Shown in pieces: positions 1 through 64,000 of a DNA stretch of 64,000 nt. A program made the translations under genes and the position numbers. Positions within the stretch are counted from its first letter, which is position 1; every line of letters starts with the position of its first letter. The stretch covers positions 59,153-123,152 of the forward strand of contig CAVXRS010000010.1 in assembly GCA_963764215.1 (NCBI GenBank), in the 5' to 3' direction. The DNA is from an uncultured Actinomycetes bacterium. Its GTDB lineage: Bacteria > Actinomycetota > Acidimicrobiia > Acidimicrobiales > Iamiaceae. Below the pieces are notes generated by a model, which saw nothing but the letters and a program-made list of their open reading frames with translations, searched no databases and was not told the origin of the DNA.

Positions 1-427
1 CGCAGAGCGCGAAGCCCACCTCCCGATGGTCCCGGTGGTTCACGTAGCCCGATCCGATGAACACCGCGGTCGGATCGTGGCCGAACACCACGTCTGGTCG
101 CCACACACGGATGCGCTGCACCAGTTCGACGCGGACTTCCGGTGAGTTGGTGATCTCGCCGTCGGACCAACCCAGGACCTCGTGGTGGGCGATGCCGAGC
201 TCGGCGGCCGCTGCGTCGACCTCCGACATGCGCGTCGCGGCGACCCGCTGTGGATCGGCGTCAGGTTCGTGACTCCCCTTGTCGCCCTTCGCGCAGATGA
301 TCAGGGAAACGTCGCACCCGTGTCGCGCCCAGCGTGCGAGCGTCGCCCCACAGGCGATCTCGGCGTCCGCGGGATGGGCGAACACCGCCATCGCCCGCTC
401 CGGGATTTCCTCGAGCACCTGATCCAC
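1..427 (-). CDS. PIG-L (LmbE/MshB-like) family deacetylase; 3' end runs off the window
   Basis: My minus-strand translation reads VDQVLEEIPERAMAVFAHPADAEIACGATLARWARHGCDVSLIICAKGDKGS...LGWSDGEI..., with an AHPDDxE-like motif. GTG start at 427. It is absent from the ORF track because there is no stop inside the window. Confidence 0.6.
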   Translation of the reverse strand, partial: MDQVLEEIPERAMAVFAHPADAEIACGATLARWARHGCDVSLIICAKGDKGSHEPDADPQRVAATRMSEVDAAAAELGIAHHEVLGWSDGEITNSPEVRVELVQRIRVWRPDVVFGHDPTAVFIGSGYVNHRDHREVGFALC

Positions 428-479
428 GGCAGGCGACCCTAGTGGGGACGGACCCGCGGCCTTCGGCCATGCTGGGGGG

Positions 480-1292
480 ATGGACCCGGACCTCCTCGCC
501 GATCTCGCCCAACGGGCTGCCCTGGACGTCGCCGATCGGATCGTGCTCGCCGACCGTGGCGCGGTGGCCGTGGCCGCCACGAAGACCTCGGCGACCGATC
601 TGGTCACCGAGACCGACCGACGGGTCGAGGACGAGTTGGTCCGTCTGCTCACGACCGGACGTCCCGACGATGCGATCCTCGCCGAGGAGCGCGGCCGTCG
701 TGGCGGTGACGGCCCGGTGACCTGGATCATCGACCCCATCGACGGGACGACCAATTTCTTCTACGACCTGAGTGGTTTCAACATCTCGATCGCGGCAGCC
801 GTGGACGGCACGGTCGTCGCGGGCATTGTCGTCGACCCGATCCGACGGGAGACGTTCCGTGCCACCCTCGGTGGAGGCGCCACGTGCAACGGGACGCCGA
901 TCCGCGTGAACCGTGACGTCGAACTTCCCCACGCGCTCATCGGGACCGGATTCTCGTACTCGTCGAGTCGTCGTCATGAGCAGGCACAGGTCCTCGCGTC
1001 GATCATGGCCGAGATCCGGGACATTCGGCGACTGGGAGCGGCAGCGCTGGATCTGTGTTCTGTGGCCGCGGGGCGACTCGACGGCTACTACGAATCCGGA
1101 CTCAAACCCTGGGATCTGGCCGCCGGGGGCCTGATCGCCTCCGAAGCCGGAGCGGTCGTCGGGGGCCTCGACGACGGTGGCCCCGGCGAGCGCCTCACCA
1201 TTGCGGCGCACCCGATTCTCTACGATCGCCTGCGGGGGCTGCTGGAAAGGGCACGCAACGACGGACTCGAAGTTGAGGGGCCATCCGCGTAA
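480..1292 (+). CDS. Inositol monophosphatase family protein (SuhB/ImpA-like)
   Basis: 270-aa ORF with the WIIDPIDGTTNF motif and the WDLAAGGLIASEAGA C-terminal motif. Confidence 0.85.
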   Translation: MDPDLLADLAQRAALDVADRIVLADRGAVAVAATKTSATDLVTETDRRVEDELVRLLTTGRPDDAILAEERGRRGGDGPVTWIIDPIDGTTNFFYDLSGFNISIAAAVDGTVVAGIVVDPIRRETFRATLGGGATCNGTPIRVNRDVELPHALIGTGFSYSSSRRHEQAQVLASIMAEIRDIRRLGAAALDLCSVAAGRLDGYYESGLKPWDLAAGGLIASEAGAVVGGLDDGGPGERLTIAAHPILYDRLRGLLERARNDGLEVEGPSA

Positions 1293-1321
1293 TTCGCGGC
1301 CAAATTTGGCAGGCTGGTGGG

Positions 1322-2002
1322 GTGGGAACCCGAATCCTCACCGTCGAAGACGACGAGCGAATCCGCACGGCGGTCAAGCTCGCCCTCGAAGCGGAAGGGT
1401 GGCAGGTCGAGGAAGCGGGGACCGGCGAGGCAGCCCTGGAGCATTTCGAGCAGCGACCGGCCGATGTCGTCCTGATCGACATCATGTTGCCCGACATCGA
1501 CGGCTTCGAGGTCTGTCGGGAGATCCGCAAGTCGAGCGATGTTCCGATCCTCATGGTGACGGCTCGCGACGACACCCATGACGTGGTGGCCGGCCTCGAA
1601 GCCGGGGCCGACGACTATCTCACCAAGCCCTTCGCGCCCAAGGAACTGTCCGCCCGTATCAGGGCATTGCTTCGGCGGGCCCGCAGCGTGGACGCCGGTG
1701 CCACCCATCTGCGTTTCGGAGATCTCGAGATCGTGCCCGACGAGGGGGCGGTGCAGCTCGCCGGCGACGACGTGCACCTCACCAAGACCGAGTTCCGACT
1801 GCTGGTCGAACTCGCATCGAATCCGGGGAAGGTGTTCAGTCGAGAGGTTCTGCTCGAACGAGTCTGGGGATACGACTACTTCGGCGACGGCCGTCTGGTC
1901 GACGTGCACATCCGCCGATTGCGCACCAAGGTCGAGGCGGATCCGGCCAACCCACGGCACGTGGTGACCGTCCGCGGCCTCGGCTACAAACTCCAGACCT
2001 GA
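1322..2002 (+). CDS. OmpR/PhoB-family response regulator (MtrA-like)
   Basis: Receiver domain (VLIDIMLPDIDG, KPF) plus winged-helix C-terminus (VWGYDYFGDGRLVDVHIRRLRTKVE...TVRGLGYKL). Confidence 0.9.
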   Translation: MGTRILTVEDDERIRTAVKLALEAEGWQVEEAGTGEAALEHFEQRPADVVLIDIMLPDIDGFEVCREIRKSSDVPILMVTARDDTHDVVAGLEAGADDYLTKPFAPKELSARIRALLRRARSVDAGATHLRFGDLEIVPDEGAVQLAGDDVHLTKTEFRLLVELASNPGKVFSREVLLERVWGYDYFGDGRLVDVHIRRLRTKVEADPANPRHVVTVRGLGYKLQT

Positions 2003-2013
2003 ACGCAGGCCCC

Positions 2014-3477
2014 ATGCGACGCATCCTGCCACGGAACCCCCTGCGTCTGCGCACCCGGGTGACGCTGTTCTTCGCGTTGGGTGCGGTGCTCCTGTCGCTC
2101 CTGCTGTCGGTGACGACCTACGGACTCACCCGCAAGAACCTGCTGAACCAGCGGGAATCAGAATCGATCCAACGGTCGTACCTGGACGCGCAGAACGTGC
2201 AGACGGCGCTGAACAACCAGTCCGCCAATGCCGCCGCGCTCAACAACGCCCTTCAGTCCGTGGTGACCGGCGCCGGCACCTACCCGGTGATCCAGATTCC
2301 CGACCCGAACGGCGTACTGGTCAACCAGTCGACGAACACGCAGTATGCGCTGGACTCCATCCCGCCCGCACTCGAGAGCCAGGTGCAACAGGGCCAACCG
2401 GCACTGATGCGGATCGACCACAACGGCGAACCCATGTTGGCCATCGGGTTGCCGCTCCCGAGTCTGCGCGTCGGGACCCACGTGGGCGAGTACTACGAGC
2501 TCGTGTCCCTGATCGACATCTCCCAGACCCTGAACGCGTTGCGGCGGGTGCTGGGAATTGCCACGGCCGTGACCACGGTACTGGGCATGTTGACCGGCTG
2601 GTGGGTGAGTCGGCGGGTCCTTCGCCCTCTCGGCGCCATCGGTCTGGCCGCCGAGGCGATCGCCAGCGGGCGGCTCAACACGCGTCTGGACGACCCACCA
2701 GACCCGGATCTGACCCCCATCGTGGGTTCGTTCAACCACATGGCCGCGGCGCTCGAAGCGCGGGTCGAACAGGACGCCCGGTTCGCGTCGGACGTCTCTC
2801 ACGAATTGCGCAGTCCGATCACGACCCTGGCCGCGTCGATGGCGGTGCTCGAGGCCGGACGGAACCAGATCCCCGAAGGACCGTTGCGCGCGTCGGTCGA
2901 TCTGATCACTGCCGATCTGGCCAGATTCCAACAGCTCGTGGAGGATCTGCTGGAGATTTCCCGCTACGACGCGGGCGCCATCCGCCTGGATCTGTCAGAG
3001 ATCCGTATCCTTGAACTGGTGCAGGCAGTCATCGCGAGCCAACACATCCACACCCCCATCGAGATCGACCCGGCGTTGGCGAAGGCGACCGTGCGGGTCG
3101 ACAAGCGTCGACTGTCTCGTGTGCTCGCCAACCTGATCGACAACGGCACCAAGTACGGCGAGCAGATCGAGCGGGTCGAAATCTCGAAGGCCGGCGAGCG
3201 CATCCGGATCGCCATCGAGGATTCGGGGCCGGGCGTGCCCCAGGCAGATCGTTCGTTGATCTTCGGTCGGTTCTCCCGCGGCGCCGCGGCCGGAAGCAGG
3301 AGCGCGAGCAGCGGAGGTGTCGGACTCGGCCTGGCGCTGGTGAGCGAACATCTCCGGCTCCAGGGCGGCTCGGTGTGGGTCGAGGATCGACCCGACGGAG
3401 CGAGCGGGGCACGTTTCGTGATCGAACTGGCCGATGTGGTCGAACGGGGTGGGCCGACCGAGAGTGTGGCGACATGA
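2014..3477 (+). CDS. Sensor histidine kinase (MtrB-like): 2 TM segments, HAMP, HisKA, HATPase
   Basis: H-box SHELRSPIT, N-box DNGTKYG, G-box GVGLGLALV. It lies directly downstream of the response regulator. Confidence 0.9.
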   Translation: MRRILPRNPLRLRTRVTLFFALGAVLLSLLLSVTTYGLTRKNLLNQRESESIQRSYLDAQNVQTALNNQSANAAALNNALQSVVTGAGTYPVIQIPDPNGVLVNQSTNTQYALDSIPPALESQVQQGQPALMRIDHNGEPMLAIGLPLPSLRVGTHVGEYYELVSLIDISQTLNALRRVLGIATAVTTVLGMLTGWWVSRRVLRPLGAIGLAAEAIASGRLNTRLDDPPDPDLTPIVGSFNHMAAALEARVEQDARFASDVSHELRSPITTLAASMAVLEAGRNQIPEGPLRASVDLITADLARFQQLVEDLLEISRYDAGAIRLDLSEIRILELVQAVIASQHIHTPIEIDPALAKATVRVDKRRLSRVLANLIDNGTKYGEQIERVEISKAGERIRIAIEDSGPGVPQADRSLIFGRFSRGAAAGSRSASSGGVGLGLALVSEHLRLQGGSVWVEDRPDGASGARFVIELADVVERGGPTESVAT

Positions 3478-4097
3478 GCACCGCCCGCCGGTTCGCCGCC
3501 GCTGCGATGGTCCTGATCGTGGCCCTTGCGGCCACCGCCTGTTCGCTCTCTGCAGAGACGTCTCCGAGGGCGATCGACAAGAAGAAGCTCCCGGCGATCC
3601 TCGAGCCGAACGCCACCACGACGACGTCGGTGCCGGCCGACCAGGGTGCATGGGCGCGGGTGTGCTTCGTCCAACAGACGAACAAGAACACCCCCGCCCG
3701 ACTCGACTGCACCCCCCAGAGGCTCAAGAAGATCACTCCGGAGTCCTTGTTCGAAGCTCTGGCGACGGGTCCCGATCCGGCCGAACGCAAGTCGAAGGGC
3801 TATTCGTCGATCGTGCCGACAAAGGCGCAGATGCTGGGGGCGTCCAACGTCGACGAGAAGGGCGTCATGACCATCAACCTCTCCAAGGAGGTCGCGGACA
3901 TCTCCAGCCCGAACGACATCACCATGTACCACCAGATCGTCAAGACGCTCACGGATGCGCGCAACGGCCTCGGAGTCCGGGCGATCGCCCTCAAAGTCGA
4001 CGGGGAGTCGAAGAAAATTCCCACCGACAACGGTCCCAAGAGCATCGCGACCGACACCGACTTCAACGCGGTCGCGACCCAGGGTCCTCCGGCATAG
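3474..4097 (+). CDS. Lipoprotein, short LpqB-like/GerMN-type
   Basis: ATG at 3474 overlaps the kinase stop (ATGA). Signal peptide plus lipobox (LAATAC). Third position of an mtrA-mtrB-lpqB-like operon. The ORF-track start at 3375 was trimmed. Confidence 0.55.
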   Translation: MSTARRFAAAAMVLIVALAATACSLSAETSPRAIDKKKLPAILEPNATTTTSVPADQGAWARVCFVQQTNKNTPARLDCTPQRLKKITPESLFEALATGPDPAERKSKGYSSIVPTKAQMLGASNVDEKGVMTINLSKEVADISSPNDITMYHQIVKTLTDARNGLGVRAIALKVDGESKKIPTDNGPKSIATDTDFNAVATQGPPA

Positions 4098-4133
4098 GAC
4101 CAGCGCTGACAACCGGGACCGGGAATCGGTAGG

Positions 4134-5606
4134 TTGGTCGAGGTGGAGTACGTCTGCGCGCTCGATGCAGGGACGACCGGGGTGCGGGCCGTGGCCGTGA
4201 ATCGCGCCGGCAGGATCGTCGACCACCGCTATCGCGAGTTCACCCAGCACTTCCCGAAAGCCGGTTGGGTCGAGCACGACGCAGAGGAGATCGCCGACGC
4301 GATCCTCGACGTGACCGCGGAGTTGATCGGCGCGCTCGGGAGCGCACCAGTGGCACTCGGCATCACGAACCAGCGGGAAACGGTGGTGGTCTGGGACCGT
4401 CGAACCGGTCGGCCACTCCATCGGGCCATCGTGTGGCAGGACCGACGGGGGGCATCCCGTTGCGACGAGCTCCGCCGCAACCACCTCGATCTCATCCGCC
4501 GGACGACCGGTCTGGTTCCCGATCCGTACTTCTCCGCGACCAAGCTGGAATGGCTCTTCGGCGTGGGGGACGTACCCAGCGGCGCCGAGGTCGCGGTGGG
4601 CACGATCGATTCGTGGCTGCTGTGGCGGCTCACCGGTGGAGCGGTGCACACGACCGAGCCGACGAACGCCTCCCGGACCATGTTGTTCGACATCGGGCGC
4701 TCGGCGTGGTCCGAGGAGCTGTGCGCGATGTTCGACGTGCCCCCGCACGTGCTCCCGGAGGTGCGTCCCTCCTCCGGTCGCTTCGGAACCACTTCGGGAA
4801 TTCCCGGCATTCCCGATGGACTCCCGATCTCCGGTGTCGCCGGCGACCAGCAGGCGTCGCTGTTCGGTCACCTGTGCTTCGAGGACGGAATGGCCAAGAA
4901 CACCTACGGCACCGGATCGTTCGTACTCACCAATGTGGGATCCGAACCGCCCGCGCCGGTCGAGGGCCTCCTTGGCACGGTGGCCTGGCAGATCGACGGG
5001 GAAGCGCCCGTCTACGCCCTGGAAGGTTCGATCTTCTCGACGGGATCGGCAGTGCAGTGGTTGCGGGACGCGCTGGGGGTCATCGCCAGGGCCGACGAAC
5101 TCGAGGGCCTTGCACGCACCTGCGACGATGCCGGCGGCGCCGTGTTCGTACCGGCCTTCACCGGCCTCGGGTCGCCATGGTGGGATCCCGAGGCCCGGGG
5201 AACGTTCGTGGGCATCACCAGAGGTACCGGCCGCGCCCAACTCGCCCGCGCGGTCGTCGACGCCATGGTCTTCCAGACCCGGGACGTGGTCGATGCCATG
5301 ACCGCAGCGTCCGGGCGACCGCTGATCGAGCTCCGGGTCGACGGCGGTGCCGCGGCAATGGACCTGCTCTGCACGCTCCAGGCCGAACAGCTCGCCGCAC
5401 CGGTCGTGCGCGCCGCCACGCTCGAGACCACGGCACTGGGTGCGGCGTTTCTCGCCGGACTGGCCGAAGGATTCTGGTCCGGAACCGACGAGTTGTCCGG
5501 TCTCGCCGACTCGAACGTCCGCTTCGACCCCGCGGGCGAGCCCGACGAGGCCGCGTTCGCCCAGTGGCACCGGGCAGTGGCCCGGTCCCGCTCGCTCAGG
5601 CCGTGA
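4134..5606 (+). CDS. glpK: Glycerol kinase
   Basis: FGGY kinase signatures ALDAGTTGVRA and ITNQRETVVVWDRRTGRPLHRAIVWQDRR. TTG start. Confidence 0.9.
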   Translation: MVEVEYVCALDAGTTGVRAVAVNRAGRIVDHRYREFTQHFPKAGWVEHDAEEIADAILDVTAELIGALGSAPVALGITNQRETVVVWDRRTGRPLHRAIVWQDRRGASRCDELRRNHLDLIRRTTGLVPDPYFSATKLEWLFGVGDVPSGAEVAVGTIDSWLLWRLTGGAVHTTEPTNASRTMLFDIGRSAWSEELCAMFDVPPHVLPEVRPSSGRFGTTSGIPGIPDGLPISGVAGDQQASLFGHLCFEDGMAKNTYGTGSFVLTNVGSEPPAPVEGLLGTVAWQIDGEAPVYALEGSIFSTGSAVQWLRDALGVIARADELEGLARTCDDAGGAVFVPAFTGLGSPWWDPEARGTFVGITRGTGRAQLARAVVDAMVFQTRDVVDAMTAASGRPLIELRVDGGAAAMDLLCTLQAEQLAAPVVRAATLETTALGAAFLAGLAEGFWSGTDELSGLADSNVRFDPAGEPDEAAFAQWHRAVARSRSLRP

Positions 5607-6474
5607 AGCTGCCCGACGCGCCGGCATTCACGTCGAGCACGGTCCCCGACACATGGCGCGCGGCGTCACTGCACAGATAGAGCACCGCGGCGGTGGTCTC
5701 CGCCGGCTCCAGCCAGGGCACCCCGAGGGGGTGCAACGAAGCCAGCGTCGCCGCGCAGTCCGCAAACGTCGGGGCTTCGAGATCCGGGCGCATCATGGAG
5801 ACGAACCAGTCGTTCTCGATCATCGGCGTGCGAATGTTGCCTGGGGCGATCGCGTTGACGGTCACGCCTGACGGGGCCAGCTCGAGCGCCGCCGCCTTGG
5901 TCAACCCGATCACGCCCCATTTCGACGCGGCATAGGCGGGAATCCCCGGGTTTGCCGATCGGCCCATCATCGACGACACCGTGATGATGCGTCCCGAACC
6001 CCGCGCGCGCATGCCCCCCGCCACGGCACGGATCACGTTGAACGTTCCGGTCAGGTTGCTGTCGATGACCGTCGCCCATTCGGCTGCCGACACCTCGGCG
6101 ACCGAACCGATCCCCGAGACCCCCGCGTTGGCCACCGCGATGTCGATCGCCCCCAGCACCTCGGTGGCATTGCCCACCAGCCCGAGTACGGCATCCAGGT
6201 CCCGAACGTCGACGATGCCCGTGACGCAGCGCGCGCCGGTCGCCTCGACGAGCCGCCTGGTCTCGTCGAGATCCGCCGGCGTCGCCAGCGGGTAGGGCAC
6301 GGTAGCCAGGTCGGCACAGATGTCACCGATCACGACGTCGGCACCCCGTTCGGCCAGGGCGACCGCGTGGCTCCGTCCCTGACCACGCGCGGCGCCGGTG
6401 ACGAGGGCGACTCGACCTTGGTACGGTCTTGTCGATTCGGACGAGTCGGTTGCAGATGGGTCGGCCACGGGCAC
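5596..6474 (-). CDS. SDR-family oxidoreductase (carveol-dehydrogenase-like / mycofactocin-coupled type)
   Basis: TGAARGQGRS Rossmann motif, YAASK catalytic motif, and the subfamily-typical insertion ICADLATVPYPLATPADLDET. Confidence 0.8.
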   Translation of the reverse strand: MPVADPSATDSSESTRPYQGRVALVTGAARGQGRSHAVALAERGADVVIGDICADLATVPYPLATPADLDETRRLVEATGARCVTGIVDVRDLDAVLGLVGNATEVLGAIDIAVANAGVSGIGSVAEVSAAEWATVIDSNLTGTFNVIRAVAGGMRARGSGRIITVSSMMGRSANPGIPAYAASKWGVIGLTKAAALELAPSGVTVNAIAPGNIRTPMIENDWFVSMMRPDLEAPTFADCAATLASLHPLGVPWLEPAETTAAVLYLCSDAARHVSGTVLDVNAGASGSFTA

Positions 6475-6579
6475 ACCTTCGCTGGCAGAGGAACGATGAA
6501 CGGCGGCGCTGCCGCCAGGACTCCCCGGCGATGCAAACGGTCATGGTGCAGGACCGGAGATCCCTAATCTTGTCACCTC

Positions 6580-8274
6580 ATGGTCGACTCCGATCACGCC
6601 GCCACATCGCGCAGCCGACCACTCGTCCGTGCGCTGTTCGCGTTCATCGCCCTGGTCGCGCTCGCCTTACGGCTCTGGGCGCCCGGTCCCACCGCGGAGA
6701 CCTACGACGAGAACCTCTGGCTGCACCGCAGCGACGCGTTCGCCGCGGCCATCAGCCACGCACACTTCTCCCAGGCGAGTGCCGGCGACCCGGCGTTGGG
6801 GCTGACGAATCCCACCATGCCCGGGGTGACCACGATGTGGGCGGGGATCGCCGGTCGCCAGATCGCCAAAGCGTCCGGAGCGTTGGGGCTCAGCGCCCCG
6901 ATCCGGGGACCGTCCGCCGAGTCGGCCCAGGTGCTCCGTGCCGCACAGAGCACGGTCTCGATCGTCTGCGTGGCGCTGCTCCTGCTCTTGATGGTGATGC
7001 TGCGACGACTGTTCGGCGCCAGGGTGGCACTGTTCACCGGAGCGCTGCTTGCGGTCGAACCATGGGCGGTGGGCCTGGGCCACATGCTGCATACCGATGC
7101 GATGGTGACGATGTTCTCGGTCGCCTCCCTCACGACGCTCGCGTGGGCGCTGCGCAGTGAGCGCCTTCCCACATCCGGTCCGACCGGGCCGCCGCGTACC
7201 GGCTGGTTGGTGGTTGCCGCGGCACTCGCCGCCGGTGGCCTGCTGACCAAGACGAACGCGATCGGGATTCTCGGGCCGGGCATGGCGCTCATCTCCTGGG
7301 AAGCCTGGCGCCACCGCTACCGGGACCAACCCCGGCTGTTGATCCGCGCCGCGGTGATCGGACTCATGGTGGTCGGCGTCATCTCGATCCTGGCCTGGCC
7401 GGCCCTGCTCACGTCCCCGGTCCAACAGGTGCAGCTGATGTTCGACGCATCCAAGCAGGTGGGCAAGACCCGGCTCCGCTTCTTCCACGGATCGTTGCAG
7501 GGATTCGTTCCCGAGTTCTACGTCGTCGCGCTGGCGTTCCGGCTGACCCCGTGGATGCTCGCGTGGTGCGCCGTGGGCGTCGGCGGTGGGGTGGCCGATC
7601 TCGTCCGACGACTCCGGCGCGACACACGCCGAGGTTTCGACGAGTTCGGGCCGATGATCCCGTCCTGGGTGCTGCTCACTCCTCTCCCCTATTTCGTGGT
7701 GATCTCGTTGAGTCGGTTCGGCTACGACCGGTATGCGCTGGCCGTGATCCCCTACGCCGTGATCGGGGGCGCATGCGTCGCCACCAGATGGAGTCGGCGC
7801 CTGCCCGGAATCCGGGCCCTCTCCCCGCGGATGCTCGCCGCCTGCGGGGGCCTGCTCGTCCTCGCCGCGGCCGTCGTCCCGATCCGACATGCGCCCTACG
7901 GCACCCAGTACGTGAACGGATTGTGGGGCGGTGAGACGGCCGCGGTCCGCTGGATCCCTGTCGAGAGCGGCCAGGTTTCGGGACGTCTGTCGGCTGATCT
8001 GGCGGCCCAGGTTCACGGTCGGTGTGCCCGCACCCGGGTGGCCGTCGCCTATCCGCACCCGGCCTCGGACTATTGCGGCAGGTCGTTCGCTCCCCAGACC
8101 GTCGAAGAGCTGAGGACGGCGGACTATGCGTTCACCTTCGCCGTCGGGGATCAGACATCGGCTCGGGAGTGGTTCACGCCCTGGCTCCGGCGTCATGCGA
8201 CTCTGGTCGACACCGTGGACGTGGGCGGCGTGGTGTTCGGACGACTCTGGCGTCTACCCGATCAGGGGACCTGA
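6580..8274 (+). CDS. Polytopic membrane glycosyltransferase, GT39/ArnT-like
   Basis: 564 aa with many TM helices and a DE-containing first loop (TYDENLW), typical of lipid-carrier-dependent GT-C enzymes. Confidence 0.55.
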   Translation: MVDSDHAATSRSRPLVRALFAFIALVALALRLWAPGPTAETYDENLWLHRSDAFAAAISHAHFSQASAGDPALGLTNPTMPGVTTMWAGIAGRQIAKASGALGLSAPIRGPSAESAQVLRAAQSTVSIVCVALLLLLMVMLRRLFGARVALFTGALLAVEPWAVGLGHMLHTDAMVTMFSVASLTTLAWALRSERLPTSGPTGPPRTGWLVVAAALAAGGLLTKTNAIGILGPGMALISWEAWRHRYRDQPRLLIRAAVIGLMVVGVISILAWPALLTSPVQQVQLMFDASKQVGKTRLRFFHGSLQGFVPEFYVVALAFRLTPWMLAWCAVGVGGGVADLVRRLRRDTRRGFDEFGPMIPSWVLLTPLPYFVVISLSRFGYDRYALAVIPYAVIGGACVATRWSRRLPGIRALSPRMLAACGGLLVLAAAVVPIRHAPYGTQYVNGLWGGETAAVRWIPVESGQVSGRLSADLAAQVHGRCARTRVAVAYPHPASDYCGRSFAPQTVEELRTADYAFTFAVGDQTSAREWFTPWLRRHATLVDTVDVGGVVFGRLWRLPDQGT

Positions 8275-8288
8275 CCGGTTGCCGGTGT

Positions 8289-8600
8289 TCAGGATTTGAG
8301 CAGGCGGCCCATCGCGGCCGACACCTCGGCGAGCTTCGCCTCGGCATCATCGGACCCGCCGCGTACCGCGTCGGCCACGCAGTGCTTGAGGTGCTCGTCG
8401 ACCAGGATCAACGACATCGCCCGCAGCGCCTTGGACACGGCCGCGACCTGGTCCAGGATGTCGATGCAGTACTGGTCCTCGTCGACCATGCGTTGCAGTC
8501 CGCGCACCTGACCCTCGATCCGCTTGAGACGGTTCGTGATGCCGTCCTTGTGGTCGTGGTACCCGTAGGTGTGCTCGTGGTCCGGATTCACCGCGCCCAC
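8289..8600 (-). CDS. csoR: CsoR/RcnR-family metal-sensing repressor
   Basis: RLKRIEGQVRGLQRMV, YCIDIL and HLKHC give the C-H-C ligand pattern. Confidence 0.8.
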   Translation of the reverse strand: MGAVNPDHEHTYGYHDHKDGITNRLKRIEGQVRGLQRMVDEDQYCIDILDQVAAVSKALRAMSLILVDEHLKHCVADAVRGGSDDAEAKLAEVSAAMGRLLKS

Positions 8601-8615
8601 TCTATTGGGGCGCGT

Positions 8616-11408
8616 TCAGCTGCAGCCCGACGTGCTCCCACAACTCGGGCAGGCGTGGCACGATCCGGCCCGCTGCATCTGCACCCCACATTGCATGCAG
8701 TACGGGGCATCCGAATGCACGGGCGCGTGGCTCGTGGCCTCGGCCTCGATCCGGGCGATCAGCTCCGTGGCCGACTCGATCGAGGGCGGGTCGGCGGGCA
8801 CGTCATGACCCTGGACCGTCTCGGCCACCGATTCGGCCACGCCGGGCAGCGTCGGTTCGGTGCGCTCGTCGATCGTGAAGATGTTGAGCTCGGCCCGCTC
8901 CTCGAAGCTCAGATAGTCGACGGCCAGACGACGGAAGATGTAGTCCAGCAGCGACGATGCGAAACGGATGTCCGGGTCGTCGGTCATCCCGGCGGGTTCG
9001 AAGCGCATGTTGGTGAACGCCTCGACGAAGCTGCGCAGCGGCACCCCGTACTGGAGTCCGTGCGACACCGAGATGGCGAACGCGTCCATGATGCCCGCAA
9101 GGGTGGAACCCTGTTTGGAGACCCGCAGGAAGACTTCTCCGGGTCGACCGTCGGCGTATTCGCCGACGTGGACGAAGCCTTTGCAGTCGGCCACCCGGAA
9201 TTGGAACGTCCGGCTGGTGCGCTGCCGGGGCAGCTTCTCGCGCACCGGGGTCTTGATGACCTTCTCGACGATCTTCTCGACCAGTTCGCCGGCCACGGTC
9301 GCGCTGTCGCCGTCCTTGGTGGCCATGGCCAGCGGTTGGGCGACCTTGCAGTTGTCCCGGTAGATGGCGATCGCCTTGATGCCGAGCTTCCACGCATCGA
9401 TGTGGAGCTGCTCGACGTCCTCGACGGACACGTCCTCGGGCATGTTCACCGTCTTGGAGATGGCGCCGGAGATGAACGGCTGGACCGCCCCCATCATCTT
9501 GACGTGGCCCAGGTAGTGGATCGCGTTGTCGCCCATCGAACAGGCGAACACGTCGGTGTGCTCGGCGGCCAGGTGCGGCGCCCCGAGGATGGACTTGTTC
9601 TCGTCCACATAGGCGACGATGTCGGCGATCTGGTCGTCGGCGTAGCCCAGGCGGTGCAGGGCCCGGGGAAGGGACCGGTTGACGATCTGCATCGTGCCAC
9701 CACCGACCAGGGTCTTGACCTTGCACAGGCCCAGATCGGGTTCGATGCCGGTGGTGTCGCAATCCATCATCAGCCCGATCGTTCCCGTCGGCGCCAGCAC
9801 CGAGGCCTGGGCGTTGCGCACCCCGAAGGTCTCGGCCAGGTCGCAGGCGGTGTCCCAGGACCGCTGCGCCGCGTCGAGCACCTCGGCGGGGACCAGCTCC
9901 TCGTCGATGTGCGCCGCGGCCTCGCGGTGCTGGTCGAGCACGCGCAGCATCGGCTCGCGGTTCTCCGCGAAGCCCGCAAAAGGTCCCATGCGAGCGGCGA
10001 TCCGCGCCGAAGTCGCGTAGCTGTGGCCGGTCATCAACGAGGTGACCGACGCGGCCCAGGCCCGCCCGGCGTCCGAGTCGTAGGCCAGACCCAGGTTCAT
10101 CAGCAACGCCCCGAGATTGGCGTAGCCGATGCCGAGTTGACGGAACCGTCGTGCGTTCTCACCGATCGGTTCGGTCGGGTAGTCGGCACGGCCGACCAGG
10201 ATCTCCTGCGCGGTGAACACGAGACCGACCGAGTGCTCGAATGCCGCGACGTCGAAGGAGTCGGTGGCGTCGTCGCTGTTCAGGAACGCGAGCAGGTTCA
10301 TCGAGGCGAGGTTGCAGGCCGAGTTGTCCAGGTGCATGTACTCGCTGCACGGGTTCGATCCGTTGATCCGTGCGGTGTTCGCCGCCGTGTGCCAACGGTT
10401 GATGGTCGTGTCGAACTGCATGCCCGGGTCGGCGCACTCCCAGGTCGCCTGGGCGATCTGGCGGAACAGATCACGCGCCCGGACCGTCTGGATGACCTCA
10501 CCGCTGGTCACCGTCCGCAGGTGCCAGTCGTCGTCGTTCTCCACCGCCGTCATGAACTCGTCGGTCACCCGGACCGAGTTGTTCGCGTTCTGGTACTGCA
10601 CGGAATGGACGTCCATTCCGTCCAGGCTCATGTCGAACCCGGCATCACGCAGGACCCGAGCCTTGCGCTCCTCACGTGCCTTGCACCAGATGAACTCGGT
10701 GACATCGGGGTGATGCACGTCGAGGATCACCATCTTGGCCGCACGGCGGGTCTTGCCCCCCGACTTGATCGTCCCGGCCGATGCATCGGCGCCCCGCATG
10801 AAACTCACCGGGCCGGACGCCGTGCCCCCACCCTGGAGCAGTTCCGCGGACGACCGGATCTTCGACAGGTTGACGCCGGCACCGGAGCCGCCCTTGAAGA
10901 TCACGCCTTCCTCCCGGTACCAGTTCAGGATCGAATCCATGGTGTCGGTGACCGAGAGGATGAAACACGCCGACGCCTGCTGGGGCACGCCCGGAACGCC
11001 GATGTTGAACCACACCGGCGAATTGAACGCGGCCCGCTGGGTGATCATCAGGTACTTCAGTTCGTCACGGAAGGTTGCCGCCTCCCGGTCGTCGACGAAG
11101 TACCCACCCTCGACGCCCCAAGCGGTGATGGTGTCGACGACCCGATCGACGACCTGTTTGAGCGAGGACTCCCGCTCCGGGGTCCCCACGGTGCCCCGGA
11201 AGTACTTCTGGGCGACGATGTTGGTGGCGTTCTGGGACCAGAACTCGGGGAATTCCACGTCGCGCTGCTCGAAGGCGACCGAGCCGTCCTGGTGGTTCTC
11301 GATGCGCGCGTCGCGCCGCTCCCAGGTCACCAGGTCGTAGGGATCAACCCCCACCTCGGTGAAACGACGTTCGAATTCGAGGCCGGTCTGGGTCGGTGCC
11401 AGAGTCAT
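8616..11408 (-). CDS. nrdJ: Class II (adenosylcobalamin-dependent) ribonucleotide reductase
   Basis: Roughly 930-aa RNR core with a C-terminal Cys-rich tail (CMQCG...CHACPSCG). ATG at 11408 is preceded by GAAGAGGG. The ORF-track start at 11519 was trimmed. Confidence 0.9.
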   Translation of the reverse strand: MTLAPTQTGLEFERRFTEVGVDPYDLVTWERRDARIENHQDGSVAFEQRDVEFPEFWSQNATNIVAQKYFRGTVGTPERESSLKQVVDRVVDTITAWGVEGGYFVDDREAATFRDELKYLMITQRAAFNSPVWFNIGVPGVPQQASACFILSVTDTMDSILNWYREEGVIFKGGSGAGVNLSKIRSSAELLQGGGTASGPVSFMRGADASAGTIKSGGKTRRAAKMVILDVHHPDVTEFIWCKAREERKARVLRDAGFDMSLDGMDVHSVQYQNANNSVRVTDEFMTAVENDDDWHLRTVTSGEVIQTVRARDLFRQIAQATWECADPGMQFDTTINRWHTAANTARINGSNPCSEYMHLDNSACNLASMNLLAFLNSDDATDSFDVAAFEHSVGLVFTAQEILVGRADYPTEPIGENARRFRQLGIGYANLGALLMNLGLAYDSDAGRAWAASVTSLMTGHSYATSARIAARMGPFAGFAENREPMLRVLDQHREAAAHIDEELVPAEVLDAAQRSWDTACDLAETFGVRNAQASVLAPTGTIGLMMDCDTTGIEPDLGLCKVKTLVGGGTMQIVNRSLPRALHRLGYADDQIADIVAYVDENKSILGAPHLAAEHTDVFACSMGDNAIHYLGHVKMMGAVQPFISGAISKTVNMPEDVSVEDVEQLHIDAWKLGIKAIAIYRDNCKVAQPLAMATKDGDSATVAGELVEKIVEKVIKTPVREKLPRQRTSRTFQFRVADCKGFVHVGEYADGRPGEVFLRVSKQGSTLAGIMDAFAISVSHGLQYGVPLRSFVEAFTNMRFEPAGMTDDPDIRFASSLLDYIFRRLAVDYLSFEERAELNIFTIDERTEPTLPGVAESVAETVQGHDVPADPPSIESATELIARIEAEATSHAPVHSDAPYCMQCGVQMQRAGSCHACPSCGSTSGCS

Positions 11409-11488
11409 GAACAATCCCTCTTCTCGGGTTGGTGGTTGCAGGAGATCGCGGACAGCGGACGCCAACGACGCCGCCGACCACAACACCT

Positions 11489-11536
11489 TGTCGTGATGTA
11501 GGTCCCCTCGTGGGTGCAACCCACAAGATGTAGGGG
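11489..11536 (-). promoter_or_regulatory. Candidate NrdR box (11521-11536) plus a weaker repeat of its half-site 32 bp away (11489-11504)
   Basis: CCACAAGATGTAGGGG matches about 11/16 of the published NrdR-box consensus acaCwAtATaTwGtgt. GATGTAGG recurs 32 bp away. The site is 80-130 nt upstream of nrdJ. Confidence 0.3.
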
Positions 11537-11885
11537 TAAATTACAGCACAGTAGTTCCCCGCGTGTCAACGGTCACCGCGACACAAACACCCAGGTCCAA
11601 GGGGGTTCGCGAAAATTCGCAATCCGGCGACGCTGCCGCATCCCTCACCAAGCGCACCAGGAAGACCTCGCGCTCCAGCTCTTCCGAACGTTTGCGTCGC
11701 GGGACCGTGACACTCGGTCCACCCTAGGAGGCGCCGCCTGTGGATCGCTAGGGGCGCAACCCTGTGAATTTCGGACCCCGAACCGTGGACGAAGGGTGGA
11801 CGACCCTGGGGACGACCGATCGATTTTCCACAGCTACCACGTCCCGACCGGCTCGATGGCGGGTGCGGGTGCCCTTCCCGAAGGC

Positions 11886-12785
11886 TCAGGCGCGTCGGCG
11901 CGTGGCGACCGGCGAAGGTCGGCGACGACCGGTATCGGCCGCGGTCGCCGGGATGCCGCTCACCGGCCTGCCGAAGCCCTCCAGGCCGTCGACCGCTGCC
12001 AGCTCGTACGCGATCGACGTCACCAGCGATCCCGCCATCATGATCGACAGATGGCCGTGGTCCTTCATCAGGATGTTCGTCGGGTCGAGCGTCGGCTCGA
12101 GCATCATCGCCCGCCTTCCGGGAACCAGCAGATCCAGGTTCGAGTAGTAGGCCACGAAATGCGTGTCGGGCAGGCGCCGGGTCGTCGCCCACATCTCCCG
12201 CAGATACGCCGAGCCCGGTCGCAGCTGCTCCCCGATCGTGGTCCGGCCGCCGGTCAAGGGGCTGAGGCGGGCCAGATCGACACCACCGTGCGGGGTCGCC
12301 ACCGTCACCACCGAGGCGGCCTCGGCAAGCCCGAAGGTCTGCACGGCGCGTCGGATCACCAGTCCACCCAACGAGTGGCCCACCAGGTGGATCCGGTCGG
12401 CGCCGGTCGCGGCCATGACCTCGTGCGCCCGCAGGACGCAGGTCTCGGCGAGTCGATCGACGTCGGCGTGCCGTGCCCGGTAGTTCATCGCATGAATCTC
12501 GCCGAAGCCGGCCGCCCGGAGCGCCCGCTCGACGAAATACCAGTTCGACTTGTTCGCCAGATACCCGTGTACCAACAACACGGGCGTCTCCGAACCGTGG
12601 CCCCCCGAAGCGGCGCGCACCCGACCTCCCGGCCCGGCGTCGAGGAATCCGAAGGGATACAGCGCGCTGGTCACCAACCCGGAAGCCACCTCCCGCACCT
12701 GGGTGGGCAGGGTCTGGGGGCGGCGGGCGCCACGGGCCACGGCGCCGAGCATCTTGGTCCCCTGTTCCAGATACTTCTGCACCAT
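11886..12785 (-). CDS. Alpha/beta hydrolase (lipase/esterase-like)
   Basis: Nucleophile elbow GHSLGG and VLLVHG. ATG at 12785 is preceded by AGGAGA. The ORF-track start at 13010 was trimmed. Confidence 0.7.
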   Translation of the reverse strand: MVQKYLEQGTKMLGAVARGARRPQTLPTQVREVASGLVTSALYPFGFLDAGPGGRVRAASGGHGSETPVLLVHGYLANKSNWYFVERALRAAGFGEIHAMNYRARHADVDRLAETCVLRAHEVMAATGADRIHLVGHSLGGLVIRRAVQTFGLAEAASVVTVATPHGGVDLARLSPLTGGRTTIGEQLRPGSAYLREMWATTRRLPDTHFVAYYSNLDLLVPGRRAMMLEPTLDPTNILMKDHGHLSIMMAGSLVTSIAYELAAVDGLEGFGRPVSGIPATAADTGRRRPSPVATRRRA

Positions 12786-12903
12786 GTCCGGGAGGTCTCC
12801 TCGTGGGCACACGTGACGTCGCAGGTGGCTGCTCGCGACCGCGAGCACCGTTGGATGATCGGCGGAGGACCGGGGAACCTGAAGTCCAGCGTTCGGTCGT
12901 AAC

Positions 12904-12927
12904 GCGAATGACACGAATGTCATTCGC
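12904..12927. promoter_or_regulatory. Perfect 10-bp inverted repeat with 4-nt spacer (GCGAATGACA cgaa TGTCATTCGC), candidate operator
   Basis: Read directly. It is an AT-rich palindrome in the divergent intergenic region, about 40 nt upstream of the ATG at 12965. Confidence 0.4.
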
Positions 12928-12964
12928 CGCGCCTGGCGGGGAATGCGACCTAGTCTCGTCGCCC

Positions 12965-13708
12965 ATGCGCCAACTGCTGCCCCGACCGATCGACGAGATC
13001 GACGCCGCACGGTGCTATCTGGACGACCGGCGGGAGCCGGTCGGGGCCCGGCCCTGGGTGGCGGTGAACATGGCGGTCACCGCTGATGGCGCGACGGCGC
13101 TGACGGGTCGCTCCGGGGGAATCGGTGGCGACGGCGACCGGGCGGTGTTCCACGCCCTCCGGAGCGCCGCCGACTTCGTGCTGGTCGGCGCCGGGACCGC
13201 GTGGGCCGAGAACTACGGTCCGGTCCGGATTCCCGAAGACCACCACCACATTCGACTCGCCCAGGGTCGTCCCGGTCCCGCCCGCATCGCCGTCGTCACC
13301 GCGAACGTGTCCCTCGACCCGTCCGCCCGGCTCTTCTCGGACCCGGACCAGGTTCCGTTGATCTACACGGTCGATCGCGCCCCGGAGGACCGCTTGGACG
13401 CACTCCGGGCCGTGGCCGAAATCGTCCGGGTGGGTGCCGTGAGCGTCGATCTCCGTGCAGTTCTGGCCGATCTTGCGGCACGAGGCGCGCGTTGCGTCGT
13501 CTGCGAGGGTGGACCATCGCTGAACGGTCAGCTCCTGGCCGCCGGGCTGGTCGACGAATGGTGTCTGACGACCGGGCCCCTCCTGGCGGGCGGGCCGTCC
13601 GCCCGCGCCGCGAGAGGGGACGAGTTCGTTGCGCCGCTCCCCGTCCACCTCGATCGTCTCTTGAGCGACGGTCGAGATCTCATCGCCCGCTACGTCGTCG
13701 ATCGGTGA
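12965..13708 (+). CDS. RibD C-terminal domain (DHFR-like pyrimidine reductase family) protein
   Basis: VAVNMAVTADGA, FVLVGAGT, CEGGPSLNGQLLAAGLVDEW. The first 164 codons of the track ORF overlap the hydrolase antisense and were trimmed. Confidence 0.65.
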   Translation: MRQLLPRPIDEIDAARCYLDDRREPVGARPWVAVNMAVTADGATALTGRSGGIGGDGDRAVFHALRSAADFVLVGAGTAWAENYGPVRIPEDHHHIRLAQGRPGPARIAVVTANVSLDPSARLFSDPDQVPLIYTVDRAPEDRLDALRAVAEIVRVGAVSVDLRAVLADLAARGARCVVCEGGPSLNGQLLAAGLVDEWCLTTGPLLAGGPSARAARGDEFVAPLPVHLDRLLSDGRDLIARYVVDR

Positions 13709-13712
13709 GCCC

Positions 13713-14192
13713 TCAATGGCGCTTCGGCGTCGTCGCCTTGGTGAGGAGTCTGGCCTCCCGGGCGAAATCCGATGCGTCGTCGAACTCCTTGTAGACGCTG
13801 GCAAAGCGGAGATACGCGACCTGGTCGAGCTCGCGGAGACCCTCGAGCACGTCGATCCCGATCTGCTCGGTCGTGAGCACGCCGAGTCCTTCGCCACGTG
13901 CTCGTTCCTCCACACCGGTGGCGAGGTTCTCGATCGCCGCATCGGACACGGGACGGTTCTTGCACGCCGCCCGCACTCCCTCGATGATCTTGGTCGCCTC
14001 GAAGGGCATCCGGTCACCCGAACGCTTCACGACGACCAGGTTCACCGATTCGATCCGCTCGAAGGTGGTGAAGCGATGTGCGCAGCCTTCACACGCACGC
14101 CGACGCCGGATCGCCCGGCCGTTGTCGACGCTCCGGGAATCGACCACCTTGTCGTCATCTGCACCGCATTTTGGACACTGCACGCCGCGCAC
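13713..14192 (-). CDS. nrdR: Transcriptional repressor NrdR
   Basis: Zinc ribbon CPKCG...CEGCAHRFTTFE followed by an ATP-cone. Confidence 0.9.
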   Translation of the reverse strand: MRGVQCPKCGADDDKVVDSRSVDNGRAIRRRRACEGCAHRFTTFERIESVNLVVVKRSGDRMPFEATKIIEGVRAACKNRPVSDAAIENLATGVEERARGEGLGVLTTEQIGIDVLEGLRELDQVAYLRFASVYKEFDDASDFAREARLLTKATTPKRH

Positions 14193-14232
14193 GGTACTCG
14201 CCGAGCGTCGTCGGCGTCTGCCTCCGGCCGCG

Positions 14233-14673
14233 TCACCCGCGGGGCGACAACGAGCCGAGGGCGATCCGGTCGCCCGGTTGGAGAGCTCCCGGACCGTGCG
14301 TGGCCGCGAGCCGATCGACCAGGCCGCTCACGTCACCGCTCGGTTGCAGCCGTCGGGCGATCGAGGTGAGGGTGTCGCCGCTCTGGACGACGATGACCGG
14401 CCCGCGCGTGGCCGTCGGCCGGGCCGCGCTGGGCCTGACCGGCGACTGCGACGGCGCATCGATGACGGAGAACGCCACGGCCGAGCCGACGACGAGTGCC
14501 ACTGCGACCCCGAACGCGACAAGTACCCGGATCGCCCGTTGCCGTTTGCGCGCCCGGATCGCCGAGCCGGCTGGGCGTCCGCCCTGGATGAGCCGCAGGA
14601 CGGGCGGGCGGAAGGCCGGGTTCGCATCGTCGGCGAAGGGGACAGCGGTTCGTGCGGTGAAGATCTGAGCCAT
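14233..14673 (-). CDS. LysM-domain membrane protein (Rv2719c-like), divergent from lexA
   Basis: One TM helix and a C-terminal LysM domain (VVQSGDTLTSIARRL...LQPGDRIAL). Its position between nrdR and lexA matches mycobacteria. Confidence 0.7.
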   Translation of the reverse strand: MAQIFTARTAVPFADDANPAFRPPVLRLIQGGRPAGSAIRARKRQRAIRVLVAFGVAVALVVGSAVAFSVIDAPSQSPVRPSAARPTATRGPVIVVQSGDTLTSIARRLQPSGDVSGLVDRLAATHGPGALQPGDRIALGSLSPRG

Positions 14674-14762
14674 GCGGTCACGCTCCCAGATGGGTGGGAC
14701 ATTTTCTCGATGCTCGAGCAACGGGCCGGTGCGGGAACACCTGTTCGACCATCAGCAAAGCA

Positions 14763-14776
14763 CGAACACCCGTTCG
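14763..14776. promoter_or_regulatory. SOS (LexA) box CGAACACCCGTTCG
   Basis: Matches the actinobacterial TCGAAC-N4-GTTCGA type. It lies in the lexA/LysM divergent region. Confidence 0.8.
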
Positions 14777-14789
14777 GGTCAAGACCGAA

Positions 14790-14805
14790 TCGAACAAATG
14801 TTTGA
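14790..14805. promoter_or_regulatory. SOS (LexA) box variant TCGAACAAATGTTTGA
   Basis: Same palindrome type with one mismatch in the right half. Confidence 0.65.
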
Positions 14806-14835
14806 AATTTGCCCACGCGACGGGTACCATGGTCC

Positions 14836-14849
14836 CGAACACCCGTTCG
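14836..14849. promoter_or_regulatory. SOS (LexA) box CGAACACCCGTTCG
   Basis: Identical 14-mer to 14763-14776, located 35 nt upstream of the lexA ATG. Confidence 0.8.
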
Positions 14850-14883
14850 TGCCGCCGGCGGCACGGTCCCCGAAAGGTGCACG

Positions 14884-15517
14884 ATGACCACGAATCAGCT
14901 CACCTCCCGTCAACTCCAGGTCCTCGAGTGCATCGAGGCTTCCATGCGCGATCGTGGGTATCCGCCCTCGGTCCGTGAGATCGGCGATGTCGTCGGCCTG
15001 ACCTCCCCTTCCAGCGTCCATGCGCACCTCTCCACGCTGCAACGACTGGGATATCTGCGACGTGATCCGACCAAACCGCGGGCGATCGAGGTGTGCTACG
15101 ACCCGCTCTCGGGGGCGCACGTCGAGCGTCGCCCCACCCGCCACGTCCCCATCGTCGGGGACGTCGCCGCCGGAACCGACGTGCTCGCCGAGGAGAACAT
15201 CACCGAGATCTTGCCGATCCCCGAGGACCTGACCGGTGACGGTGACCTGTTCATGCTGCGGGTGCGGGGCGACTCGATGATCGACGTGGGAATCTTCGAC
15301 GGCGACTTCGTCGTGGTGCGTTCCCAGCCGACTGCCGAAGAACGGCGAGATCGTCGTCGCCGGCATTCCCGGCGACGAAGCGACCGTGAAGACCTACCGC
15401 CGCGACGGTGCCACCATCACCTGCTCCCCTCCAACGAGCGGCTCTCTCCGATGGACGTTCCCCGCCGACGAGGTCACGATCTTCGGGCGGGTCGTGACCG
15501 TGCTCCGCAAACTCTGA
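14884..15517 (+). pseudogene. lexA: LexA repressor; reading frame broken near the 3' end (pseudogene or assembly indels)
   Basis: MTTNQLTSRQLQVLECIE..., cleavage site VAAG and catalytic GDSM are intact up to SQPTAE. The homologous tail NGEIVVAGIPGDEATVKTY / LLPSNERLSPM / TFPADEVTIFGRVVTVLRKL* alternates between two frames. The 634-nt length is not a multiple of 3. Confidence 0.85.
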
Positions 15518-15526
15518 TCCTCTCCG

Positions 15527-15650
15527 GTCCGGAATGCCGGCGTCGGTGACCTGGAACCTGGCGTCCGGAATCCAAGGACGCAGGACGAAGCGCATACATG
15601 ATGCGGTGAGGACGAGGACGCCGGAGTCCGGAATGCCAGGTCCAGGTCAC
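15527..15650. repeat. Imperfect long inverted repeat plus three GTCCGGAAT copies between convergent lexA and dapE (possible bidirectional terminator)
   Basis: The arm at 15546-15571 pairs with 15626-15650 with a few mismatches. There is an inner CGCAT-ACATG-ATGCG hairpin. GTCCGGAATGCC occurs at 15527 and 15626. Confidence 0.5.
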
Positions 15651-16752
15651 AGGCCCTGGGTGACCAGGGCGCGGATCACCCGGTAGCACCACTCCAGGGG
15701 TCTGCGTTCGAGCCGCTCGTCCGGTGCATGGGCGAGTTGGACGCACCGGGGCCGAAGTTCAGCGCCGGGATGCCGTGCGCGGCGAATCGGGCGACATCGG
15801 TCCAACCGAGCTTGGCCGTCGACCGACAGATCGGCACGGCCGATGAACGCGGCCACCAGCGGATTCGTCAGACCCGGAAGCGCCCCGGCCGCGGCGTCGA
15901 CCACCGTGAACGTGTCGTCGTCCTCGAGGACGTCGTCCACCACGCTGACGGACGAACGCCTCGGCCTCCTCGGGTGAGCGGTCCGGCGCGAAGCGGTGAT
16001 TCAGGGTGACCTCCGCTTCGTCGGGCACGACGTTGGCCGCCACGCCCCCTGCCACGCCGACCGCCTGGAGGGCCTCGCGGAACTCCAGTCCGTCGAGGAC
16101 CGGTCGGCGCAGCGGCGCTTCCTCGACCGCGACCCAGGAGTCGACCGAGCCGATGGATGGCATTGCGCCCCATCCACGGCCTGGCACTGTGCGCCCGCAG
16201 GCCCCGTAGTCCGACGACCACCCGGATCGTCCCCTGGCAGCCGGCCTCGACCTGCCCGTCGGTCGGCTCGCCGATCAGTGCCAGATCACCGGCGACCAGG
16301 TCCGGACGCGCCGCCAGCAGCTCGGCGAGCCCACTCTCGGCAGCAGCGACCTCTTCGCGGGCATAGAACACATAGGTCACGTCCATCGCAGTGGCGACGA
16401 GCGAGCGGGCCAGGGCGAGCTGAATCGCCAGGCCGCCCTTCATGTCGGCCGAGCCGAGGCCCCAGAGGGTGTCACCCTCGATGCGGGCCGAGGCGTTGCC
16501 GTTCGCCGGCACCGTGTCGGTGTGCCCGGCCAGCACGACCCGCTGTGGTCGCCGCTGATTCGTGCGGGCGACCAGGTTGTCGCCGACCCGTTCGACCTGC
16601 AGGTGATCCAGGCTCCGGAGTTCGGCCTCCAGCCAGTCGACGAAGGGGCCTTCGGCACGGCTCACCGAAGGTTGGCCGACGAGCTGGGCGGTCAGCGCCA
16701 GCAGGTCCTCGGGGAGTGCATCACCCGGATCCGTCCGGGCTTCGACCGACAT
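15647..16752 (-). pseudogene. dapE: Succinyl-diaminopimelate desuccinylase; at least 4 frame switches
   Basis: M20 peptidase homology ([79 protein letters not shown]) is spread over three frames. The 1106-nt length is not a multiple of 3. Confidence 0.8.
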
Positions 16753-16763
16753 GACCGGCCCGC

Positions 16764-17588
16764 TCAGACCGTGGTGCCGTGGTCGCGCAGGACCTGGTTG
16801 AGCGCGGCTTTGTCGTGTCGCTCACCCTCGTTCAGGTGTTTGATCACCAACACGCAGGGCAGGCCGAACTCGCCGCCCTCGAAGCGTTTCGGACGCGTCC
16901 CCTGGATGGCGACCGACCACGGCGGGACATCTCCGCGACCCACTTCCTCGCCGGTGGTCGCATCGATCACGGGAACCGAACCGCTGAGCACGCAGCCTGC
17001 GCCCAGCACGCTGCCCTCGCCCACGGTGGCGCCCTCGACCACGATGCAACGACTGCCGATGAAACACTCGTCCCCGATCATGACCGGTTCGGCCTGGGGC
17101 GGTTCGAGCACCCCGCCGATGCCCACGCCTCCCGACAGGTGCACATTGCGTCCGATCTGGGCGCAACACCCCACGGTCGCCCAGGTGTCGACCATGGAGT
17201 TCTCCCCCACATGTGCGCCGATGTTCACGTAGCTGGGCATCAGCACGACGCCCGGAGCGAGGTAGGAGCCGCGCCGCGCCGAGGCGCCGGGCACGACCCG
17301 GACGCCGGCGGCCTGGTAGTCGGACTTGAGCGGGAGCTTGTCGGCGTACTCGAAAGGGCCGAGCTCGATGGTGGCCATCTCCGAGAGTCGGAACAGCAGC
17401 AGGATCGCCTGCTTGACCCAGGCGTGCACCACGACCGTGCCGTCGTCGGCCCATTCGGCGACCCGCAGCTCACCCGCGTCCAACAGGCCGATCACCTCGT
17501 CCACCGTGGCGCGGGCGTCGGTGTCGCGGGGACCGAGGGCGTCCCGTCGATCCCAGAGTTCGGCGATGCGGGTGGAGAGATCGGCCAT
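16764..17588 (-). CDS. dapD: Tetrahydrodipicolinate N-succinyltransferase
   Basis: Left-handed beta-helix hexapeptide repeats (IGDECFIGSRCIVVEGATVGEGSVLGAG). Sits in a dap gene context. Confidence 0.75.
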   Translation of the reverse strand: MADLSTRIAELWDRRDALGPRDTDARATVDEVIGLLDAGELRVAEWADDGTVVVHAWVKQAILLLFRLSEMATIELGPFEYADKLPLKSDYQAAGVRVVPGASARRGSYLAPGVVLMPSYVNIGAHVGENSMVDTWATVGCCAQIGRNVHLSGGVGIGGVLEPPQAEPVMIGDECFIGSRCIVVEGATVGEGSVLGAGCVLSGSVPVIDATTGEEVGRGDVPPWSVAIQGTRPKRFEGGEFGLPCVLVIKHLNEGERHDKAALNQVLRDHGTTV

Positions 17589-18379
17589 CGCCTCACCGTA
17601 GTTGGCGGCCGTCCACGGAGGGAGGCCCTGAACGGGTCGGCGCCACCACTACTGGGTCGGGCGGCTGCCGACCCGGGAGCGGCTGACCGGGTTGACGCCG
17701 GGGTAACCTGGCTGACCGGGGTAACCGGGATACCCGGATAGCCCGGCGGTCCGAAGTAGATCGGTTGCGGCGGCGGTGGCGGACGTCGACGCACGGCGGT
17801 CACGATCAGCACGACGACGCCGGTCAGGAACAAGATCGCCGCGCCGAAGAACCCCAGGGCGAGCTGCTGGGGTTCCACCTTGGCCCTCCGGGCCACGCCG
17901 AGCGACTCGGCAGGGCCGAGTGGGGATCCCGAAACGGTGTAGTCACCGGCCCGGTCGGCGTGGAAGGTGGCCACACTGGTCGCGACCCGGTTGCCGCCGA
18001 AGCTGAACTGCGACGCAGACTTCGTCGTGGCCACGAGGTCACCCGAGGGGCTTCGGACCGAGACGGGGGGCGACACCGTCGACGACCCGAACTGGTCGGA
18101 TTGGGACGGTGCCTGGTCGATGACGAACACCACGTAGTCCCCGGGCTCGCTCAACGTGACCTGCCCGGAGGAGTCGACCTCGGTGGGAAACCGGAAGAAC
18201 TGCCCCACCCGGTGGGCCCCCACGACCATCATCACCACCGCGAGCGCCACTCCCAACACCATCAGGATTCCGCCGACCCAGTACCCAGCGGCCCCGGGAC
18301 CCGACCTCTGGTCCGTTCCCGGTGGTACCGGGGAACCGGGATCCGCCGGTGGCCAAGAAGTCGGACCGACGCTGCTCAT
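17492..18379 (-). CDS. Hypothetical membrane protein with Pro/Gly/Tyr-rich tail; 3' end uncertain
   Basis: Two TM helices. After GYPGIP a -1 frame continues as GYPGQPGYPGVNPVS...TQ* and stops at 17649 without overlapping dapD. Confidence 0.5.
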   Translation of the reverse strand: MSSVGPTSWPPADPGSPVPPGTDQRSGPGAAGYWVGGILMVLGVALAVVMMVVGAHRVGQFFRFPTEVDSSGQVTLSEPGDYVVFVIDQAPSQSDQFGSSTVSPPVSVRSPSGDLVATTKSASQFSFGGNRVATSVATFHADRAGDYTVSGSPLGPAESLGVARRAKVEPQQLALGFFGAAILFLTGVVVLIVTAVRRRPPPPPQPIYFGPPGYPGIPVTPVSQVTPASTRSAAPGSAAARPSSGGADPFRASLRGRPPTTVRRWPISPPASPNSGIDGTPSVPATPTPAPRWTR

Positions 18380-18421
18380 CGCCCCATCCTGGCACGCCCC
18401 AACCTCACGGGGTGGGAACGT

Positions 18422-19576
18422 TCAGCCCAGCCGCGCTTCAAGCAGGTCGAGCCGGTCGTCGGGCACGACCGCCGCGACCCGCACGAATTCCGCACCGGTC
18501 TCGCCATAGAACTCTCCGGGGCTGACCAGCATCCCGATCCGTTCGGCAAGACGTCCGGCGAGCCCCCACGCATCGCCGCCGGGGGCCTCTGCCCACAGAT
18601 AGAAGCCACCCCAGGGCATCCCACAGGGAGCGTCGAACGCCTCCAGGATCTTGCGGAGCCGTTCCAGTCGGCTCCAGTAACGCGCTCGCTGCACGTCGAC
18701 GTGTGCGTCGTCGCCGAAGGCCACGACCGCCGCGTCCTGCACCGGACCCGGAACCATCCGACCGGCGTGCTTGCGGACCTCGGCGAGGTAGTGGACGAGC
18801 TGATCGTCGCCGGTGTAGAACCCCACCCGGGCGCCGGCCAGATTGGAACGCTTCGACAACGAGTGCACGGCGAGGACGTCGGCCGTCCCCGTCTCCAGGA
18901 TCGATCGACCCGGAACCACACCCCGGGTGGGGGCGACCGGGCCCCGGCCGTCCTTGGCGTCCCAGGTGTACTCGATGTAGCACTCGTCCGAGATCACCGG
19001 CACCCCCCACTCGCGGCCCCATTCGGCCGCATAGTGCAGGTCGTCGAGTCCGCCGGCCGGATTGCCCGGCGTGTTGATCCACAGGCACAGGGCGCGGTCA
19101 CAGTCGCCTTCGAACACGGCGCCCAGGTCCATACGCCAAGAGGCGTCCATCGGCACCGGAACCGCTCGACAGCCGGCGAGCTGCGCCCCCATCGCGTAGC
19201 TGGGATAGCTGACCGCGGGATACAGCACGACGTCACGTTCGGGGGCACGGAGCCGCAACAGATGCGGCAGGTCGACGACGAACTCCTTGGTCCCCACGCA
19301 GGCCGCCACGTGAGCGGGGTCGACGTCCAGTCCGAAGCGGCGGTGCAACCATCCGGCCGCAGCCGAGCGGAACTCGGGGGAGCCGACCGACGGGGGGTAC
19401 CCGGCGAGGTGGCTCGAAGCCGACAACGCGGCCACGACCTCGGGGGGTGGGGGATCACCCGGCGTGCCGACACTGCAGTCGACCGCGCCGCCCTTGTGCC
19501 CAGCGGCGACCTCGGCAAGGGGCGCGAGCCGGTCGTAAGGATAGGGCGGTGGGACGAACCCGTGATGCGATTTCAC
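18422..19576 (-). CDS. dapC: Succinyldiaminopimelate aminotransferase (class I PLP aminotransferase)
   Basis: PYPYDRLAPL...VDCSVGTPGDPPP, NTPGNPAG and SLSKRSNLAGARVG (PLP lysine). Confidence 0.7.
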   Translation of the reverse strand: MKSHHGFVPPPYPYDRLAPLAEVAAGHKGGAVDCSVGTPGDPPPPEVVAALSASSHLAGYPPSVGSPEFRSAAAGWLHRRFGLDVDPAHVAACVGTKEFVVDLPHLLRLRAPERDVVLYPAVSYPSYAMGAQLAGCRAVPVPMDASWRMDLGAVFEGDCDRALCLWINTPGNPAGGLDDLHYAAEWGREWGVPVISDECYIEYTWDAKDGRGPVAPTRGVVPGRSILETGTADVLAVHSLSKRSNLAGARVGFYTGDDQLVHYLAEVRKHAGRMVPGPVQDAAVVAFGDDAHVDVQRARYWSRLERLRKILEAFDAPCGMPWGGFYLWAEAPGGDAWGLAGRLAERIGMLVSPGEFYGETGAEFVRVAAVVPDDRLDLLEARLG

Positions 19577-20931
19577 GACGCCACCACCAGTTCGTCGAAC
19601 CGGCTGCGGGCCTCGTCGTCGAGGCGGGCGACGACCCGCATCCCCTCGTCGCCAGGTTCCGAGCTGACCACCTCACCGTGGCGGTGCAGCGCCGCCAGCA
19701 CGTCGCCCCGGTCATAGGGCACGACCAGCTCGACCTGTTCCGACCGGCGCCGCAGCCGGGCGGCGAGCACTCGCGTCAGTTCGTCGATGCCCTCCCCCGT
19801 CGCGGCGGCGATGGTCACGCTCTCGGGATGGGCCGCGCGAAACCCGTCCAGGCGAATCTGTGCGGCGGGATCGAGCGCGTCGGCCTTGTTGCACACGACG
19901 ATCTCGGGAACCCGGTCGGCGTCGATGGCTTCGAGGACGTCACGCACCGCCCGGTATTGACCTTGAAGATCCGGGCTGGTGGAGTCGATGACGTGCAGCA
20001 GCAGGTCCGCCTCTGCGGTGATCTGCAGGGTCGACTTGAAGGCTTCGACGAGGTGGTGTGGAAGCTTCCGGACGAAGCCGACGGTGTCGGTGCACAGCAC
20101 CGGTTCTCCGCCGGGCAGCGAGAACCGTCGGGTGGTGGCGTCCAGGGTGGCGAAGAGTCGATCCTCCACCTTCGCGTCGGCGTCGGTGAGCCGGTTCAAC
20201 AACGTGGACTTGCCGGCGTTGGTGTAACCGACGATGGCGAGATGGCTGATGGGGTTCGTGCGCCGTGCCTTGCGCTGGGTCGCCCGGTGGGCGGCGATGG
20301 CGACCAGTTCCCGTTCGAGGTGATGGATGCGTCGGATGATCCGTCGACGGTCGACCTCGAGCTTGGTCTCACCACCACCCATCCGGGTGCCCACGCCACC
20401 CCCCTGCTGGGAGAGCTGCACCCCCTTGCCGCGCAGCCTGGGGAGCCGATAGCGCAACAGCGCCAGTTCCACCTGGGCGCGTCCTTCCTGGGTGGTCGCG
20501 TTCTGGGCGAAGATGTCGAGGATGACCGCCGTCCGGTCGATGGCGGTGCGGCCGAGGATCTTCTCCAGGTTTCGCTGCTGGGCCGGCGTGAGCTCGTCGT
20601 CGAAGACCACCGTGTCGCAGTCGGTGGCCCGGGCCAGCGCGGCGAGCTCTTCGACCTTGCCGCGCCCCAGGTAGGTGGCAGGGTCGGGATGGTCCCGTCG
20701 CTGGGTGACCCGGTCGATCGGATCTGCCCCGGCCGTGTCCACCAGCAGCGCCAGTTCGTCCAGCGCCTCGTCCACGTCAGCTGCGGTGGCACCGGGAAAC
20801 TGCACACCGACGAGCAGGATCCGCTCACGGAAGGTGCGTTCGATGAACGCGTCGCTCGTTCCTCCGAAGTCGCCGAAGCCGCCACGGTGGTCGCTGCCGG
20901 ACACCGGCGGCCGATCCGTTGATTCGACCAT
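19573..20931 (-). CDS. hflX: GTPase HflX
   Basis: G1 GYTNAGKST, G3 DTVGF, G4 NKAD. The ATG at 20931 overlaps the dapF stop (TGATG). Confidence 0.9.
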   Translation of the reverse strand: MVESTDRPPVSGSDHRGGFGDFGGTSDAFIERTFRERILLVGVQFPGATAADVDEALDELALLVDTAGADPIDRVTQRRDHPDPATYLGRGKVEELAALARATDCDTVVFDDELTPAQQRNLEKILGRTAIDRTAVILDIFAQNATTQEGRAQVELALLRYRLPRLRGKGVQLSQQGGGVGTRMGGGETKLEVDRRRIIRRIHHLERELVAIAAHRATQRKARRTNPISHLAIVGYTNAGKSTLLNRLTDADAKVEDRLFATLDATTRRFSLPGGEPVLCTDTVGFVRKLPHHLVEAFKSTLQITAEADLLLHVIDSTSPDLQGQYRAVRDVLEAIDADRVPEIVVCNKADALDPAAQIRLDGFRAAHPESVTIAAATGEGIDELTRVLAARLRRRSEQVELVVPYDRGDVLAALHRHGEVVSSEPGDEGMRVVARLDDEARSRFDELVVAS

Positions 20932-21748
20932 CACGCCCCCACCAGGCAGTCCGCGATCCACACCGAGGGACCGCGCAGGACCGGCGTGTCGTCGAGCTCG
21001 ACCTCCACCGAACCGCCGGGCATCGTCACCACGACCCGGTCGTCGACCAGACCCCAGTCCGCGCGCTCAGTGCGGCCGCAGTCGCTCCGGTGCCACACGC
21101 GAGGGTGACCCCGGCGCCGCGCTCCCAGGTGACCTGGGTGAGGTGCCCGCGGTCTTCGACCCGCACGAAGTGCACGTTGACGCCGTCCTCGAAGTGGCCC
21201 TCCCATTCGGGCCCGGCGACCCGGAGATCGACCTCTCCAGGATCGTCGACTTCGAGTACGAGATGGGGATTGCCGAGGTCCCAGGTGGCATGGCGTCCGA
21301 TGCCCGCACGGCGCAACGCGTCGGAATCGTCCACAGCCGGGCCGGGCCGCGGCGTGCCCATGGCCACGGCGGCCTGCACCGTGTCGTCGGTCCCGTCGGG
21401 GCCGGCCTCGACCGTGACGACCCGCGCACCGGCATCGGTGACGACGTGCACCTGCGTGGGCAGATCGAGGTCGCCGTCGCGCACGAGTGCGTGCACGAAG
21501 CAGCGGATCCCGTTGCCGCTCATCTCGGCTCGGGATCCGTCCGCGTTGTACAGCACCATCCGCCACCCGTCCCCCTCGGCCACAGCCGACCCGATCAGCA
21601 GCCCGTCGGCACCGATGCCGAGATGTCGGTCGCAGACGCGCCGCGCCAGTGTCGCCGCGTCGTCGGCGCCGACGGCATCACCCGGGAACAGCACCAGGAA
21701 ATCGTTGCCCAGCCCGTGATATTTTCCGAGCGCCAATCGTGGGGTCAC
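20931..21748 (-). pseudogene. dapF: Diaminopimelate epimerase; one frame switch near 21062
   Basis: YHGLGNDF, SGNGIRC and ACGTGATAA sit in one frame, and the conserved tail DWGLVDDRVVVTMPGGSVEVEL... in another. The 818-nt length is not a multiple of 3. Confidence 0.8.
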
Positions 21749-22708
21749 GCCTTGGAGTCTCGCATGTCGACTCCGAGATCGCTCCCACGACTTTCCCAGC
21801 GGGCGACCAGGTCGCCGGCCAGTCGCTCCCGCTGCTCGGCCGTGTTCGCCGGCAACCAGCTCAGTCGGGGATCTCGACGGAACCAGGCGAGCTGGCGACG
21901 GGCGAAGCGTCGGGTGGCACTGATCGCGGCCTCGACGGCCTCATCCAGCGTGCACCGTCCTGCGAGGTGGTCGAGCAGTTGGCGGTAGCCGAGGGCCTGG
22001 CCGGCCGTGCGCCCCAGGGGCGGTCGATGGTCCCGCAGGGCGCGAACTTCGTCGAGCAGGCCCCGGGCGAGCTGATCCTCGAACCGTCGCCCGGATCCGC
22101 CCGGACAGCTCGTCGCGCTCCACCTCGACCGCGACGAGATCCCAGTCGGTTTCCCGGTAGTCCTCCAGGCCGGTGCCGTACGAGGAGAACGGCCGGTTCG
22201 AGCCGTGGACGACCTCGAGCGCCCGGATGATCCGTCGACGGTTGCCGGGTTCGATCCGTCGGGCTGCGAGCGGATCGAGGCTTCGCAGCTCCTCGTACAT
22301 CGCCTCGAGGTCGTCGCGCGCCTCCAATGCGGCCCGGACGTGGGGAAAGCGACCGGGGATGTCCAGGTCGTCGACGATCGCCCGCACGTACAACCCGGTG
22401 CCGCCCACCAGCAGGGGCCGTCGGCCCCGGTCCTCGATGTCGGCGACGGCCTCCCGCGCGGCACGCTGGAACCGGCGCAGGGTGAAGTCCTCGTCCGGGG
22501 AGACCAGGTCGATCAGATGGTGAGGCACCTCGGCGCGCTCGGCCGGCGTGGGTTTCGCGGTGCCGATGTTCATGCCCCGATAGACCTGCATCGAGTCGGC
22601 CGTGACGATCTCGACGTCGCCGAGTGCCCGGGCGACATCGAGCGCCAGCGCCGACTTGCCGGTCGCCGTCGGCCCGACGAGCGCCAGCCGGCCGGCGGAA
22701 CCGGTCAG
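21745..22708 (-). pseudogene. miaA: tRNA dimethylallyltransferase; one frame switch near 22088 and no canonical start codon
   Basis: P-loop GPTATGKS, DSMQVYRGMNIGTAKP and LVGGTGLY sit in one frame. The C-terminal RFEDQLARGLLDEVRAL...RRFARRQLAWFRRD sits in another. Confidence 0.8.
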
Positions 22709-23577
22709 AACAGCTCCTCGAGGACCACATAGGTCTCGATGCGCAGCAGGTCGGGTTCGGCCAGCCCGTAGGCGGCGAAGAAGTCGGGCAGGACCTCACC
22801 GGAGAGGTTCCGCGTCAGCGACCGGGCGGTGATCGCCAGGTCCTGGTTGCGATCACCGACCCCGGCGAACGCCCAGTCGAGGGCACCGACCGTGGTGCCG
22901 TACGTGGGGTCGAAGACCACGTTGGAGACACAGAAGTCGCCGTGCACGAGCACCCGATCCTCGAGTTCCGGCGGGCGCGTCGCCGCGGCCATCGAGCGCA
23001 CCCGGTCGAGGAGCTCGGCGGCCCGGTACCGGTCGTAGGGCGCATCGAGCTCTGCGGGTCGCACCAGACCGGCTTCCACCCGGTCGGCTGCGGCCGCGAG
23101 CCGGGCATCGAGCGACGCATCGAAGGGACAGCGGTCCAGGTCGATGCGGCGCGAGGCCTGGTGCAGTGAGGCCAACGCCGTCCCGAACGCGGCGACCGCA
23201 GTCTCGGGCGAGCGCAACAGTCGGGGGTCGGTCACTCCTTCCAGCCAGGAGGTGACGAGCATCGGATCGGGGTCGGCCGCTTCCGGGGCCACGACGAGTT
23301 CGGGCAGGCCGACCCCGCGTCCACCGAGCTGCTCGGCGACCCAGGCGAGACGTTCCGCTTCGGCGTGGATGAGCGCCCCGGCCTCACGCCGCGACGCGTC
23401 GTCGCCCTCACCGTCGGCCGATCCGGCTGACGCGAGCTTGACCGCGAGGTCGCCACGTCCGTCACCGAACCGGGCCCGCCACACTTCGGACCGCCGGCCA
23501 CTCGCGATCCGCTCCCACTCCGCCCCGGCAAGGACCGCTGCACCGGGTCCGTGCAGGATCGGGCCCGCCTCGACCAT
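22705..23577 (-). CDS. Aminoglycoside/choline-kinase-like phosphotransferase (APH family)
   Basis: HGDFCVSNVVF catalytic loop and DWAFAGVGDRNQDLA. Confidence 0.7.
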   Translation of the reverse strand: MVEAGPILHGPGAAVLAGAEWERIASGRRSEVWRARFGDGRGDLAVKLASAGSADGEGDDASRREAGALIHAEAERLAWVAEQLGGRGVGLPELVVAPEAADPDPMLVTSWLEGVTDPRLLRSPETAVAAFGTALASLHQASRRIDLDRCPFDASLDARLAAAADRVEAGLVRPAELDAPYDRYRAAELLDRVRSMAAATRPPELEDRVLVHGDFCVSNVVFDPTYGTTVGALDWAFAGVGDRNQDLAITARSLTRNLSGEVLPDFFAAYGLAEPDLLRIETYVVLEELF

Positions 23578-25013
23578 CAGGAGGCCGCGACGGGAATGCG
23601 TGTCCGGTGTCGGGCCGGCGCGACGATCTCGACGAGCTCACCGCGCAGAAAGTGCGGCGCGGCGCTCGTGATGCGCGTCGACACGTAGGTTCCGGCCCGC
23701 AACGGTTCATCCGCGCTGAAGTGCACCAGCTTGTTCTGACGGGTCCGCCCGGTGGTCACCGACGGGTCACGTTTGGACGGGCCCTGGACCATCACCGATT
23801 CGATCCGACCGACGCGGGCTTCGTGCTTGGCGAGTCCCGATCGCTCGACGACGACCCGCAGACGCTCGAAGCGCTCGGCGATGACCTCGGCGGGCACCGG
23901 CGGGAGGTTCTTCTCGGTCGCCTCGGTCCCCGGACGGGGCGAGTAGATGAACGTGTAGGCGCTGTCGTACTCGGCGGCCGCGACGACGTCCAGGGTCTGG
24001 GCGAAGTCCTCGTCGGTCTCGCCGGGGAAGCCGACGATGATGTCGGTGGTCACCGCCAGGTCGTCGATCGCGGCCCGGGCCGCGGCGAGTCGGTCCAGAT
24101 ACCGCTGGGCGGTGTAGCCACGGTGCATCGCCGCGAGCACCCGGTCGCTGCCCGCCTGCAGCGGCAGATGGAGGTGCTCGCACACGGCCGGCAGCTCGGC
24201 CATCGCAGCGATCGTGTCGTCACGCAGGTCCTTGGGGTGCGGGCTGGTGTAGCGGACCCGCTCGATCCCCTCGACGTCGCCCACGGCGCGCAGCAGCTCG
24301 GCGAACAACGGCCGGATCCGCACCTGTTCGCCGCCGCGTCGACGGGCGAGGGCGAGATCCCGGCCGTAGGAGTTGACGTTCTGGCCCAGCAGGGTCACTT
24401 CGGTGACACCCCGGTCGGCGAGCGTGCGCACCTCGTCGACGATGCGTGCGAAAGGACGGCTGATCTCGGGGCCACGGACCGCCGGGACGATGCAGAACGC
24501 GCAGTTGTTGTCACAGCCGATCTGGATCGTGATCCAGGCCGAATGGCCGGTGGTGCGACGTGCGGGCAGCGCCGAGGGGAACAGTTCGTGGTCATCGGCG
24601 ACCGTGGCTTCGAGAATCTCGGTGATCGGGCCTTCGTCGTCGGCGTGGTGCAGCAACTCGGCGGCCCGGTGCACATTGTGGGTGCCCATCACCACGTCCA
24701 CGTAGGGCGCACGGGCGCGGATCGCCTCGCGGTCCTTCTGGGCGAGACAGCCGGCGACCACGATGCGCTTGTCCGCGTCGGCGTCCTTGAGCGGTTTGAG
24801 ATGGCCGAGCGTGCCGTACAGCTTGTTGTCGGCGTTCTCGCGCACACAGCAGGTGTTCAGCACGATCACGTCCGCCGAGGCCTCGTCGGCGGCCGGAGTG
24901 AGCCCGTCGGCTTCGAGAAGGCCGGCGATGCGTTCGGAGTCGTGCTCGTTCATCTGGCACCCGAAGGTGCGCACCACGTAGGTCCTGCCAGTGGGCTCCG
25001 GCTCGACGGTCAT
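23577..25013 (-). CDS. miaB: tRNA-2-methylthio-N6-dimethylallyladenosine synthase
   Basis: FGCQMNEHDSE, radical-SAM CDNNCAFCIVP and a TRAM domain. ATG at 25013. Confidence 0.9.
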   Translation of the reverse strand: MTVEPEPTGRTYVVRTFGCQMNEHDSERIAGLLEADGLTPAADEASADVIVLNTCCVRENADNKLYGTLGHLKPLKDADADKRIVVAGCLAQKDREAIRARAPYVDVVMGTHNVHRAAELLHHADDEGPITEILEATVADDHELFPSALPARRTTGHSAWITIQIGCDNNCAFCIVPAVRGPEISRPFARIVDEVRTLADRGVTEVTLLGQNVNSYGRDLALARRRGGEQVRIRPLFAELLRAVGDVEGIERVRYTSPHPKDLRDDTIAAMAELPAVCEHLHLPLQAGSDRVLAAMHRGYTAQRYLDRLAAARAAIDDLAVTTDIIVGFPGETDEDFAQTLDVVAAAEYDSAYTFIYSPRPGTEATEKNLPPVPAEVIAERFERLRVVVERSGLAKHEARVGRIESVMVQGPSKRDPSVTTGRTRQNKLVHFSADEPLRAGTYVSTRITSAAPHFLRGELVEIVAPARHRTRIPVAAS

Positions 25014-25104
25014 GGCTGCATTGTCCCACGGAGGACCGGATGCACGACAACGCACGTGCGCACCCGGGCCGACGCTCGTCCCTTCCGACCTAGAATCGCC
25101 CCTC

Positions 25105-26094
25105 GTGTTCGACCTGTTCCGCTCGCGTGATCATCGGGCCGAAGCACTCGGGAAGATCGCCCGGGCGCGGGGGATCCAGTTCTCACCGGACGACCCGTTC
25201 GGCTGTGAACGGGCACCTTTTCCGCTGCTGCGGCGGGGGGACACCCGCAAAGTGTCCTCGGTGCTGTGGCGCGACGACGATCCCCATGTGGTGCGGGTCT
25301 TCGACTACCGGTACTTCTCCGATCGCGGCGACTGGACCGATCCTTCCCCCCTCTTCACGGGCGCGACCCTCCTTGCAAACGCTGCCTGGCCGTACCTCTC
25401 GGTCACTCCCGCGCCGGGCAAATTGGGTTTTTCCACCCGACTCGACGGGCACCACACCTTCGACATGCTGGATCCGGCGTTCGCCGAGGCGTTCACCGTG
25501 CGGACCTCCGACGACCGGTTCGCCACGGCGTTGCTGGATGCGGGCATGCGCAGGTTCCTGCTCGACACCGCACGCGCACTGGACATCGAGTTCAACGGCG
25601 CCTGGTGCTTCGCCTTCGCCGAGCAGATCCCGGTCGACCTGGTTCCCAACGTCTTCGGGTTCCTGGATGATCTGCTCGCTCGGATACCCCGCGTGGTCGG
25701 TTTGCTGTACCCGCCGCCCCTGGAAGGGGGCATGGACACCGCGATGCCGGACCCGGGCGAGCTCGCCCGGCCGGAGGAGACCGTGTCCGACGAGATCCTC
25801 CGCGCCTCCCTGCGACGCCGTCGCTCGTCGAGTCGGCGGGCACTCGGCAGCCTGTTCGGCTTGGACACCCAACTCCCCTCCTATGACGACATGATCGCCA
25901 CTGGTGCCGCCGAGCTCGCGACCCACCAGTCCATCATCGATTCCGATCGGTGGACCGACATCGGTGACCGTTCCGGTGCGGCAGCCGACGAAGACCCGGA
26001 CAAGGAGGAATTCGACCTCGACGGCAACCCGATCGAGCCCCATGCGCAGGACCCGTGGGGGCCGGGTCGCCCGATGCCCGAACAAGACCGGTGA
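25105..26094 (+). CDS. Hypothetical protein; its stop lies 6 nt inside the left direct repeat
   Basis: High-GC codon usage and no motif I recognise. GTG at 25105 was chosen to avoid overlap with miaB. Confidence 0.45.
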   Translation: MFDLFRSRDHRAEALGKIARARGIQFSPDDPFGCERAPFPLLRRGDTRKVSSVLWRDDDPHVVRVFDYRYFSDRGDWTDPSPLFTGATLLANAAWPYLSVTPAPGKLGFSTRLDGHHTFDMLDPAFAEAFTVRTSDDRFATALLDAGMRRFLLDTARALDIEFNGAWCFAFAEQIPVDLVPNVFGFLDDLLARIPRVVGLLYPPPLEGGMDTAMPDPGELARPEETVSDEILRASLRRRRSSSRRALGSLFGLDTQLPSYDDMIATGAAELATHQSIIDSDRWTDIGDRSGAAADEDPDKEEFDLDGNPIEPHAQDPWGPGRPMPEQDR

Positions 26095-26341
26095 CCGGAG
26101 CGTCGGCCACCGATCCGCACGGGTCGTCGGATCCGAGAATCAGTCGTCGAGGCTGATGGGTTCCTCGTCGGCTTCGGTCATCTCGTCCTCGTCTGCCTCG
26201 ACCAGGCCGACGGCCTGGCGGATCTTCTCGGACACCTCGACCATGATCTCGGGATTCTCGGCCAGGAACTGCTTGGCGTTCTCCCGACCCTGCCCGAGCT
26301 GCTCGCCCTCGTAGGTGTACCAGGCACCCGACTTGCGGATG
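26089..26341. repeat. Direct repeat copy 1 (253 bp): orphan recA 3' fragment plus 51 bp downstream
   Basis: My alignment to 28968-29220 shows 4 mismatches in 253 positions. Confidence 0.9.
26140..26341 (-). pseudogene. recA: recA 3' fragment (last 66 codons plus stop)
   Basis: It encodes [66 protein letters not shown], identical to the C-terminus of the intact RecA. Confidence 0.9.
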
Positions 26342-26410
26342 CGGCGGGACCCACATCCATTCGTGTCAATCAGCGCCGCAATCTGAAACCATGAAGTCAA
26401 CAGGATGCGC

Positions 26411-26439
26411 TTGAAATGGAATTATCGTTCGGGTAGCGT
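26411..26439 (+). promoter_or_regulatory. Candidate promoter TTGAAA-N17-TAGCGT for the island operon
   Basis: Read directly, about 40 nt upstream of the ATG at 26480. The -10 element fits the actinobacterial TAnnnT. Confidence 0.3.
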
Positions 26440-26479
26440 CACGTGAGTTCGGGCTATCAGCGCTCGGGGGTTGGGCGAT

Positions 26480-27745
26480 ATGAATCGTCGCAAGAAGGTC
26501 AGAGATCGGCAGCGGCGAAGGGTACGGACCCGCTCCAAGTCGATGTTCCTTGTCGGCGTCGGCGCCGCGGTCGCACTCCCTGCGGCCGTGGCAGCACCGC
26601 CAGCAAGTGGCCAGTCCGCCGCTGCACCGAACTCGCCGACCGGGTCCACTGCCGCACCGGAATCCTGCAAGCCCGAAAATGCGGGGCCCGAGAAGCTGGT
26701 CTCCATGACCGACTTCGCCAAATCCGTGTCGCCACAGGATCCGACCGCCATCAGGGCTGCGGCTATTCAGAACAGTGACATGGATGCGGTCTCGTTTCAG
26801 CCGCCGGCGGGGTTCGACCCGCTGACCGCATCCAATGATCTATTGACCAAGTTCGGGTTCCCGGTAAAGCCCGACGATCCCAGTGCTGCGGCGATCTGGA
26901 CGAAGCAAATGCAGAAGGTCAAGGCATACCTTGCTTCGAAGCCGCCGCTGTCCGGGCTCTGCACCCTGCCCGCACGGGAAGAACCGCCCACCCAGGTCTC
27001 GGACGCTACCGCCGGCTTGCAGACCTCGAATGGCTCGCAATCCGTCACTAGCTCACAAGCTCCCCACAATTCGCTCAACTGGGGCGGCATGTGGAACAAC
27101 GACAAGCCGTCGAACTTCTACACAAGCATCAGCGCGACCTACAAGCAGCCGACTTTCGTCTCGGCGTGTACCTCCACCTCAGGACATTCGACCTGGGTCG
27201 GTCTCGGCGGGATAAGCGGGCGTCCGCTGATGCAGGTCGGAACCGACCATGTACGAGGCAACTTGAGTTCCGATTTTGCTTTCTGGGAGACGTTCGGGGG
27301 CCCCGTTCCGACTGGGGGACAAAATGTGATCCCGAACATGAGCGTGCATGCCGGCCAGCCCTACACCGCCGAGGTCTACTACGACAAGAATGCCGACGTG
27401 GCCACGTTCCGCGTCATCGACAAGAACGGAAACACCCAGGGATACCTACTCCATGGCTATACCGTCAACGGGACCTTTTACCCTGCCAGTGACTGGTACT
27501 ACGGCGATCCCGCGGAAGTGATCGACGAGCGGACCTACTACGGCTTTCTTCCTCAGTTCACCGAGACGACCGGGCCGACCGCCTGGTCGAACATCCAGGC
27601 CAACGAACAGAACGCCGGAAACTTCCCCTGGCAGGAAGTCGACATGTACGCGGAATCGAACGGCCAGGGGGATCTGCTCGACTATCCCGAATTTCCCGGC
27701 GGCTCGACCTTCACCATGAACAATCGTTGGTGGAACTGTGAGTGA
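26480..27745 (+). CDS. Secreted peptidase G1 (eqolisin / scytalidoglutamic peptidase-like) family protein with a long N-terminal pro-region
   Basis: Arg-rich N-terminus plus a hydrophobic signal segment. The motifs NWGG, STWVGLGG, LMQVG (catalytic Gln position), FAFWETF and AEVIDE (catalytic Glu position) occur in the same order as in G1 peptidases. Confidence 0.55.
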   Translation: MNRRKKVRDRQRRRVRTRSKSMFLVGVGAAVALPAAVAAPPASGQSAAAPNSPTGSTAAPESCKPENAGPEKLVSMTDFAKSVSPQDPTAIRAAAIQNSDMDAVSFQPPAGFDPLTASNDLLTKFGFPVKPDDPSAAAIWTKQMQKVKAYLASKPPLSGLCTLPAREEPPTQVSDATAGLQTSNGSQSVTSSQAPHNSLNWGGMWNNDKPSNFYTSISATYKQPTFVSACTSTSGHSTWVGLGGISGRPLMQVGTDHVRGNLSSDFAFWETFGGPVPTGGQNVIPNMSVHAGQPYTAEVYYDKNADVATFRVIDKNGNTQGYLLHGYTVNGTFYPASDWYYGDPAEVIDERTYYGFLPQFTETTGPTAWSNIQANEQNAGNFPWQEVDMYAESNGQGDLLDYPEFPGGSTFTMNNRWWNCE

Positions 27746-28076
27746 CCCGGACCACGGCCCAATCGCCACAGAGTCGGACCACGCGGAAGCCATGCCGGCA
27801 GACTCTCAATCGTGTGACGAGGCTCGTCGAAAGCCCAGCCTGCTCGACAAGCCCCGCCTCACGGTCGTGGCAACGATCGGCGTCGCATTGCTCCTGAGCG
27901 GCGCAGCGTTGGTACTCGTACACCATAGTCATCGACAGATCAAATGTGACGACCGCGTTGGCATAAACCTACCTGCCGATATTCCTCCGACCAAGGGCGC
28001 GGTGTATCAGGATCCCAAGCAGGGGTGTAGGTGGGTAGTTCGAAAAGACGCGGACCCTGGACAACCCGGCTCGTGA
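27738..28076 (+). CDS. Small single-pass membrane protein, translationally coupled to the peptidase
   Basis: Its GTG start overlaps the upstream stop (GTGAGTGA). One TM helix (LTVVATIGVALLLSGAALVLV). Confidence 0.5.
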   Translation: MSDPDHGPIATESDHAEAMPADSQSCDEARRKPSLLDKPRLTVVATIGVALLLSGAALVLVHHSHRQIKCDDRVGINLPADIPPTKGAVYQDPKQGCRWVVRKDADPGQPGS

Positions 28077-28097
28077 GTACGCGATCGGCGCGCCAAC

Positions 28098-28973
28098 TTG
28101 GGCGCCACTACTACTCCACCGCCGAATGATCAACATGCCGAGGCGACGATCGCGTACTTGAACCAGACGATACCCGGTCTGCCTGACGGTTTCGGCGAGA
28201 GCCTCACCGACCGCCTGTTCGACTGCGTCGCGCACGGTCAGGCCCAAGCGATCATCATGGCGTCGATGAACCTCGTCCCTCACCTGGATCGAACCTCGTT
28301 CATCGAGAGCACAACCATCGCGGACCTGGTCGCGTGGCTGGGACCCGAACTCCCAGTTACCGGTGCCTCACGTGGATCGAGAGTCCAGCGCCCTCGTGGA
28401 TCGTACGCCACCGCGGCGGCCACACTCCGGCCGATCATCGACAGCGACCTGCAGCAGTCCTACCTCGCCTCGCTCGATCCACGCAACGCACACCGATGGC
28501 GCTTCCGCGGACAAACGCCCTCACCGGACGACTTCAGACGCTCATTCTTCGCACCCGGCGTACTCGCCCAGTTCGCGGTCGTCCCCACCGAAGCGGAGTC
28601 GAACGCAGCACTGGGGATCGTGAGCGCCTACGACGCTGACCTCACAAACGGCTACGCCAGCGTCGCATTCCAGCGCTTCGAATCGGCGACGCCGGACGCG
28701 AGCCGAGACCGGGGCCTCATGATCGACGGTTTCCTCGTCTTCATCCAGTACCTGTTCGACCACTTCAACTTTCGGAAGATCTACCTGGAAATCCCCGAGT
28801 ACAACCTCTGCCTGTTCGAAGGGGGCGCACGAGACATCCTCGTCGAGGAGGGACGACTCAAAGATCACCTCTACTACGGTGATCGATACTGGGACCAGTG
28901 CATCCACGCCCTCTACCGGGCACGCTGGGAGGAGGTCGCCGACCCTTTTCGAGGCGCATGGCAAGGTCGGTGA
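28098..28973 (+). CDS. Protein with an unknown N-terminal domain and a C-terminal GNAT (RimJ/RimL-like) acetyltransferase domain
   Basis: LRPIIDSDL...WRFRGQTPSPDDF...FRKIYLEIPEYN...EGRLKDHLYYGDRYWDQCIHALYRARW. The TTG start is uncertain. The stop lies 6 nt inside the right repeat. Confidence 0.5.
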   Translation: MGATTTPPPNDQHAEATIAYLNQTIPGLPDGFGESLTDRLFDCVAHGQAQAIIMASMNLVPHLDRTSFIESTTIADLVAWLGPELPVTGASRGSRVQRPRGSYATAAATLRPIIDSDLQQSYLASLDPRNAHRWRFRGQTPSPDDFRRSFFAPGVLAQFAVVPTEAESNAALGIVSAYDADLTNGYASVAFQRFESATPDASRDRGLMIDGFLVFIQYLFDHFNFRKIYLEIPEYNLCLFEGGARDILVEEGRLKDHLYYGDRYWDQCIHALYRARWEEVADPFRGAWQGR

Positions 28974-29220
28974 CCGGAGCGTCGGCCACCGACCCGCACG
29001 GGTCGTCGGATCCGAGAATCAGTCGTCGAGGCTGATGGGTTCCTCGTCGGCTTCGGTCATCTCGTCCTCGTCTGCCTCGACCAGGCCGACGGCCTGGCGG
29101 ATCTTCTCGGACACCTCGACCATGATCTCGGGATTCTCGGCCAGGAACTGCTTGGCGTTCTCCCGGCCCTGCCCGAGCTGTTCGCCTTCGTAGGTGTACC
29201 AGGCACCCGACTTGCGGATG
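28968..29220. repeat. Direct repeat copy 2 (253 bp), continuous with intact recA
   Basis: See copy 1. Confidence 0.9.
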
Positions 29221-30059
29221 ATGTCCTCGTCGACCCCGATGTCGAGCACCGAGCCCTCACGGCTGATGCCCTTGCCGTACATGATGTCGAACTCGGCCTG
29301 CCGGAACGGCGGGGCCACCTTGTTCTTGACGATCTTGGCCCGGGTGCGGTTGCCCACCACCTCGGGACCGTCCTTGATCGCCTCGATGCGGCGTACGTCG
29401 ATGCGGACCGACGAGTAGAACTTGAGCGCCCGCCCACCCGGGGTCGTCTCGGGTGACCCGAACATCACCCCGATCTTCTCGCGGAGCTGGTTGATGAAGA
29501 TGCACACGGTGTGGGACTTGTTCAGATTGGCGGTGAGCTTGCGCAGCGCCTGGGACATCAGCCGGGCCTGGAGCCCCACGTGGGAGTCCCCCATCTCGCC
29601 CTCGATCTCGGCACGCGGGGTGAGCGCCGCCACCGAGTCGATCACCACCACGTCCAGGGCGTTCGAGCGGATCAGCATGTCGGTGATCTCCAGGGCCTGC
29701 TCCCCGGTGTCGGGCTGGGAGATCAACAACTCGTCGATGTCGACCCCGATGTTGGCCGCGTACGCCGGGTCCATCGCGTGCTCCGCGTCGATGTAGGCAG
29801 AGATCCCACCGTTGCGCTGCGCCTCGGCGACCACGTGCATGGCCAGGGTCGACTTCCCCGAGGCCTCGGGTCCGTACACCTCGACGACCCGACCCCGCGG
29901 CAGTCCGCCGACGCCGAGCGCCAGGTCGAGGGCCAGTGCCCCGGTGGAGACGGTTTCGACCTGCATCGAACCCTTCTCCCCCATCTTCATCACCGATCCG
30001 GTGCCGTACTGCTTCTCGATCTGGCTGAGGGCCATGTCCAGGGCCTTGTCTCGCTCCAC
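29019..30059 (-). CDS. recA: Recombinase RecA (no intein)
   Basis: Walker [10 protein letters not shown] and the L2 region. GTG start preceded by AAGGAG. Confidence 0.95.
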
Positions 30060-30245
30060 GATCCGTCTCCTTGTTTCTGCCTTGTGGCTTCGCTGTGTGG
30101 TCGGGCTGCACGGGTCTGAGCGCAGCGATCAGTCGATGTCGGTCACCCTAAAGACGGGGTGGGACACTTTCGGTGGATGGGTATTCGACGGCTGGGCCCG
30201 GGTGGTCCCGACCGACAGACCATCGAATGACAACAGCGTAGTTTC

Positions 30246-30259
30246 CGAACGGGTGTTCG
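30246..30259. promoter_or_regulatory. SOS (LexA) box CGAACGGGTGTTCG upstream of recA
   Basis: Reverse complement of the 14-mer at the lexA locus. It lies about 190 nt upstream of the recA start and 2 nt from the cinA stop. Confidence 0.8.
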
Positions 30260-30260
30260 G

Positions 30261-31535
30261 TCAACGACCCTCGCCGCGCGACAGCGCCCGGCGCAGCAGG
30301 TCCAGGGCGCTGATCGTGGCATACGCCCGCACGCGCGCCCGGTCGCCGAACAGCGACAGCCGGTGGGCGTGACACCTCCTCGCCCAACGCGAGGCCCACG
30401 AACACCGTGCCGGGAGGCTGACCGTCCTGCTCGGCCGGCCCCGCCACGCCGGTGATCGACAGCCCCACCTCGGCGCCGAGCAACCGCCGCACCCCGTCGG
30501 CCATCGCCTCGGCCGCCGCCGCGGCGACCACCGGTCCGCGGGGCACCTCGAGCAGGTCCCACTTCACCTCGCTCGCGTAGCCTGACCACCCCACCGGTCA
30601 CCACGTCCGAGGCGCCGGCCACGTCGGTCAACCGGGCGGTGACGAGTCCCCCGGTCATCGACTCGGCCACCGCCAGATGCGCACCCGAGGCACGGAGACG
30701 GTCGAGCACCACGACTCTCCATGGTCTGATCATCCTCGCCGAAGACCAGTTCCCCGAGTTCGTCACGCAGGGAATCGGCGACGTGGTCGACCGCGGCGCG
30801 GGCCGCGGCGGCGCTGTCGGCCTTGGCCGTCACCCGCACCTTGATGCCCTCGATCCCACTGGCGAGAAAGGCGATCGTCGCGCGACCGTCCTCGTCGAGC
30901 TCGGCGATCCTGCCCTCGAGGCGCTCGGCCAGGGACGATTCGGACTCACCCCAGGTGCGCAGCGTGCGCGAATGGATCGCCACGGCGCCGCCCTGGCGGG
31001 CGAGCAGATCGGGCAGCACGGCCCGCTCGAGCATCTCGGCCATCTCGTGGGGCACGCCAGGGATCGCGTAGACGACCTTTTCGACGGGCGCCCCGGCTGT
31101 ATCGGTTCTCGCCACGGGGCAGATCAGTCCCGGCGCCGTCCCCCGGGTCTGGGGGATGACGATGGCCCCTTCGGGCACGTCGGCCTGGACCAGGTTGTTG
31201 TCGGCCATCCGTCGGTCACGGGCCGCGAACATGGCCCGGATCACGTCTACCAACGCCTCGTCCCGGATCAGCTCGACGCCCATGACCCTCGCCAGCACCT
31301 GGCGGGTGATGTCGTCGTGAGTCGGGCCCAGTCCCCCGCACACGATCACCGCATCGGCCCGCCCCAGTGCGCCCTCGATCGCGTCGACGACCCGTTCGAG
31401 GTTGTCGCCGACCTTCGTCTGGCGCAGCGAGTCGATGCCCGATGCGGCCAGGCGTTCGCCGATCACCGCCGAGTTGGTGTCGATGACCTGGCCGAGCAGC
31501 AACTCGGTTCCCACCGCCACCACCTCACAGCGCAT
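30261..31535 (-). pseudogene. cinA: CinA (MoCF-binding domain plus PncC-type nicotinamide-nucleotide amidase domain); 3 frame switches
   Basis: N-terminal domain MRCEVVAVGTELLLGQVIDTNS is intact. The C-terminal homology (VAESMTGG / YASEVKWDLL...ITGVAGP / HRLSLFGDRARVRAYATISALDLLRR) is spread over frames 2, 3 and back to 1. The total length of 1275 is a multiple of 3. Confidence 0.8.
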
Positions 31536-31725
31536 CCGCCGACCCTATCCCGCCCGTCGTCATCAGGCGGGTGCACGTCCCAGGCGCCCGGCGACAACTC
31601 GGACCGTGGCGCCAGGTGCAGTACGCCGCGGTAGGTGAGCCGGCGTCCGGTCCGGTCACCCCGTGCGCTTCGAACGTTGCTGGTCGCCGGCCGAAGGTGT
31701 CCTACCCGGCTGGGATGATGAACAC

Positions 31726-32940
31726 ATGTTCGATTCGGTGGCGCTCTGCGAGACCGGGCGGAACCTCGCCGGTTCCGATGTGCGGCTGTGTTCCGATGAG
31801 GAACTGTTCGACGCGGTCGGTGGGCTGGCCGCGTTGCGGAGTTTCGTGGAGACCACCGAAGCCCACGTGCTCGCCGAATTGGAGTCCCGGGGATCGACCG
31901 ATCGGGTGCACGGGATGCGCACCGTCGCCTGGGCCGCGGCGACCACCGGCGCCAACCGCGGCCCGATCCACAGCCGCCTCCACGTCGGCCGGGCCCTGCG
32001 CTGCCCTTTCGACCGGATCGACGATGCCATCGTGAACGGAGCGTTGAGCTTCGATCACGCCAAAGCCCTCGTCGATGTCACCAACCCGCGTTGCACCGAC
32101 GCTCTCGCCGCCGCCCAGGACCAGATCATCGACCTCGCCCACGGTGCCACGTTCACCCAATGGAAACGCGACGTCACCGCCCTCGCCGAAATCGCCGACG
32201 AAGACGGCATCGAACCCGACCCCTACGCGGGTAACGAACTGCGCCTCCCCAAAACCCTGGACGGGCGCACCGACCTGTCCGGCACCCTCGACGCCGCAAA
32301 CGGCCTGTCGGTACGCACCGCGATCGACACCAAAGCCGACGAACTGTTCCACCAATTCACCCGCGACCACGACACCACCACCGACATTGCCATCCCCGGG
32401 CGTGCCACCCTGCGCGCCCTCGCCCTGGTCGAACTGCTCCGCACCGCCATCGGCGCCGAACCCGGCACCGGCACAGCCCCACGCGCTGAGATCACCCTCA
32501 TCGCGCATGACCGGCAAACCTGTGCCACCGACGGCACCCCACTCCCCCAAGCTGCCATCGACACCTGGGGTTGTGACCCGCACGTGTGGGGAGTGCTCAT
32601 CGACAAAATGGGCATCCCCATCGACGTCGGCCATCGCAGCCGGCTCGCCACCACCGCCCAACGCCACGCCATCACCATCCGCGACGCAGGCTGCACCTTC
32701 CCCGGATGCGACGCCCCCATCAACTGGTGCGACCTCCACCACGCCACCCCCTGGCAACAAGGCGGCCCCACCGACCTCGCCAACCTCGTCGCCCTCTGCC
32801 GCCACCACCACGGCGTCACCCACCGCAACGGCTGGACCATGACCCTCGACCACCACCAAACCCCCCACTGGACCACCCCCACCGGCACCCACCTCACCGG
32901 CCAACGCCACCACCGACGGCGTGGCGGACCGGAACCGTGA
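31726..32940 (+). CDS. DUF222 plus HNH endonuclease protein (REP13E12-like family)
   Basis: C-terminal HNH module: RDAGCTFPGCDAP...CDLHHATPWQQGGPTDLANLVALCRHHH. Confidence 0.75.
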   Translation: MFDSVALCETGRNLAGSDVRLCSDEELFDAVGGLAALRSFVETTEAHVLAELESRGSTDRVHGMRTVAWAAATTGANRGPIHSRLHVGRALRCPFDRIDDAIVNGALSFDHAKALVDVTNPRCTDALAAAQDQIIDLAHGATFTQWKRDVTALAEIADEDGIEPDPYAGNELRLPKTLDGRTDLSGTLDAANGLSVRTAIDTKADELFHQFTRDHDTTTDIAIPGRATLRALALVELLRTAIGAEPGTGTAPRAEITLIAHDRQTCATDGTPLPQAAIDTWGCDPHVWGVLIDKMGIPIDVGHRSRLATTAQRHAITIRDAGCTFPGCDAPINWCDLHHATPWQQGGPTDLANLVALCRHHHGVTHRNGWTMTLDHHQTPHWTTPTGTHLTGQRHHRRRGGPEP

Positions 32941-33004
32941 CGCCCGAGCACGGCGGGAGACCACTTTCTCGGCTGGGAAGATGAGACCTAGAGTCGGCTC
33001 CGTC

Positions 33005-33928
33005 ATGGAACTCCGCATCTTCACCGAACCCCAGCAGGGCGCCACCTACGACGATCTGCTGGCGGTCGCCCGCACCGCCGAAGACCTCGGATTCGGCGCC
33101 TTCTTCCGCTCCGATCATTACGAGAAGATGGGCGATGTGTCGGGCCTTCCCGGACCCACCGACGCCTGGATCACCCTCGCCGGCCTCGCCCGCGACACCT
33201 CGACGATCCGGCTCGGCACGCTCGTCACCGCCGGAACCTTCCGCCTGCCCGGCCCGCTCGCCATCGCCGTGGCCACCGTGGATGCGATGAGCGGCGGTCG
33301 GGTCGAGCTCGGACTCGGTACGGGCTGGTACGAGGTCGAACACGACAGCTACGGCATCCCCTTCCCCGATCTCGGCGAGCGCTTCGACCGGCTCACCGAG
33401 CAATTCGCGATCGTCACCGGCCTCTGGGACGCCCCCGAGGGCGAACGCTTCACGTTCCACGGCGAGCACTACGACCTCGTCGACTCCCCGGCACTGCCCA
33501 AACCTCGCCAGACGCCGCACCCGCCCATCATCGTCGGCGGCGCAGGACCGCGGCGCACCCCCGCGCTCGCAGCCCGCTACGCCGCCGAGTACAACGTGCC
33601 ATTTCATTCGGCTCCTGACACCGCCGCTGCGTACACGCGTGTCCGCGAGGCCTGCACCTCTCTCGGCCGGTCCCCGGACGACCTCGTCTATTCGGCCGCC
33701 CAGGTGGTGTGCGTCGGCGCGGACGAGGCCGAGTTCACCCGCCGCGCCGACGCGATCGGACGCGCACCGGACGAACTCCGCACGAACGGCATCGCCGGCA
33801 CTCCCGACGAAGCACGAGCCAAGATCGCCGAATTCGCCGGGATCGGGACGAGCCGGATCTACCTGCAGGTCCTCGACCTGTCCGATCTCGACCACCTCGG
33901 ACTGATTGCAGGCGAGTGCATGGACTAG
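33005..33928 (+). CDS. LLM-class F420-dependent oxidoreductase
   Basis: MELRIFTEPQQGATYDDLLAVARTAEDLGFGAFFRSDHY... is typical of the luciferase-like Rv1855c family. Confidence 0.75.
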   Translation: MELRIFTEPQQGATYDDLLAVARTAEDLGFGAFFRSDHYEKMGDVSGLPGPTDAWITLAGLARDTSTIRLGTLVTAGTFRLPGPLAIAVATVDAMSGGRVELGLGTGWYEVEHDSYGIPFPDLGERFDRLTEQFAIVTGLWDAPEGERFTFHGEHYDLVDSPALPKPRQTPHPPIIVGGAGPRRTPALAARYAAEYNVPFHSAPDTAAAYTRVREACTSLGRSPDDLVYSAAQVVCVGADEAEFTRRADAIGRAPDELRTNGIAGTPDEARAKIAEFAGIGTSRIYLQVLDLSDLDHLGLIAGECMD

Positions 33929-33963
33929 CGGTTTCCCCTGGCACGGACCCACTCGAAAGTCCC

Positions 33964-35943
33964 GTGCACCAGGAGAGGGAACCGAACGCGTCGAGACGCG
34001 ACCAGTGGATCTTCCGTTGCGCGGTCGCCCTGGCGACGACACCGATCCTGATCGCGGCCGTCCGAAACGGGGCGCAGCACTGGTTTCCCTCGGCCGATGC
34101 AGCGATCACGGCAGTTCGCACCAACGACGTGTTCTCCGCTCATCCCCCACTGGTCGGACTCCCGGCGTTTCCCTCGACAACCTCGAGCATCGACTACAGC
34201 TACCTGGGTGCACCGATCAACTACCTGCTCGCGCTCCCGGTCGAGGTCTGGGGCACCACCTGGGGCACGGTGATCGGAATGGGGCTGTTGAACTCGGCCT
34301 GGTTCGTCACCGCACTGTGGCTGATCAGACGTCGCATCGGCTACCGCGCGGCGTTGCTCGGGTGCCTCTTCGGCGTGACCCTGCTCTGGGGTGTCGGCAG
34401 TCAGGCACTGGTCGACCCGACACCCGTACGGTGCGGCATCATCGCGATGTTGACCCTGTTCGCCGCGGCGTGGTCGGTCGCCGACGGCGACTCGGTCGCG
34501 CTGCTCCCGCTGTCGATCGCCGCGAATTTCCTGATCCTCGACCATCTGAAGTTCATCGTCGTGGCGCCTTTGCTCAGTGCCGTCGCCCTGATGCTCTGGG
34601 CCTGGCAGCTTCGTCGTCGACGCGTGGGGACCTCGCCGTCCCGCGGCGCGAGGGACCGGCACCCCATTCGCTGGTTGGTCGTCTCCGGTGCCGTGGGCTT
34701 AGCCATGTGGATCCCGTCACTCGTCCAACAGTTCTTCACGGCCGAGGGGAACATCGGGGACCTGGTCCGCGCCCTCGCCCAGGGATCGTCCGGTCCGACC
34801 AGTGGGGCGATCCGACACGGCCCCATCGATGCGATCGGCGTCGCCTCGTCGACGCTGACGACGTGGCCGCTCTGGTTCCGCGACTCACTGTCGTCTCCCA
34901 ACTTCTCGACCTACGGACCGTCAAGCGGGTTCGTGACCGAGACGGTCGGGATCGTCGTCGTCACCGCGCTGTTCGCCGTGTTGGGTCGCAACGCCTACCG
35001 GAGGCGCGACAAGACCGCCGCGACGGCGCTGCTCACCGGAGTCCTGGCGTGGGTGGCCTGGCTCGTCAGTGCTCTCGTGCTCCCCACCGAATCGGGTTGG
35101 GCACTGCGCTATTTCCAGGCGCTCTGGCCGATGGCGATGTTCGCGTTGTTCACCCTCGCCATCGGGACCGTCCGAACCGGATGGCTCAGCGGGCTCGCAT
35201 CGCGACGGCAGGTGCGCTTCCCGGCCACGATCGCCGTGTTCGGGGTGTTGGTCGCCTTCGTCGCGCTGTCGATCCCCACCGCGAACTTCGGCGCGGCCAC
35301 CACCCAGGATGCGATCGCCCCCGCACGACAGCTTCGTGACGCCGTAGCCGCCCAGGTGCGCCCCGGTCAGAAGGTCCTCGTGAACTTCGACATGAAGTCA
35401 TGGCCGTACGTCTCCGACGTCGTGCTCGGCCTCCAGCAGGCGGGCGCAGCGCCCCGCTTCGAATCCACGTGGGCCCTTCGCACCTATGGCGCCCACCGAA
35501 AGTTCGATCCCCGAACCGACTCCCGTCACGGGGAGCTGTTCGTCGGCCCCTCCATGCCCACCGGAACCGGTTGGAAACTGGTGACCCTCGCCGGGCCGGG
35601 CCTGGCCACGGCGGGCGTCGAGTACCTGTCGAACACGCCGAAGATGGAGCAGTGGGCTGCGCACGCGCAGGTCCTCCGGCCCCCGGCCTCTGCCCCGCTC
35701 ACCAGCGCACAGCGTGCCTTCGTCGAGACGATCACGGCGCGGTCGATCCGGCTCGCTCGGGAACGGGGCACATCCGTGTTGGATGATCCCCAGTTCATCG
35801 ACCTGGTGACCGCGCCCGACCACCGGTACCTGCTCGACGCGATCGATGCCAGGGGGATGACCCGCGGGCAGAAACTGGACTGGCTCCGGGTCCAGGCCGA
35901 ACGGCTGCACGGCCGCGCCGTGTTCGTCTACCAGCGGGAATGA
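33964..35943 (+). CDS. Large polytopic membrane protein with a C-terminal soluble domain (function unknown, possibly GT-C-like)
   Basis: At least 10 hydrophobic segments. GTG at 33964 was chosen after the upstream stop. Confidence 0.45.
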   Translation: MHQEREPNASRRDQWIFRCAVALATTPILIAAVRNGAQHWFPSADAAITAVRTNDVFSAHPPLVGLPAFPSTTSSIDYSYLGAPINYLLALPVEVWGTTWGTVIGMGLLNSAWFVTALWLIRRRIGYRAALLGCLFGVTLLWGVGSQALVDPTPVRCGIIAMLTLFAAAWSVADGDSVALLPLSIAANFLILDHLKFIVVAPLLSAVALMLWAWQLRRRRVGTSPSRGARDRHPIRWLVVSGAVGLAMWIPSLVQQFFTAEGNIGDLVRALAQGSSGPTSGAIRHGPIDAIGVASSTLTTWPLWFRDSLSSPNFSTYGPSSGFVTETVGIVVVTALFAVLGRNAYRRRDKTAATALLTGVLAWVAWLVSALVLPTESGWALRYFQALWPMAMFALFTLAIGTVRTGWLSGLASRRQVRFPATIAVFGVLVAFVALSIPTANFGAATTQDAIAPARQLRDAVAAQVRPGQKVLVNFDMKSWPYVSDVVLGLQQAGAAPRFESTWALRTYGAHRKFDPRTDSRHGELFVGPSMPTGTGWKLVTLAGPGLATAGVEYLSNTPKMEQWAAHAQVLRPPASAPLTSAQRAFVETITARSIRLARERGTSVLDDPQFIDLVTAPDHRYLLDAIDARGMTRGQKLDWLRVQAERLHGRAVFVYQRE

Positions 35944-35964
35944 GCGTCCCGGCGTGTGGGCGGC

Positions 35965-36576
35965 TCAGGAATCCATCGCCGTAGCGGCGGCGCGCCCACC
36001 GACGAGGTACTGCGCCCCGGAGATCACCGTGAGGCCCACCGCGATCCACAACACGACCTGTCCAGCCCCCACGTACGCGGCGGTTGCCGGTGCGATGACC
36101 ACTCCGATCGCGAGCTCCTGGGTGACCGTCTTGAGCTTGCCCATCCGCCGAGCCGGAACCGCCAGGCCCCGGCGCCCCCACCACGACCGGTAAACGCTGA
36201 TCACCAGTTCTCTCACGGTGATGAGCCCCACCGGCACCCACCACATCGCTCCCACTGCGACGAGCGCGAACATCGCCCCGAGCACCAGTGCCTTGTCGGC
36301 GAGCGGGTCGAGGAACGCCCCTGATCGGGTGGAGCCCTGTCGCCGGGCGATGTAGCCGTCGATCCCGTCGGACGCCGCGAGGAGAAACGCAAGTGCGAAC
36401 GTCCCCCAACTCACCGGAGCGGCGATGATCTGCGCGATCAGCAACGGCACCAGGATCAAGCGACCCAGGGTGACCAGGTTCGCCGGTGTCAACAGCGCGG
36501 AGGGGCCGAAGCGATCGACCTGACTCGATGCCGGACCGGGCGTGTTCCGCACGCCGCTCATCGACCGGCCCCGCAC
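35965..36576 (-). CDS. pgsA: CDP-diacylglycerol-glycerol-3-phosphate 3-phosphatidyltransferase
   Basis: CDP-alcohol phosphatidyltransferase motif DGIDGYIARRQGSTRSGAFLDPLADK. Confidence 0.85.
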   Translation of the reverse strand: MRGRSMSGVRNTPGPASSQVDRFGPSALLTPANLVTLGRLILVPLLIAQIIAAPVSWGTFALAFLLAASDGIDGYIARRQGSTRSGAFLDPLADKALVLGAMFALVAVGAMWWVPVGLITVRELVISVYRSWWGRRGLAVPARRMGKLKTVTQELAIGVVIAPATAAYVGAGQVVLWIAVGLTVISGAQYLVGGRAAATAMDS

Positions 36577-37877
36577 GGCACGGCACGAACCGCATCGAGG
36601 TCCGGTCCTGCGGCACCGGTGACGACGACCTCGGTGAACTCGCCCACCGCGAGATCCTCGGGGACGTGGATGACACCGTCGATCTCGGGAGCTTCGCGAT
36701 GGCTTCGGGCGATCCCAGGCTGGTCCACGAGCACTTCGACTCGCCGACCGACGAGTTCGTCACGCTTCTCCGTGGTGATGTCCTCCTGGAGCTCGCGCAA
36801 CTCGGCCAGTCGGTCGTGCACCAGGCCGCGCGGGACCTGTCCGTCGAGCGTCACGGCGTGGGTGCCTTCTTCGGGCGAATACGCGAAGAAGCCGCACCAG
36901 TCGAGTCGTGCCTCGGCGACGAAGTCCAAGAGAGCTTCGTGGTCGGCTTCGGTCTCTCCCGGATAGCCGACGATGAAGTTGGAACGAAATGCGGCGTTTG
37001 ATTCGAGCGTTCTGATGCGATCGATCTTCGCGGCGAACGTCGCTGCCGACCCGGGTCGGCGCATGCGTCGCAGCAGCGGCCGAGACACATGCTGGAGGGA
37101 CAGATCGAAATAGGCCACTCCGCAGTCGAGCATCGCGTCGATCAACGCGTCTCCCAGCCCGGAGGGGTACAGGTACAGCAACCGCACCCACCGCACCCGC
37201 TCGGAGGCCGCCCGCACGAGTCTGCCGAGCTGCAGTTCGCCCCTTCCCTGGTCACGTCCGTACGAGACCAGATCCTGTGCGATCAACACGACTTCGGCAA
37301 CGTCCAGGTCGTCGATCTCCGCGAGCACGGCATCGATCGGACGGGAGCGCTGCTTACCCCGGAAGCTGGGGATCGCGCAGAACCCACACGCTCGATCGCA
37401 GCCCTCGGCCGCCTTGACGTAGGCCCACGGCGCCGAGACGGCCGGACGCGGCAGGTTCAACAAGTCGAAGTCCTCCACCGATGAGCCGGCCGAACGGGGC
37501 TTGCGGCCGACTCCGATCGTCACCGGGCCGACTGCAGGCACGACCGCATCGCGGGCGTCGAGACTCCGACCGAATCCCGCCACGAGGTCGACCTCGGGCA
37601 GCGCGTCGGCGAGCTCGTCGCCGTAGCGCTCTGCCATGCAGCCGGTCACCACCAGACGGGACCCGTCGCGTCGCATCTCGTCGAGCGCCAGGATGGTCTC
37701 CACCGATTCGGCGCGTGCCTCGTCGATGAACGCGCAGGTGTTCACCACGACGAGATCGGCGTCCGCGGCGTCGTCGACCGGGGCCATGCCATCGTCGGCG
37801 AGCCGCCCCGCCAACTTCTCCGAGTCGACCTGGTTCTTCCCGCAACCCAGCGTGACGATCGAGTAGGTGGCACCCAT
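36558..37877 (-). CDS. rimO: Ribosomal protein S12 methylthiotransferase
   Basis: IVTLGCGKNQVDSE, radical-SAM CDRACGFCAIP and a C-terminal TRAM domain. Confidence 0.85.
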   Translation of the reverse strand: MGATYSIVTLGCGKNQVDSEKLAGRLADDGMAPVDDAADADLVVVNTCAFIDEARAESVETILALDEMRRDGSRLVVTGCMAERYGDELADALPEVDLVAGFGRSLDARDAVVPAVGPVTIGVGRKPRSAGSSVEDFDLLNLPRPAVSAPWAYVKAAEGCDRACGFCAIPSFRGKQRSRPIDAVLAEIDDLDVAEVVLIAQDLVSYGRDQGRGELQLGRLVRAASERVRWVRLLYLYPSGLGDALIDAMLDCGVAYFDLSLQHVSRPLLRRMRRPGSAATFAAKIDRIRTLESNAAFRSNFIVGYPGETEADHEALLDFVAEARLDWCGFFAYSPEEGTHAVTLDGQVPRGLVHDRLAELRELQEDITTEKRDELVGRRVEVLVDQPGIARSHREAPEIDGVIHVPEDLAVGEFTEVVVTGAAGPDLDAVRAVPCGAGR

Positions 37878-37950
37878 GACCCGGTCATTCTCCCACGTCC
37901 ACCGCTCAGTTGAGGACTCCGAACCGCGCCGCGTGCGAGCGGCTCACCGG

Positions 37951-38461
37951 TCAATTCGTGGTCGCGTACCGCTCCGGGTAGACCTTGGTCAGGTCCGCGC
38001 ACTCCGGACAGATCGTCTCGGGAATGACCCCGAGTCGCATCAGACCCGAGAAGATGCGACAGCCCACGCAGTACCCCAGCGCCGCTTCGACGAGTGCCGG
38101 CACGGCCAGGAAGCCGACCACCACGAGGGCGACCATGTGCGCCCCGAAAGCGAACCAGACCAAGGTCGCCGTACCCGAGAACGCGAGACCGATGCCCTGG
38201 GCGAAACGTTTGGGCGGTCCGGGCACCGGCCGGGCTGCTCCCAGGTGGGGTGCGATCACGCGGGTGGCCAACTGGCCGAGCGGGCTGAGCGTGGGGCCGG
38301 TGGCCACCCTGGCGGCGAATCCGTAGGTGAGCAGCACCAACGGAATCGGCGAACGGGTGATGATCGTGACCACGCACAGAAGCACCACCCCCGTGGCGAC
38401 GGTGCGCGCCGCGAGGTCGTTCACGGGATCGGGGAAGCTGAAGAGACCGGACACGGCCAAA
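37951..38461 (-). CDS. DUF4395-like membrane protein
   Basis: FSFPDPVNDLAAR N-terminus, 4 TM helices and a C-terminal CxxC...CPEC. The start (TTG 38461 or GTG 38455) is uncertain. Confidence 0.5.
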
Positions 38462-38548
38462 ACCCTACCAAGTTGGTCAGGAATTGCGGCATCGACGATC
38501 CCGCGGCATCGGGTGGTCGTTCGCCACCCGAGGTGCCACGATGGAGCC

Positions 38549-38797
38549 ATGGACGCTGCATGGACCGAACAACAGGGAAAACTCCATCGGGAATTCGTCT
38601 TCGCCGACTTTTCCGAGGCCTGGGGATTCATGAATCGGGTCGCGCTGCTCGCCGAGACCCTCGGCCATCATCCCGACTGGTCGAACTCGTGGAACACGGT
38701 CACCATCGACCTTGTGAGCCATGACACCGGTTCGATCACCGACCGGGACCGCGACCTCGCCACCGCCATCGACGCCGTGGCCGATCAGACGCCCTGA
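38549..38797 (+). CDS. Pterin-4-alpha-carbinolamine dehydratase
   Basis: REFVFADFSEAWGFMNRVALLAETLGHHPDW...VTIDLVSHD. An alternative GTG start exists at 38513. Confidence 0.7.
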   Translation: MDAAWTEQQGKLHREFVFADFSEAWGFMNRVALLAETLGHHPDWSNSWNTVTIDLVSHDTGSITDRDRDLATAIDAVADQTP

Positions 38798-38835
38798 GCA
38801 CTGCGACCTGAACAGCATCGCGCCGGACGATCGAG

Positions 38836-41379
38836 TCAGCGCGTGTGCAACGGCTCGGTCGGCAGAACCTCGGTCCCCCCCGAGTCGTCGCCGGCGTCGT
38901 CGACAACGGTCGACGACTGGCCTCCCCCGGGACTGCCTTCGAATTCCTCGACGGTCATGAGCACGGCACGGGCCTTGGAACCCTCCGACGGTCCCACCAC
39001 GCCACGTTGTTCGAGCAGATCCATGAGGCGCCCAGCGCGGGCGAAGCCCACCCGGAGCTTGCGTTGGAGCATCGACGTCGAGCCGAGCTGACTGCGCACC
39101 ACCAGCTCCATGGCCTGGGCGAGCAGTTCGTCGTCGTCGCCGCCGCCGGCCACCGCGCCACCGGACCCGGGCGCATCGTCGCTGCCCTGGACCGTGTCGT
39201 CGTAGACCACCTCGGGTTGTTGGCGACGCCAGTGCGCGACCACTGCGCGGACCTCCTCTTCGGTGACCCAGGAGCCCTGCACCCGTCGTGGCACGCTCGA
39301 GGACGGATCGAGCAGCAGCATGTCCCCTCGACCCAGCAGCTTCTCGGCGCCGGGCTGATCGAGAATCACCCGACTGTCGGCCAGCGAGGAGACCGCGAAC
39401 GCCCAACGGGCCGGGATGTTGGCCTTGATCACGCCGGTGATGACGTTCACCGATGGGCGTTGGGTCGCGATGACCAGATGGATGCCCACGGCGCGGGCCA
39501 TCTGCGCGATCCGGGTGATCGATTCCTCCACGTCGCGGGCGGCGACCATCATCAGGTCGTTCAGCTCGTCGACGACCACCAGGATGAAGGGCAGCCGGTC
39601 GTAGGTCTTCTCCGATCCGGGCGGGGCCACCAGGTCGCCACGGTCGAACGCGGCGTTGTAGCTCGTCACGTCGCGCACGCCGACCTCGGAGAGCACGTCG
39701 TAGCGACGCTCCATCTCCTTGACGGTCCAGGACAGGGCGTTCGCGGCCTTCTTGGGGTTGGTGACCACCTCGGTGAGCAGATGGGGCAAGCCGTTGTACT
39801 GGCCCAGCTCCACCCGTTTGGGGTCCACGAGGATCAATCGCAGGTCATCCGGGGTGTCGCGCATCAACAGCGAGGTGAGCAGCGTGTTGATGCACGATGA
39901 CTTCCCCGCGCCGGTCGCCCCGGCGATGAGCACGTGCGGCATCTTCGCCAGATTGGCCAGGACGGCTTTGCCGGCGATGTCCCGACCGACCGCCGCATCG
40001 AGGGTATGTGCGGCCGCCTTCGCTTCGGCGGAGGCCAGAATGTCGCCCACGGCCACGAGCTGTTTGCGGGTGTTGGGAACCTCGATGCCGATCGCCTGTC
40101 GCCCGGGGATGGGCGCCAGGATCCGCACGTCGGGAGTCGCCATGGCATAGGCGATGTCCTTGTGCAGCGCGGTGAGCCGGGCCACCTTCACGCCGGGGCC
40201 GAGCTCGAGTTCGTAGCGGGTCACGGTGGGCCCGATCGTCATCCCCACCAGCCGGGTCTCCACTCCGTGTTCGGCGAGTGCATGTTCCAACGTTTCGCCG
40301 GTCTCCCGGATCGCCGCTTTGTCGACCTGATGTGCACCGGTGCGGTTCAGCAACTTCCGGGGTGGGAGCTTCCAGGTCCGGGTGCCCTTGGCCGGCCCCA
40401 GGTCGATGGTCAGTTGCCCACCGGGTCCGACCCCACCCTCGCCGCCGGCGGTCGCGTCCGGGCGGGCCACGGCGTCCCGGTCCTGGTCGTACACGGACGA
40501 AGCCGCGCCATCATCCGCCTCTTGGTCGTCGGAGGCATCCGGCGCACCGACAGCTTCGGGGACCAGGTCCAGATCGTCGTCGACTTCGTCGAGCCGGTCG
40601 TCGATGCCCTGGACGGGGACCTGCGCATCGTCCACCGACGGCGACTCCTCGAGGACGAACAAGGATGCGACGAGCCGCCGCAACGCGCTGCCCGCGGGGC
40701 GAATCCCGTCCGCGGTCGCGCCCGCCGCCCGGGCAATCGGGACCCCCGTGATCAGCACGAGTCCGGCAAGACCCAGGATCACCAGCAGGACCGTCGCGCC
40801 CACCGGCGCCAGGACCGACGACAGCGGCGCGCCCACGAGCGCGCCGAGGAACCCACCGGCATGGACGAGCTCGTCCCGGGTGCCCGAGAGTCCGGGCGAC
40901 CCGCGCCAGATGTCCGACAATCCCAGCAGCACGAGTACGACGACCACGATGCCGATCCCACGCCGCACCGCGACGAGCGTCGGATCCGACGGTGCCACCG
41001 CGTCGAGGTCGATGGTCGGGTCGTCCCCACCGAGGGCGGCACCGGATTCCTTCCCAGGCCGCCCGAACCCTTTGATGCACCACGCGCCCAGGATGACGAG
41101 CAGGATCGGCCCCAGGTACTGCAAGGGTCCGAAGACGACGGCGCCGGCTGTGGCGATCCCCCGCCCGACGGGGCCGGCGATGTCGGCGTACGCGCCCAAC
41201 CCCCACAGGGCGCCGAGCGCGATCAGTCCAAGGCCGACCAGATCGCCTCGGTGGCCCTCGGTGGCTCCGGCCACGGTGGAGGGAACACTTCGGGATGGGC
41301 GGCCGCCGGTGGACGCCGCGCCGCTACCGGGTCGGGTGCGCCGGGTGGACGGCGTTGCCTTCTTGCGCGGTTGTGCCAC
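38836..41379 (-). CDS. ftsK: DNA translocase FtsK/SpoIIIE
   Basis: N-terminal TM helices, Walker A GATGAGKS, Walker B VVVDELNDL and a winged-helix gamma domain (STSMLQRKLRVGFARAGRLMDLLE). GTG at 41379 is preceded by GAGAGG. The track start is 41517. Confidence 0.9.
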   Translation of the reverse strand: MAQPRKKATPSTRRTRPGSGAASTGGRPSRSVPSTVAGATEGHRGDLVGLGLIALGALWGLGAYADIAGPVGRGIATAGAVVFGPLQYLGPILLVILGAWCIKGFGRPGKESGAALGGDDPTIDLDAVAPSDPTLVAVRRGIGIVVVVLVLLGLSDIWRGSPGLSGTRDELVHAGGFLGALVGAPLSSVLAPVGATVLLVILGLAGLVLITGVPIARAAGATADGIRPAGSALRRLVASLFVLEESPSVDDAQVPVQGIDDRLDEVDDDLDLVPEAVGAPDASDDQEADDGAASSVYDQDRDAVARPDATAGGEGGVGPGGQLTIDLGPAKGTRTWKLPPRKLLNRTGAHQVDKAAIRETGETLEHALAEHGVETRLVGMTIGPTVTRYELELGPGVKVARLTALHKDIAYAMATPDVRILAPIPGRQAIGIEVPNTRKQLVAVGDILASAEAKAAAHTLDAAVGRDIAGKAVLANLAKMPHVLIAGATGAGKSSCINTLLTSLLMRDTPDDLRLILVDPKRVELGQYNGLPHLLTEVVTNPKKAANALSWTVKEMERRYDVLSEVGVRDVTSYNAAFDRGDLVAPPGSEKTYDRLPFILVVVDELNDLMMVAARDVEESITRIAQMARAVGIHLVIATQRPSVNVITGVIKANIPARWAFAVSSLADSRVILDQPGAEKLLGRGDMLLLDPSSSVPRRVQGSWVTEEEVRAVVAHWRRQQPEVVYDDTVQGSDDAPGSGGAVAGGGDDDELLAQAMELVVRSQLGSTSMLQRKLRVGFARAGRLMDLLEQRGVVGPSEGSKARAVLMTVEEFEGSPGGGQSSTVVDDAGDDSGGTEVLPTEPLHTR

Positions 41380-41539
41380 AATGCCTCTCAGAGTACCAAG
41401 CGGCGACTCGTCGACCGTGGGATACCGGTTCCCGGACCGGAGGGCAATTTGCCCGGAAATCCGCTCCGGAATAGGCATTGCCGAGACCACGTGATATGCT
41501 GCATCCAGGCGAACCACTCAGGGGCGTTCGCAACAAGAT

Positions 41540-41630
41540 CTCGTCATGTCAGGTCCCTACCCTCCCTCCCTCAGGACTTGGCGTAGCGAGCCGGTTGGGG
41601 GTTCTTCGAACCCCCCAACCCCCATTTTTC
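41540..41630 (+). ncRNA. Candidate small RNA: hairpin with a 17-nt C-rich loop plus a GC-rich terminator hairpin and T-run (6C-like)
   Basis: A 9-bp stem (GUCAGGUCC / GGACUUGGC, 41548-41582) encloses the loop CUACCCUCCCUCCCUCA. A second hairpin at 41593-41620 is followed by CCCATTTTTC. No plausible CDS lies here. Confidence 0.3.
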
Positions 41631-41684
41631 GCCCGGGTCGCGTCACCCTGATCCACCGGTTGTCGTCCCGGATCGAGGCTGCCG

Positions 41685-43190
41685 GTGAGTTGGCCCGACG
41701 AGGCACCCTCGACCCCTCCGCCCCCCGCCGACGCGCTGCCTCGCGTCGAACGGAGCGAGATCGGTCCGGTCCCGGCATTCTGGTCGGAACACGAGGACGC
41801 CCCGTTCACCGCGACGCTCGCCTTTCGGGTGGGCGAAGCCGACGAGCGCCTCGGGACGCACGGCCGCTGTCTCCTCCTCGCCGGATTGGTCCTCCCCGAC
41901 GAGCCGCAGGCCGAAGTCGCGATCACGACGTCGGTGACGACCCTTCGAACCTGCTTCACCGTGACCGGCCCCGCCGACGCCGCGGGCGCGGCGTTGTCCC
42001 GGATCGCCCGCTCCATCGCGACGCTGCGGACCGACCATGCGGGAATGGTCATCGATCGGGTCCTCGCGGCATGGAATCCGGTCCAGCGCTGGGATCTCAC
42101 GCTGATGGCCCATCGTTTCGGCAGCCGCAGCTACGGTCTCGGAGGATTCCCACTCCTGGGTCTGCGCTACCCCGATCTTCCGGCCTTCGAGGAATGGGCC
42201 CGTACGTGGTTCACCGCCCAGAACGCCGTCGTGAGCGCGAATCATCGACCACCGTCGTCGTTGGATCTGCATGCCTTGGGTGAGGGAACCCGAAAGGTCC
42301 TGCCCGAGGCACACGAGATCGAACGTTCGTATCCCGCGCTTGTGCGCGGCGCGGATCAGACGTTGGCCGTTTCCTTCTTCGGACCGTTCGACCCGGTCGC
42401 CGAACTGGCGGTCGACCTGCTCGTTGGTCGGATGGCCTCCAGATTGGCAGCATTCGACGTCGCCGTCGGACCGCCGTCGGTCGTGACCCGACACACGGGA
42501 TCGAATCAGTCGACGGTGACCCTCGAGATCGTTGCACCCAACGAGCTGGTCGACAGCATCCGCCAGTCGCTGAGTGCCGAGATCTTCAGTTTCGGCATGA
42601 ACGGCCCGTCGGTCGACGAACTGGATCAGGCCCGGATCGCGCTTCGACGATCCCGACCCTCGGGCGACCGACGCAACGAAGAACGCGAAGCCAGAGCGGA
42701 ACTCTTCGGGGAAGCGCTCGATCTCGATGCAGCCCTCCTCGCACCGGCCGAAGCTCTTGCGGCTGCCGTACGCCGACTGTCCGCGGCACCGATCTGGCTC
42801 CTACCCCGCGACGTGCCGATCGAGGATCAGCGCGTCGTGCCGGTCGGGCACGGAACCCACCAGGTGACCGACGGCGAGACCCACACCGTTGCACCCGGTG
42901 CTACCGGTGACGAAGGAGCGGTGCAGCTCATCGCAGGAGCGGCCGGCATCACGTCGCACTTTCCGAACGGCTCGACCTCGACGGTGCTTTTCGCCGATGC
43001 GGTCGCCCTGGAACATCACCCCGATGGAGGGCGGACACTCTGGGGCGACGACGGCACTGCCCTGCATCTCGACCCCCAAAGGTGGCCCAACGGACAACAG
43101 CTCGTCGCCTGGATCGACCAGTGCGTCGATCCCTGGTTGATTCTCGGAGCACCGACCGAGGACGAACCGCCGCCCCCACCGGGCGGTTGA
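41685..43190 (+). CDS. Hypothetical protein, possibly a degenerate (inactive) M16 peptidase-like fold
   Basis: 501 aa with weak resemblance to the pitrilysin N-terminus (ATLAFRVGEADERLGTHG) but no HxxEH motif. Confidence 0.3.
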   Translation: MSWPDEAPSTPPPPADALPRVERSEIGPVPAFWSEHEDAPFTATLAFRVGEADERLGTHGRCLLLAGLVLPDEPQAEVAITTSVTTLRTCFTVTGPADAAGAALSRIARSIATLRTDHAGMVIDRVLAAWNPVQRWDLTLMAHRFGSRSYGLGGFPLLGLRYPDLPAFEEWARTWFTAQNAVVSANHRPPSSLDLHALGEGTRKVLPEAHEIERSYPALVRGADQTLAVSFFGPFDPVAELAVDLLVGRMASRLAAFDVAVGPPSVVTRHTGSNQSTVTLEIVAPNELVDSIRQSLSAEIFSFGMNGPSVDELDQARIALRRSRPSGDRRNEEREARAELFGEALDLDAALLAPAEALAAAVRRLSAAPIWLLPRDVPIEDQRVVPVGHGTHQVTDGETHTVAPGATGDEGAVQLIAGAAGITSHFPNGSTSTVLFADAVALEHHPDGGRTLWGDDGTALHLDPQRWPNGQQLVAWIDQCVDPWLILGAPTEDEPPPPPGG

Positions 43191-43198
43191 GGTTCCGG

Positions 43199-44515
43199 TC
43201 AGGATTCCCGGTTTGCGACGACCTCGAAGAGGGCGTCCCCATCGGGAAGGATCGACCACGGCCGTTCGGTACGCGGGGTCGTCGCACGCCCCATGAGCGC
43301 CCTGGCGCGGTCCACCTCGCCCTCGGCGGCGAATGCCGCGGCGAAGATGTTGACGACCTCGGCGCTTCCGGGAGCTCCCGTCCACGCTGCATTGTCCACC
43401 GACATCGTCGCGAACATCTGGATCTCCGAAGCGCGTTGACCGGAGAGGAAGGTCCTGCGACGGTCGACCGAGGTGCCGAGCACCGATGAAATCAGATGGG
43501 CGAACGGCACGAGGCCATGCAGGAGCGATCCTTCGTCTGCTGCTCGGGCCGTGGTGCGCGCGAAAGCGAACATTTCCTCCTCGCTCCCCATACCGAGCGG
43601 ACTCAGCGCCTCGAGGGTCGCCAGATGCGCGCCGATCAACTCCGGCTGCCGTCGGACCGACTCGTCGTAGCGCATACAGAGCTCTTCGAACGGGATGCGG
43701 AGCGAGAGGCCCGAGCGCAACAGCAGCGTGAATGGGACCGGGTCGGAGAACTGCAGCTCGATCGCTTCGAAAAGCTCGCGCTCCGCACTTCGCAGCGTCT
43801 CCCAGAACGTCTCGTCGTCACCCCCGGCAGCCCGACCGGCGCGGGCGCGGAGCACGAGATGTGCGCCGCGGGCAAGGTGTGCGTCCGCCGCAGTCGGGTC
43901 CGCGGCGACCCACCGATCGATCCCCACCGCCGGCCCGTCGCCGTGCAGGTGGGAGATAATCCATTCACGCTGCGCCGCCGAAGCATCTCCGAGGAGCGAC
44001 CGGGCCTCTTCCCATGCGCCGGATTCGAGCGCTTCCCGCACTGCCGTGATCGCAGGGTCGTCGATGTGTCGGTCCTCGACCGACGTCACGAGCAGTCCGG
44101 TCCCACCGGTCGGCGCTTCGGGAGGCGGAGGAGGCTCCGCTTCACCGAGTGCCTCTTCGATCCCTTCGACGATCGCCGTCGCATCGTCCGGGTCCATCAG
44201 CACCATCGCCGGATGACCTGCGGCCTGCACGACCAGGAGCGCCCCACGGTTGTCGAAGGGCTCGGTGCGCGCCCCGGTGACGTCACCGCCGACGCCGAGC
44301 ACGACGAGCGGCTGGGTGAGTTGTGGGCGAGATCCCCCTCCCGCCGCGAAGACGAACAGGCGCTCGTTCGTCAGCGCCCAGATCGTGTTCGGCGGGAAGT
44401 AGTCGGCCGAATCGGTCCCGGGGACCGTACGCGCCCGCCCCGCTTCGATGACCTTCTCACCGGTCCGGAGTCCGGGCGCGTCGCTGGTGACCAACCGTCG
44501 GAGAGCGAGAGTCAT
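43199..44515 (-). CDS. Hypothetical protein
   Basis: 438-aa ORF with native-like codon usage and no motif recognised. The helical C-terminal two thirds look repeat-like. Confidence 0.4.
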   Translation of the reverse strand: MTLALRRLVTSDAPGLRTGEKVIEAGRARTVPGTDSADYFPPNTIWALTNERLFVFAAGGGSRPQLTQPLVVLGVGGDVTGARTEPFDNRGALLVVQAAGHPAMVLMDPDDATAIVEGIEEALGEAEPPPPPEAPTGGTGLLVTSVEDRHIDDPAITAVREALESGAWEEARSLLGDASAAQREWIISHLHGDGPAVGIDRWVAADPTAADAHLARGAHLVLRARAGRAAGGDDETFWETLRSAERELFEAIELQFSDPVPFTLLLRSGLSLRIPFEELCMRYDESVRRQPELIGAHLATLEALSPLGMGSEEEMFAFARTTARAADEGSLLHGLVPFAHLISSVLGTSVDRRRTFLSGQRASEIQMFATMSVDNAAWTGAPGSAEVVNIFAAAFAAEGEVDRARALMGRATTPRTERPWSILPDGDALFEVVANRES

Positions 44516-46209
44516 CGGTCTGCGGGCTCACCGGAACCGGAGGTCATGTCTCCATGACCACCGGCACGATCATCGGCCGCCGGCGCGGTCTGGGAGTTCA
44601 CGTACCGGCCGGTGGCACGGCGCACCACTCGTTGCAGGCCCTCGATGTCGCCGACCTCGTTCGCGAACGCTTGCTTCACGGCGTCGGCCACGGCCTGGCG
44701 CGCACCGTCGACCAGTTCCTCGGCCTCGGGCGCATGCACCCATCCTCGGGTGATCACCTCGGGCCCGGTCACGATCGCGCCGGTATGGGCGTCCACGGTG
44801 ACGACCACGACCACCACGCCCTCCTCGGCCAACACCTGTCGGTCACGCAGGACCCCCCCGCTGACCCCACCGACGGTGCCGTCCACGTACAGGTACCCCG
44901 CAGGCACCGCGTCGGCATGCCGGATGATGCCGTCGTCGGCGATGGTCAGCTGATCACCGTCCTCGCACACCAGGATGTGGTCGTCCGCAACCCCCATCTC
45001 CCCGGCGAGTTGCGCATGGGCGTTCAGGTGTCGATACTCGCCATGCACGGGGGTGAACCACTCGGGGCGGGTGATGGACAGCACCGTCTTGAGCTCCTCG
45101 GCCTTGGCGTGGCCGGTGGCGTGGACGTCACTGATCCCCGAATCGACCACCCGCACGCCGAGGCGTACGAGGTTGTCGATGACCTTGGAGACGCTCATCT
45201 CGTTGCCGGGGATCGGATGGGACGACAGGATCACCGTGTCGTCCTCGCCGGTGCGCAACCAACGGCTCTCGCCCGATGCCATCAGGCTCAGAGCGGACAT
45301 GGGCTCACCCTGCGAACCCGTGGAGATCACACAGATCCGCCCGGGGTCCAGCGAGTCGATCGCCTCGATGTCGACCAGGCTGGCATCGGGGATCCGCAAC
45401 AGCCCCATCTCCCGGGCGATCGTCACGTTCTTCTGCATGGACCGACCGAGTGTGGCCACGACGCGACCGTCGGCGATGGCGGCGTCGGCGATCTGTTGGA
45501 CCCGGTGGATGTGGCTCGCGAAACACGCGGTGATGACCCGGCGTCCGCGCTGCGCGGCGATGAGGTTGCGCAGCACCTCTCCGACCGAGGATTCCGACCG
45601 CGAATGGCCGTGTTCGACGGCGTTGGTGGAGTCGCTCAACAAGAGCCGAACGCCTTCGTTCTCGGCGATCGCCCCCATCACCGACAGGGCGGTGAGCCGG
45701 CCATCGACAGGCGTGAGATCGATCTTGAAATCGCCGGTGTGCAGGATCGTGCCCTGGGGAGTGTGGATCGCGGTGGCGAAGCCGTGGGGCACCGAGTGGG
45801 TCACGGGAATGAACTCGCACTCGAAGGGGCCGATGCGACGTCGCTCGCCGTCGGCGACCGCGAGCATCTCGGTGCGGTCGGAGAGTCCTGCCTCGTTGAT
45901 CCTCCCCGACGCAAGCGCCAAGGTGAGCTCGGAACCGTAGATGGGGAACGACAACTCCCTGAGCAGATAGCTCAATCCACCGACGTGATCCTCGTGGCCG
46001 TGCGTAGCGACCAGACCGACGATCTTGTCCGCATGCTCACGCAACCAGGTGAAGTCCGGAAGGACCAGGTCGATGCCGAGCATGTCGGCGTCGGGGAACA
46101 TCAGTCCACAGTCGAGCAGGAGGATCGAACCGTCACATTCGAACGCCGCACAGTTGCGGCCGATCTCACCCAGACCTCCGAGGAAGGTGACTGTCACAGG
46201 TGAACTCAT
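44512..46209 (-). CDS. rnj: Ribonuclease J
   Basis: Metallo-beta-lactamase motif HGHEDHVGG, a beta-CASP domain and a C-terminal domain. Confidence 0.9.
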   Translation of the reverse strand: MSSPVTVTFLGGLGEIGRNCAAFECDGSILLLDCGLMFPDADMLGIDLVLPDFTWLREHADKIVGLVATHGHEDHVGGLSYLLRELSFPIYGSELTLALASGRINEAGLSDRTEMLAVADGERRRIGPFECEFIPVTHSVPHGFATAIHTPQGTILHTGDFKIDLTPVDGRLTALSVMGAIAENEGVRLLLSDSTNAVEHGHSRSESSVGEVLRNLIAAQRGRRVITACFASHIHRVQQIADAAIADGRVVATLGRSMQKNVTIAREMGLLRIPDASLVDIEAIDSLDPGRICVISTGSQGEPMSALSLMASGESRWLRTGEDDTVILSSHPIPGNEMSVSKVIDNLVRLGVRVVDSGISDVHATGHAKAEELKTVLSITRPEWFTPVHGEYRHLNAHAQLAGEMGVADDHILVCEDGDQLTIADDGIIRHADAVPAGYLYVDGTVGGVSGGVLRDRQVLAEEGVVVVVVTVDAHTGAIVTGPEVITRGWVHAPEAEELVDGARQAVADAVKQAFANEVGDIEGLQRVVRRATGRYVNSQTAPAADDRAGGHGDMTSGSGEPADR

Positions 46210-47096
46210 GCGATCTCCAACAATCTCAGCTCGTGTGCCAGCGCTTCGGCGCGGGCGTCGAGCGCGGGTGGGGCGTCACCCATCGGCAGGCGACACTGGC
46301 CGACCGCGATTCCCAACGCGCGCAGCATGGACTTGGTCGGCAACGGGTTCGGCGTGGCGTCGGACGTCTCGAACTCGAACGACGAGAGCATCGCCGCGTT
46401 CAGCGATCGGGCGGCGGCCACGTCGCCGGAGTCGAACGCTTGGATCATCGCCGCCATGGTCTCCCCAACCCAGTGGGTGGCCACCCCGATGACCCCCACC
46501 GCGCCCACCGCGAGCAGCGGCAGCGTCATCGCGTCGTCGCCGGAGTAGACCTCGAATCCTTCGGGTGCTGCCGCAATGAGTTTCGCGGTCTCGGCCGGAT
46601 TGCCGGCCGCGTCCTTCACGCCGACGACGTTGGGAATCTCGGCCAGTGCCAGCAACGTCCTGGTGGCGATCTTCCGCCCGCTGCGGATCGGAATGTCATA
46701 GATGATCACCGGAAGGTCGGTGGCCCCGGCCACGGCCCGGAAGTGCGCTTCGATGCCCGCCTGGGAAGGGCGGTTGTAGTACGGGCACACCGAGAGGATC
46801 CCATCCACCCCGAGCGCGGAGAGCCGGGCGGTGAGCTCGACGCTGTGCGCGGTGTCGTTGGTGGACCCGCCGACCAGGATCGGCACGTCGACCGCGGCGC
46901 GCACCGCTTCGACCAGCTCCACGTCTTCCTCGTCAGGCAGGACCGAAGCTTCGCCGGTGCTGCCCGCGAGCACGAGGCCGTCGCTGCCATGGGCCACGAG
47001 CCAGCTCGCAAGTTCTGCCGCGACTCCGGTGTCGAGGCGTCCGGCGTCGTCGAATGGCGTGACCATCGCCGTGAGGACCTGCCCGAAGCGCGCCAT
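46206..47096 (-). CDS. dapA: 4-hydroxy-tetrahydrodipicolinate synthase
   Basis: TPFDDAGRLD, GSTGEAS and YNRPSQ motifs. Its stop overlaps the rnj start. Confidence 0.9.
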   Translation of the reverse strand: MARFGQVLTAMVTPFDDAGRLDTGVAAELASWLVAHGSDGLVLAGSTGEASVLPDEEDVELVEAVRAAVDVPILVGGSTNDTAHSVELTARLSALGVDGILSVCPYYNRPSQAGIEAHFRAVAGATDLPVIIYDIPIRSGRKIATRTLLALAEIPNVVGVKDAAGNPAETAKLIAAAPEGFEVYSGDDAMTLPLLAVGAVGVIGVATHWVGETMAAMIQAFDSGDVAAARSLNAAMLSSFEFETSDATPNPLPTKSMLRALGIAVGQCRLPMGDAPPALDARAEALAHELRLLEIA

Positions 47097-47180
47097 CAGT
47101 TCGCTGCCATCGGGAAGTCGGTCATCGGTGCGGATCCTAACAATGCTTCTCGCCGCACCGCGTGCCGGCTTCGGATGGCG

Positions 47181-48335
47181 TCAGGCGGTTTCGGCGCGCT
47201 GCGCAGCCACCTCGTCGGCGACGGAGAAGTCCTCGTATTCGGCTTCGGTGTCGACCCAGTCCTCGAACTGGATCACGCCCAGCTCGCCGAACTTCTGGCG
47301 CAACCAGCCGTCACCGGCATCGAGCAGGCCGAGCTTCTTGCAGTTCGGCACGATCTTGGTGAACAGCATCTGCTGGAACACGGCGCGCTCGGGCGCATTC
47401 ATCACCAGTTCCACGGTGTCCTTGACCGGCACCCCCATGCGCTCCCAGACCTCCTGCTGCAGAAAGCGGTCCCGCATCCGCACCGCGGCCTCGAAGGCGA
47501 ATTCCTGGCGCTCGAGCAGCTCCGCATTGGTGAGCCCCTCGTAGTACTCCTTGAGGCTGAGCACCCCGAAGGCCACGTGGCGGGCCTCGTCGGCCATCAC
47601 GTACTTGAGGAGCTGCTTGAGCAGCGGCTCGGTGGTGAGCTGGCGGATGAATCCGAAGGCCGCCAGGGCGAGACCCTCGACCATGATCTGCATACCCAGA
47701 TAGGTCATGTCCCAACGAGAGTCGTTGACGATGTCGTCGAGCAGCAGTCCCAGGTGGGCGTTCACCGGGTAGTGACCGCTCAGCTTCTCGTTCAGGTACT
47801 TGGCGAACACCTCGACGTGCCGGGCCTCGTCCATGACCTGGGTGGAGCCGTAGTACTTGGCGTCGATCCAGGGCACGGTCTCCACGATCTTGGCGGTGCA
47901 CACCAGTGCTCCCTGCTCACCGTGCAGGAACTGCGACAGCGTCCAATTCTGCGACTCGATGCCGAACTTGAGCCAGTCGTCATCGTTGAACTTCTCGAAC
48001 GGGGTGCCACTCAGGTCATGCTCGCCGGCGAACAGGCCGCCGTTGGCGACCGAGTTGTCCATGACGACCTTCTCCTGATCGACTTCGGTGTCCCAGGGCA
48101 GGTCGGTCTCGCCGTTCCATTGGCTCTTCTTGGCCTTCTCGTAGAGCTTGTTCAGCCCGGGTCGGGCACCCTTCTCGTAGTCCCAGGTGAAGTTCGCGTC
48201 GGCGTTGTCCTTCACCGTGTGCACGAGCGCATCGACGTCGGTGTTCACCACCGACAGGATCTGCTCGAGGTCGTTGATGTCCTGTCGACCGATGATCTGC
48301 TCGGTGCTGGTTCTGGACGTGTCGACATTGGTCAT
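47181..48335 (-). CDS. Ferritin-like diiron protein (AurF-like N-oxygenase/oxidase family)
   Basis: Two ExxH motifs (MDEARHVE, ADEARHVAF) with helical-bundle spacing. Confidence 0.55.
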   Translation of the reverse strand: MTNVDTSRTSTEQIIGRQDINDLEQILSVVNTDVDALVHTVKDNADANFTWDYEKGARPGLNKLYEKAKKSQWNGETDLPWDTEVDQEKVVMDNSVANGGLFAGEHDLSGTPFEKFNDDDWLKFGIESQNWTLSQFLHGEQGALVCTAKIVETVPWIDAKYYGSTQVMDEARHVEVFAKYLNEKLSGHYPVNAHLGLLLDDIVNDSRWDMTYLGMQIMVEGLALAAFGFIRQLTTEPLLKQLLKYVMADEARHVAFGVLSLKEYYEGLTNAELLERQEFAFEAAVRMRDRFLQQEVWERMGVPVKDTVELVMNAPERAVFQQMLFTKIVPNCKKLGLLDAGDGWLRQKFGELGVIQFEDWVDTEAEYEDFSVADEVAAQRAETA

Positions 48336-48348
48336 TGCGGGGTGCCTC

Positions 48349-48954
48349 CTAGGCGGTTACGGCGAGGTTGTCGGGAACGGTTGGAATGAGGTGTCGGTCG
48401 ACCAGACGCCGTACGTCCTCAGCACGGCTCAGATCGATCGATTCGGACGGTTGGAACACGTAGGACAAGGTGATCCGGGCGGCCATCTCGACCAGCCGCG
48501 GGGAATCGGGGCCGACGAATCGTTCGAAGCTCGGGGCGAGGGCGTCGGTGACCAGCCGGTAGAGCCGATCGACGTTGCTGAACCCCAGATAGGGCAACAC
48601 CAGGCCCGGTTCGTGTTCGAGCATGAACTGGAAACCTGCATGCTCCTCGAGTCCGACAGCGGCAATGGAGATGACCGAACTCAACGCGTCGGACAGGTCC
48701 TCCGCTTCGGCCGCCGATGCCGTGGCGGCCGCGAAGAAGGAGCGGAGCTCGCAGAGCGCGTAGGCGCCCATGATCTGCCGTTTCCCGCCGGGGAACACCC
48801 GGTACAGGGTCGCCCGGCTGCAGCCGGCCACCTTGGCGAGATCGGCTGCGTTGGTCTTCGCATAACCCCAACGTCCCAACAGGACGCCGGCCGCATCGAT
48901 CAGCGACTGCTCGACGTTCGTGGATGCGACGTGCGACGCCCCGGTTGCCCCCAT
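48349..48954 (-). CDS. TetR-family transcriptional regulator
   Basis: HTH segment TNAADLAKVAGCSRATLYRVFPGGK. Confidence 0.8.
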   Translation of the reverse strand: MGATGASHVASTNVEQSLIDAAGVLLGRWGYAKTNAADLAKVAGCSRATLYRVFPGGKRQIMGAYALCELRSFFAAATASAAEAEDLSDALSSVISIAAVGLEEHAGFQFMLEHEPGLVLPYLGFSNVDRLYRLVTDALAPSFERFVGPDSPRLVEMAARITLSYVFQPSESIDLSRAEDVRRLVDRHLIPTVPDNLAVTA

Positions 48955-48964
48955 TGATGAGACA

Positions 48965-49627
48965 CTAAGAACTTCGGTGTCTCATCGTCAACGGTTTGGC
49001 CCGGTGACTTCGGTCACGAGGCCCCCTCCGGTGCCGGAGCACACCGGCGAGGAGGTAGCCGTGGACCAGCGTGCGCACCTCGTCCGGATCGTCGAGATTC
49101 CACACACCCTGACCACGCGTGAACGTGAGGATCATCCGCGCCAGGAAATCGGCCACCTCGTCGACGTCGACTCCGTCATCGAGTTCCTCGGCCTCGAGCA
49201 AGGGGGTCAGATAGTCGTGGAGCGCATCGATGATCAGCGGAGTCGAGATCGAGAGATGAGGCAGCAGCCGTTCCGGCTCGGTCTCGACCACCTTCTGGAA
49301 GACCTCGTGGCTGGAAAGCGCCCGGTGGGCGAAGGGCAACCCCACCTCGAGTTGGGCGGCCAGGCCCGCACAACCGTCGACTTCGTCGGCCAGCCGGCGG
49401 AAGAAGACCGCTACCTCCCGGGCGATCGCTTCTTCGAAGACCTCGTCACGGCCGCCGGGAAAGTGGCGGTAGATCGTCGCCCGTCCCACGCCGGCCCGGT
49501 CGGCCACCGCATCCAGGGAGGTCTTGGCGATCCCGTTCACGCGCACACAATCGACCGCCGCAGCCAGGATTCGCCCGCGGGTGTCATCGGCCATGCCACA
49601 CGATCCTATGGCGCCCCTCGCCACCAC
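48965..49627 (-). CDS. TetR-family transcriptional regulator
   Basis: HTH segment TSLDAVADRAGVGRATIYRHFPGGR. Confidence 0.8.
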   Translation of the reverse strand: MVARGAIGSCGMADDTRGRILAAAVDCVRVNGIAKTSLDAVADRAGVGRATIYRHFPGGRDEVFEEAIAREVAVFFRRLADEVDGCAGLAAQLEVGLPFAHRALSSHEVFQKVVETEPERLLPHLSISTPLIIDALHDYLTPLLEAEELDDGVDVDEVADFLARMILTFTRGQGVWNLDDPDEVRTLVHGYLLAGVLRHRRGPRDRSHRAKPLTMRHRSS

Positions 49628-49642
49628 CCCGGGGCGCTCGGG

Positions 49643-50547
49643 TCAACGGTCGACGTCGGTGAGATCGAGCACCCCGTCATCGTCGACGAACGCACCGGGT
49701 GGCAGATCGTCCGAGCCGCCGTCCGGGCCGTCGCCCCCACCGCGCTTCTTCTCCCGGTCGCGAGCCACGAGCCACAACAGGAGCGGATAGCCGACGAGGG
49801 CCAGCGCGGTGAAGCTGAACCACTGGATCGTGTAGCTCAGATGGGGCCCGTTGGTGAGCACGGGACGATCCAGGTTCTGCGGGGGGCGTTTGCCCGGGTC
49901 GGGTGGCCGCTGGGACTGACGCAGCAGGAATCCTGGAACGAGCCGCTGCGAGAACTGCCGCTGGATAACCGGAACGTCGATCCGTAGGTACGTCCTCTGG
50001 GCACGACCGCCGCGATCCGCGGATTCCCCGGAGAGCCGGGACTCGCTCTCGGACAACAGGCCGGTGACCGTGACCCGACCGGTGGGCGGTTGGGCGCCCG
50101 GGGGCGTCGACACGACCGGCCCGGTCGAGGGCAGCCAGCCCCGGTTCACCAAGAGCACCCGACCGTCGTCGAGCAACAGCGGCGAGACGATCCAGACGCC
50201 GGGAACGCCTTCGGGCGACGCCTGGGCATTGATCACGATGTCCTGGGAGACCAGGTACCTCCCGGTCGCCCGGACGTTCCGGTCGAGCTCGTTCTTCACG
50301 TCGGTCGCCGTGGTCGAGGTTCCGATCACCTTGTCGATCGGGGTCACCGGCGCGACCATGTTCGCCTCGACCCGCGGTTGAAGGCTTGTCGTTGGTGCAG
50401 GCGACGGATCTGCCACAGCCCGGCATTGACGAAGACGACCACGAGCACGAGCACGATCACATGGCCGAAGATCCACTTCGGTTTCAGCGCGAATGCGTAC
50501 CGCGACACCCCGGTGAGGCTACGGCCGTGCTCGGATTCCGGCACCAT
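49643..50547 (-). pseudogene. SURF1-like cytochrome oxidase assembly protein; one frame switch near 50378
   Basis: The N-terminal TM plus GLWQIRRLHQRQAF sits in one frame. The remainder (LVNRGWLP..., HLSYTIQWFSFTALALVGY) sits in another. Confidence 0.65.
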
Positions 50548-50571
50548 TCGACCGGGCGGCGATCCGCACGG

Positions 50572-51042
50572 TCACCACAGATCGATCATGAGCCCGCCCG
50601 CCAGGGTCGCCCCCAACTCGCGCGCCGCGTCCAGATCGGCCGGGGCGATGTCGCCGATGACGACGAGCGGTTTCTGCACCTGTGTCCAGCGCAGGCCCGT
50701 GAGCACCTTCTCGGTGTCGCGCAACGCCCCGGATGCGTCGCTGTCTCCCTTGCACACCAGCGCGCACGGTTTGTCGACGGTCGTGCCCAGGCACGGGTAG
50801 TAGATGCGCTCGAGGAAGTCCTTCATCAGCCCGTTGATCATCCCGATGTTCGGCGGCGCCGCGAGCACCACGAGATCGGTGGCGAGCACGTCCGCCGGTC
50901 CGGCGTCCAGGGGCTCGACCAGCCGCGCCTCGACCCCTTCGACGCCGTCGGAGCGGGTGCCTGCGATGAGCGCGTCGACCAGGCGCCGATTCGACCCGCT
51001 GCGCGACGAACACACCACCAACAACTGCTTGTCACCGCCCAT
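50572..51042 (-). CDS. Flavodoxin-like fold / NAD(P)H-dependent FMN reductase-like protein
   Basis: LLVVCSSRSGSN and VVLAAPPNIGMINGLMKDFLER. Confidence 0.5.
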   Translation of the reverse strand: MGGDKQLLVVCSSRSGSNRRLVDALIAGTRSDGVEGVEARLVEPLDAGPADVLATDLVVLAAPPNIGMINGLMKDFLERIYYPCLGTTVDKPCALVCKGDSDASGALRDTEKVLTGLRWTQVQKPLVVIGDIAPADLDAARELGATLAGGLMIDLW

Positions 51043-51048
51043 GGGTGA

Positions 51049-52686
51049 TCAGTCGTTGGGTAACTGGTAGTCCGCGAAGCGGGTCCGTAGGTCCTTCTTG
51101 GAGAACTTGCCGACCGAGGTCTTGGGGATCTCCTCGACGAAGACCACGTCGTCGGGCAACCACCATTTGGCCACCCGCGGGGTGAGGAAATCGATCACCT
51201 CGTCCTTGGTGAGCTCCTCGCCGGGCTTGACCACGACGCAGGCCAGTGGACGCTCCTGCCACTTGGGGTGCTTCACCCCGATGACCGCGGCTTCTGCGAC
51301 CTTGGGGTGGGCCATCATCTCGTTCTCGAGTTCCACCGACGAGATCCACTCGCCGCCCGACTTCACCACGTCCTTGGTGCGATCGACGATTCTGATGTAT
51401 CCCTCGGCGTCGACGGTGGCGACGTCGCCGGTGCGGAGCCAACCGTCCTCGGTGAACGACTCCGCCGAGCGATCGTCGTTGTAGTAGCTCTTCGCGATCC
51501 AAGGTCCCTGGGCCTGCAGCTCGCCGCGGGATTCGCCGTCCCGGGGAACCTGGTCACCGGTGACCTGGTCGACGATCCGCAGGTTCACCCCTACCATCGG
51601 CAGGCCGATCGTGGTGCCGAGATCGAACAACTCGTCTTCGGAAGCGTCCGCGAACTTGGCCTTGACCACGCCGACCGAGCCGACCGGGGAGGTCTCGGTC
51701 ATGCCCCACGCCTGGGTGATCGGGATGCCGATCTCGGCCTTGTAGGCCTCCGACAACGATCGCGGCACTGCCGAACCGCCACAGGGCACCGCCCGCAGCG
51801 CGGACGTGTCGCGACCCTTGAGCTCGGGCAGCACACCCATCCAGATCGTGGGCACCCCCGCGGTGATCGTGATCTTCTCCTCGACGATCAGGTCCGCCAA
51901 CGCCTTGGGCGCCATCTGCGGACCGGGCAGGATCAGGTCCGCGCCCACCCCGACCGTGGCGTGGGCGATCCCCCAGGCGTTCGCGTGGAACATCGGCACC
52001 ACCGGCATGACCTTGTCCCGTTCGGTGACTCCGATCCCATCGGCGACCATCACGGCCATGGCGTGCAGGAACTGTGACCGGTGGCTGTAGACGACACCTT
52101 TGGGGTTGCCCGTGGTGCCGGACGTGTAACACATCATCGCGGCGTCGTTCTCGTCTGCGACGTGCCACTCCACCGGCGACGCCGCGGCGAGCAGTTCCTC
52201 ATAGTCGTGGAGCTGGATCCTGCCGGCATCGGAGGGGAGGTCGGGCGCGCCGTCGTCCATGATCACGACGTGGCGCACGGTGTCGAAGCCTTCGAGCAGC
52301 GGCCACAGCAGTTTGGCGAGCGAACCATCGACGAAGATGACCTCGTCGGCGGCATGATTGACGATGTAGGTGAGCTGTTCGGGGAACAGCCGGATGTTCA
52401 GGGTGTGGGTGACCCGGCCACTGCAGGGAGCAGCGAAGTACAACTCGAGGTGGCGCGCGGTGTTCCAGCCGAAGGTGCCGACCCGGGCATCTGTGGAAAG
52501 GCCCAGGTCGTCGAAGACCCCGCCCAGGCGTCGCGCCCGCTCGGCCCAGGCGCCGTAGGTCGTCCGGTCCCGACCGGTCGCGGTGCCGGTGACGATCTCC
52601 TTGTCGGCGAACAGCTTCTCGGCACGCTCGAACAGCATGATCTCCGACAGCGGAACGTCCTGCATCAGGCCCTTCATCGCATGCAT
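51049..52686 (-). CDS. Long-chain fatty-acid-CoA ligase
   Basis: AMP-binding motif YTSGTTGNPKGV plus GWLRTGD and KTSVGKFSKK. Confidence 0.85.
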   Translation of the reverse strand: MHAMKGLMQDVPLSEIMLFERAEKLFADKEIVTGTATGRDRTTYGAWAERARRLGGVFDDLGLSTDARVGTFGWNTARHLELYFAAPCSGRVTHTLNIRLFPEQLTYIVNHAADEVIFVDGSLAKLLWPLLEGFDTVRHVVIMDDGAPDLPSDAGRIQLHDYEELLAAASPVEWHVADENDAAMMCYTSGTTGNPKGVVYSHRSQFLHAMAVMVADGIGVTERDKVMPVVPMFHANAWGIAHATVGVGADLILPGPQMAPKALADLIVEEKITITAGVPTIWMGVLPELKGRDTSALRAVPCGGSAVPRSLSEAYKAEIGIPITQAWGMTETSPVGSVGVVKAKFADASEDELFDLGTTIGLPMVGVNLRIVDQVTGDQVPRDGESRGELQAQGPWIAKSYYNDDRSAESFTEDGWLRTGDVATVDAEGYIRIVDRTKDVVKSGGEWISSVELENEMMAHPKVAEAAVIGVKHPKWQERPLACVVVKPGEELTKDEVIDFLTPRVAKWWLPDDVVFVEEIPKTSVGKFSKKDLRTRFADYQLPND

Positions 52687-52802
52687 CCCCTTGCGTCATC
52701 CAGTCGTCGGGTGTGCAGTGACGTGCCCGCGACCGGATCGGGAACGCCGCCACGCCCAAGCGTAGGCCGAAGTTCCGGCGACGTGTTCCGCCGAATCGGA
52801 GA

Positions 52803-53927
52803 TCAGTGGTCGTGGGGCAGGCCGAGCACGCGTTCGGCGACGATGTTGCGTTGCACCGAACCCGTGCCGCCCCCGATCGTGAGTGCCTGGGAGAACAGAT
52901 AGCCGAAGTGCCAGATCCCCGGGTCGCCACCGAGCGGTCCGGTCCCTTCGCCGGCTTCGAGCAACCCCGCCGCGCCGGCCAGGTCCTTGGCGAGGCCCAT
53001 GATGTCCTGGCCGTGTTCGTCGGCCTTGATCTTGCGGATCGACGCTTCCGGCCCGGGTTCGGACCCGCTGATACGGGCGGAGAGGGTGCGCAGGCGGATC
53101 AGGCGGAGAATCTCGGCGTCGATGTGGAGCGCGGCCATCCGATCCCGGAGCACCGGATCGGTGGTGCTGCCCGCGGCACGCACGGTGGCGAGCAGGTCAC
53201 CCGCGGTGGGCCCCATTCCCCAGAGCGCGCCCGGCTCGGACAGCGAGACGCGTTCGTTGCCGAGGGTGACCTTCGCCAGCGACCAACCCTGGTTCACCTC
53301 GCCCACCCGGTTCGCGTCGGGGATCCGGGCATCCGTGAAGAACACCTGGTTGAAGTTGTGGGCACCGGTCATCTCGACGATCGGGGACAACTCGATGCCC
53401 GGTGTCTCCATGTCGACGACGAAGTAGGTGATGCCCGAATGCCGGTCGGCGTCCGGGTCGGTCCGGGCGATGAGGATGCCCCAACGGGCGAGGTGGCCGA
53501 GTGACGTCCAGATCTTGGTGCCGTTCACGACCCATTCGTCCCCGTCGCGGATCGCCCGGGTGGTCAGGCTCGCCAGATCCGATCCGGCATCGGGCTCGCT
53601 GAAGAGCTGGCACCACGTCTCCTCACCCGAGAGCAAACCGGGCAACCACCGCTGTTGTTGATCCGGTGTGCCGGCGTGCAGCAGGGTCGGGCCCGCCCAG
53701 CCGATCCCGATCGGGTTGTTCGGCCGCTTGATCCCGGCACGGCGCAGCTCGTCGTCGATGATCAGCTGGTGCACCGGATCGGCGTCGAGCCCGTAGGGCT
53801 CCGGCCAGTGCGGCGCCACGTAGCCCGCGTGGGCGAGTGCCACGCCGTCGGGATCGGGATGATCGGCGATCCAGTCGCGTACCTGGGCACGGCGAGGGTC
53901 GTCGTCGGGAGGAAGCTCGAAGTCCAT
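52803..53927 (-). CDS. Acyl-CoA dehydrogenase
   Basis: ACAD three-domain layout with a C-terminal TIGGGTGSVQRNIVAERVLGLP. Confidence 0.8.
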   Translation of the reverse strand: MDFELPPDDDPRRAQVRDWIADHPDPDGVALAHAGYVAPHWPEPYGLDADPVHQLIIDDELRRAGIKRPNNPIGIGWAGPTLLHAGTPDQQQRWLPGLLSGEETWCQLFSEPDAGSDLASLTTRAIRDGDEWVVNGTKIWTSLGHLARWGILIARTDPDADRHSGITYFVVDMETPGIELSPIVEMTGAHNFNQVFFTDARIPDANRVGEVNQGWSLAKVTLGNERVSLSEPGALWGMGPTAGDLLATVRAAGSTTDPVLRDRMAALHIDAEILRLIRLRTLSARISGSEPGPEASIRKIKADEHGQDIMGLAKDLAGAAGLLEAGEGTGPLGGDPGIWHFGYLFSQALTIGGGTGSVQRNIVAERVLGLPHDH

Positions 53928-53956
53928 GCGGTCCGTGACGGTAGCGTGCCTGGACG

Positions 53957-54853
53957 ATGGCCGCCGCGTCCCCGTTCCGACTCGAGGTGGTCTCCGGGCC
54001 GGGTCCGGGACGTGTCACGCTGGACGGCGAGGCGCGATCGAGCATCACGGCCGCGCTGGGAGCAGCCCGTCACGGATCGGTCGTGGAGATCGGGCGAGGA
54101 CGCTACGGCGCGACCAGCGAGCGCCTCCCGTTGCGGATTCCCGCCGGGGTCACCGTCCGGGGTCCGGCGCCGCCCGACCTTCCCACGGAGGCCCGCAAGC
54201 ATCTGCCGACGCCCGTGCCGGCAGCACTGACCGGCCCGGGACCCCTCGTGCAGATCGACGGCGATGACGTCCACCTCGCCCACCTCCGACTCGTTGCGAA
54301 CGCCGGAGGCGTCGCCGTGGACGCCCGGAACGTGCGCCACCTCAGGATCGAGGCGTGTGCGTTGGTCGGGGATCTGGAGTTGGCGCACGTGGAAGACGCA
54401 CGCATCCTCTGGACCGACCTCACTCCCGGGCGGATCCGCTTGCTGCACGTCGACGGTGCGCACATCACCGGGGGGCGAGTCGAAGCGCCCGGCGGCGTCG
54501 GCGCCACCGCGATCACCGTTCAGAACGGCTCCGACGCCCGGATCGAGGCCGCGGCGATCACGGAGGCGCGCACGGGTGTTTCGATCACCGACAGCAGGTC
54601 CGTGCTGATCGGCGCCTGTGCCGTCCTCGCCGACGACTGCGCCGTCGAGGTGCGCGGGTCCCGTGACGTCCAGGTGGCCGGCAATCGACTCCGGGCATCG
54701 CGAACCGTCGTCCTCGCAGATTGCGAAGACGCTGCGGTCAACGCGAACGGCATCGAACGTGCCGACACCGGGGTGGCACTCGAGCGGTGCAGGGCGACCG
54801 TGATCGGCGCCAACCACTTCGGCGACGTCTGCCACGAGATCGAGGAGAGCTGA
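53957..54853 (+). CDS. Right-handed parallel beta-helix repeat protein
   Basis: Repeats of about 22 residues with V/I-x-I/V-x-x-C/A patterns throughout the C-terminal 200 aa. Confidence 0.5.
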   Translation: MAAASPFRLEVVSGPGPGRVTLDGEARSSITAALGAARHGSVVEIGRGRYGATSERLPLRIPAGVTVRGPAPPDLPTEARKHLPTPVPAALTGPGPLVQIDGDDVHLAHLRLVANAGGVAVDARNVRHLRIEACALVGDLELAHVEDARILWTDLTPGRIRLLHVDGAHITGGRVEAPGGVGATAITVQNGSDARIEAAAITEARTGVSITDSRSVLIGACAVLADDCAVEVRGSRDVQVAGNRLRASRTVVLADCEDAAVNANGIERADTGVALERCRATVIGANHFGDVCHEIEES

Positions 54854-54915
54854 GGGGTGCGGTCGTGCCTACACTCGTGGCCGATCCAATTTCCGATGCC
54901 GCCGAAGGGGAACGC

Positions 54916-56532
54916 ATGACCGGCTGGAACTTTGCAGATATCTGGGAGATCGCGGCGGGCCAGCTCCCCGACGCGCCCGCCCAGATCCAGGGTGACCAAC
55001 GGTGGAACTGGGCCACGTTCGACCGACGGGCCGACGGAGTGGCCAGATTCCTTCTGGACCGCGGTGTCGTCGAGCAGGACAAGGTCGCCCAGTACCTCTA
55101 CAACTGCCCCGAATACCTCGAGTCGGTGTTCGCCTCGTTCAAGGCCGGACTCGTACCCATCAACACCAACTTCCGGTACGCGGACGCCGAGTTGGTCTAC
55201 CTCTGGGACAACGCGGACGTGGTCGCCGTGGTCTTCCACGGCACCTTCACCGCGACGATCGAGCGGATCCGGACCCAGGTTCCCCGGGTGACGACGTGGC
55301 TGTGGGTGGACGATTCCTCCGGACCCTGTCCCGACTGGGCGACGCCCTATGAGGATGCGGCTGAATACGAGCCCGGTGAGCGTCCCGTCCAGGGACCGTG
55401 GGGCCGGAGTGGCGACCACCTGCTGATGACCTACACCGGCGGCACCACCGGGATGCCCAAAGGAGTGATGTGGCGTCAGGACGACCTGATCAGGAACCTG
55501 ATCGGGAACTTCCTCCCCGACGTGCGCAACGGCGTCGACGCCGAGGTCATCCGCAACGCGGTGCAGGCACCGGGGCCGATCGGTCTCCCGGCCTGCCCCC
55601 TCATGCACGGGACGGGTCAGTTCACCCAGTTGATCATTCTGTCGCTCGGTGGGTGCACGGTCACTCTGCAGAGCCGGAACTTCGACGTGGTCGAACTGCT
55701 CGACACCGTCGTGCGCGAAAAGGTGCAGCAGATCGCCCTGGTCGGAGACGCGTTCTCGAAACCGATCCTGGCCGCGCTCGACGCCGAACCGGACCGCTGG
55801 GACCTCTCCAGCCTGTTCCTCATCGCCTCCTCCGGGGTGATGTGGAGCGAAGAGTCCAAGAAGCGACTGCTCGAGTACCAGCCCGGCATGGTCCTCGTCG
55901 ACGCATTCTCGTCCTCCGAAGCGGTCGGCATGGGTCAGTCGACGTCGACCGCGGGGGGCACGTCGCACACGGCGAAGTTCACGCTCGGTGAGAATGCCCG
56001 GGTGATCGACGAGGCGAACAACGACGTCGAACCCGGCTCGGGTCAGGCCGGTCGGGTGGCACTCAAGGGCTACGTACCCGTCGGCTACTACAAGGACGAG
56101 GAGAAGACCGCCCGCACCTTCGTCACGATCGACGGCGAGCGGTATGTGATCCCCGGCGACTACGCCCAGGTCGAAGCCGATGGCACCCTGACCCTGCTCG
56201 GGCGCGGTTCGGTCGTGATCAACACCGGCGGCGAGAAGGTCTTCCCAGAAGAGGTCGAAGAGGCGCTCAAGACGCATGACAGCGTCTTCGATGCGGTGGC
56301 GGTCGGCGTCCCCGACGACAAGTTCGGCGAGGCGGTTGTCGCCGTGGTCCAACCCGCCGACCCTGCCATCGGGGTGGACGAAGCCGTGCTCATCGCGCAT
56401 GTCAAAGCGCAGCTCGCGGCCTACAAGGCGCCCAAGCGGATCATCGAGATCGACACCATCGGTCGGGCCGCGAACGCCAAGGTCGACTACAAACGACTCA
56501 AGCAGTACGCACGCGACGAGCTCGGCCTCTGA
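54916..56532 (+). CDS. Acyl-CoA synthetase (AMP-dependent ligase)
   Basis: YTGGTTGMPKGV. ATG at 54916 is preceded by GAAGGGGA. The track start at 54721 was trimmed. Confidence 0.8.
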   Translation: MTGWNFADIWEIAAGQLPDAPAQIQGDQRWNWATFDRRADGVARFLLDRGVVEQDKVAQYLYNCPEYLESVFASFKAGLVPINTNFRYADAELVYLWDNADVVAVVFHGTFTATIERIRTQVPRVTTWLWVDDSSGPCPDWATPYEDAAEYEPGERPVQGPWGRSGDHLLMTYTGGTTGMPKGVMWRQDDLIRNLIGNFLPDVRNGVDAEVIRNAVQAPGPIGLPACPLMHGTGQFTQLIILSLGGCTVTLQSRNFDVVELLDTVVREKVQQIALVGDAFSKPILAALDAEPDRWDLSSLFLIASSGVMWSEESKKRLLEYQPGMVLVDAFSSSEAVGMGQSTSTAGGTSHTAKFTLGENARVIDEANNDVEPGSGQAGRVALKGYVPVGYYKDEEKTARTFVTIDGERYVIPGDYAQVEADGTLTLLGRGSVVINTGGEKVFPEEVEEALKTHDSVFDAVAVGVPDDKFGEAVVAVVQPADPAIGVDEAVLIAHVKAQLAAYKAPKRIIEIDTIGRAANAKVDYKRLKQYARDELGL

Positions 56533-56562
56533 GGTTCGGCGTTCGAAGGTTGTGGCCGACCC

Positions 56563-57726
56563 TCAGGGCCGGCCGCCGTTGCGCAGCCTTCCGTAGAGCC
56601 GTCGCGGGGCGCGCGTGTAACGGAACAGCTTGGTGGCTTCGACCTCGGCCGCATGTCGGTGCAGGCGCTCGATTTCGGCCTCGACAGCGCTGAGCCGCCG
56701 TGCCAGGTCGGATGCTCGGTGCTCGGCGGCGCGGCGGTCCCGTTCGGCCTCGGCGGCGCGCTGTCGTGCCGTGCCCGCCTCGACTTCCCGCTGACGAACT
56801 GCCTCGTCGGCCTCGGCGAGTCGGTCGACGAGCGCCCGCTCGCCGCCGGTGGCCCCGACGAAGATGTCGCCTCGTGCTTCCAGGTTCGTGAGGGCCCCGG
56901 AGAAGTTCGCGATCACGTCGACCGCGTGGGCGGCGTACAGCTGCGGGTGCTTTCCCAGCAGGTGCACCAGGTGGTCGTGGCGCACCTGGGCACTGAGCGT
57001 CGAACGCATCGACCCGTTCCGCACCCGGTAGTCGGAACCCAGCACCCGGACCGTCGACAGCGACCAACCCGCATCGATGAGCGCGACCCACATCGCCCAA
57101 TCCTCGGAGGCCGGTACGTGCTCGTCCCACCCGTCGACCGCTTCGACGGCCCGCAACCGCAGCACCGCGCAGGTGTCCAGCTTGTTGCCCGAGAGCAGGT
57201 CCGAAACCGACGGGCGGGGCGCAGGAATCAGCGCATGCTCGAGCCCGAATTGCAGCACGTCTGCGTGCACCGCGGCAACGGTCTCGTCGGCATCCAACAC
57301 TTCCAGCGCCGCGTGCACGTACCCCGGACGCAGCAGGTTGTCGGCGTCCAGGGGGAGCACGTAGTCGGCCCGCGCGCGTCCGAGCCCGGTGTTGCGGGCA
57401 CCGGCAGGGCCGAGCCCCTCGGAGGCGAGCACGGTGACGCCTGCCGCGTGGACCTTCTCCAGCACTTCGCAGGTGAACGGATCGGTCGACCCGTCGTCGA
57501 CCACGATCATCTCCAATCCCTCCGCCGCGCAGAGTCTGACGCTCGCCAATGCATCGAGGAGAAAGTCTCCGTCGTCGTGGCACGGCGTGAGAACGGTGAC
57601 CGAGGGATCCGCCGCGGGCGGGGGCACGAGCGCCGCCACGTCGCCGGCCGACGGCGTAGCCGCCGACGACCCGTCCCATGCCCGGGCGGCTGTGACGCGG
57701 CGCTCCGCGGCATCGTCGGTGTTCAC
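56563..57726 (-). CDS. Family 2 glycosyltransferase with a C-terminal coiled coil
   Basis: VVDDGSTD and a DADN (DxD) motif. The GTG at 57726 overlaps the upstream stop (GTGA). Confidence 0.75.
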   Translation of the reverse strand: MNTDDAAERRVTAARAWDGSSAATPSAGDVAALVPPPAADPSVTVLTPCHDDGDFLLDALASVRLCAAEGLEMIVVDDGSTDPFTCEVLEKVHAAGVTVLASEGLGPAGARNTGLGRARADYVLPLDADNLLRPGYVHAALEVLDADETVAAVHADVLQFGLEHALIPAPRPSVSDLLSGNKLDTCAVLRLRAVEAVDGWDEHVPASEDWAMWVALIDAGWSLSTVRVLGSDYRVRNGSMRSTLSAQVRHDHLVHLLGKHPQLYAAHAVDVIANFSGALTNLEARGDIFVGATGGERALVDRLAEADEAVRQREVEAGTARQRAAEAERDRRAAEHRASDLARRLSAVEAEIERLHRHAAEVEATKLFRYTRAPRRLYGRLRNGGRP

Positions 57727-60091
57727 CCTCGCACCCCTGCACCCGTACGGAGCGCTTCGGCCGCCGCCACGAACGAACGGCCGGCTGATTCGAGGTCGTG
57801 GCACCCCGCGATCCGTGCCCTGGCGCGCTCGCCCAGGATCCGGCTGCCCTCAGGATCGTCCCGCACCCGCCGCAGGAGCTCGCCGGCCACCTCGACATCC
57901 GGTTCGGCCCAGGAACCGAGGCCGCCGTAGACGGGCACCGAATCGGAAATGGGCACCGACGCGGCGGGGACGAGATGGGCGACCGAAGGGTCCATGAACT
58001 CGAGGTTCCCCGAGTGCGCGGTGGCGACGCAGGGTCTGGCGCAGGCCATGGCCTCGGCGATCAGCAGCCCGAAACCCTCGGACCGGTGGAGCGAGAGAAA
58101 GCAATCGGAGAGTTGCAGGTAGGCCGTCATCGTCGCGGCGTCCACACAGCGGTCGATGATCCGCACGTCCGGACGATCACCGATGGCCATTCTGAGTGCG
58201 TCCAGATCCGCCCAGCCGAGATTCCCGTTCATGGTCTTGAACACCAGCGCCGCGCCGTCATCGGGGCCGAATGCCGACGTGTACGCGGCCAGGGCGGCGA
58301 GTGGGTTCTTCCGCTCGCCGACGCTCGTCCAGTCGAACGCACTGAGCACCACGAAGCCGTCGGGCAACCCGATGTCGGCTCTGGTTCGAGCGGTGACCCA
58401 CCGGGGAACGGGAACGGGCTGGACGACCACCCGCACCGGCAGTCCGGCCGTGCGGTACGCATCGGCGACGTAGCTGCTGTTGACCCAGACCTCGTCGACG
58501 AGCTCAGCCGCACGGAGATGGCTCTCGGGTACCTGGGAGGTCTCCCACGCCCAGAACCCCGCGGTGCGCCGCGCGGCGTACGCAGCCGGACCGAGCCGTC
58601 GGACCGCATCGGCGGTCCGGTCGGCATTGACGCACAGCACGTTGACGTCGTAGCGCCACGGACTGGGCGACACCGGAGCCACATGATCGCGTTCGACTCC
58701 GTGCCGCGATTCGTCGAGGACCCGGTCGAACGGCGCTCCGACGGTCGCCAGCGCCCGTTCCGCGCGCCGGGCGACCGTGCCGACGCTCTTCTCGGCCGCG
58801 AAGTAGCCGTACAGGTTCAGGCCCTCGAGCGGTGCAACGGCCGTGACCTGCACGAGCGGAGGCGGGAGCGACACCTCCGAGATGGCCGTTTCTTCCATGT
58901 CCGCCGGCAACTGGCCCTCGGCCCGGTGCTCGTCCAACCAGGCCATGAACCCGGGACCGGACTCGCCGCGGGGGTCGGGGAACAGCACGCGGAGCCCACC
59001 TTCGGACTCCCAGCGGCCCATCAGCACCTGGGGAATCCCACCGGGATCGCTGCGCGAAAGCAACCATTTCCCGAACGACGCGCCCCCGTCCTGATCGAAT
59101 GGGCCCGGTGGCAGCGGGGCTCCGGCCCGTTCGGCCGCTGCGAGTCCCGCCCGGTACGCACGCCGGATGGGAGTCGTCAGGACCAGCCCGTCCCGGGTTG
59201 CGCCCCACTGGTACGGCAGGAGGCGGTCCTGGAGGTACCCGGCCCTGATCAGGTGCTGTGCGTGCTGGAGACACAGACCGGCGAGCACCGGGTGGTCGGG
59301 TAGGCGCACCCGTGGGTCGGCGCCCTGGTACGAACTGAGCACGTGCGGGCGGGTTGCGTCGAAGCCGCTGAAGTGGAAGAAGCGGAGCGGGCGGCCTGCC
59401 GCTTCGGGTCGGCCGTCCGAACCGATCGCCAGCGGCCTGCCCCATACGTTCCAATAGGCGACGTTGCATCCGGGATCCCGGCAGATCGAATGGGGATACA
59501 GCGGTGCGAAGTCGACCCACCGCTGGTCGGTGAACAACATCCGGTGATGGTCGACGATCGCGTCACGACGCAGACGTTCTGCCCAGAAGTCGAGGAACCC
59601 CGACGATCGTGCACGCTCCCCGACGGCGAGGAAGCCGAGGTTGTACACCCCCGCACCCAGAATGTCGGCCTCGTCGGGGTGACGCCCGTCGCGGAGCATC
59701 GGTCGGAGAACGTGGGGCGTCAAGACCATTCCCTCGGTGGCCGCCGGCGCCACCACGTCGTCGAAGGCGGCGTACACCTCGACATCGGGGTCGAGATAGA
59801 CGACCGTGTCGTCGCCGCTCGATTCCCCCAGGCCGCGAGCAGCCACGGTTTGACGGCCGTGCAGAACTCCATCGCGGAGTAGATGCCGGCCATCCTCAAC
59901 AGTTCGTCCCGGTCCTGACCGAGATCCTCGAGTCGCCAGACGGTGACGTCGCCGCCGGGGAACGACGCCGGCGTGTCGTCGACGACGAGCACGACGAAGC
60001 GTGATCCGGGGTGGAACTCGGCGAACGACTCTGCCAGGACCCTTGCATGACACAGGTAGTTCCCGGCCACGATGGTGCATGCGGTTGGCAC
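57723..60091 (-). pseudogene. Large two-domain glycosyltransferase (N-terminal GT-A-like, C-terminal GT4); one frame switch near 59824
   Basis: The N-terminal 90 aa (MPTACTIVAGNYLCHARVLAESF...KPWLLAAWG) sit in one frame. YLDPDVEVY... and the GT4 motif EGFGLLIAEAMACARPCVAT sit in another. Confidence 0.7.
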
Positions 60092-60133
60092 GTTTCGACC
60101 CGGTTCCCTGCCTTGGTCAGCCCGACGACACCT

Positions 60134-60153
60134 GCTGATCGACGTCGATCAGC
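60134..60153. repeat. Perfect 20-bp palindrome GCTGATCGACGTCGATCAGC
   Basis: Read directly. It lies in the 93-bp gap between the CPBP gene stop and the glycosyltransferase start. Confidence 0.9.
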
Positions 60154-60184
60154 GTACTCCGCTCGCCGCGATCGTCCACGGGGT

Positions 60185-61018
60185 TCAACGGGACGCGAGG
60201 ATGATCAGGAACACCGACGCGTTGGTGAGCGAGTGGGCGATCATGCCCGTCCCCAACGAGCGTCGCTTCAGTGCAACGAATCCGAAAACCACACCGAATG
60301 CGCCGTTCGCGGTGATGAGAACGATGTTGTACAGCCCCAGGACCGGCGCGAAGTGATAGCAGCCGAACAGGATTCCCTGGAGGATGGCAGCGACCGGGGC
60401 CTTGACCCGGGTGAGCAGGCTGCGGAGGAACACGCCGCGGAAGACCAGCTCCTCGACGACGGGCGCCACGAACACCCCCACGAAGAACAGGGTGACGAGC
60501 AGGCCGATCGGTTGGGAGCGCATCAGGTCCGAGTACCGGCTCGTACTCCGGCGCAGCGCGGGGATGAAGATGAGCGGCAGCGTGACACCGATCTGCACCA
60601 TGCGCGCGACGATGAACAGCAGCGGTCCCCAGCCGAGATCGGACCAACGGAACGACACCCCGAGATTTCGCCGGAACGGTGCGGTGCGGTAGCGACGCCA
60701 GACACCCCACACGACCAGGCCGAGCCCGCCGTACACGACCACGTAGAAGACCCATTCCGAGATCTCGTACCGCGACAGGGTGGTGACCCACTGGGCCGTG
60801 GCCCCGTTGAGCAGACGACTGACGGCCACGACGGCGAACACCGCGACGAGCGCCACCCCGAAGGCCGGCCGTCGCAACGTCTCCAAGGGTGGAGCAGGTG
60901 GGTCGAGGCCAACCGCCCAACGGGCTTCGGTGGTCCAGGTGGCACCGTTCCAGTACCGGATCGACCCGGTCCACCATGGATCGGGGTACCACCCCGGCGG
61001 GAGTTGCGTGGAACTCAC
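60185..61018 (-). CDS. CPBP-family intramembrane glutamic endopeptidase with an N-terminal DUF2510-like segment
   Basis: LPPGWYPDPW...RYWNGATWT, then the EELVFRG and FGCYH motifs. Confidence 0.75.
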   Translation of the reverse strand: MSSTQLPPGWYPDPWWTGSIRYWNGATWTTEARWAVGLDPPAPPLETLRRPAFGVALVAVFAVVAVSRLLNGATAQWVTTLSRYEISEWVFYVVVYGGLGLVVWGVWRRYRTAPFRRNLGVSFRWSDLGWGPLLFIVARMVQIGVTLPLIFIPALRRSTSRYSDLMRSQPIGLLVTLFFVGVFVAPVVEELVFRGVFLRSLLTRVKAPVAAILQGILFGCYHFAPVLGLYNIVLITANGAFGVVFGFVALKRRSLGTGMIAHSLTNASVFLIILASR

Positions 61019-61075
61019 CCGGGCGAGTCTTCCACGAATCCCGGCCAGTGGTTTTGGGCGCGCTGGTGCCCGAGG

Positions 61076-63361
61076 CTACTGGCGGGCCAGACCCTCCCGG
61101 GCTGCGGCCCGGCCTGTCCCGTCGGCCGCGCCTTCCCGGGCGACGAGTTGGATCACCAGTTCGTGGAGTTCGCCGGTGAACGGGTTGGCGCCGCCGTAGC
61201 GGGCCGACACCGCGGAGCCGTGGTCGTAACCGATCGAGGATCCGACCGAGGAGATCACCCGCATCAGCAGCGGCAGGTCCGCGGTACCCGCTTCGACGCC
61301 GTCGACGGTGATCGTCACCGACCCGGCGAGACCCTCGCCGCGGCGGAAGCGCGCGCCCAGTTCGCAGGTTCCCGCGGGTACGGCCACGGACGACTCGACC
61401 ACGACGTGGTCGTCGAAGGCGTTGTAGTCCACGACCAGCCGGTCGGCCTGCACGAACACCGAGATCCCCGAGTTCTCGGTACCCGTGGCGAACAACACGC
61501 CCTCGTCGGCGGCCGCCCGGGTGACCCGCGCGGTCAGATCGAAGCTGCGTCCGCCGATCGCAGCGGACGCCTGGGCGGGGATCGGTGACAGAGGTGGCCG
61601 GTAGACGTAGCGGCGGTCGGCGGGGTGTGCCGAGTTGTCCCGGAACCGGGCGCCGAACAACTCGATCAGACGGTCGTCGAGCGGCAGCACGCCGTGGCGG
61701 TCGGCTTCGGCCCACCAGACGTCGATCAACTCGGCCAGCTTGTCGGGCTCGGCTTCGGCGAGATCGTTGCATTCGGACGGATCGTCTCCCAGGTTGAACA
61801 GCTCCCAGGTCTCGGTTGCGTAGTCGGCCCGCGGCGTGTGCTTCTGCACCGCCTTCCAGTCCCCCACCACGATCGCCCGCGACCCGCCCATCTCGAAATA
61901 CTGCGTGGTGTTCGTCGCCGGCGCCTCCGGGTCTGACAGCACCGACGCGAAGCTCGTGCCGGTCACCGGCAGCTGGTCGAAACCGCGGAAGGTCTCGGGT
62001 GCGCTCACGCCGACGAGCTCGTAGATCGTCGGCACCACGTCGGCGACGTTGACGAACTGGGTCCGCTTCGTCCCCGCCGCGGTTTCGCCCAGTCCCTCCG
62101 GCCAGTGCCAGATCATCGGCACGTGCACGCCGCCCTCGTGCGTGTTCTGCTTGTACCAACGGAACGGGGTGTTGCCGCACTGCGCCCATCCCCACGGATA
62201 GTTCGTGTGACTGTGCGGGCCACCGATGTCGTCGATCCGCTGCACGGCCTCGTCGGGGGTCTCCAAGATGCCGTTGAAGAACTTCATCTCGTGCATCACC
62301 CCGTAGGGTCCCCCCTCCTGCGAGGCGCCGTTGTCGGCCATCAGGACGATGATCGTCTCGTCCAGCACTCCGAGGTGCTCCAGGCCGGCCACGAGCCGTC
62401 CGATCTGGTCGTCGGTGTGGTCCAGAAAGGCCGCGAACGCCTCCTGGAGGCGCGCGGCCAGGCGGCGCTGATTCTCCGGCAGGTCGTCCCAGGCCTCGAC
62501 TCCCGGGTTGTGCGGCGCCAGCTTGGTGTGCGCCGGAATGATCCCGAGTTCCAGCTGCCGTTCGAAACACCGACGGCGGTGGACGTCCCAGCCGTCGTCG
62601 TAGCGGCCGCGGTACTTGGCCAGGTACTCGGGCGGGGCCTGGTGCGGCGCGTGGGTGGCGCCGAAGGGCAGGTACGCGAAGAAGGGGCGATCCGGACGCA
62701 CCCCTCGGGAATCGGCGATCATCTTCAACAGCTGATCGACGAGATCCTCGGAGAGGTGGTAGCCGTCCTCGGGACGGCCAGGCGGGTCGATCGGGTGGTT
62801 GTCGCAGGTCAGATCCGGATGGAACTGGTCGGTCTCGCCGTCGAGGAACCCGTAGAACCGGTCGAACCCCCGCGCCAGTGGCCACTGGTCGAAGGGTCCG
62901 GCCGCCGAACACTGCTCCATGGGGGCCAGATGCCATTTTCCGACACAGAACGTGCCCCAGCCAGCCGCGCCCAGCACCTCGGCGACCGTGGCGGCGTGGT
63001 TGGTGATGTGGCCGAGCTGGTTGGGGAAGCCGGTCTGGAAGTTCGACAGCGCCCGCATGCCCACCGCATGCTGGGACCGGCCGGTGAGCAGCGACGCCCG
63101 GGTCGGAGAACACAGCGGGGTCACATGGAAGTTCGTGAACTGCACGCCGCGGGTGGCGAGCTCGTCGATGTGCGGCGTGTCGATGTCCGACCCGTAACAG
63201 CCGAGCTGGGCGAACCCGGTGTCGTCCAGCAGCACCACGAGGACGTTGGGCGCATCGCTCCCCGGATGCGGGGGAACAGGAAAGTGCGGTTCGGAATCGA
63301 GGTGGGTGGTACCGATCTTCCCTTCGAACCAGTCGGGTGTCGCCATGGGGGTCGCTCTCAA
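61076..63361 (-). CDS. Arylsulfatase (Cys-type)
   Basis: Sulfatase signature CSPTRASLLTGR, plus LLDDTGF and GKWH. Confidence 0.9.
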   Translation of the reverse strand: MRATPMATPDWFEGKIGTTHLDSEPHFPVPPHPGSDAPNVLVVLLDDTGFAQLGCYGSDIDTPHIDELATRGVQFTNFHVTPLCSPTRASLLTGRSQHAVGMRALSNFQTGFPNQLGHITNHAATVAEVLGAAGWGTFCVGKWHLAPMEQCSAAGPFDQWPLARGFDRFYGFLDGETDQFHPDLTCDNHPIDPPGRPEDGYHLSEDLVDQLLKMIADSRGVRPDRPFFAYLPFGATHAPHQAPPEYLAKYRGRYDDGWDVHRRRCFERQLELGIIPAHTKLAPHNPGVEAWDDLPENQRRLAARLQEAFAAFLDHTDDQIGRLVAGLEHLGVLDETIIVLMADNGASQEGGPYGVMHEMKFFNGILETPDEAVQRIDDIGGPHSHTNYPWGWAQCGNTPFRWYKQNTHEGGVHVPMIWHWPEGLGETAAGTKRTQFVNVADVVPTIYELVGVSAPETFRGFDQLPVTGTSFASVLSDPEAPATNTTQYFEMGGSRAIVVGDWKAVQKHTPRADYATETWELFNLGDDPSECNDLAEAEPDKLAELIDVWWAEADRHGVLPLDDRLIELFGARFRDNSAHPADRRYVYRPPLSPIPAQASAAIGGRSFDLTARVTRAAADEGVLFATGTENSGISVFVQADRLVVDYNAFDDHVVVESSVAVPAGTCELGARFRRGEGLAGSVTITVDGVEAGTADLPLLMRVISSVGSSIGYDHGSAVSARYGGANPFTGELHELVIQLVAREGAADGTGRAAAREGLARQ

Positions 63362-64000
63362 TCTGTCGGTTGGCTCGCCCCGGCGGCAGCCAGGCGCATC
63401 AGCTCCCGGGCGACCATCGGGCCGGCGTTCTGATTCTGACCGGTGACGAGGTTGCCGTCGACGACCCAGTGATTGGCCAGCACGTCGCGCCGTGCCGTCG
63501 CGCTTTCGAACCGCGCTCCTCGGGCCCGCAGGTCGGACTCGGGATGCCGGGGGGTGGCCTCGATTCCCAGTTCGTGCACCTGCTTGTCGGTCACCGCACT
63601 GATCCGGCGTCCGGCGACGAAGGGTGCACCGTCGACCCCTTTCGCCTGCAGCAGGCCGAGTGGTCCGTGGCAGATGCCGCCGATGGCGGCACCCCTGGCA
63701 TTGGCCGCGGTGACCAGCGCGCCCAGCTCCACCGAGTCGCCCAGGTCGAATGCGGCTCCCCAGCCACCGGCGAGATACACGATCGCATAGTCGTCCGCGT
63801 CGAGATCCCCCACCGCCAGCGAGTCGTCGAGCGCGCTCCGCAGCTCGTCGTCGGCGAGCAGACGATCGTCGGCCGCGGTGCGCAGCGCGGCCCGCATCGA
63901 CAACGGATCGACCGGGATCGTGCCACCCTGCGGGCTCGCCAGGTCGACGGTCGCGCCGGCGTCGGCGAACGCGTAGTAGGGCACGGTCATCTCGCTGGCG
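63358..64000 (-). CDS. DJ-1/PfpI (type 1 glutamine amidotransferase-like) protein; 5' end outside the window
   Basis: The nucleophile elbow ICHGP and the family-typical PYYAFADAGATVDLASPQGG. The reading frame stays open to the window edge. Confidence 0.7.
   Translation of the reverse strand, partial: ASEMTVPYYAFADAGATVDLASPQGGTIPVDPLSMRAALRTAADDRLLADDELRSALDDSLAVGDLDADDYAIVYLAGGWGAAFDLGDSVELGALVTAANARGAAIGGICHGPLGLLQAKGVDGAPFVAGRRISAVTDKQVHELGIEATPRHPESDLRARGARFESATARRDVLANHWVVDGNLVTGQNQNAGPMVARELMRLAAAGASQPTD

Follow-up and report, generated by a model that had tools for sequence, protein, structure and literature searches.

Within the 64-kb stretch of DNA analysed here (the window), which comes from an uncultured-type Acidimicrobiales lineage, an intact recA is separated from a gene convergent on it by a 2.6-kb islet with three co-directional open reading frames, and a copy of the recA 3' end lies on each side of the islet (Table 1). 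The bordering genes are native. RecA is 83% identical to that of Aquihabitans sp. G128, miaB is 81-83% identical to the miaB of two related loci (L089 and L090), and the 329-aa gene is full-length, with a native-looking C-terminus and a host-like GC3 of 0.83. Most long genes in the window are intact. In cinA, which starts some 90 bp past the start codon of recA, there are at least two frameshifts, perhaps consensus errors.

Table 1. Positions of the islet, its flanking repeats and the bordering native genes in the window.
Feature	Position	Strand	Basis or remarks
miaB, native, bordering the variable recA-miaB interval opposite recA	23577..25055	-	Pfam UPF0004, Radical_SAM and TRAM
Native conserved hypothetical gene, 329 aa, convergent on recA	25105..26094	+	Homologues of equal length, 55-62% identity
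Left repeat copy: orphan recA 3' end	26083..26341	-	Codons 281-346, stop 26140-26142, 45-bp spacer, end of the 329-aa gene (last codons, TGA)
Left end of inserted DNA: non-coding leader 5' of cargo gene 1	26342..26542	+	Novel joint with recA codon 281 at 26341/26342
Cargo gene 1 (orf424): secreted protein, C-terminal part distantly G1 (Peptidase_A4, glutamic peptidase)-like	26471..27745	+	Profile match of a homologue
Cargo gene 2: small single-pass membrane protein, 112 aa	27738..28076	+	Translation (LTVVATIGVALLLSGAALVLV); start overlaps the stop of gene 1
Cargo gene 3 (orf291): GNAT-type acetyltransferase with N-terminal extension of about 100 aa	28098..28973	+	Convergent on recA; TGA inside the right repeat copy
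Right repeat copy: functional recA 3' end and downstream spacer	28962..29220	-	Repeat comparison
recA, intact, 346 aa	29019..30059	-	Pfam RecA 5.5e-140, RecA_C 2.5e-26

The anatomy described in an earlier sequence-only reading of this DNA was recovered almost unchanged. That reading had reported a 253-bp direct repeat with four differences, and the core (26089-26341 and 28968-29220) indeed differs at exactly four positions (26114 T/C, 26287 A/G, 26302 C/T and 26308 C/T); the full repeat is slightly longer, at 259 nt with 98% identity and a spacing of 2879. As it had also stated, both copies comprise recA codons 281-346 with the stop and the next 51 bp; on the right the repeat runs on into the intact gene, and on the left it is an orphan; three co-directional ORFs lie between them; and the 329-aa gene and orf291, both convergent on recA, stop at an equivalent TGA (26092-26094 and 28971-28973). 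The 66 recA residues encoded by the two copies are identical, the repeat edge at 26341/29220 is sharp, a 172-bp stretch (26115-26286) contains no difference at all, and all four repeat junctions are unique sequences. The orphan fragment corresponds to an 86-codon ORF on the minus strand (26140-26400).

The two copies are 98.4% identical, as against only 81-86% for the equivalent segment in the two nearest related loci found (L088 and L089). When the four differences were polarised against these loci, at least one fell on each copy; two cannot be polarised, and if these follow the usual GC-to-AT bias, all four would be GC-to-AT transitions. The differences thus do not point to two alleles, and they fit simple divergence after one duplication.

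The islet is the lowest-GC 2.6-kb stretch in the 64 kb. Its AT-richer character had been noted from the letters alone, and the direction of that observation stands, but its size does not: GC content is 61.5% (lowest 400-nt window 59.8%) rather than about 55%, against a mean of 67.8% for the window and 66.0%, 67.3% and 69.0% for recA, the 329-aa gene and miaB. The ORFs of the islet have GC3 values of 0.65-0.77 versus 0.83-0.93 for host genes, and positions 26342-26470 have only 55.8% GC. The composition of the insert is foreign.

Coding sequence fills nearly all of the insert, with only 129-201 nt non-coding. Cargo gene 1, for which the source annotation places the start at 26543 (400 aa), has a hydrophobic N-terminus as read from its translation; a homologue with 41% identity (P0032) matches PF01828 at 1e-11, and tblastn retrieved an annotated G1 family glutamic endopeptidase (28% identity, 2e-8). 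Cargo gene 2 matched no family in profile scans, although a small transmembrane ORF occupies its position in two of the loci with related cargo (L085 and L087). For cargo gene 3, a weak match to PF13302 (4e-4) is joined by a match of its family profile (A4) to SpeG/AAC(6')/RimJ structures at 1e-5; 29 homologues were found, and the C-termini of the family differ in length after an FRGxW motif.

The cargo travels as a module: the order orf424, small transmembrane ORF, orf291 recurs in three other loci (L085-L087) with 60-67% amino-acid identity and 53-56% GC. Homologues of orf291 adjoin fragments of rve, Transposase_mut or ISL3 in three loci (L087, L168 and L169), and another homologue lies in a further small low-GC islet (L081). 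The 64-kb window contains nothing that matches the IS30-like fragment of L087, and the leader of the islet resembles neither the remaining window nor the region upstream of the L087 homologue. All cargo homologues found sit at sites other than recA, and no donor with the cargo beside recA was found among them or in 85 recA loci.

These recA loci also reveal the arrangement without the islet. In L088 and L089, whose RecA is 88-93% identical, miaB is followed by a homologue of the 329-aa gene and then by recA, on which that homologue converges; there is neither insert nor duplication. Comparison of the recA-miaB interval in relatives, which the earlier reading had proposed, thus yields the empty site, with recA directly adjoining the 329-aa homologue, and the insert is, on this comparison, the derived state. 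Neither the orphan recA fragment (0 of the 85 other loci) nor the cargo (none of the 85 related loci, the two nearest included) was encountered again.

The absence of mobility functions that had been reported from the sequence was borne out. Pfam, NCBIfam and PADLOC scans covered the islet's three ORFs and, between about 16.7 and 41.5 kb, clearly coding ORFs that make up part of those present, and detected no domain of a recombinase, transposase, relaxase or replication protein in any of them; there are no tRNA genes or Rfam families anywhere in the 64-kb window. Comparison of the leader with the right end of the insert gave no terminal inverted repeats above shuffles, and no att-like core was found in the insert beyond the 259-nt repeat. 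An insertion sequence or composite transposon can be set aside, there being neither a transposase nor terminal inverted repeats.

The interpretation that we favour, tentatively and as something close to an even call, is that a small, horizontally acquired three-gene cargo was put between recA and its convergent neighbour by a Campbell-type, RecA-dependent single crossover of a circle. In the same lineage or a close relative of it, the cargo would first have come to adjoin a recA 3' end of almost the same sequence and would there have acquired the recA piece, giving a non-replicating 2879-bp circle made up of the cargo and a recA 3' segment of about 259 bp. The need for this earlier stage weighs against the account, and no such donor was found; the copy differences, which fit one duplication, and the apparent start of the duplicated block inside the 329-aa gene also count against it. 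One RecA-mediated crossover between this circle and the chromosomal recA 3' end (i.e., an insertion-duplication that needs no integrase) would leave an intact recA and, on the far side of the insert, an orphan of its last 66 codons. RecA-dependent recombination between the two repeats could later release the islet as a circle and restore the empty site.

The earlier reading had already preferred insertion of a 2879-bp circle, and the anatomy is what this would produce: the flanking repeats comprise the whole homology segment, one copy runs into the intact gene while the orphan breaks off at a novel joint, and there is no recombinase found, no terminal inverted repeat and no short target-site duplication. 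In E. coli, experiments that selected for homology-facilitated illegitimate recombination (HFIR) yielded mostly single crossovers in which circular molecules had inserted and 109-950 bp of the homologous locus had been duplicated (PMC3240628), a range that includes the 259 bp of the islet's repeat. The likeness to such insertion-duplications, as used in suicide-plasmid mutagenesis, extends to direct repeats of homology length, one of them completing the gene and the other left as a truncated orphan, to the needlessness of a recombinase and to reversibility by recombination between the repeats. The islet differs in being a natural event in an uncultured-type lineage, and in that the predicted circle lacks vector or replication functions.

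The structure is best described as the footprint of ordinary homology-driven insertion; it gives no support for a novel type of mobile element or for recA as a dedicated attachment site, and on this reading the islet is not a self-mobile element. Since no orphan recA piece occurs in the 85 loci and the cargo homologues never lie beside recA, recA looks like an incidental homology anchor, contrary to the suggestion in the earlier reading that it might be an element's landing site. If confirmed by reads, the islet would be a clean natural case in which host homologous recombination alone has fixed foreign genes in a chromosome, with one of the most conserved genes as anchor and with the ability to pop out via its own repeats. 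Single-crossover insertions are familiar in laboratory genetics and seldom documented in wild uncultured lineages, and they show how integrase-less islets can arise and move among related strains. A duplicated 3' gene end does not, taken alone, point to an integrase-driven element.

The main competitor, which we consider unlikely, is a one-step illegitimate or replication-based event in which a 259-bp tandem duplication arose and took up foreign linear DNA at its joint, by template switching, a sister-chromatid bridge, end-joining at staggered breaks, or a variant of HFIR that places the illegitimate joint within the anchor. On this account the host chromosome would have supplied both repeat copies, and no circle with recA homology would be necessary. 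At the end of orf291, the four codons that close the 329-aa gene (CAAGACCGGTGA) recur as CAAGGTCGGTGA, and there the repeat starts with a CAAG match and, after two mismatches, continues as CGGTGA; the duplicated block therefore seems to begin inside the 329-aa gene, so that orf291 would read into a copy of its neighbour's stop, a natural outcome if host DNA was duplicated around the insert. One-step duplication with capture accounts for this start equally well, but the CAAG match could be due to chance. This alternative also gains from the variable length of the orf291-family C-terminus, from copy differences compatible with symmetric divergence after duplication, and from the failure to find a donor. 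True HFIR, on the other hand, usually causes deletions in the recipient and leaves 3-10 bp of microhomology at the joint (PMC3240628), whereas here, despite the anchor in recA, recipient DNA was duplicated rather than deleted, with no microhomology that can be shown at 26341/26342, where showing it would take the donor sequence. One-step mechanisms are, in addition, rarer and undocumented for this group.

That the structure arose during assembly seems improbable. An empty-site chromosome and a second molecule (separate, tandem or heterogeneous) with the cargo and a single repeat might have been threaded together, or two strain variants joined; the lineage is known chiefly from metagenome bins, the 172-bp identical stretch exceeds the usual short-read k-mers, and the frameshifts in cinA could reflect consensus errors. 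Yet the four junctions are unique, the copies differ at four positions, most long genes in the window are intact, and the joint between mid-recA and the cargo leader at 26341/26342 must come from a real molecule. If that molecule were a free 2.9-kb circle without a replication gene, it could not persist alone, so its presence would itself imply an integrated form.

A bolder reading, which we hold to be quite improbable, would make the islet a recombinase-free mini-circle that uses its captured 259 bp of recA as a homology attachment site and cycles via host RecA. Such a circle could spread among related strains because recA is conserved enough to be a landing pad everywhere. In a sub-variant of this proposal, the putative product of the orphan's 86-codon ORF would be a free RecA C-terminal peptide.

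It is very doubtful that the islet is a decayed or cis-mobilisable site-specific element that entered the recA 3' end with a replacement 3' end and whose integrase was lost or is supplied in trans by another element. A duplicated 3' end of the target gene with a restored reading frame is the classic footprint of integrative elements, and restoration is evident here in that recA is intact and both copies encode the same residues. Nevertheless, att cores are usually far shorter than 259 bp, and the islet's repeat, at 98% identity, far exceeds them. We found no recombinase gene or pseudogene in an insert with so little non-coding DNA, and no tyrosine or serine recombinase in the three ORFs or their scanned neighbours; mobilisation in trans, another suggestion of the earlier reading, has no evidence for it here as far as an integrase is concerned. 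Nor is the site recurrently occupied: no second recA fragment occurs in the 85 loci, and the cargo homologues lie at unrelated sites.

Cis-mobilisable elements (CIMEs) and other integrase-less, att-flanked islands, such as those found at the 3' end of fda in the Streptococcus thermophilus ICESt1/ICESt3 family, share with the islet a small integrase-less unit, direct repeats and location at the 3' end of a housekeeping gene. The repeats of CIMEs, however, are short att cores read by the integrase of a related ICE, whereas the repeat of the islet is 259 bp of plain gene sequence with no cognate element known. That recA can be the target of an integrase-bearing island is proven in Vibrio (PMC4405046), which lends the site-specific account some support; the earlier reading had named no described attachment site of this kind in this group. 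The recA mobile element (RME) of Vibrio cholerae S24 is likewise an acquired, lower-GC island at recA that keeps a working recA, but it is 32.8 kb long and has a phage integrase, 9-bp inverted repeats, a specific site inside the host recA and a complete divergent recA (PMC4405046). The 2.6-kb islet has none of these features and leaves recA uninterrupted, so that assignment to the RME type was rejected.

It is extremely improbable that the cargo is ancestral at the locus and was lost by the relatives, with the cargo and recA 3' end duplicated in tandem in situ and most of the first copy deleted: such a duplication would make exactly a joint of the 26341/26342 type, but at least two further events are required, and the foreign composition of the cargo, its absence from all 85 related loci (including the two nearest) and the full-length, native-looking C-terminus of the 329-aa gene all argue against it.

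The C-terminal displacements of Rhs, CDI and T6SS effector-immunity loci (PMC5361080) resemble the islet in having a conserved-gene anchor, an orphan 3' end downstream that keeps the conserved piece, and no dedicated recombinase. There, the new DNA alters the gene's 3' end and supplies a toxin together with its immunity gene; in the islet, both recA ends encode the same residues, and the cargo, on the strand opposite to recA, has nothing to do with recA function.

In the interval from 24,000 to 31,500, one repeat family alone stands out from the 20- to 40-nt chance matches that make up all others: a 259-nt direct repeat whose two copies are 98% identical and start 2879 nt apart. Base-by-base comparison of its 253-nt core (26089-26341 and 28968-29220) gave four differences (26114 T/C, 26287 A/G, 26302 C/T and 26308 C/T) and an uninterrupted identical run of 172 bases, with identity falling off sharply after 26341/29220. 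The left copy comprises the last 66 recA codons, the stop and 51 bp downstream, with nothing upstream, and is therefore an orphan. The amino acids specified by these 66 codons are identical in both copies. A native gene of 329 codons that converges on recA and orf291, the last gene of the insert, stop at an equivalent TGA a few bases inside their respective copies. Thus, the repeat, the pairing of an orphan with an intact recA end, and the shared TGA, all described in the sequence-only reading, were confirmed by the repeat finder, by reading of the sequence and by base-by-base comparison.

Features of the recA region (window coordinates)
Feature	Position	Strand	Description
miaB	23577-25055		housekeeping gene, as is recA
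329-aa gene	25105-26094	plus	convergent on recA
Left repeat copy	26083-26341		orphan recA end
86-codon ORF	26140-26400	minus	predicted; TTG start
orf424	26471-27745 (source annotation starts 26543)	plus	hydrophobic N-terminus; C-terminal part distantly G1/Peptidase_A4 glutamic peptidase-like
orf112	27738-28076	plus	small single-pass membrane protein
orf291	28098-28973	plus	GNAT acetyltransferase with ~100-aa N-terminal extension
Right repeat copy	28962-29220		within intact recA locus
Intact recA	29019-30059	minus	346 aa; Pfam RecA 5.5e-140 plus RecA_C; 3' end is the right repeat copy
cinA	30148-31535	minus	just upstream of recA; at least three reading-frame segments
DUF222 gene	31639-32937	plus	between cinA and luciferase-like gene

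The three coding differences between the copies are synonymous third-position transitions, a pattern with a chance probability of 0.01-0.12. Outgroups and codon usage assign at least one change to each copy, and the intact copy has GAA where recA otherwise prefers GAG 20:1. The all-synonymous differences were rejected as proof of an origin from two functional recA alleles, because this probability is not lower and the changes fall on both copies; taken together, the four differences favor no insertion model over another. The orphan fragment lies within the 86-codon open reading frame, in which 20 codons of the insert's left flank are fused to the C-terminal 66 residues of RecA.

The insert has a GC content of 61.5% and a GC3 of 0.65-0.77, against 66.0% in recA, 67-69% in neighboring genes, 67.8% in the window and a GC3 of 0.83-0.93, and is the lowest-GC 2.6-kb stretch in the 64 kb. 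The direction of the contrast therefore stands as first proposed, but its size does not, hand counts having suggested about 55% GC. The peptidase assignment of orf424 draws on a homologue, P0032 (41% identical), that matches PF01828 at 1e-11, and on an annotated G1 endopeptidase with 28% identity (tblastn); orf291 matches PF13302 weakly, and the profile of its family hits structures of SpeG, AAC(6') and RimJ at 1e-5. Profile searches of the three ORFs (Pfam, NCBIfam, PADLOC) recovered no integrase, transposase, relaxase or replication protein, and so bear out the view that the unit lacks a recombinase. Comparison of the two ends of the insert showed no more inverted or direct similarity than shuffles do, there is no second copy of the insert within the window, and searches of plasmids and viruses with the cargo returned nothing relevant except one remote G1 peptidase encoded by an Alicyclobacillus plasmid.

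The host belongs to the order Acidimicrobiales, and with one genome per species sampled, its best RecA match was Aquihabitans sp. G128 (83%). In these genomes, miaB lies behind recA in the same orientation, separated from it by 0.15-0.7 kb in six loci and by 2-8 kb in others. The interval is thus variable in the order and has the look of a regional hot spot for gene acquisition; no recX homologue was noticed immediately behind recA in these loci (L001-L018).

Closer relatives were reached through homologues of the 329-aa gene, and two contigs, from ENA (L089; RecA 88% and miaB 81% identical) and a JGI metagenome (L088; RecA 88-93% identical), contain neither the insert nor a duplicated piece of recA. 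In L089, miaB is followed by the 329-aa homologue on the opposite strand and then by convergent recA, with 16 nt between the stops; in L088 the same two genes converge 70 nt apart and the contig ends before miaB. The empty site that the sequence-only reading had sought is thus present in relatives, at the distance of a genus or family and not within the species. Identity is 98.4% between the two repeat copies and drops to 81-86% against the corresponding segment of these contigs; the duplication therefore long postdates the separation from these relatives. The recA of L088 (2046-4190; 714 aa) carries a LAGLIDADG intein after about residue 200, and that of the window has none. This intein-split gene apart, none of 85 recA-bearing loci holds a second recA fragment.

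The cargo is found in other surroundings. Three short contigs (L085-L087; 53-56% GC) have the same gene order, orf424, small transmembrane ORF, orf291, at 60-67% amino-acid identity. In L087 (relevant stretch 1-552), the module follows immediately after the 3' end of a DDE (rve) transposase, with ~180 nt containing a (CA)12 microsatellite between this end and the orf424 homologue; the transposase appears IS30-like from its motifs and, being truncated, scores only 0.0017 against Pfam rve. The left flank of the insert has no similarity to the region downstream of this transposase, and no RecA end is encoded in the 99 nt that follow the orf291 homologue of L086. Other orf291 homologues (52-55% identity; L081, L094, L168 and L169) adjoin rve and Transposase_mut fragments (L168) or an ISL3 zinc-ribbon fragment (L169), or lie behind a protein that shares its N-terminal part with orf424 (L094, L169). 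In L081 (7800-11000), the homologue and three small uncharacterized ORFs form a ~3-kb islet of 52-60% GC in an actinobacterial contig of ~70% GC, without flanking direct repeats or a recombinase, and this is a second recombinase-free mini-islet with this gene family; no long direct repeats surround the homologue in L081-L083. Given these varied contexts, and that none of 74 metagenome loci places a cargo family member next to recA, the cargo is a traveling accessory module that reaches variable regions by different routes and is not tied to recA. The proposal that recA is a landing or attachment site is not supported on this count or on that of recurrent occupation (0 of the 85 recA loci), and recA is best regarded as a highly conserved gene that incidentally supplied the homology anchor.

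The islet, then, looks like a real, derived, recombinase-free set of three genes behind recA, and its footprint is that of a homology-driven single-crossover insertion, a known kind of event. A 2879-bp circle bearing the cargo and one repeat would recombine once with the chromosomal recA 3' end, which would be expected to yield repeats as long as the shared homology, with an intact gene on one side and, on the other, an orphan whose end marks the joint that closed the circle. In an E. coli study designed around homology-facilitated illegitimate recombination (HFIR), most events were single crossovers of circular molecules that duplicated 109-950 bp of the homologous locus, and true HFIR typically involved deletions and 3-10-bp microhomology (PMC3240628). 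These outcomes make a Campbell-type insertion the best-supported reading, which we adopt tentatively and at somewhat under an even chance, and make classic HFIR less likely. The Campbell-type reading has a cost: it requires that the cargo was once adjacent to a nearly identical copy of the recA 3' end, whether in this lineage or in a close relative, and no such donor was found. A more elaborate version, in which a RecA-dependent mini-circle carries its own landing pad in the form of captured recA sequence, has a slim chance of being correct.

Alternatively, a single event (template switching, a sister-chromatid bridge or end-joining) could have captured the DNA and duplicated host sequence on either side of it, which we consider rather unlikely but worth weighing. 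Beyond the left edge of the core, CAAG matches again (26083-26086 and 28962-28965), with two mismatched bases between it and CGGTGA, so that the last four codons of the 329-aa gene (Q-D-R-stop) seem to be duplicated as those of orf291 (Q-G-R-stop). Because C-termini of the orf291 family vary after an FRGxW motif, orf291 may do no more than run on into a duplicate of its neighbor's end, a natural outcome of such an event.

An assembly artefact is improbable. In its favor, most of what represents the lineage is bins, there is the long identical run within the repeat, and the neighboring cinA has two or more frameshifts. Against it, every junction is unique sequence, the joint between mid-recA and the cargo leader must belong to some real molecule, and a 2.9-kb circle that lacks replication functions would of itself imply that an integrated form exists. 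A site-specific element that has decayed or was mobilized in trans is very unlikely, there being no recombinase remnant, a repeat much longer than att cores generally are, and a site without recurrent occupation. Ancestral cargo rearranged by duplication and deletion deserves scarcely any credence, as its composition is foreign and it is absent from all relatives.

In mechanism, the islet is closest to laboratory insertion-duplication, and the closest natural analogue is the C-terminal displacement at Rhs and T6SS loci, a process that leaves orphaned 3' ends and has been proposed to proceed by homology-anchored recombination (PMC5361080); unlike in those loci, the recA end here is unchanged. 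Insertion into recA was already described for the 32.8-kb recA mobile element (RME) of Vibrio cholerae (PMC4405046). That element interrupts the host recA, encodes a phage integrase, has 9-bp inverted repeats and brings a complete recA of its own; this islet has none of these defining features.

No integrase, transposase, relaxase or replication genes occur among the ORFs scanned from ~16.7 to 41.5 kb, which are dapD-like, aminotransferase, hflX, APH, cinA, DUF222, luciferase-like, rimO-like and ftsK genes, and the window contains no tRNA genes or Rfam families. Homologues of the 329-aa gene are 55-62% identical and of the same length, C-terminus included, and Pfam, NCBIfam and PADLOC assigned it to no family. 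The spacer between recA and the convergent genes gives no grounds for proposing a strong bidirectional terminator hairpin, since folding was no better than in shuffles and consensus scans added nothing.

The segments of cinA are a 323-aa N-terminal ORF (30564-31535), an ORF with AVAESMTGG (30143-30766) and one with SEVKWDLLEV (30148-30594), the last ~30 residues returning to the first frame; relatives have a single 422-aa ORF. The broken gene is either a pseudogene or the result of local consensus errors, and bears on assembly quality. In L088, cinA and the luciferase-like gene are adjacent, and the DUF222 gene that separates them here is a second insertion/deletion difference around recA relative to that contig.
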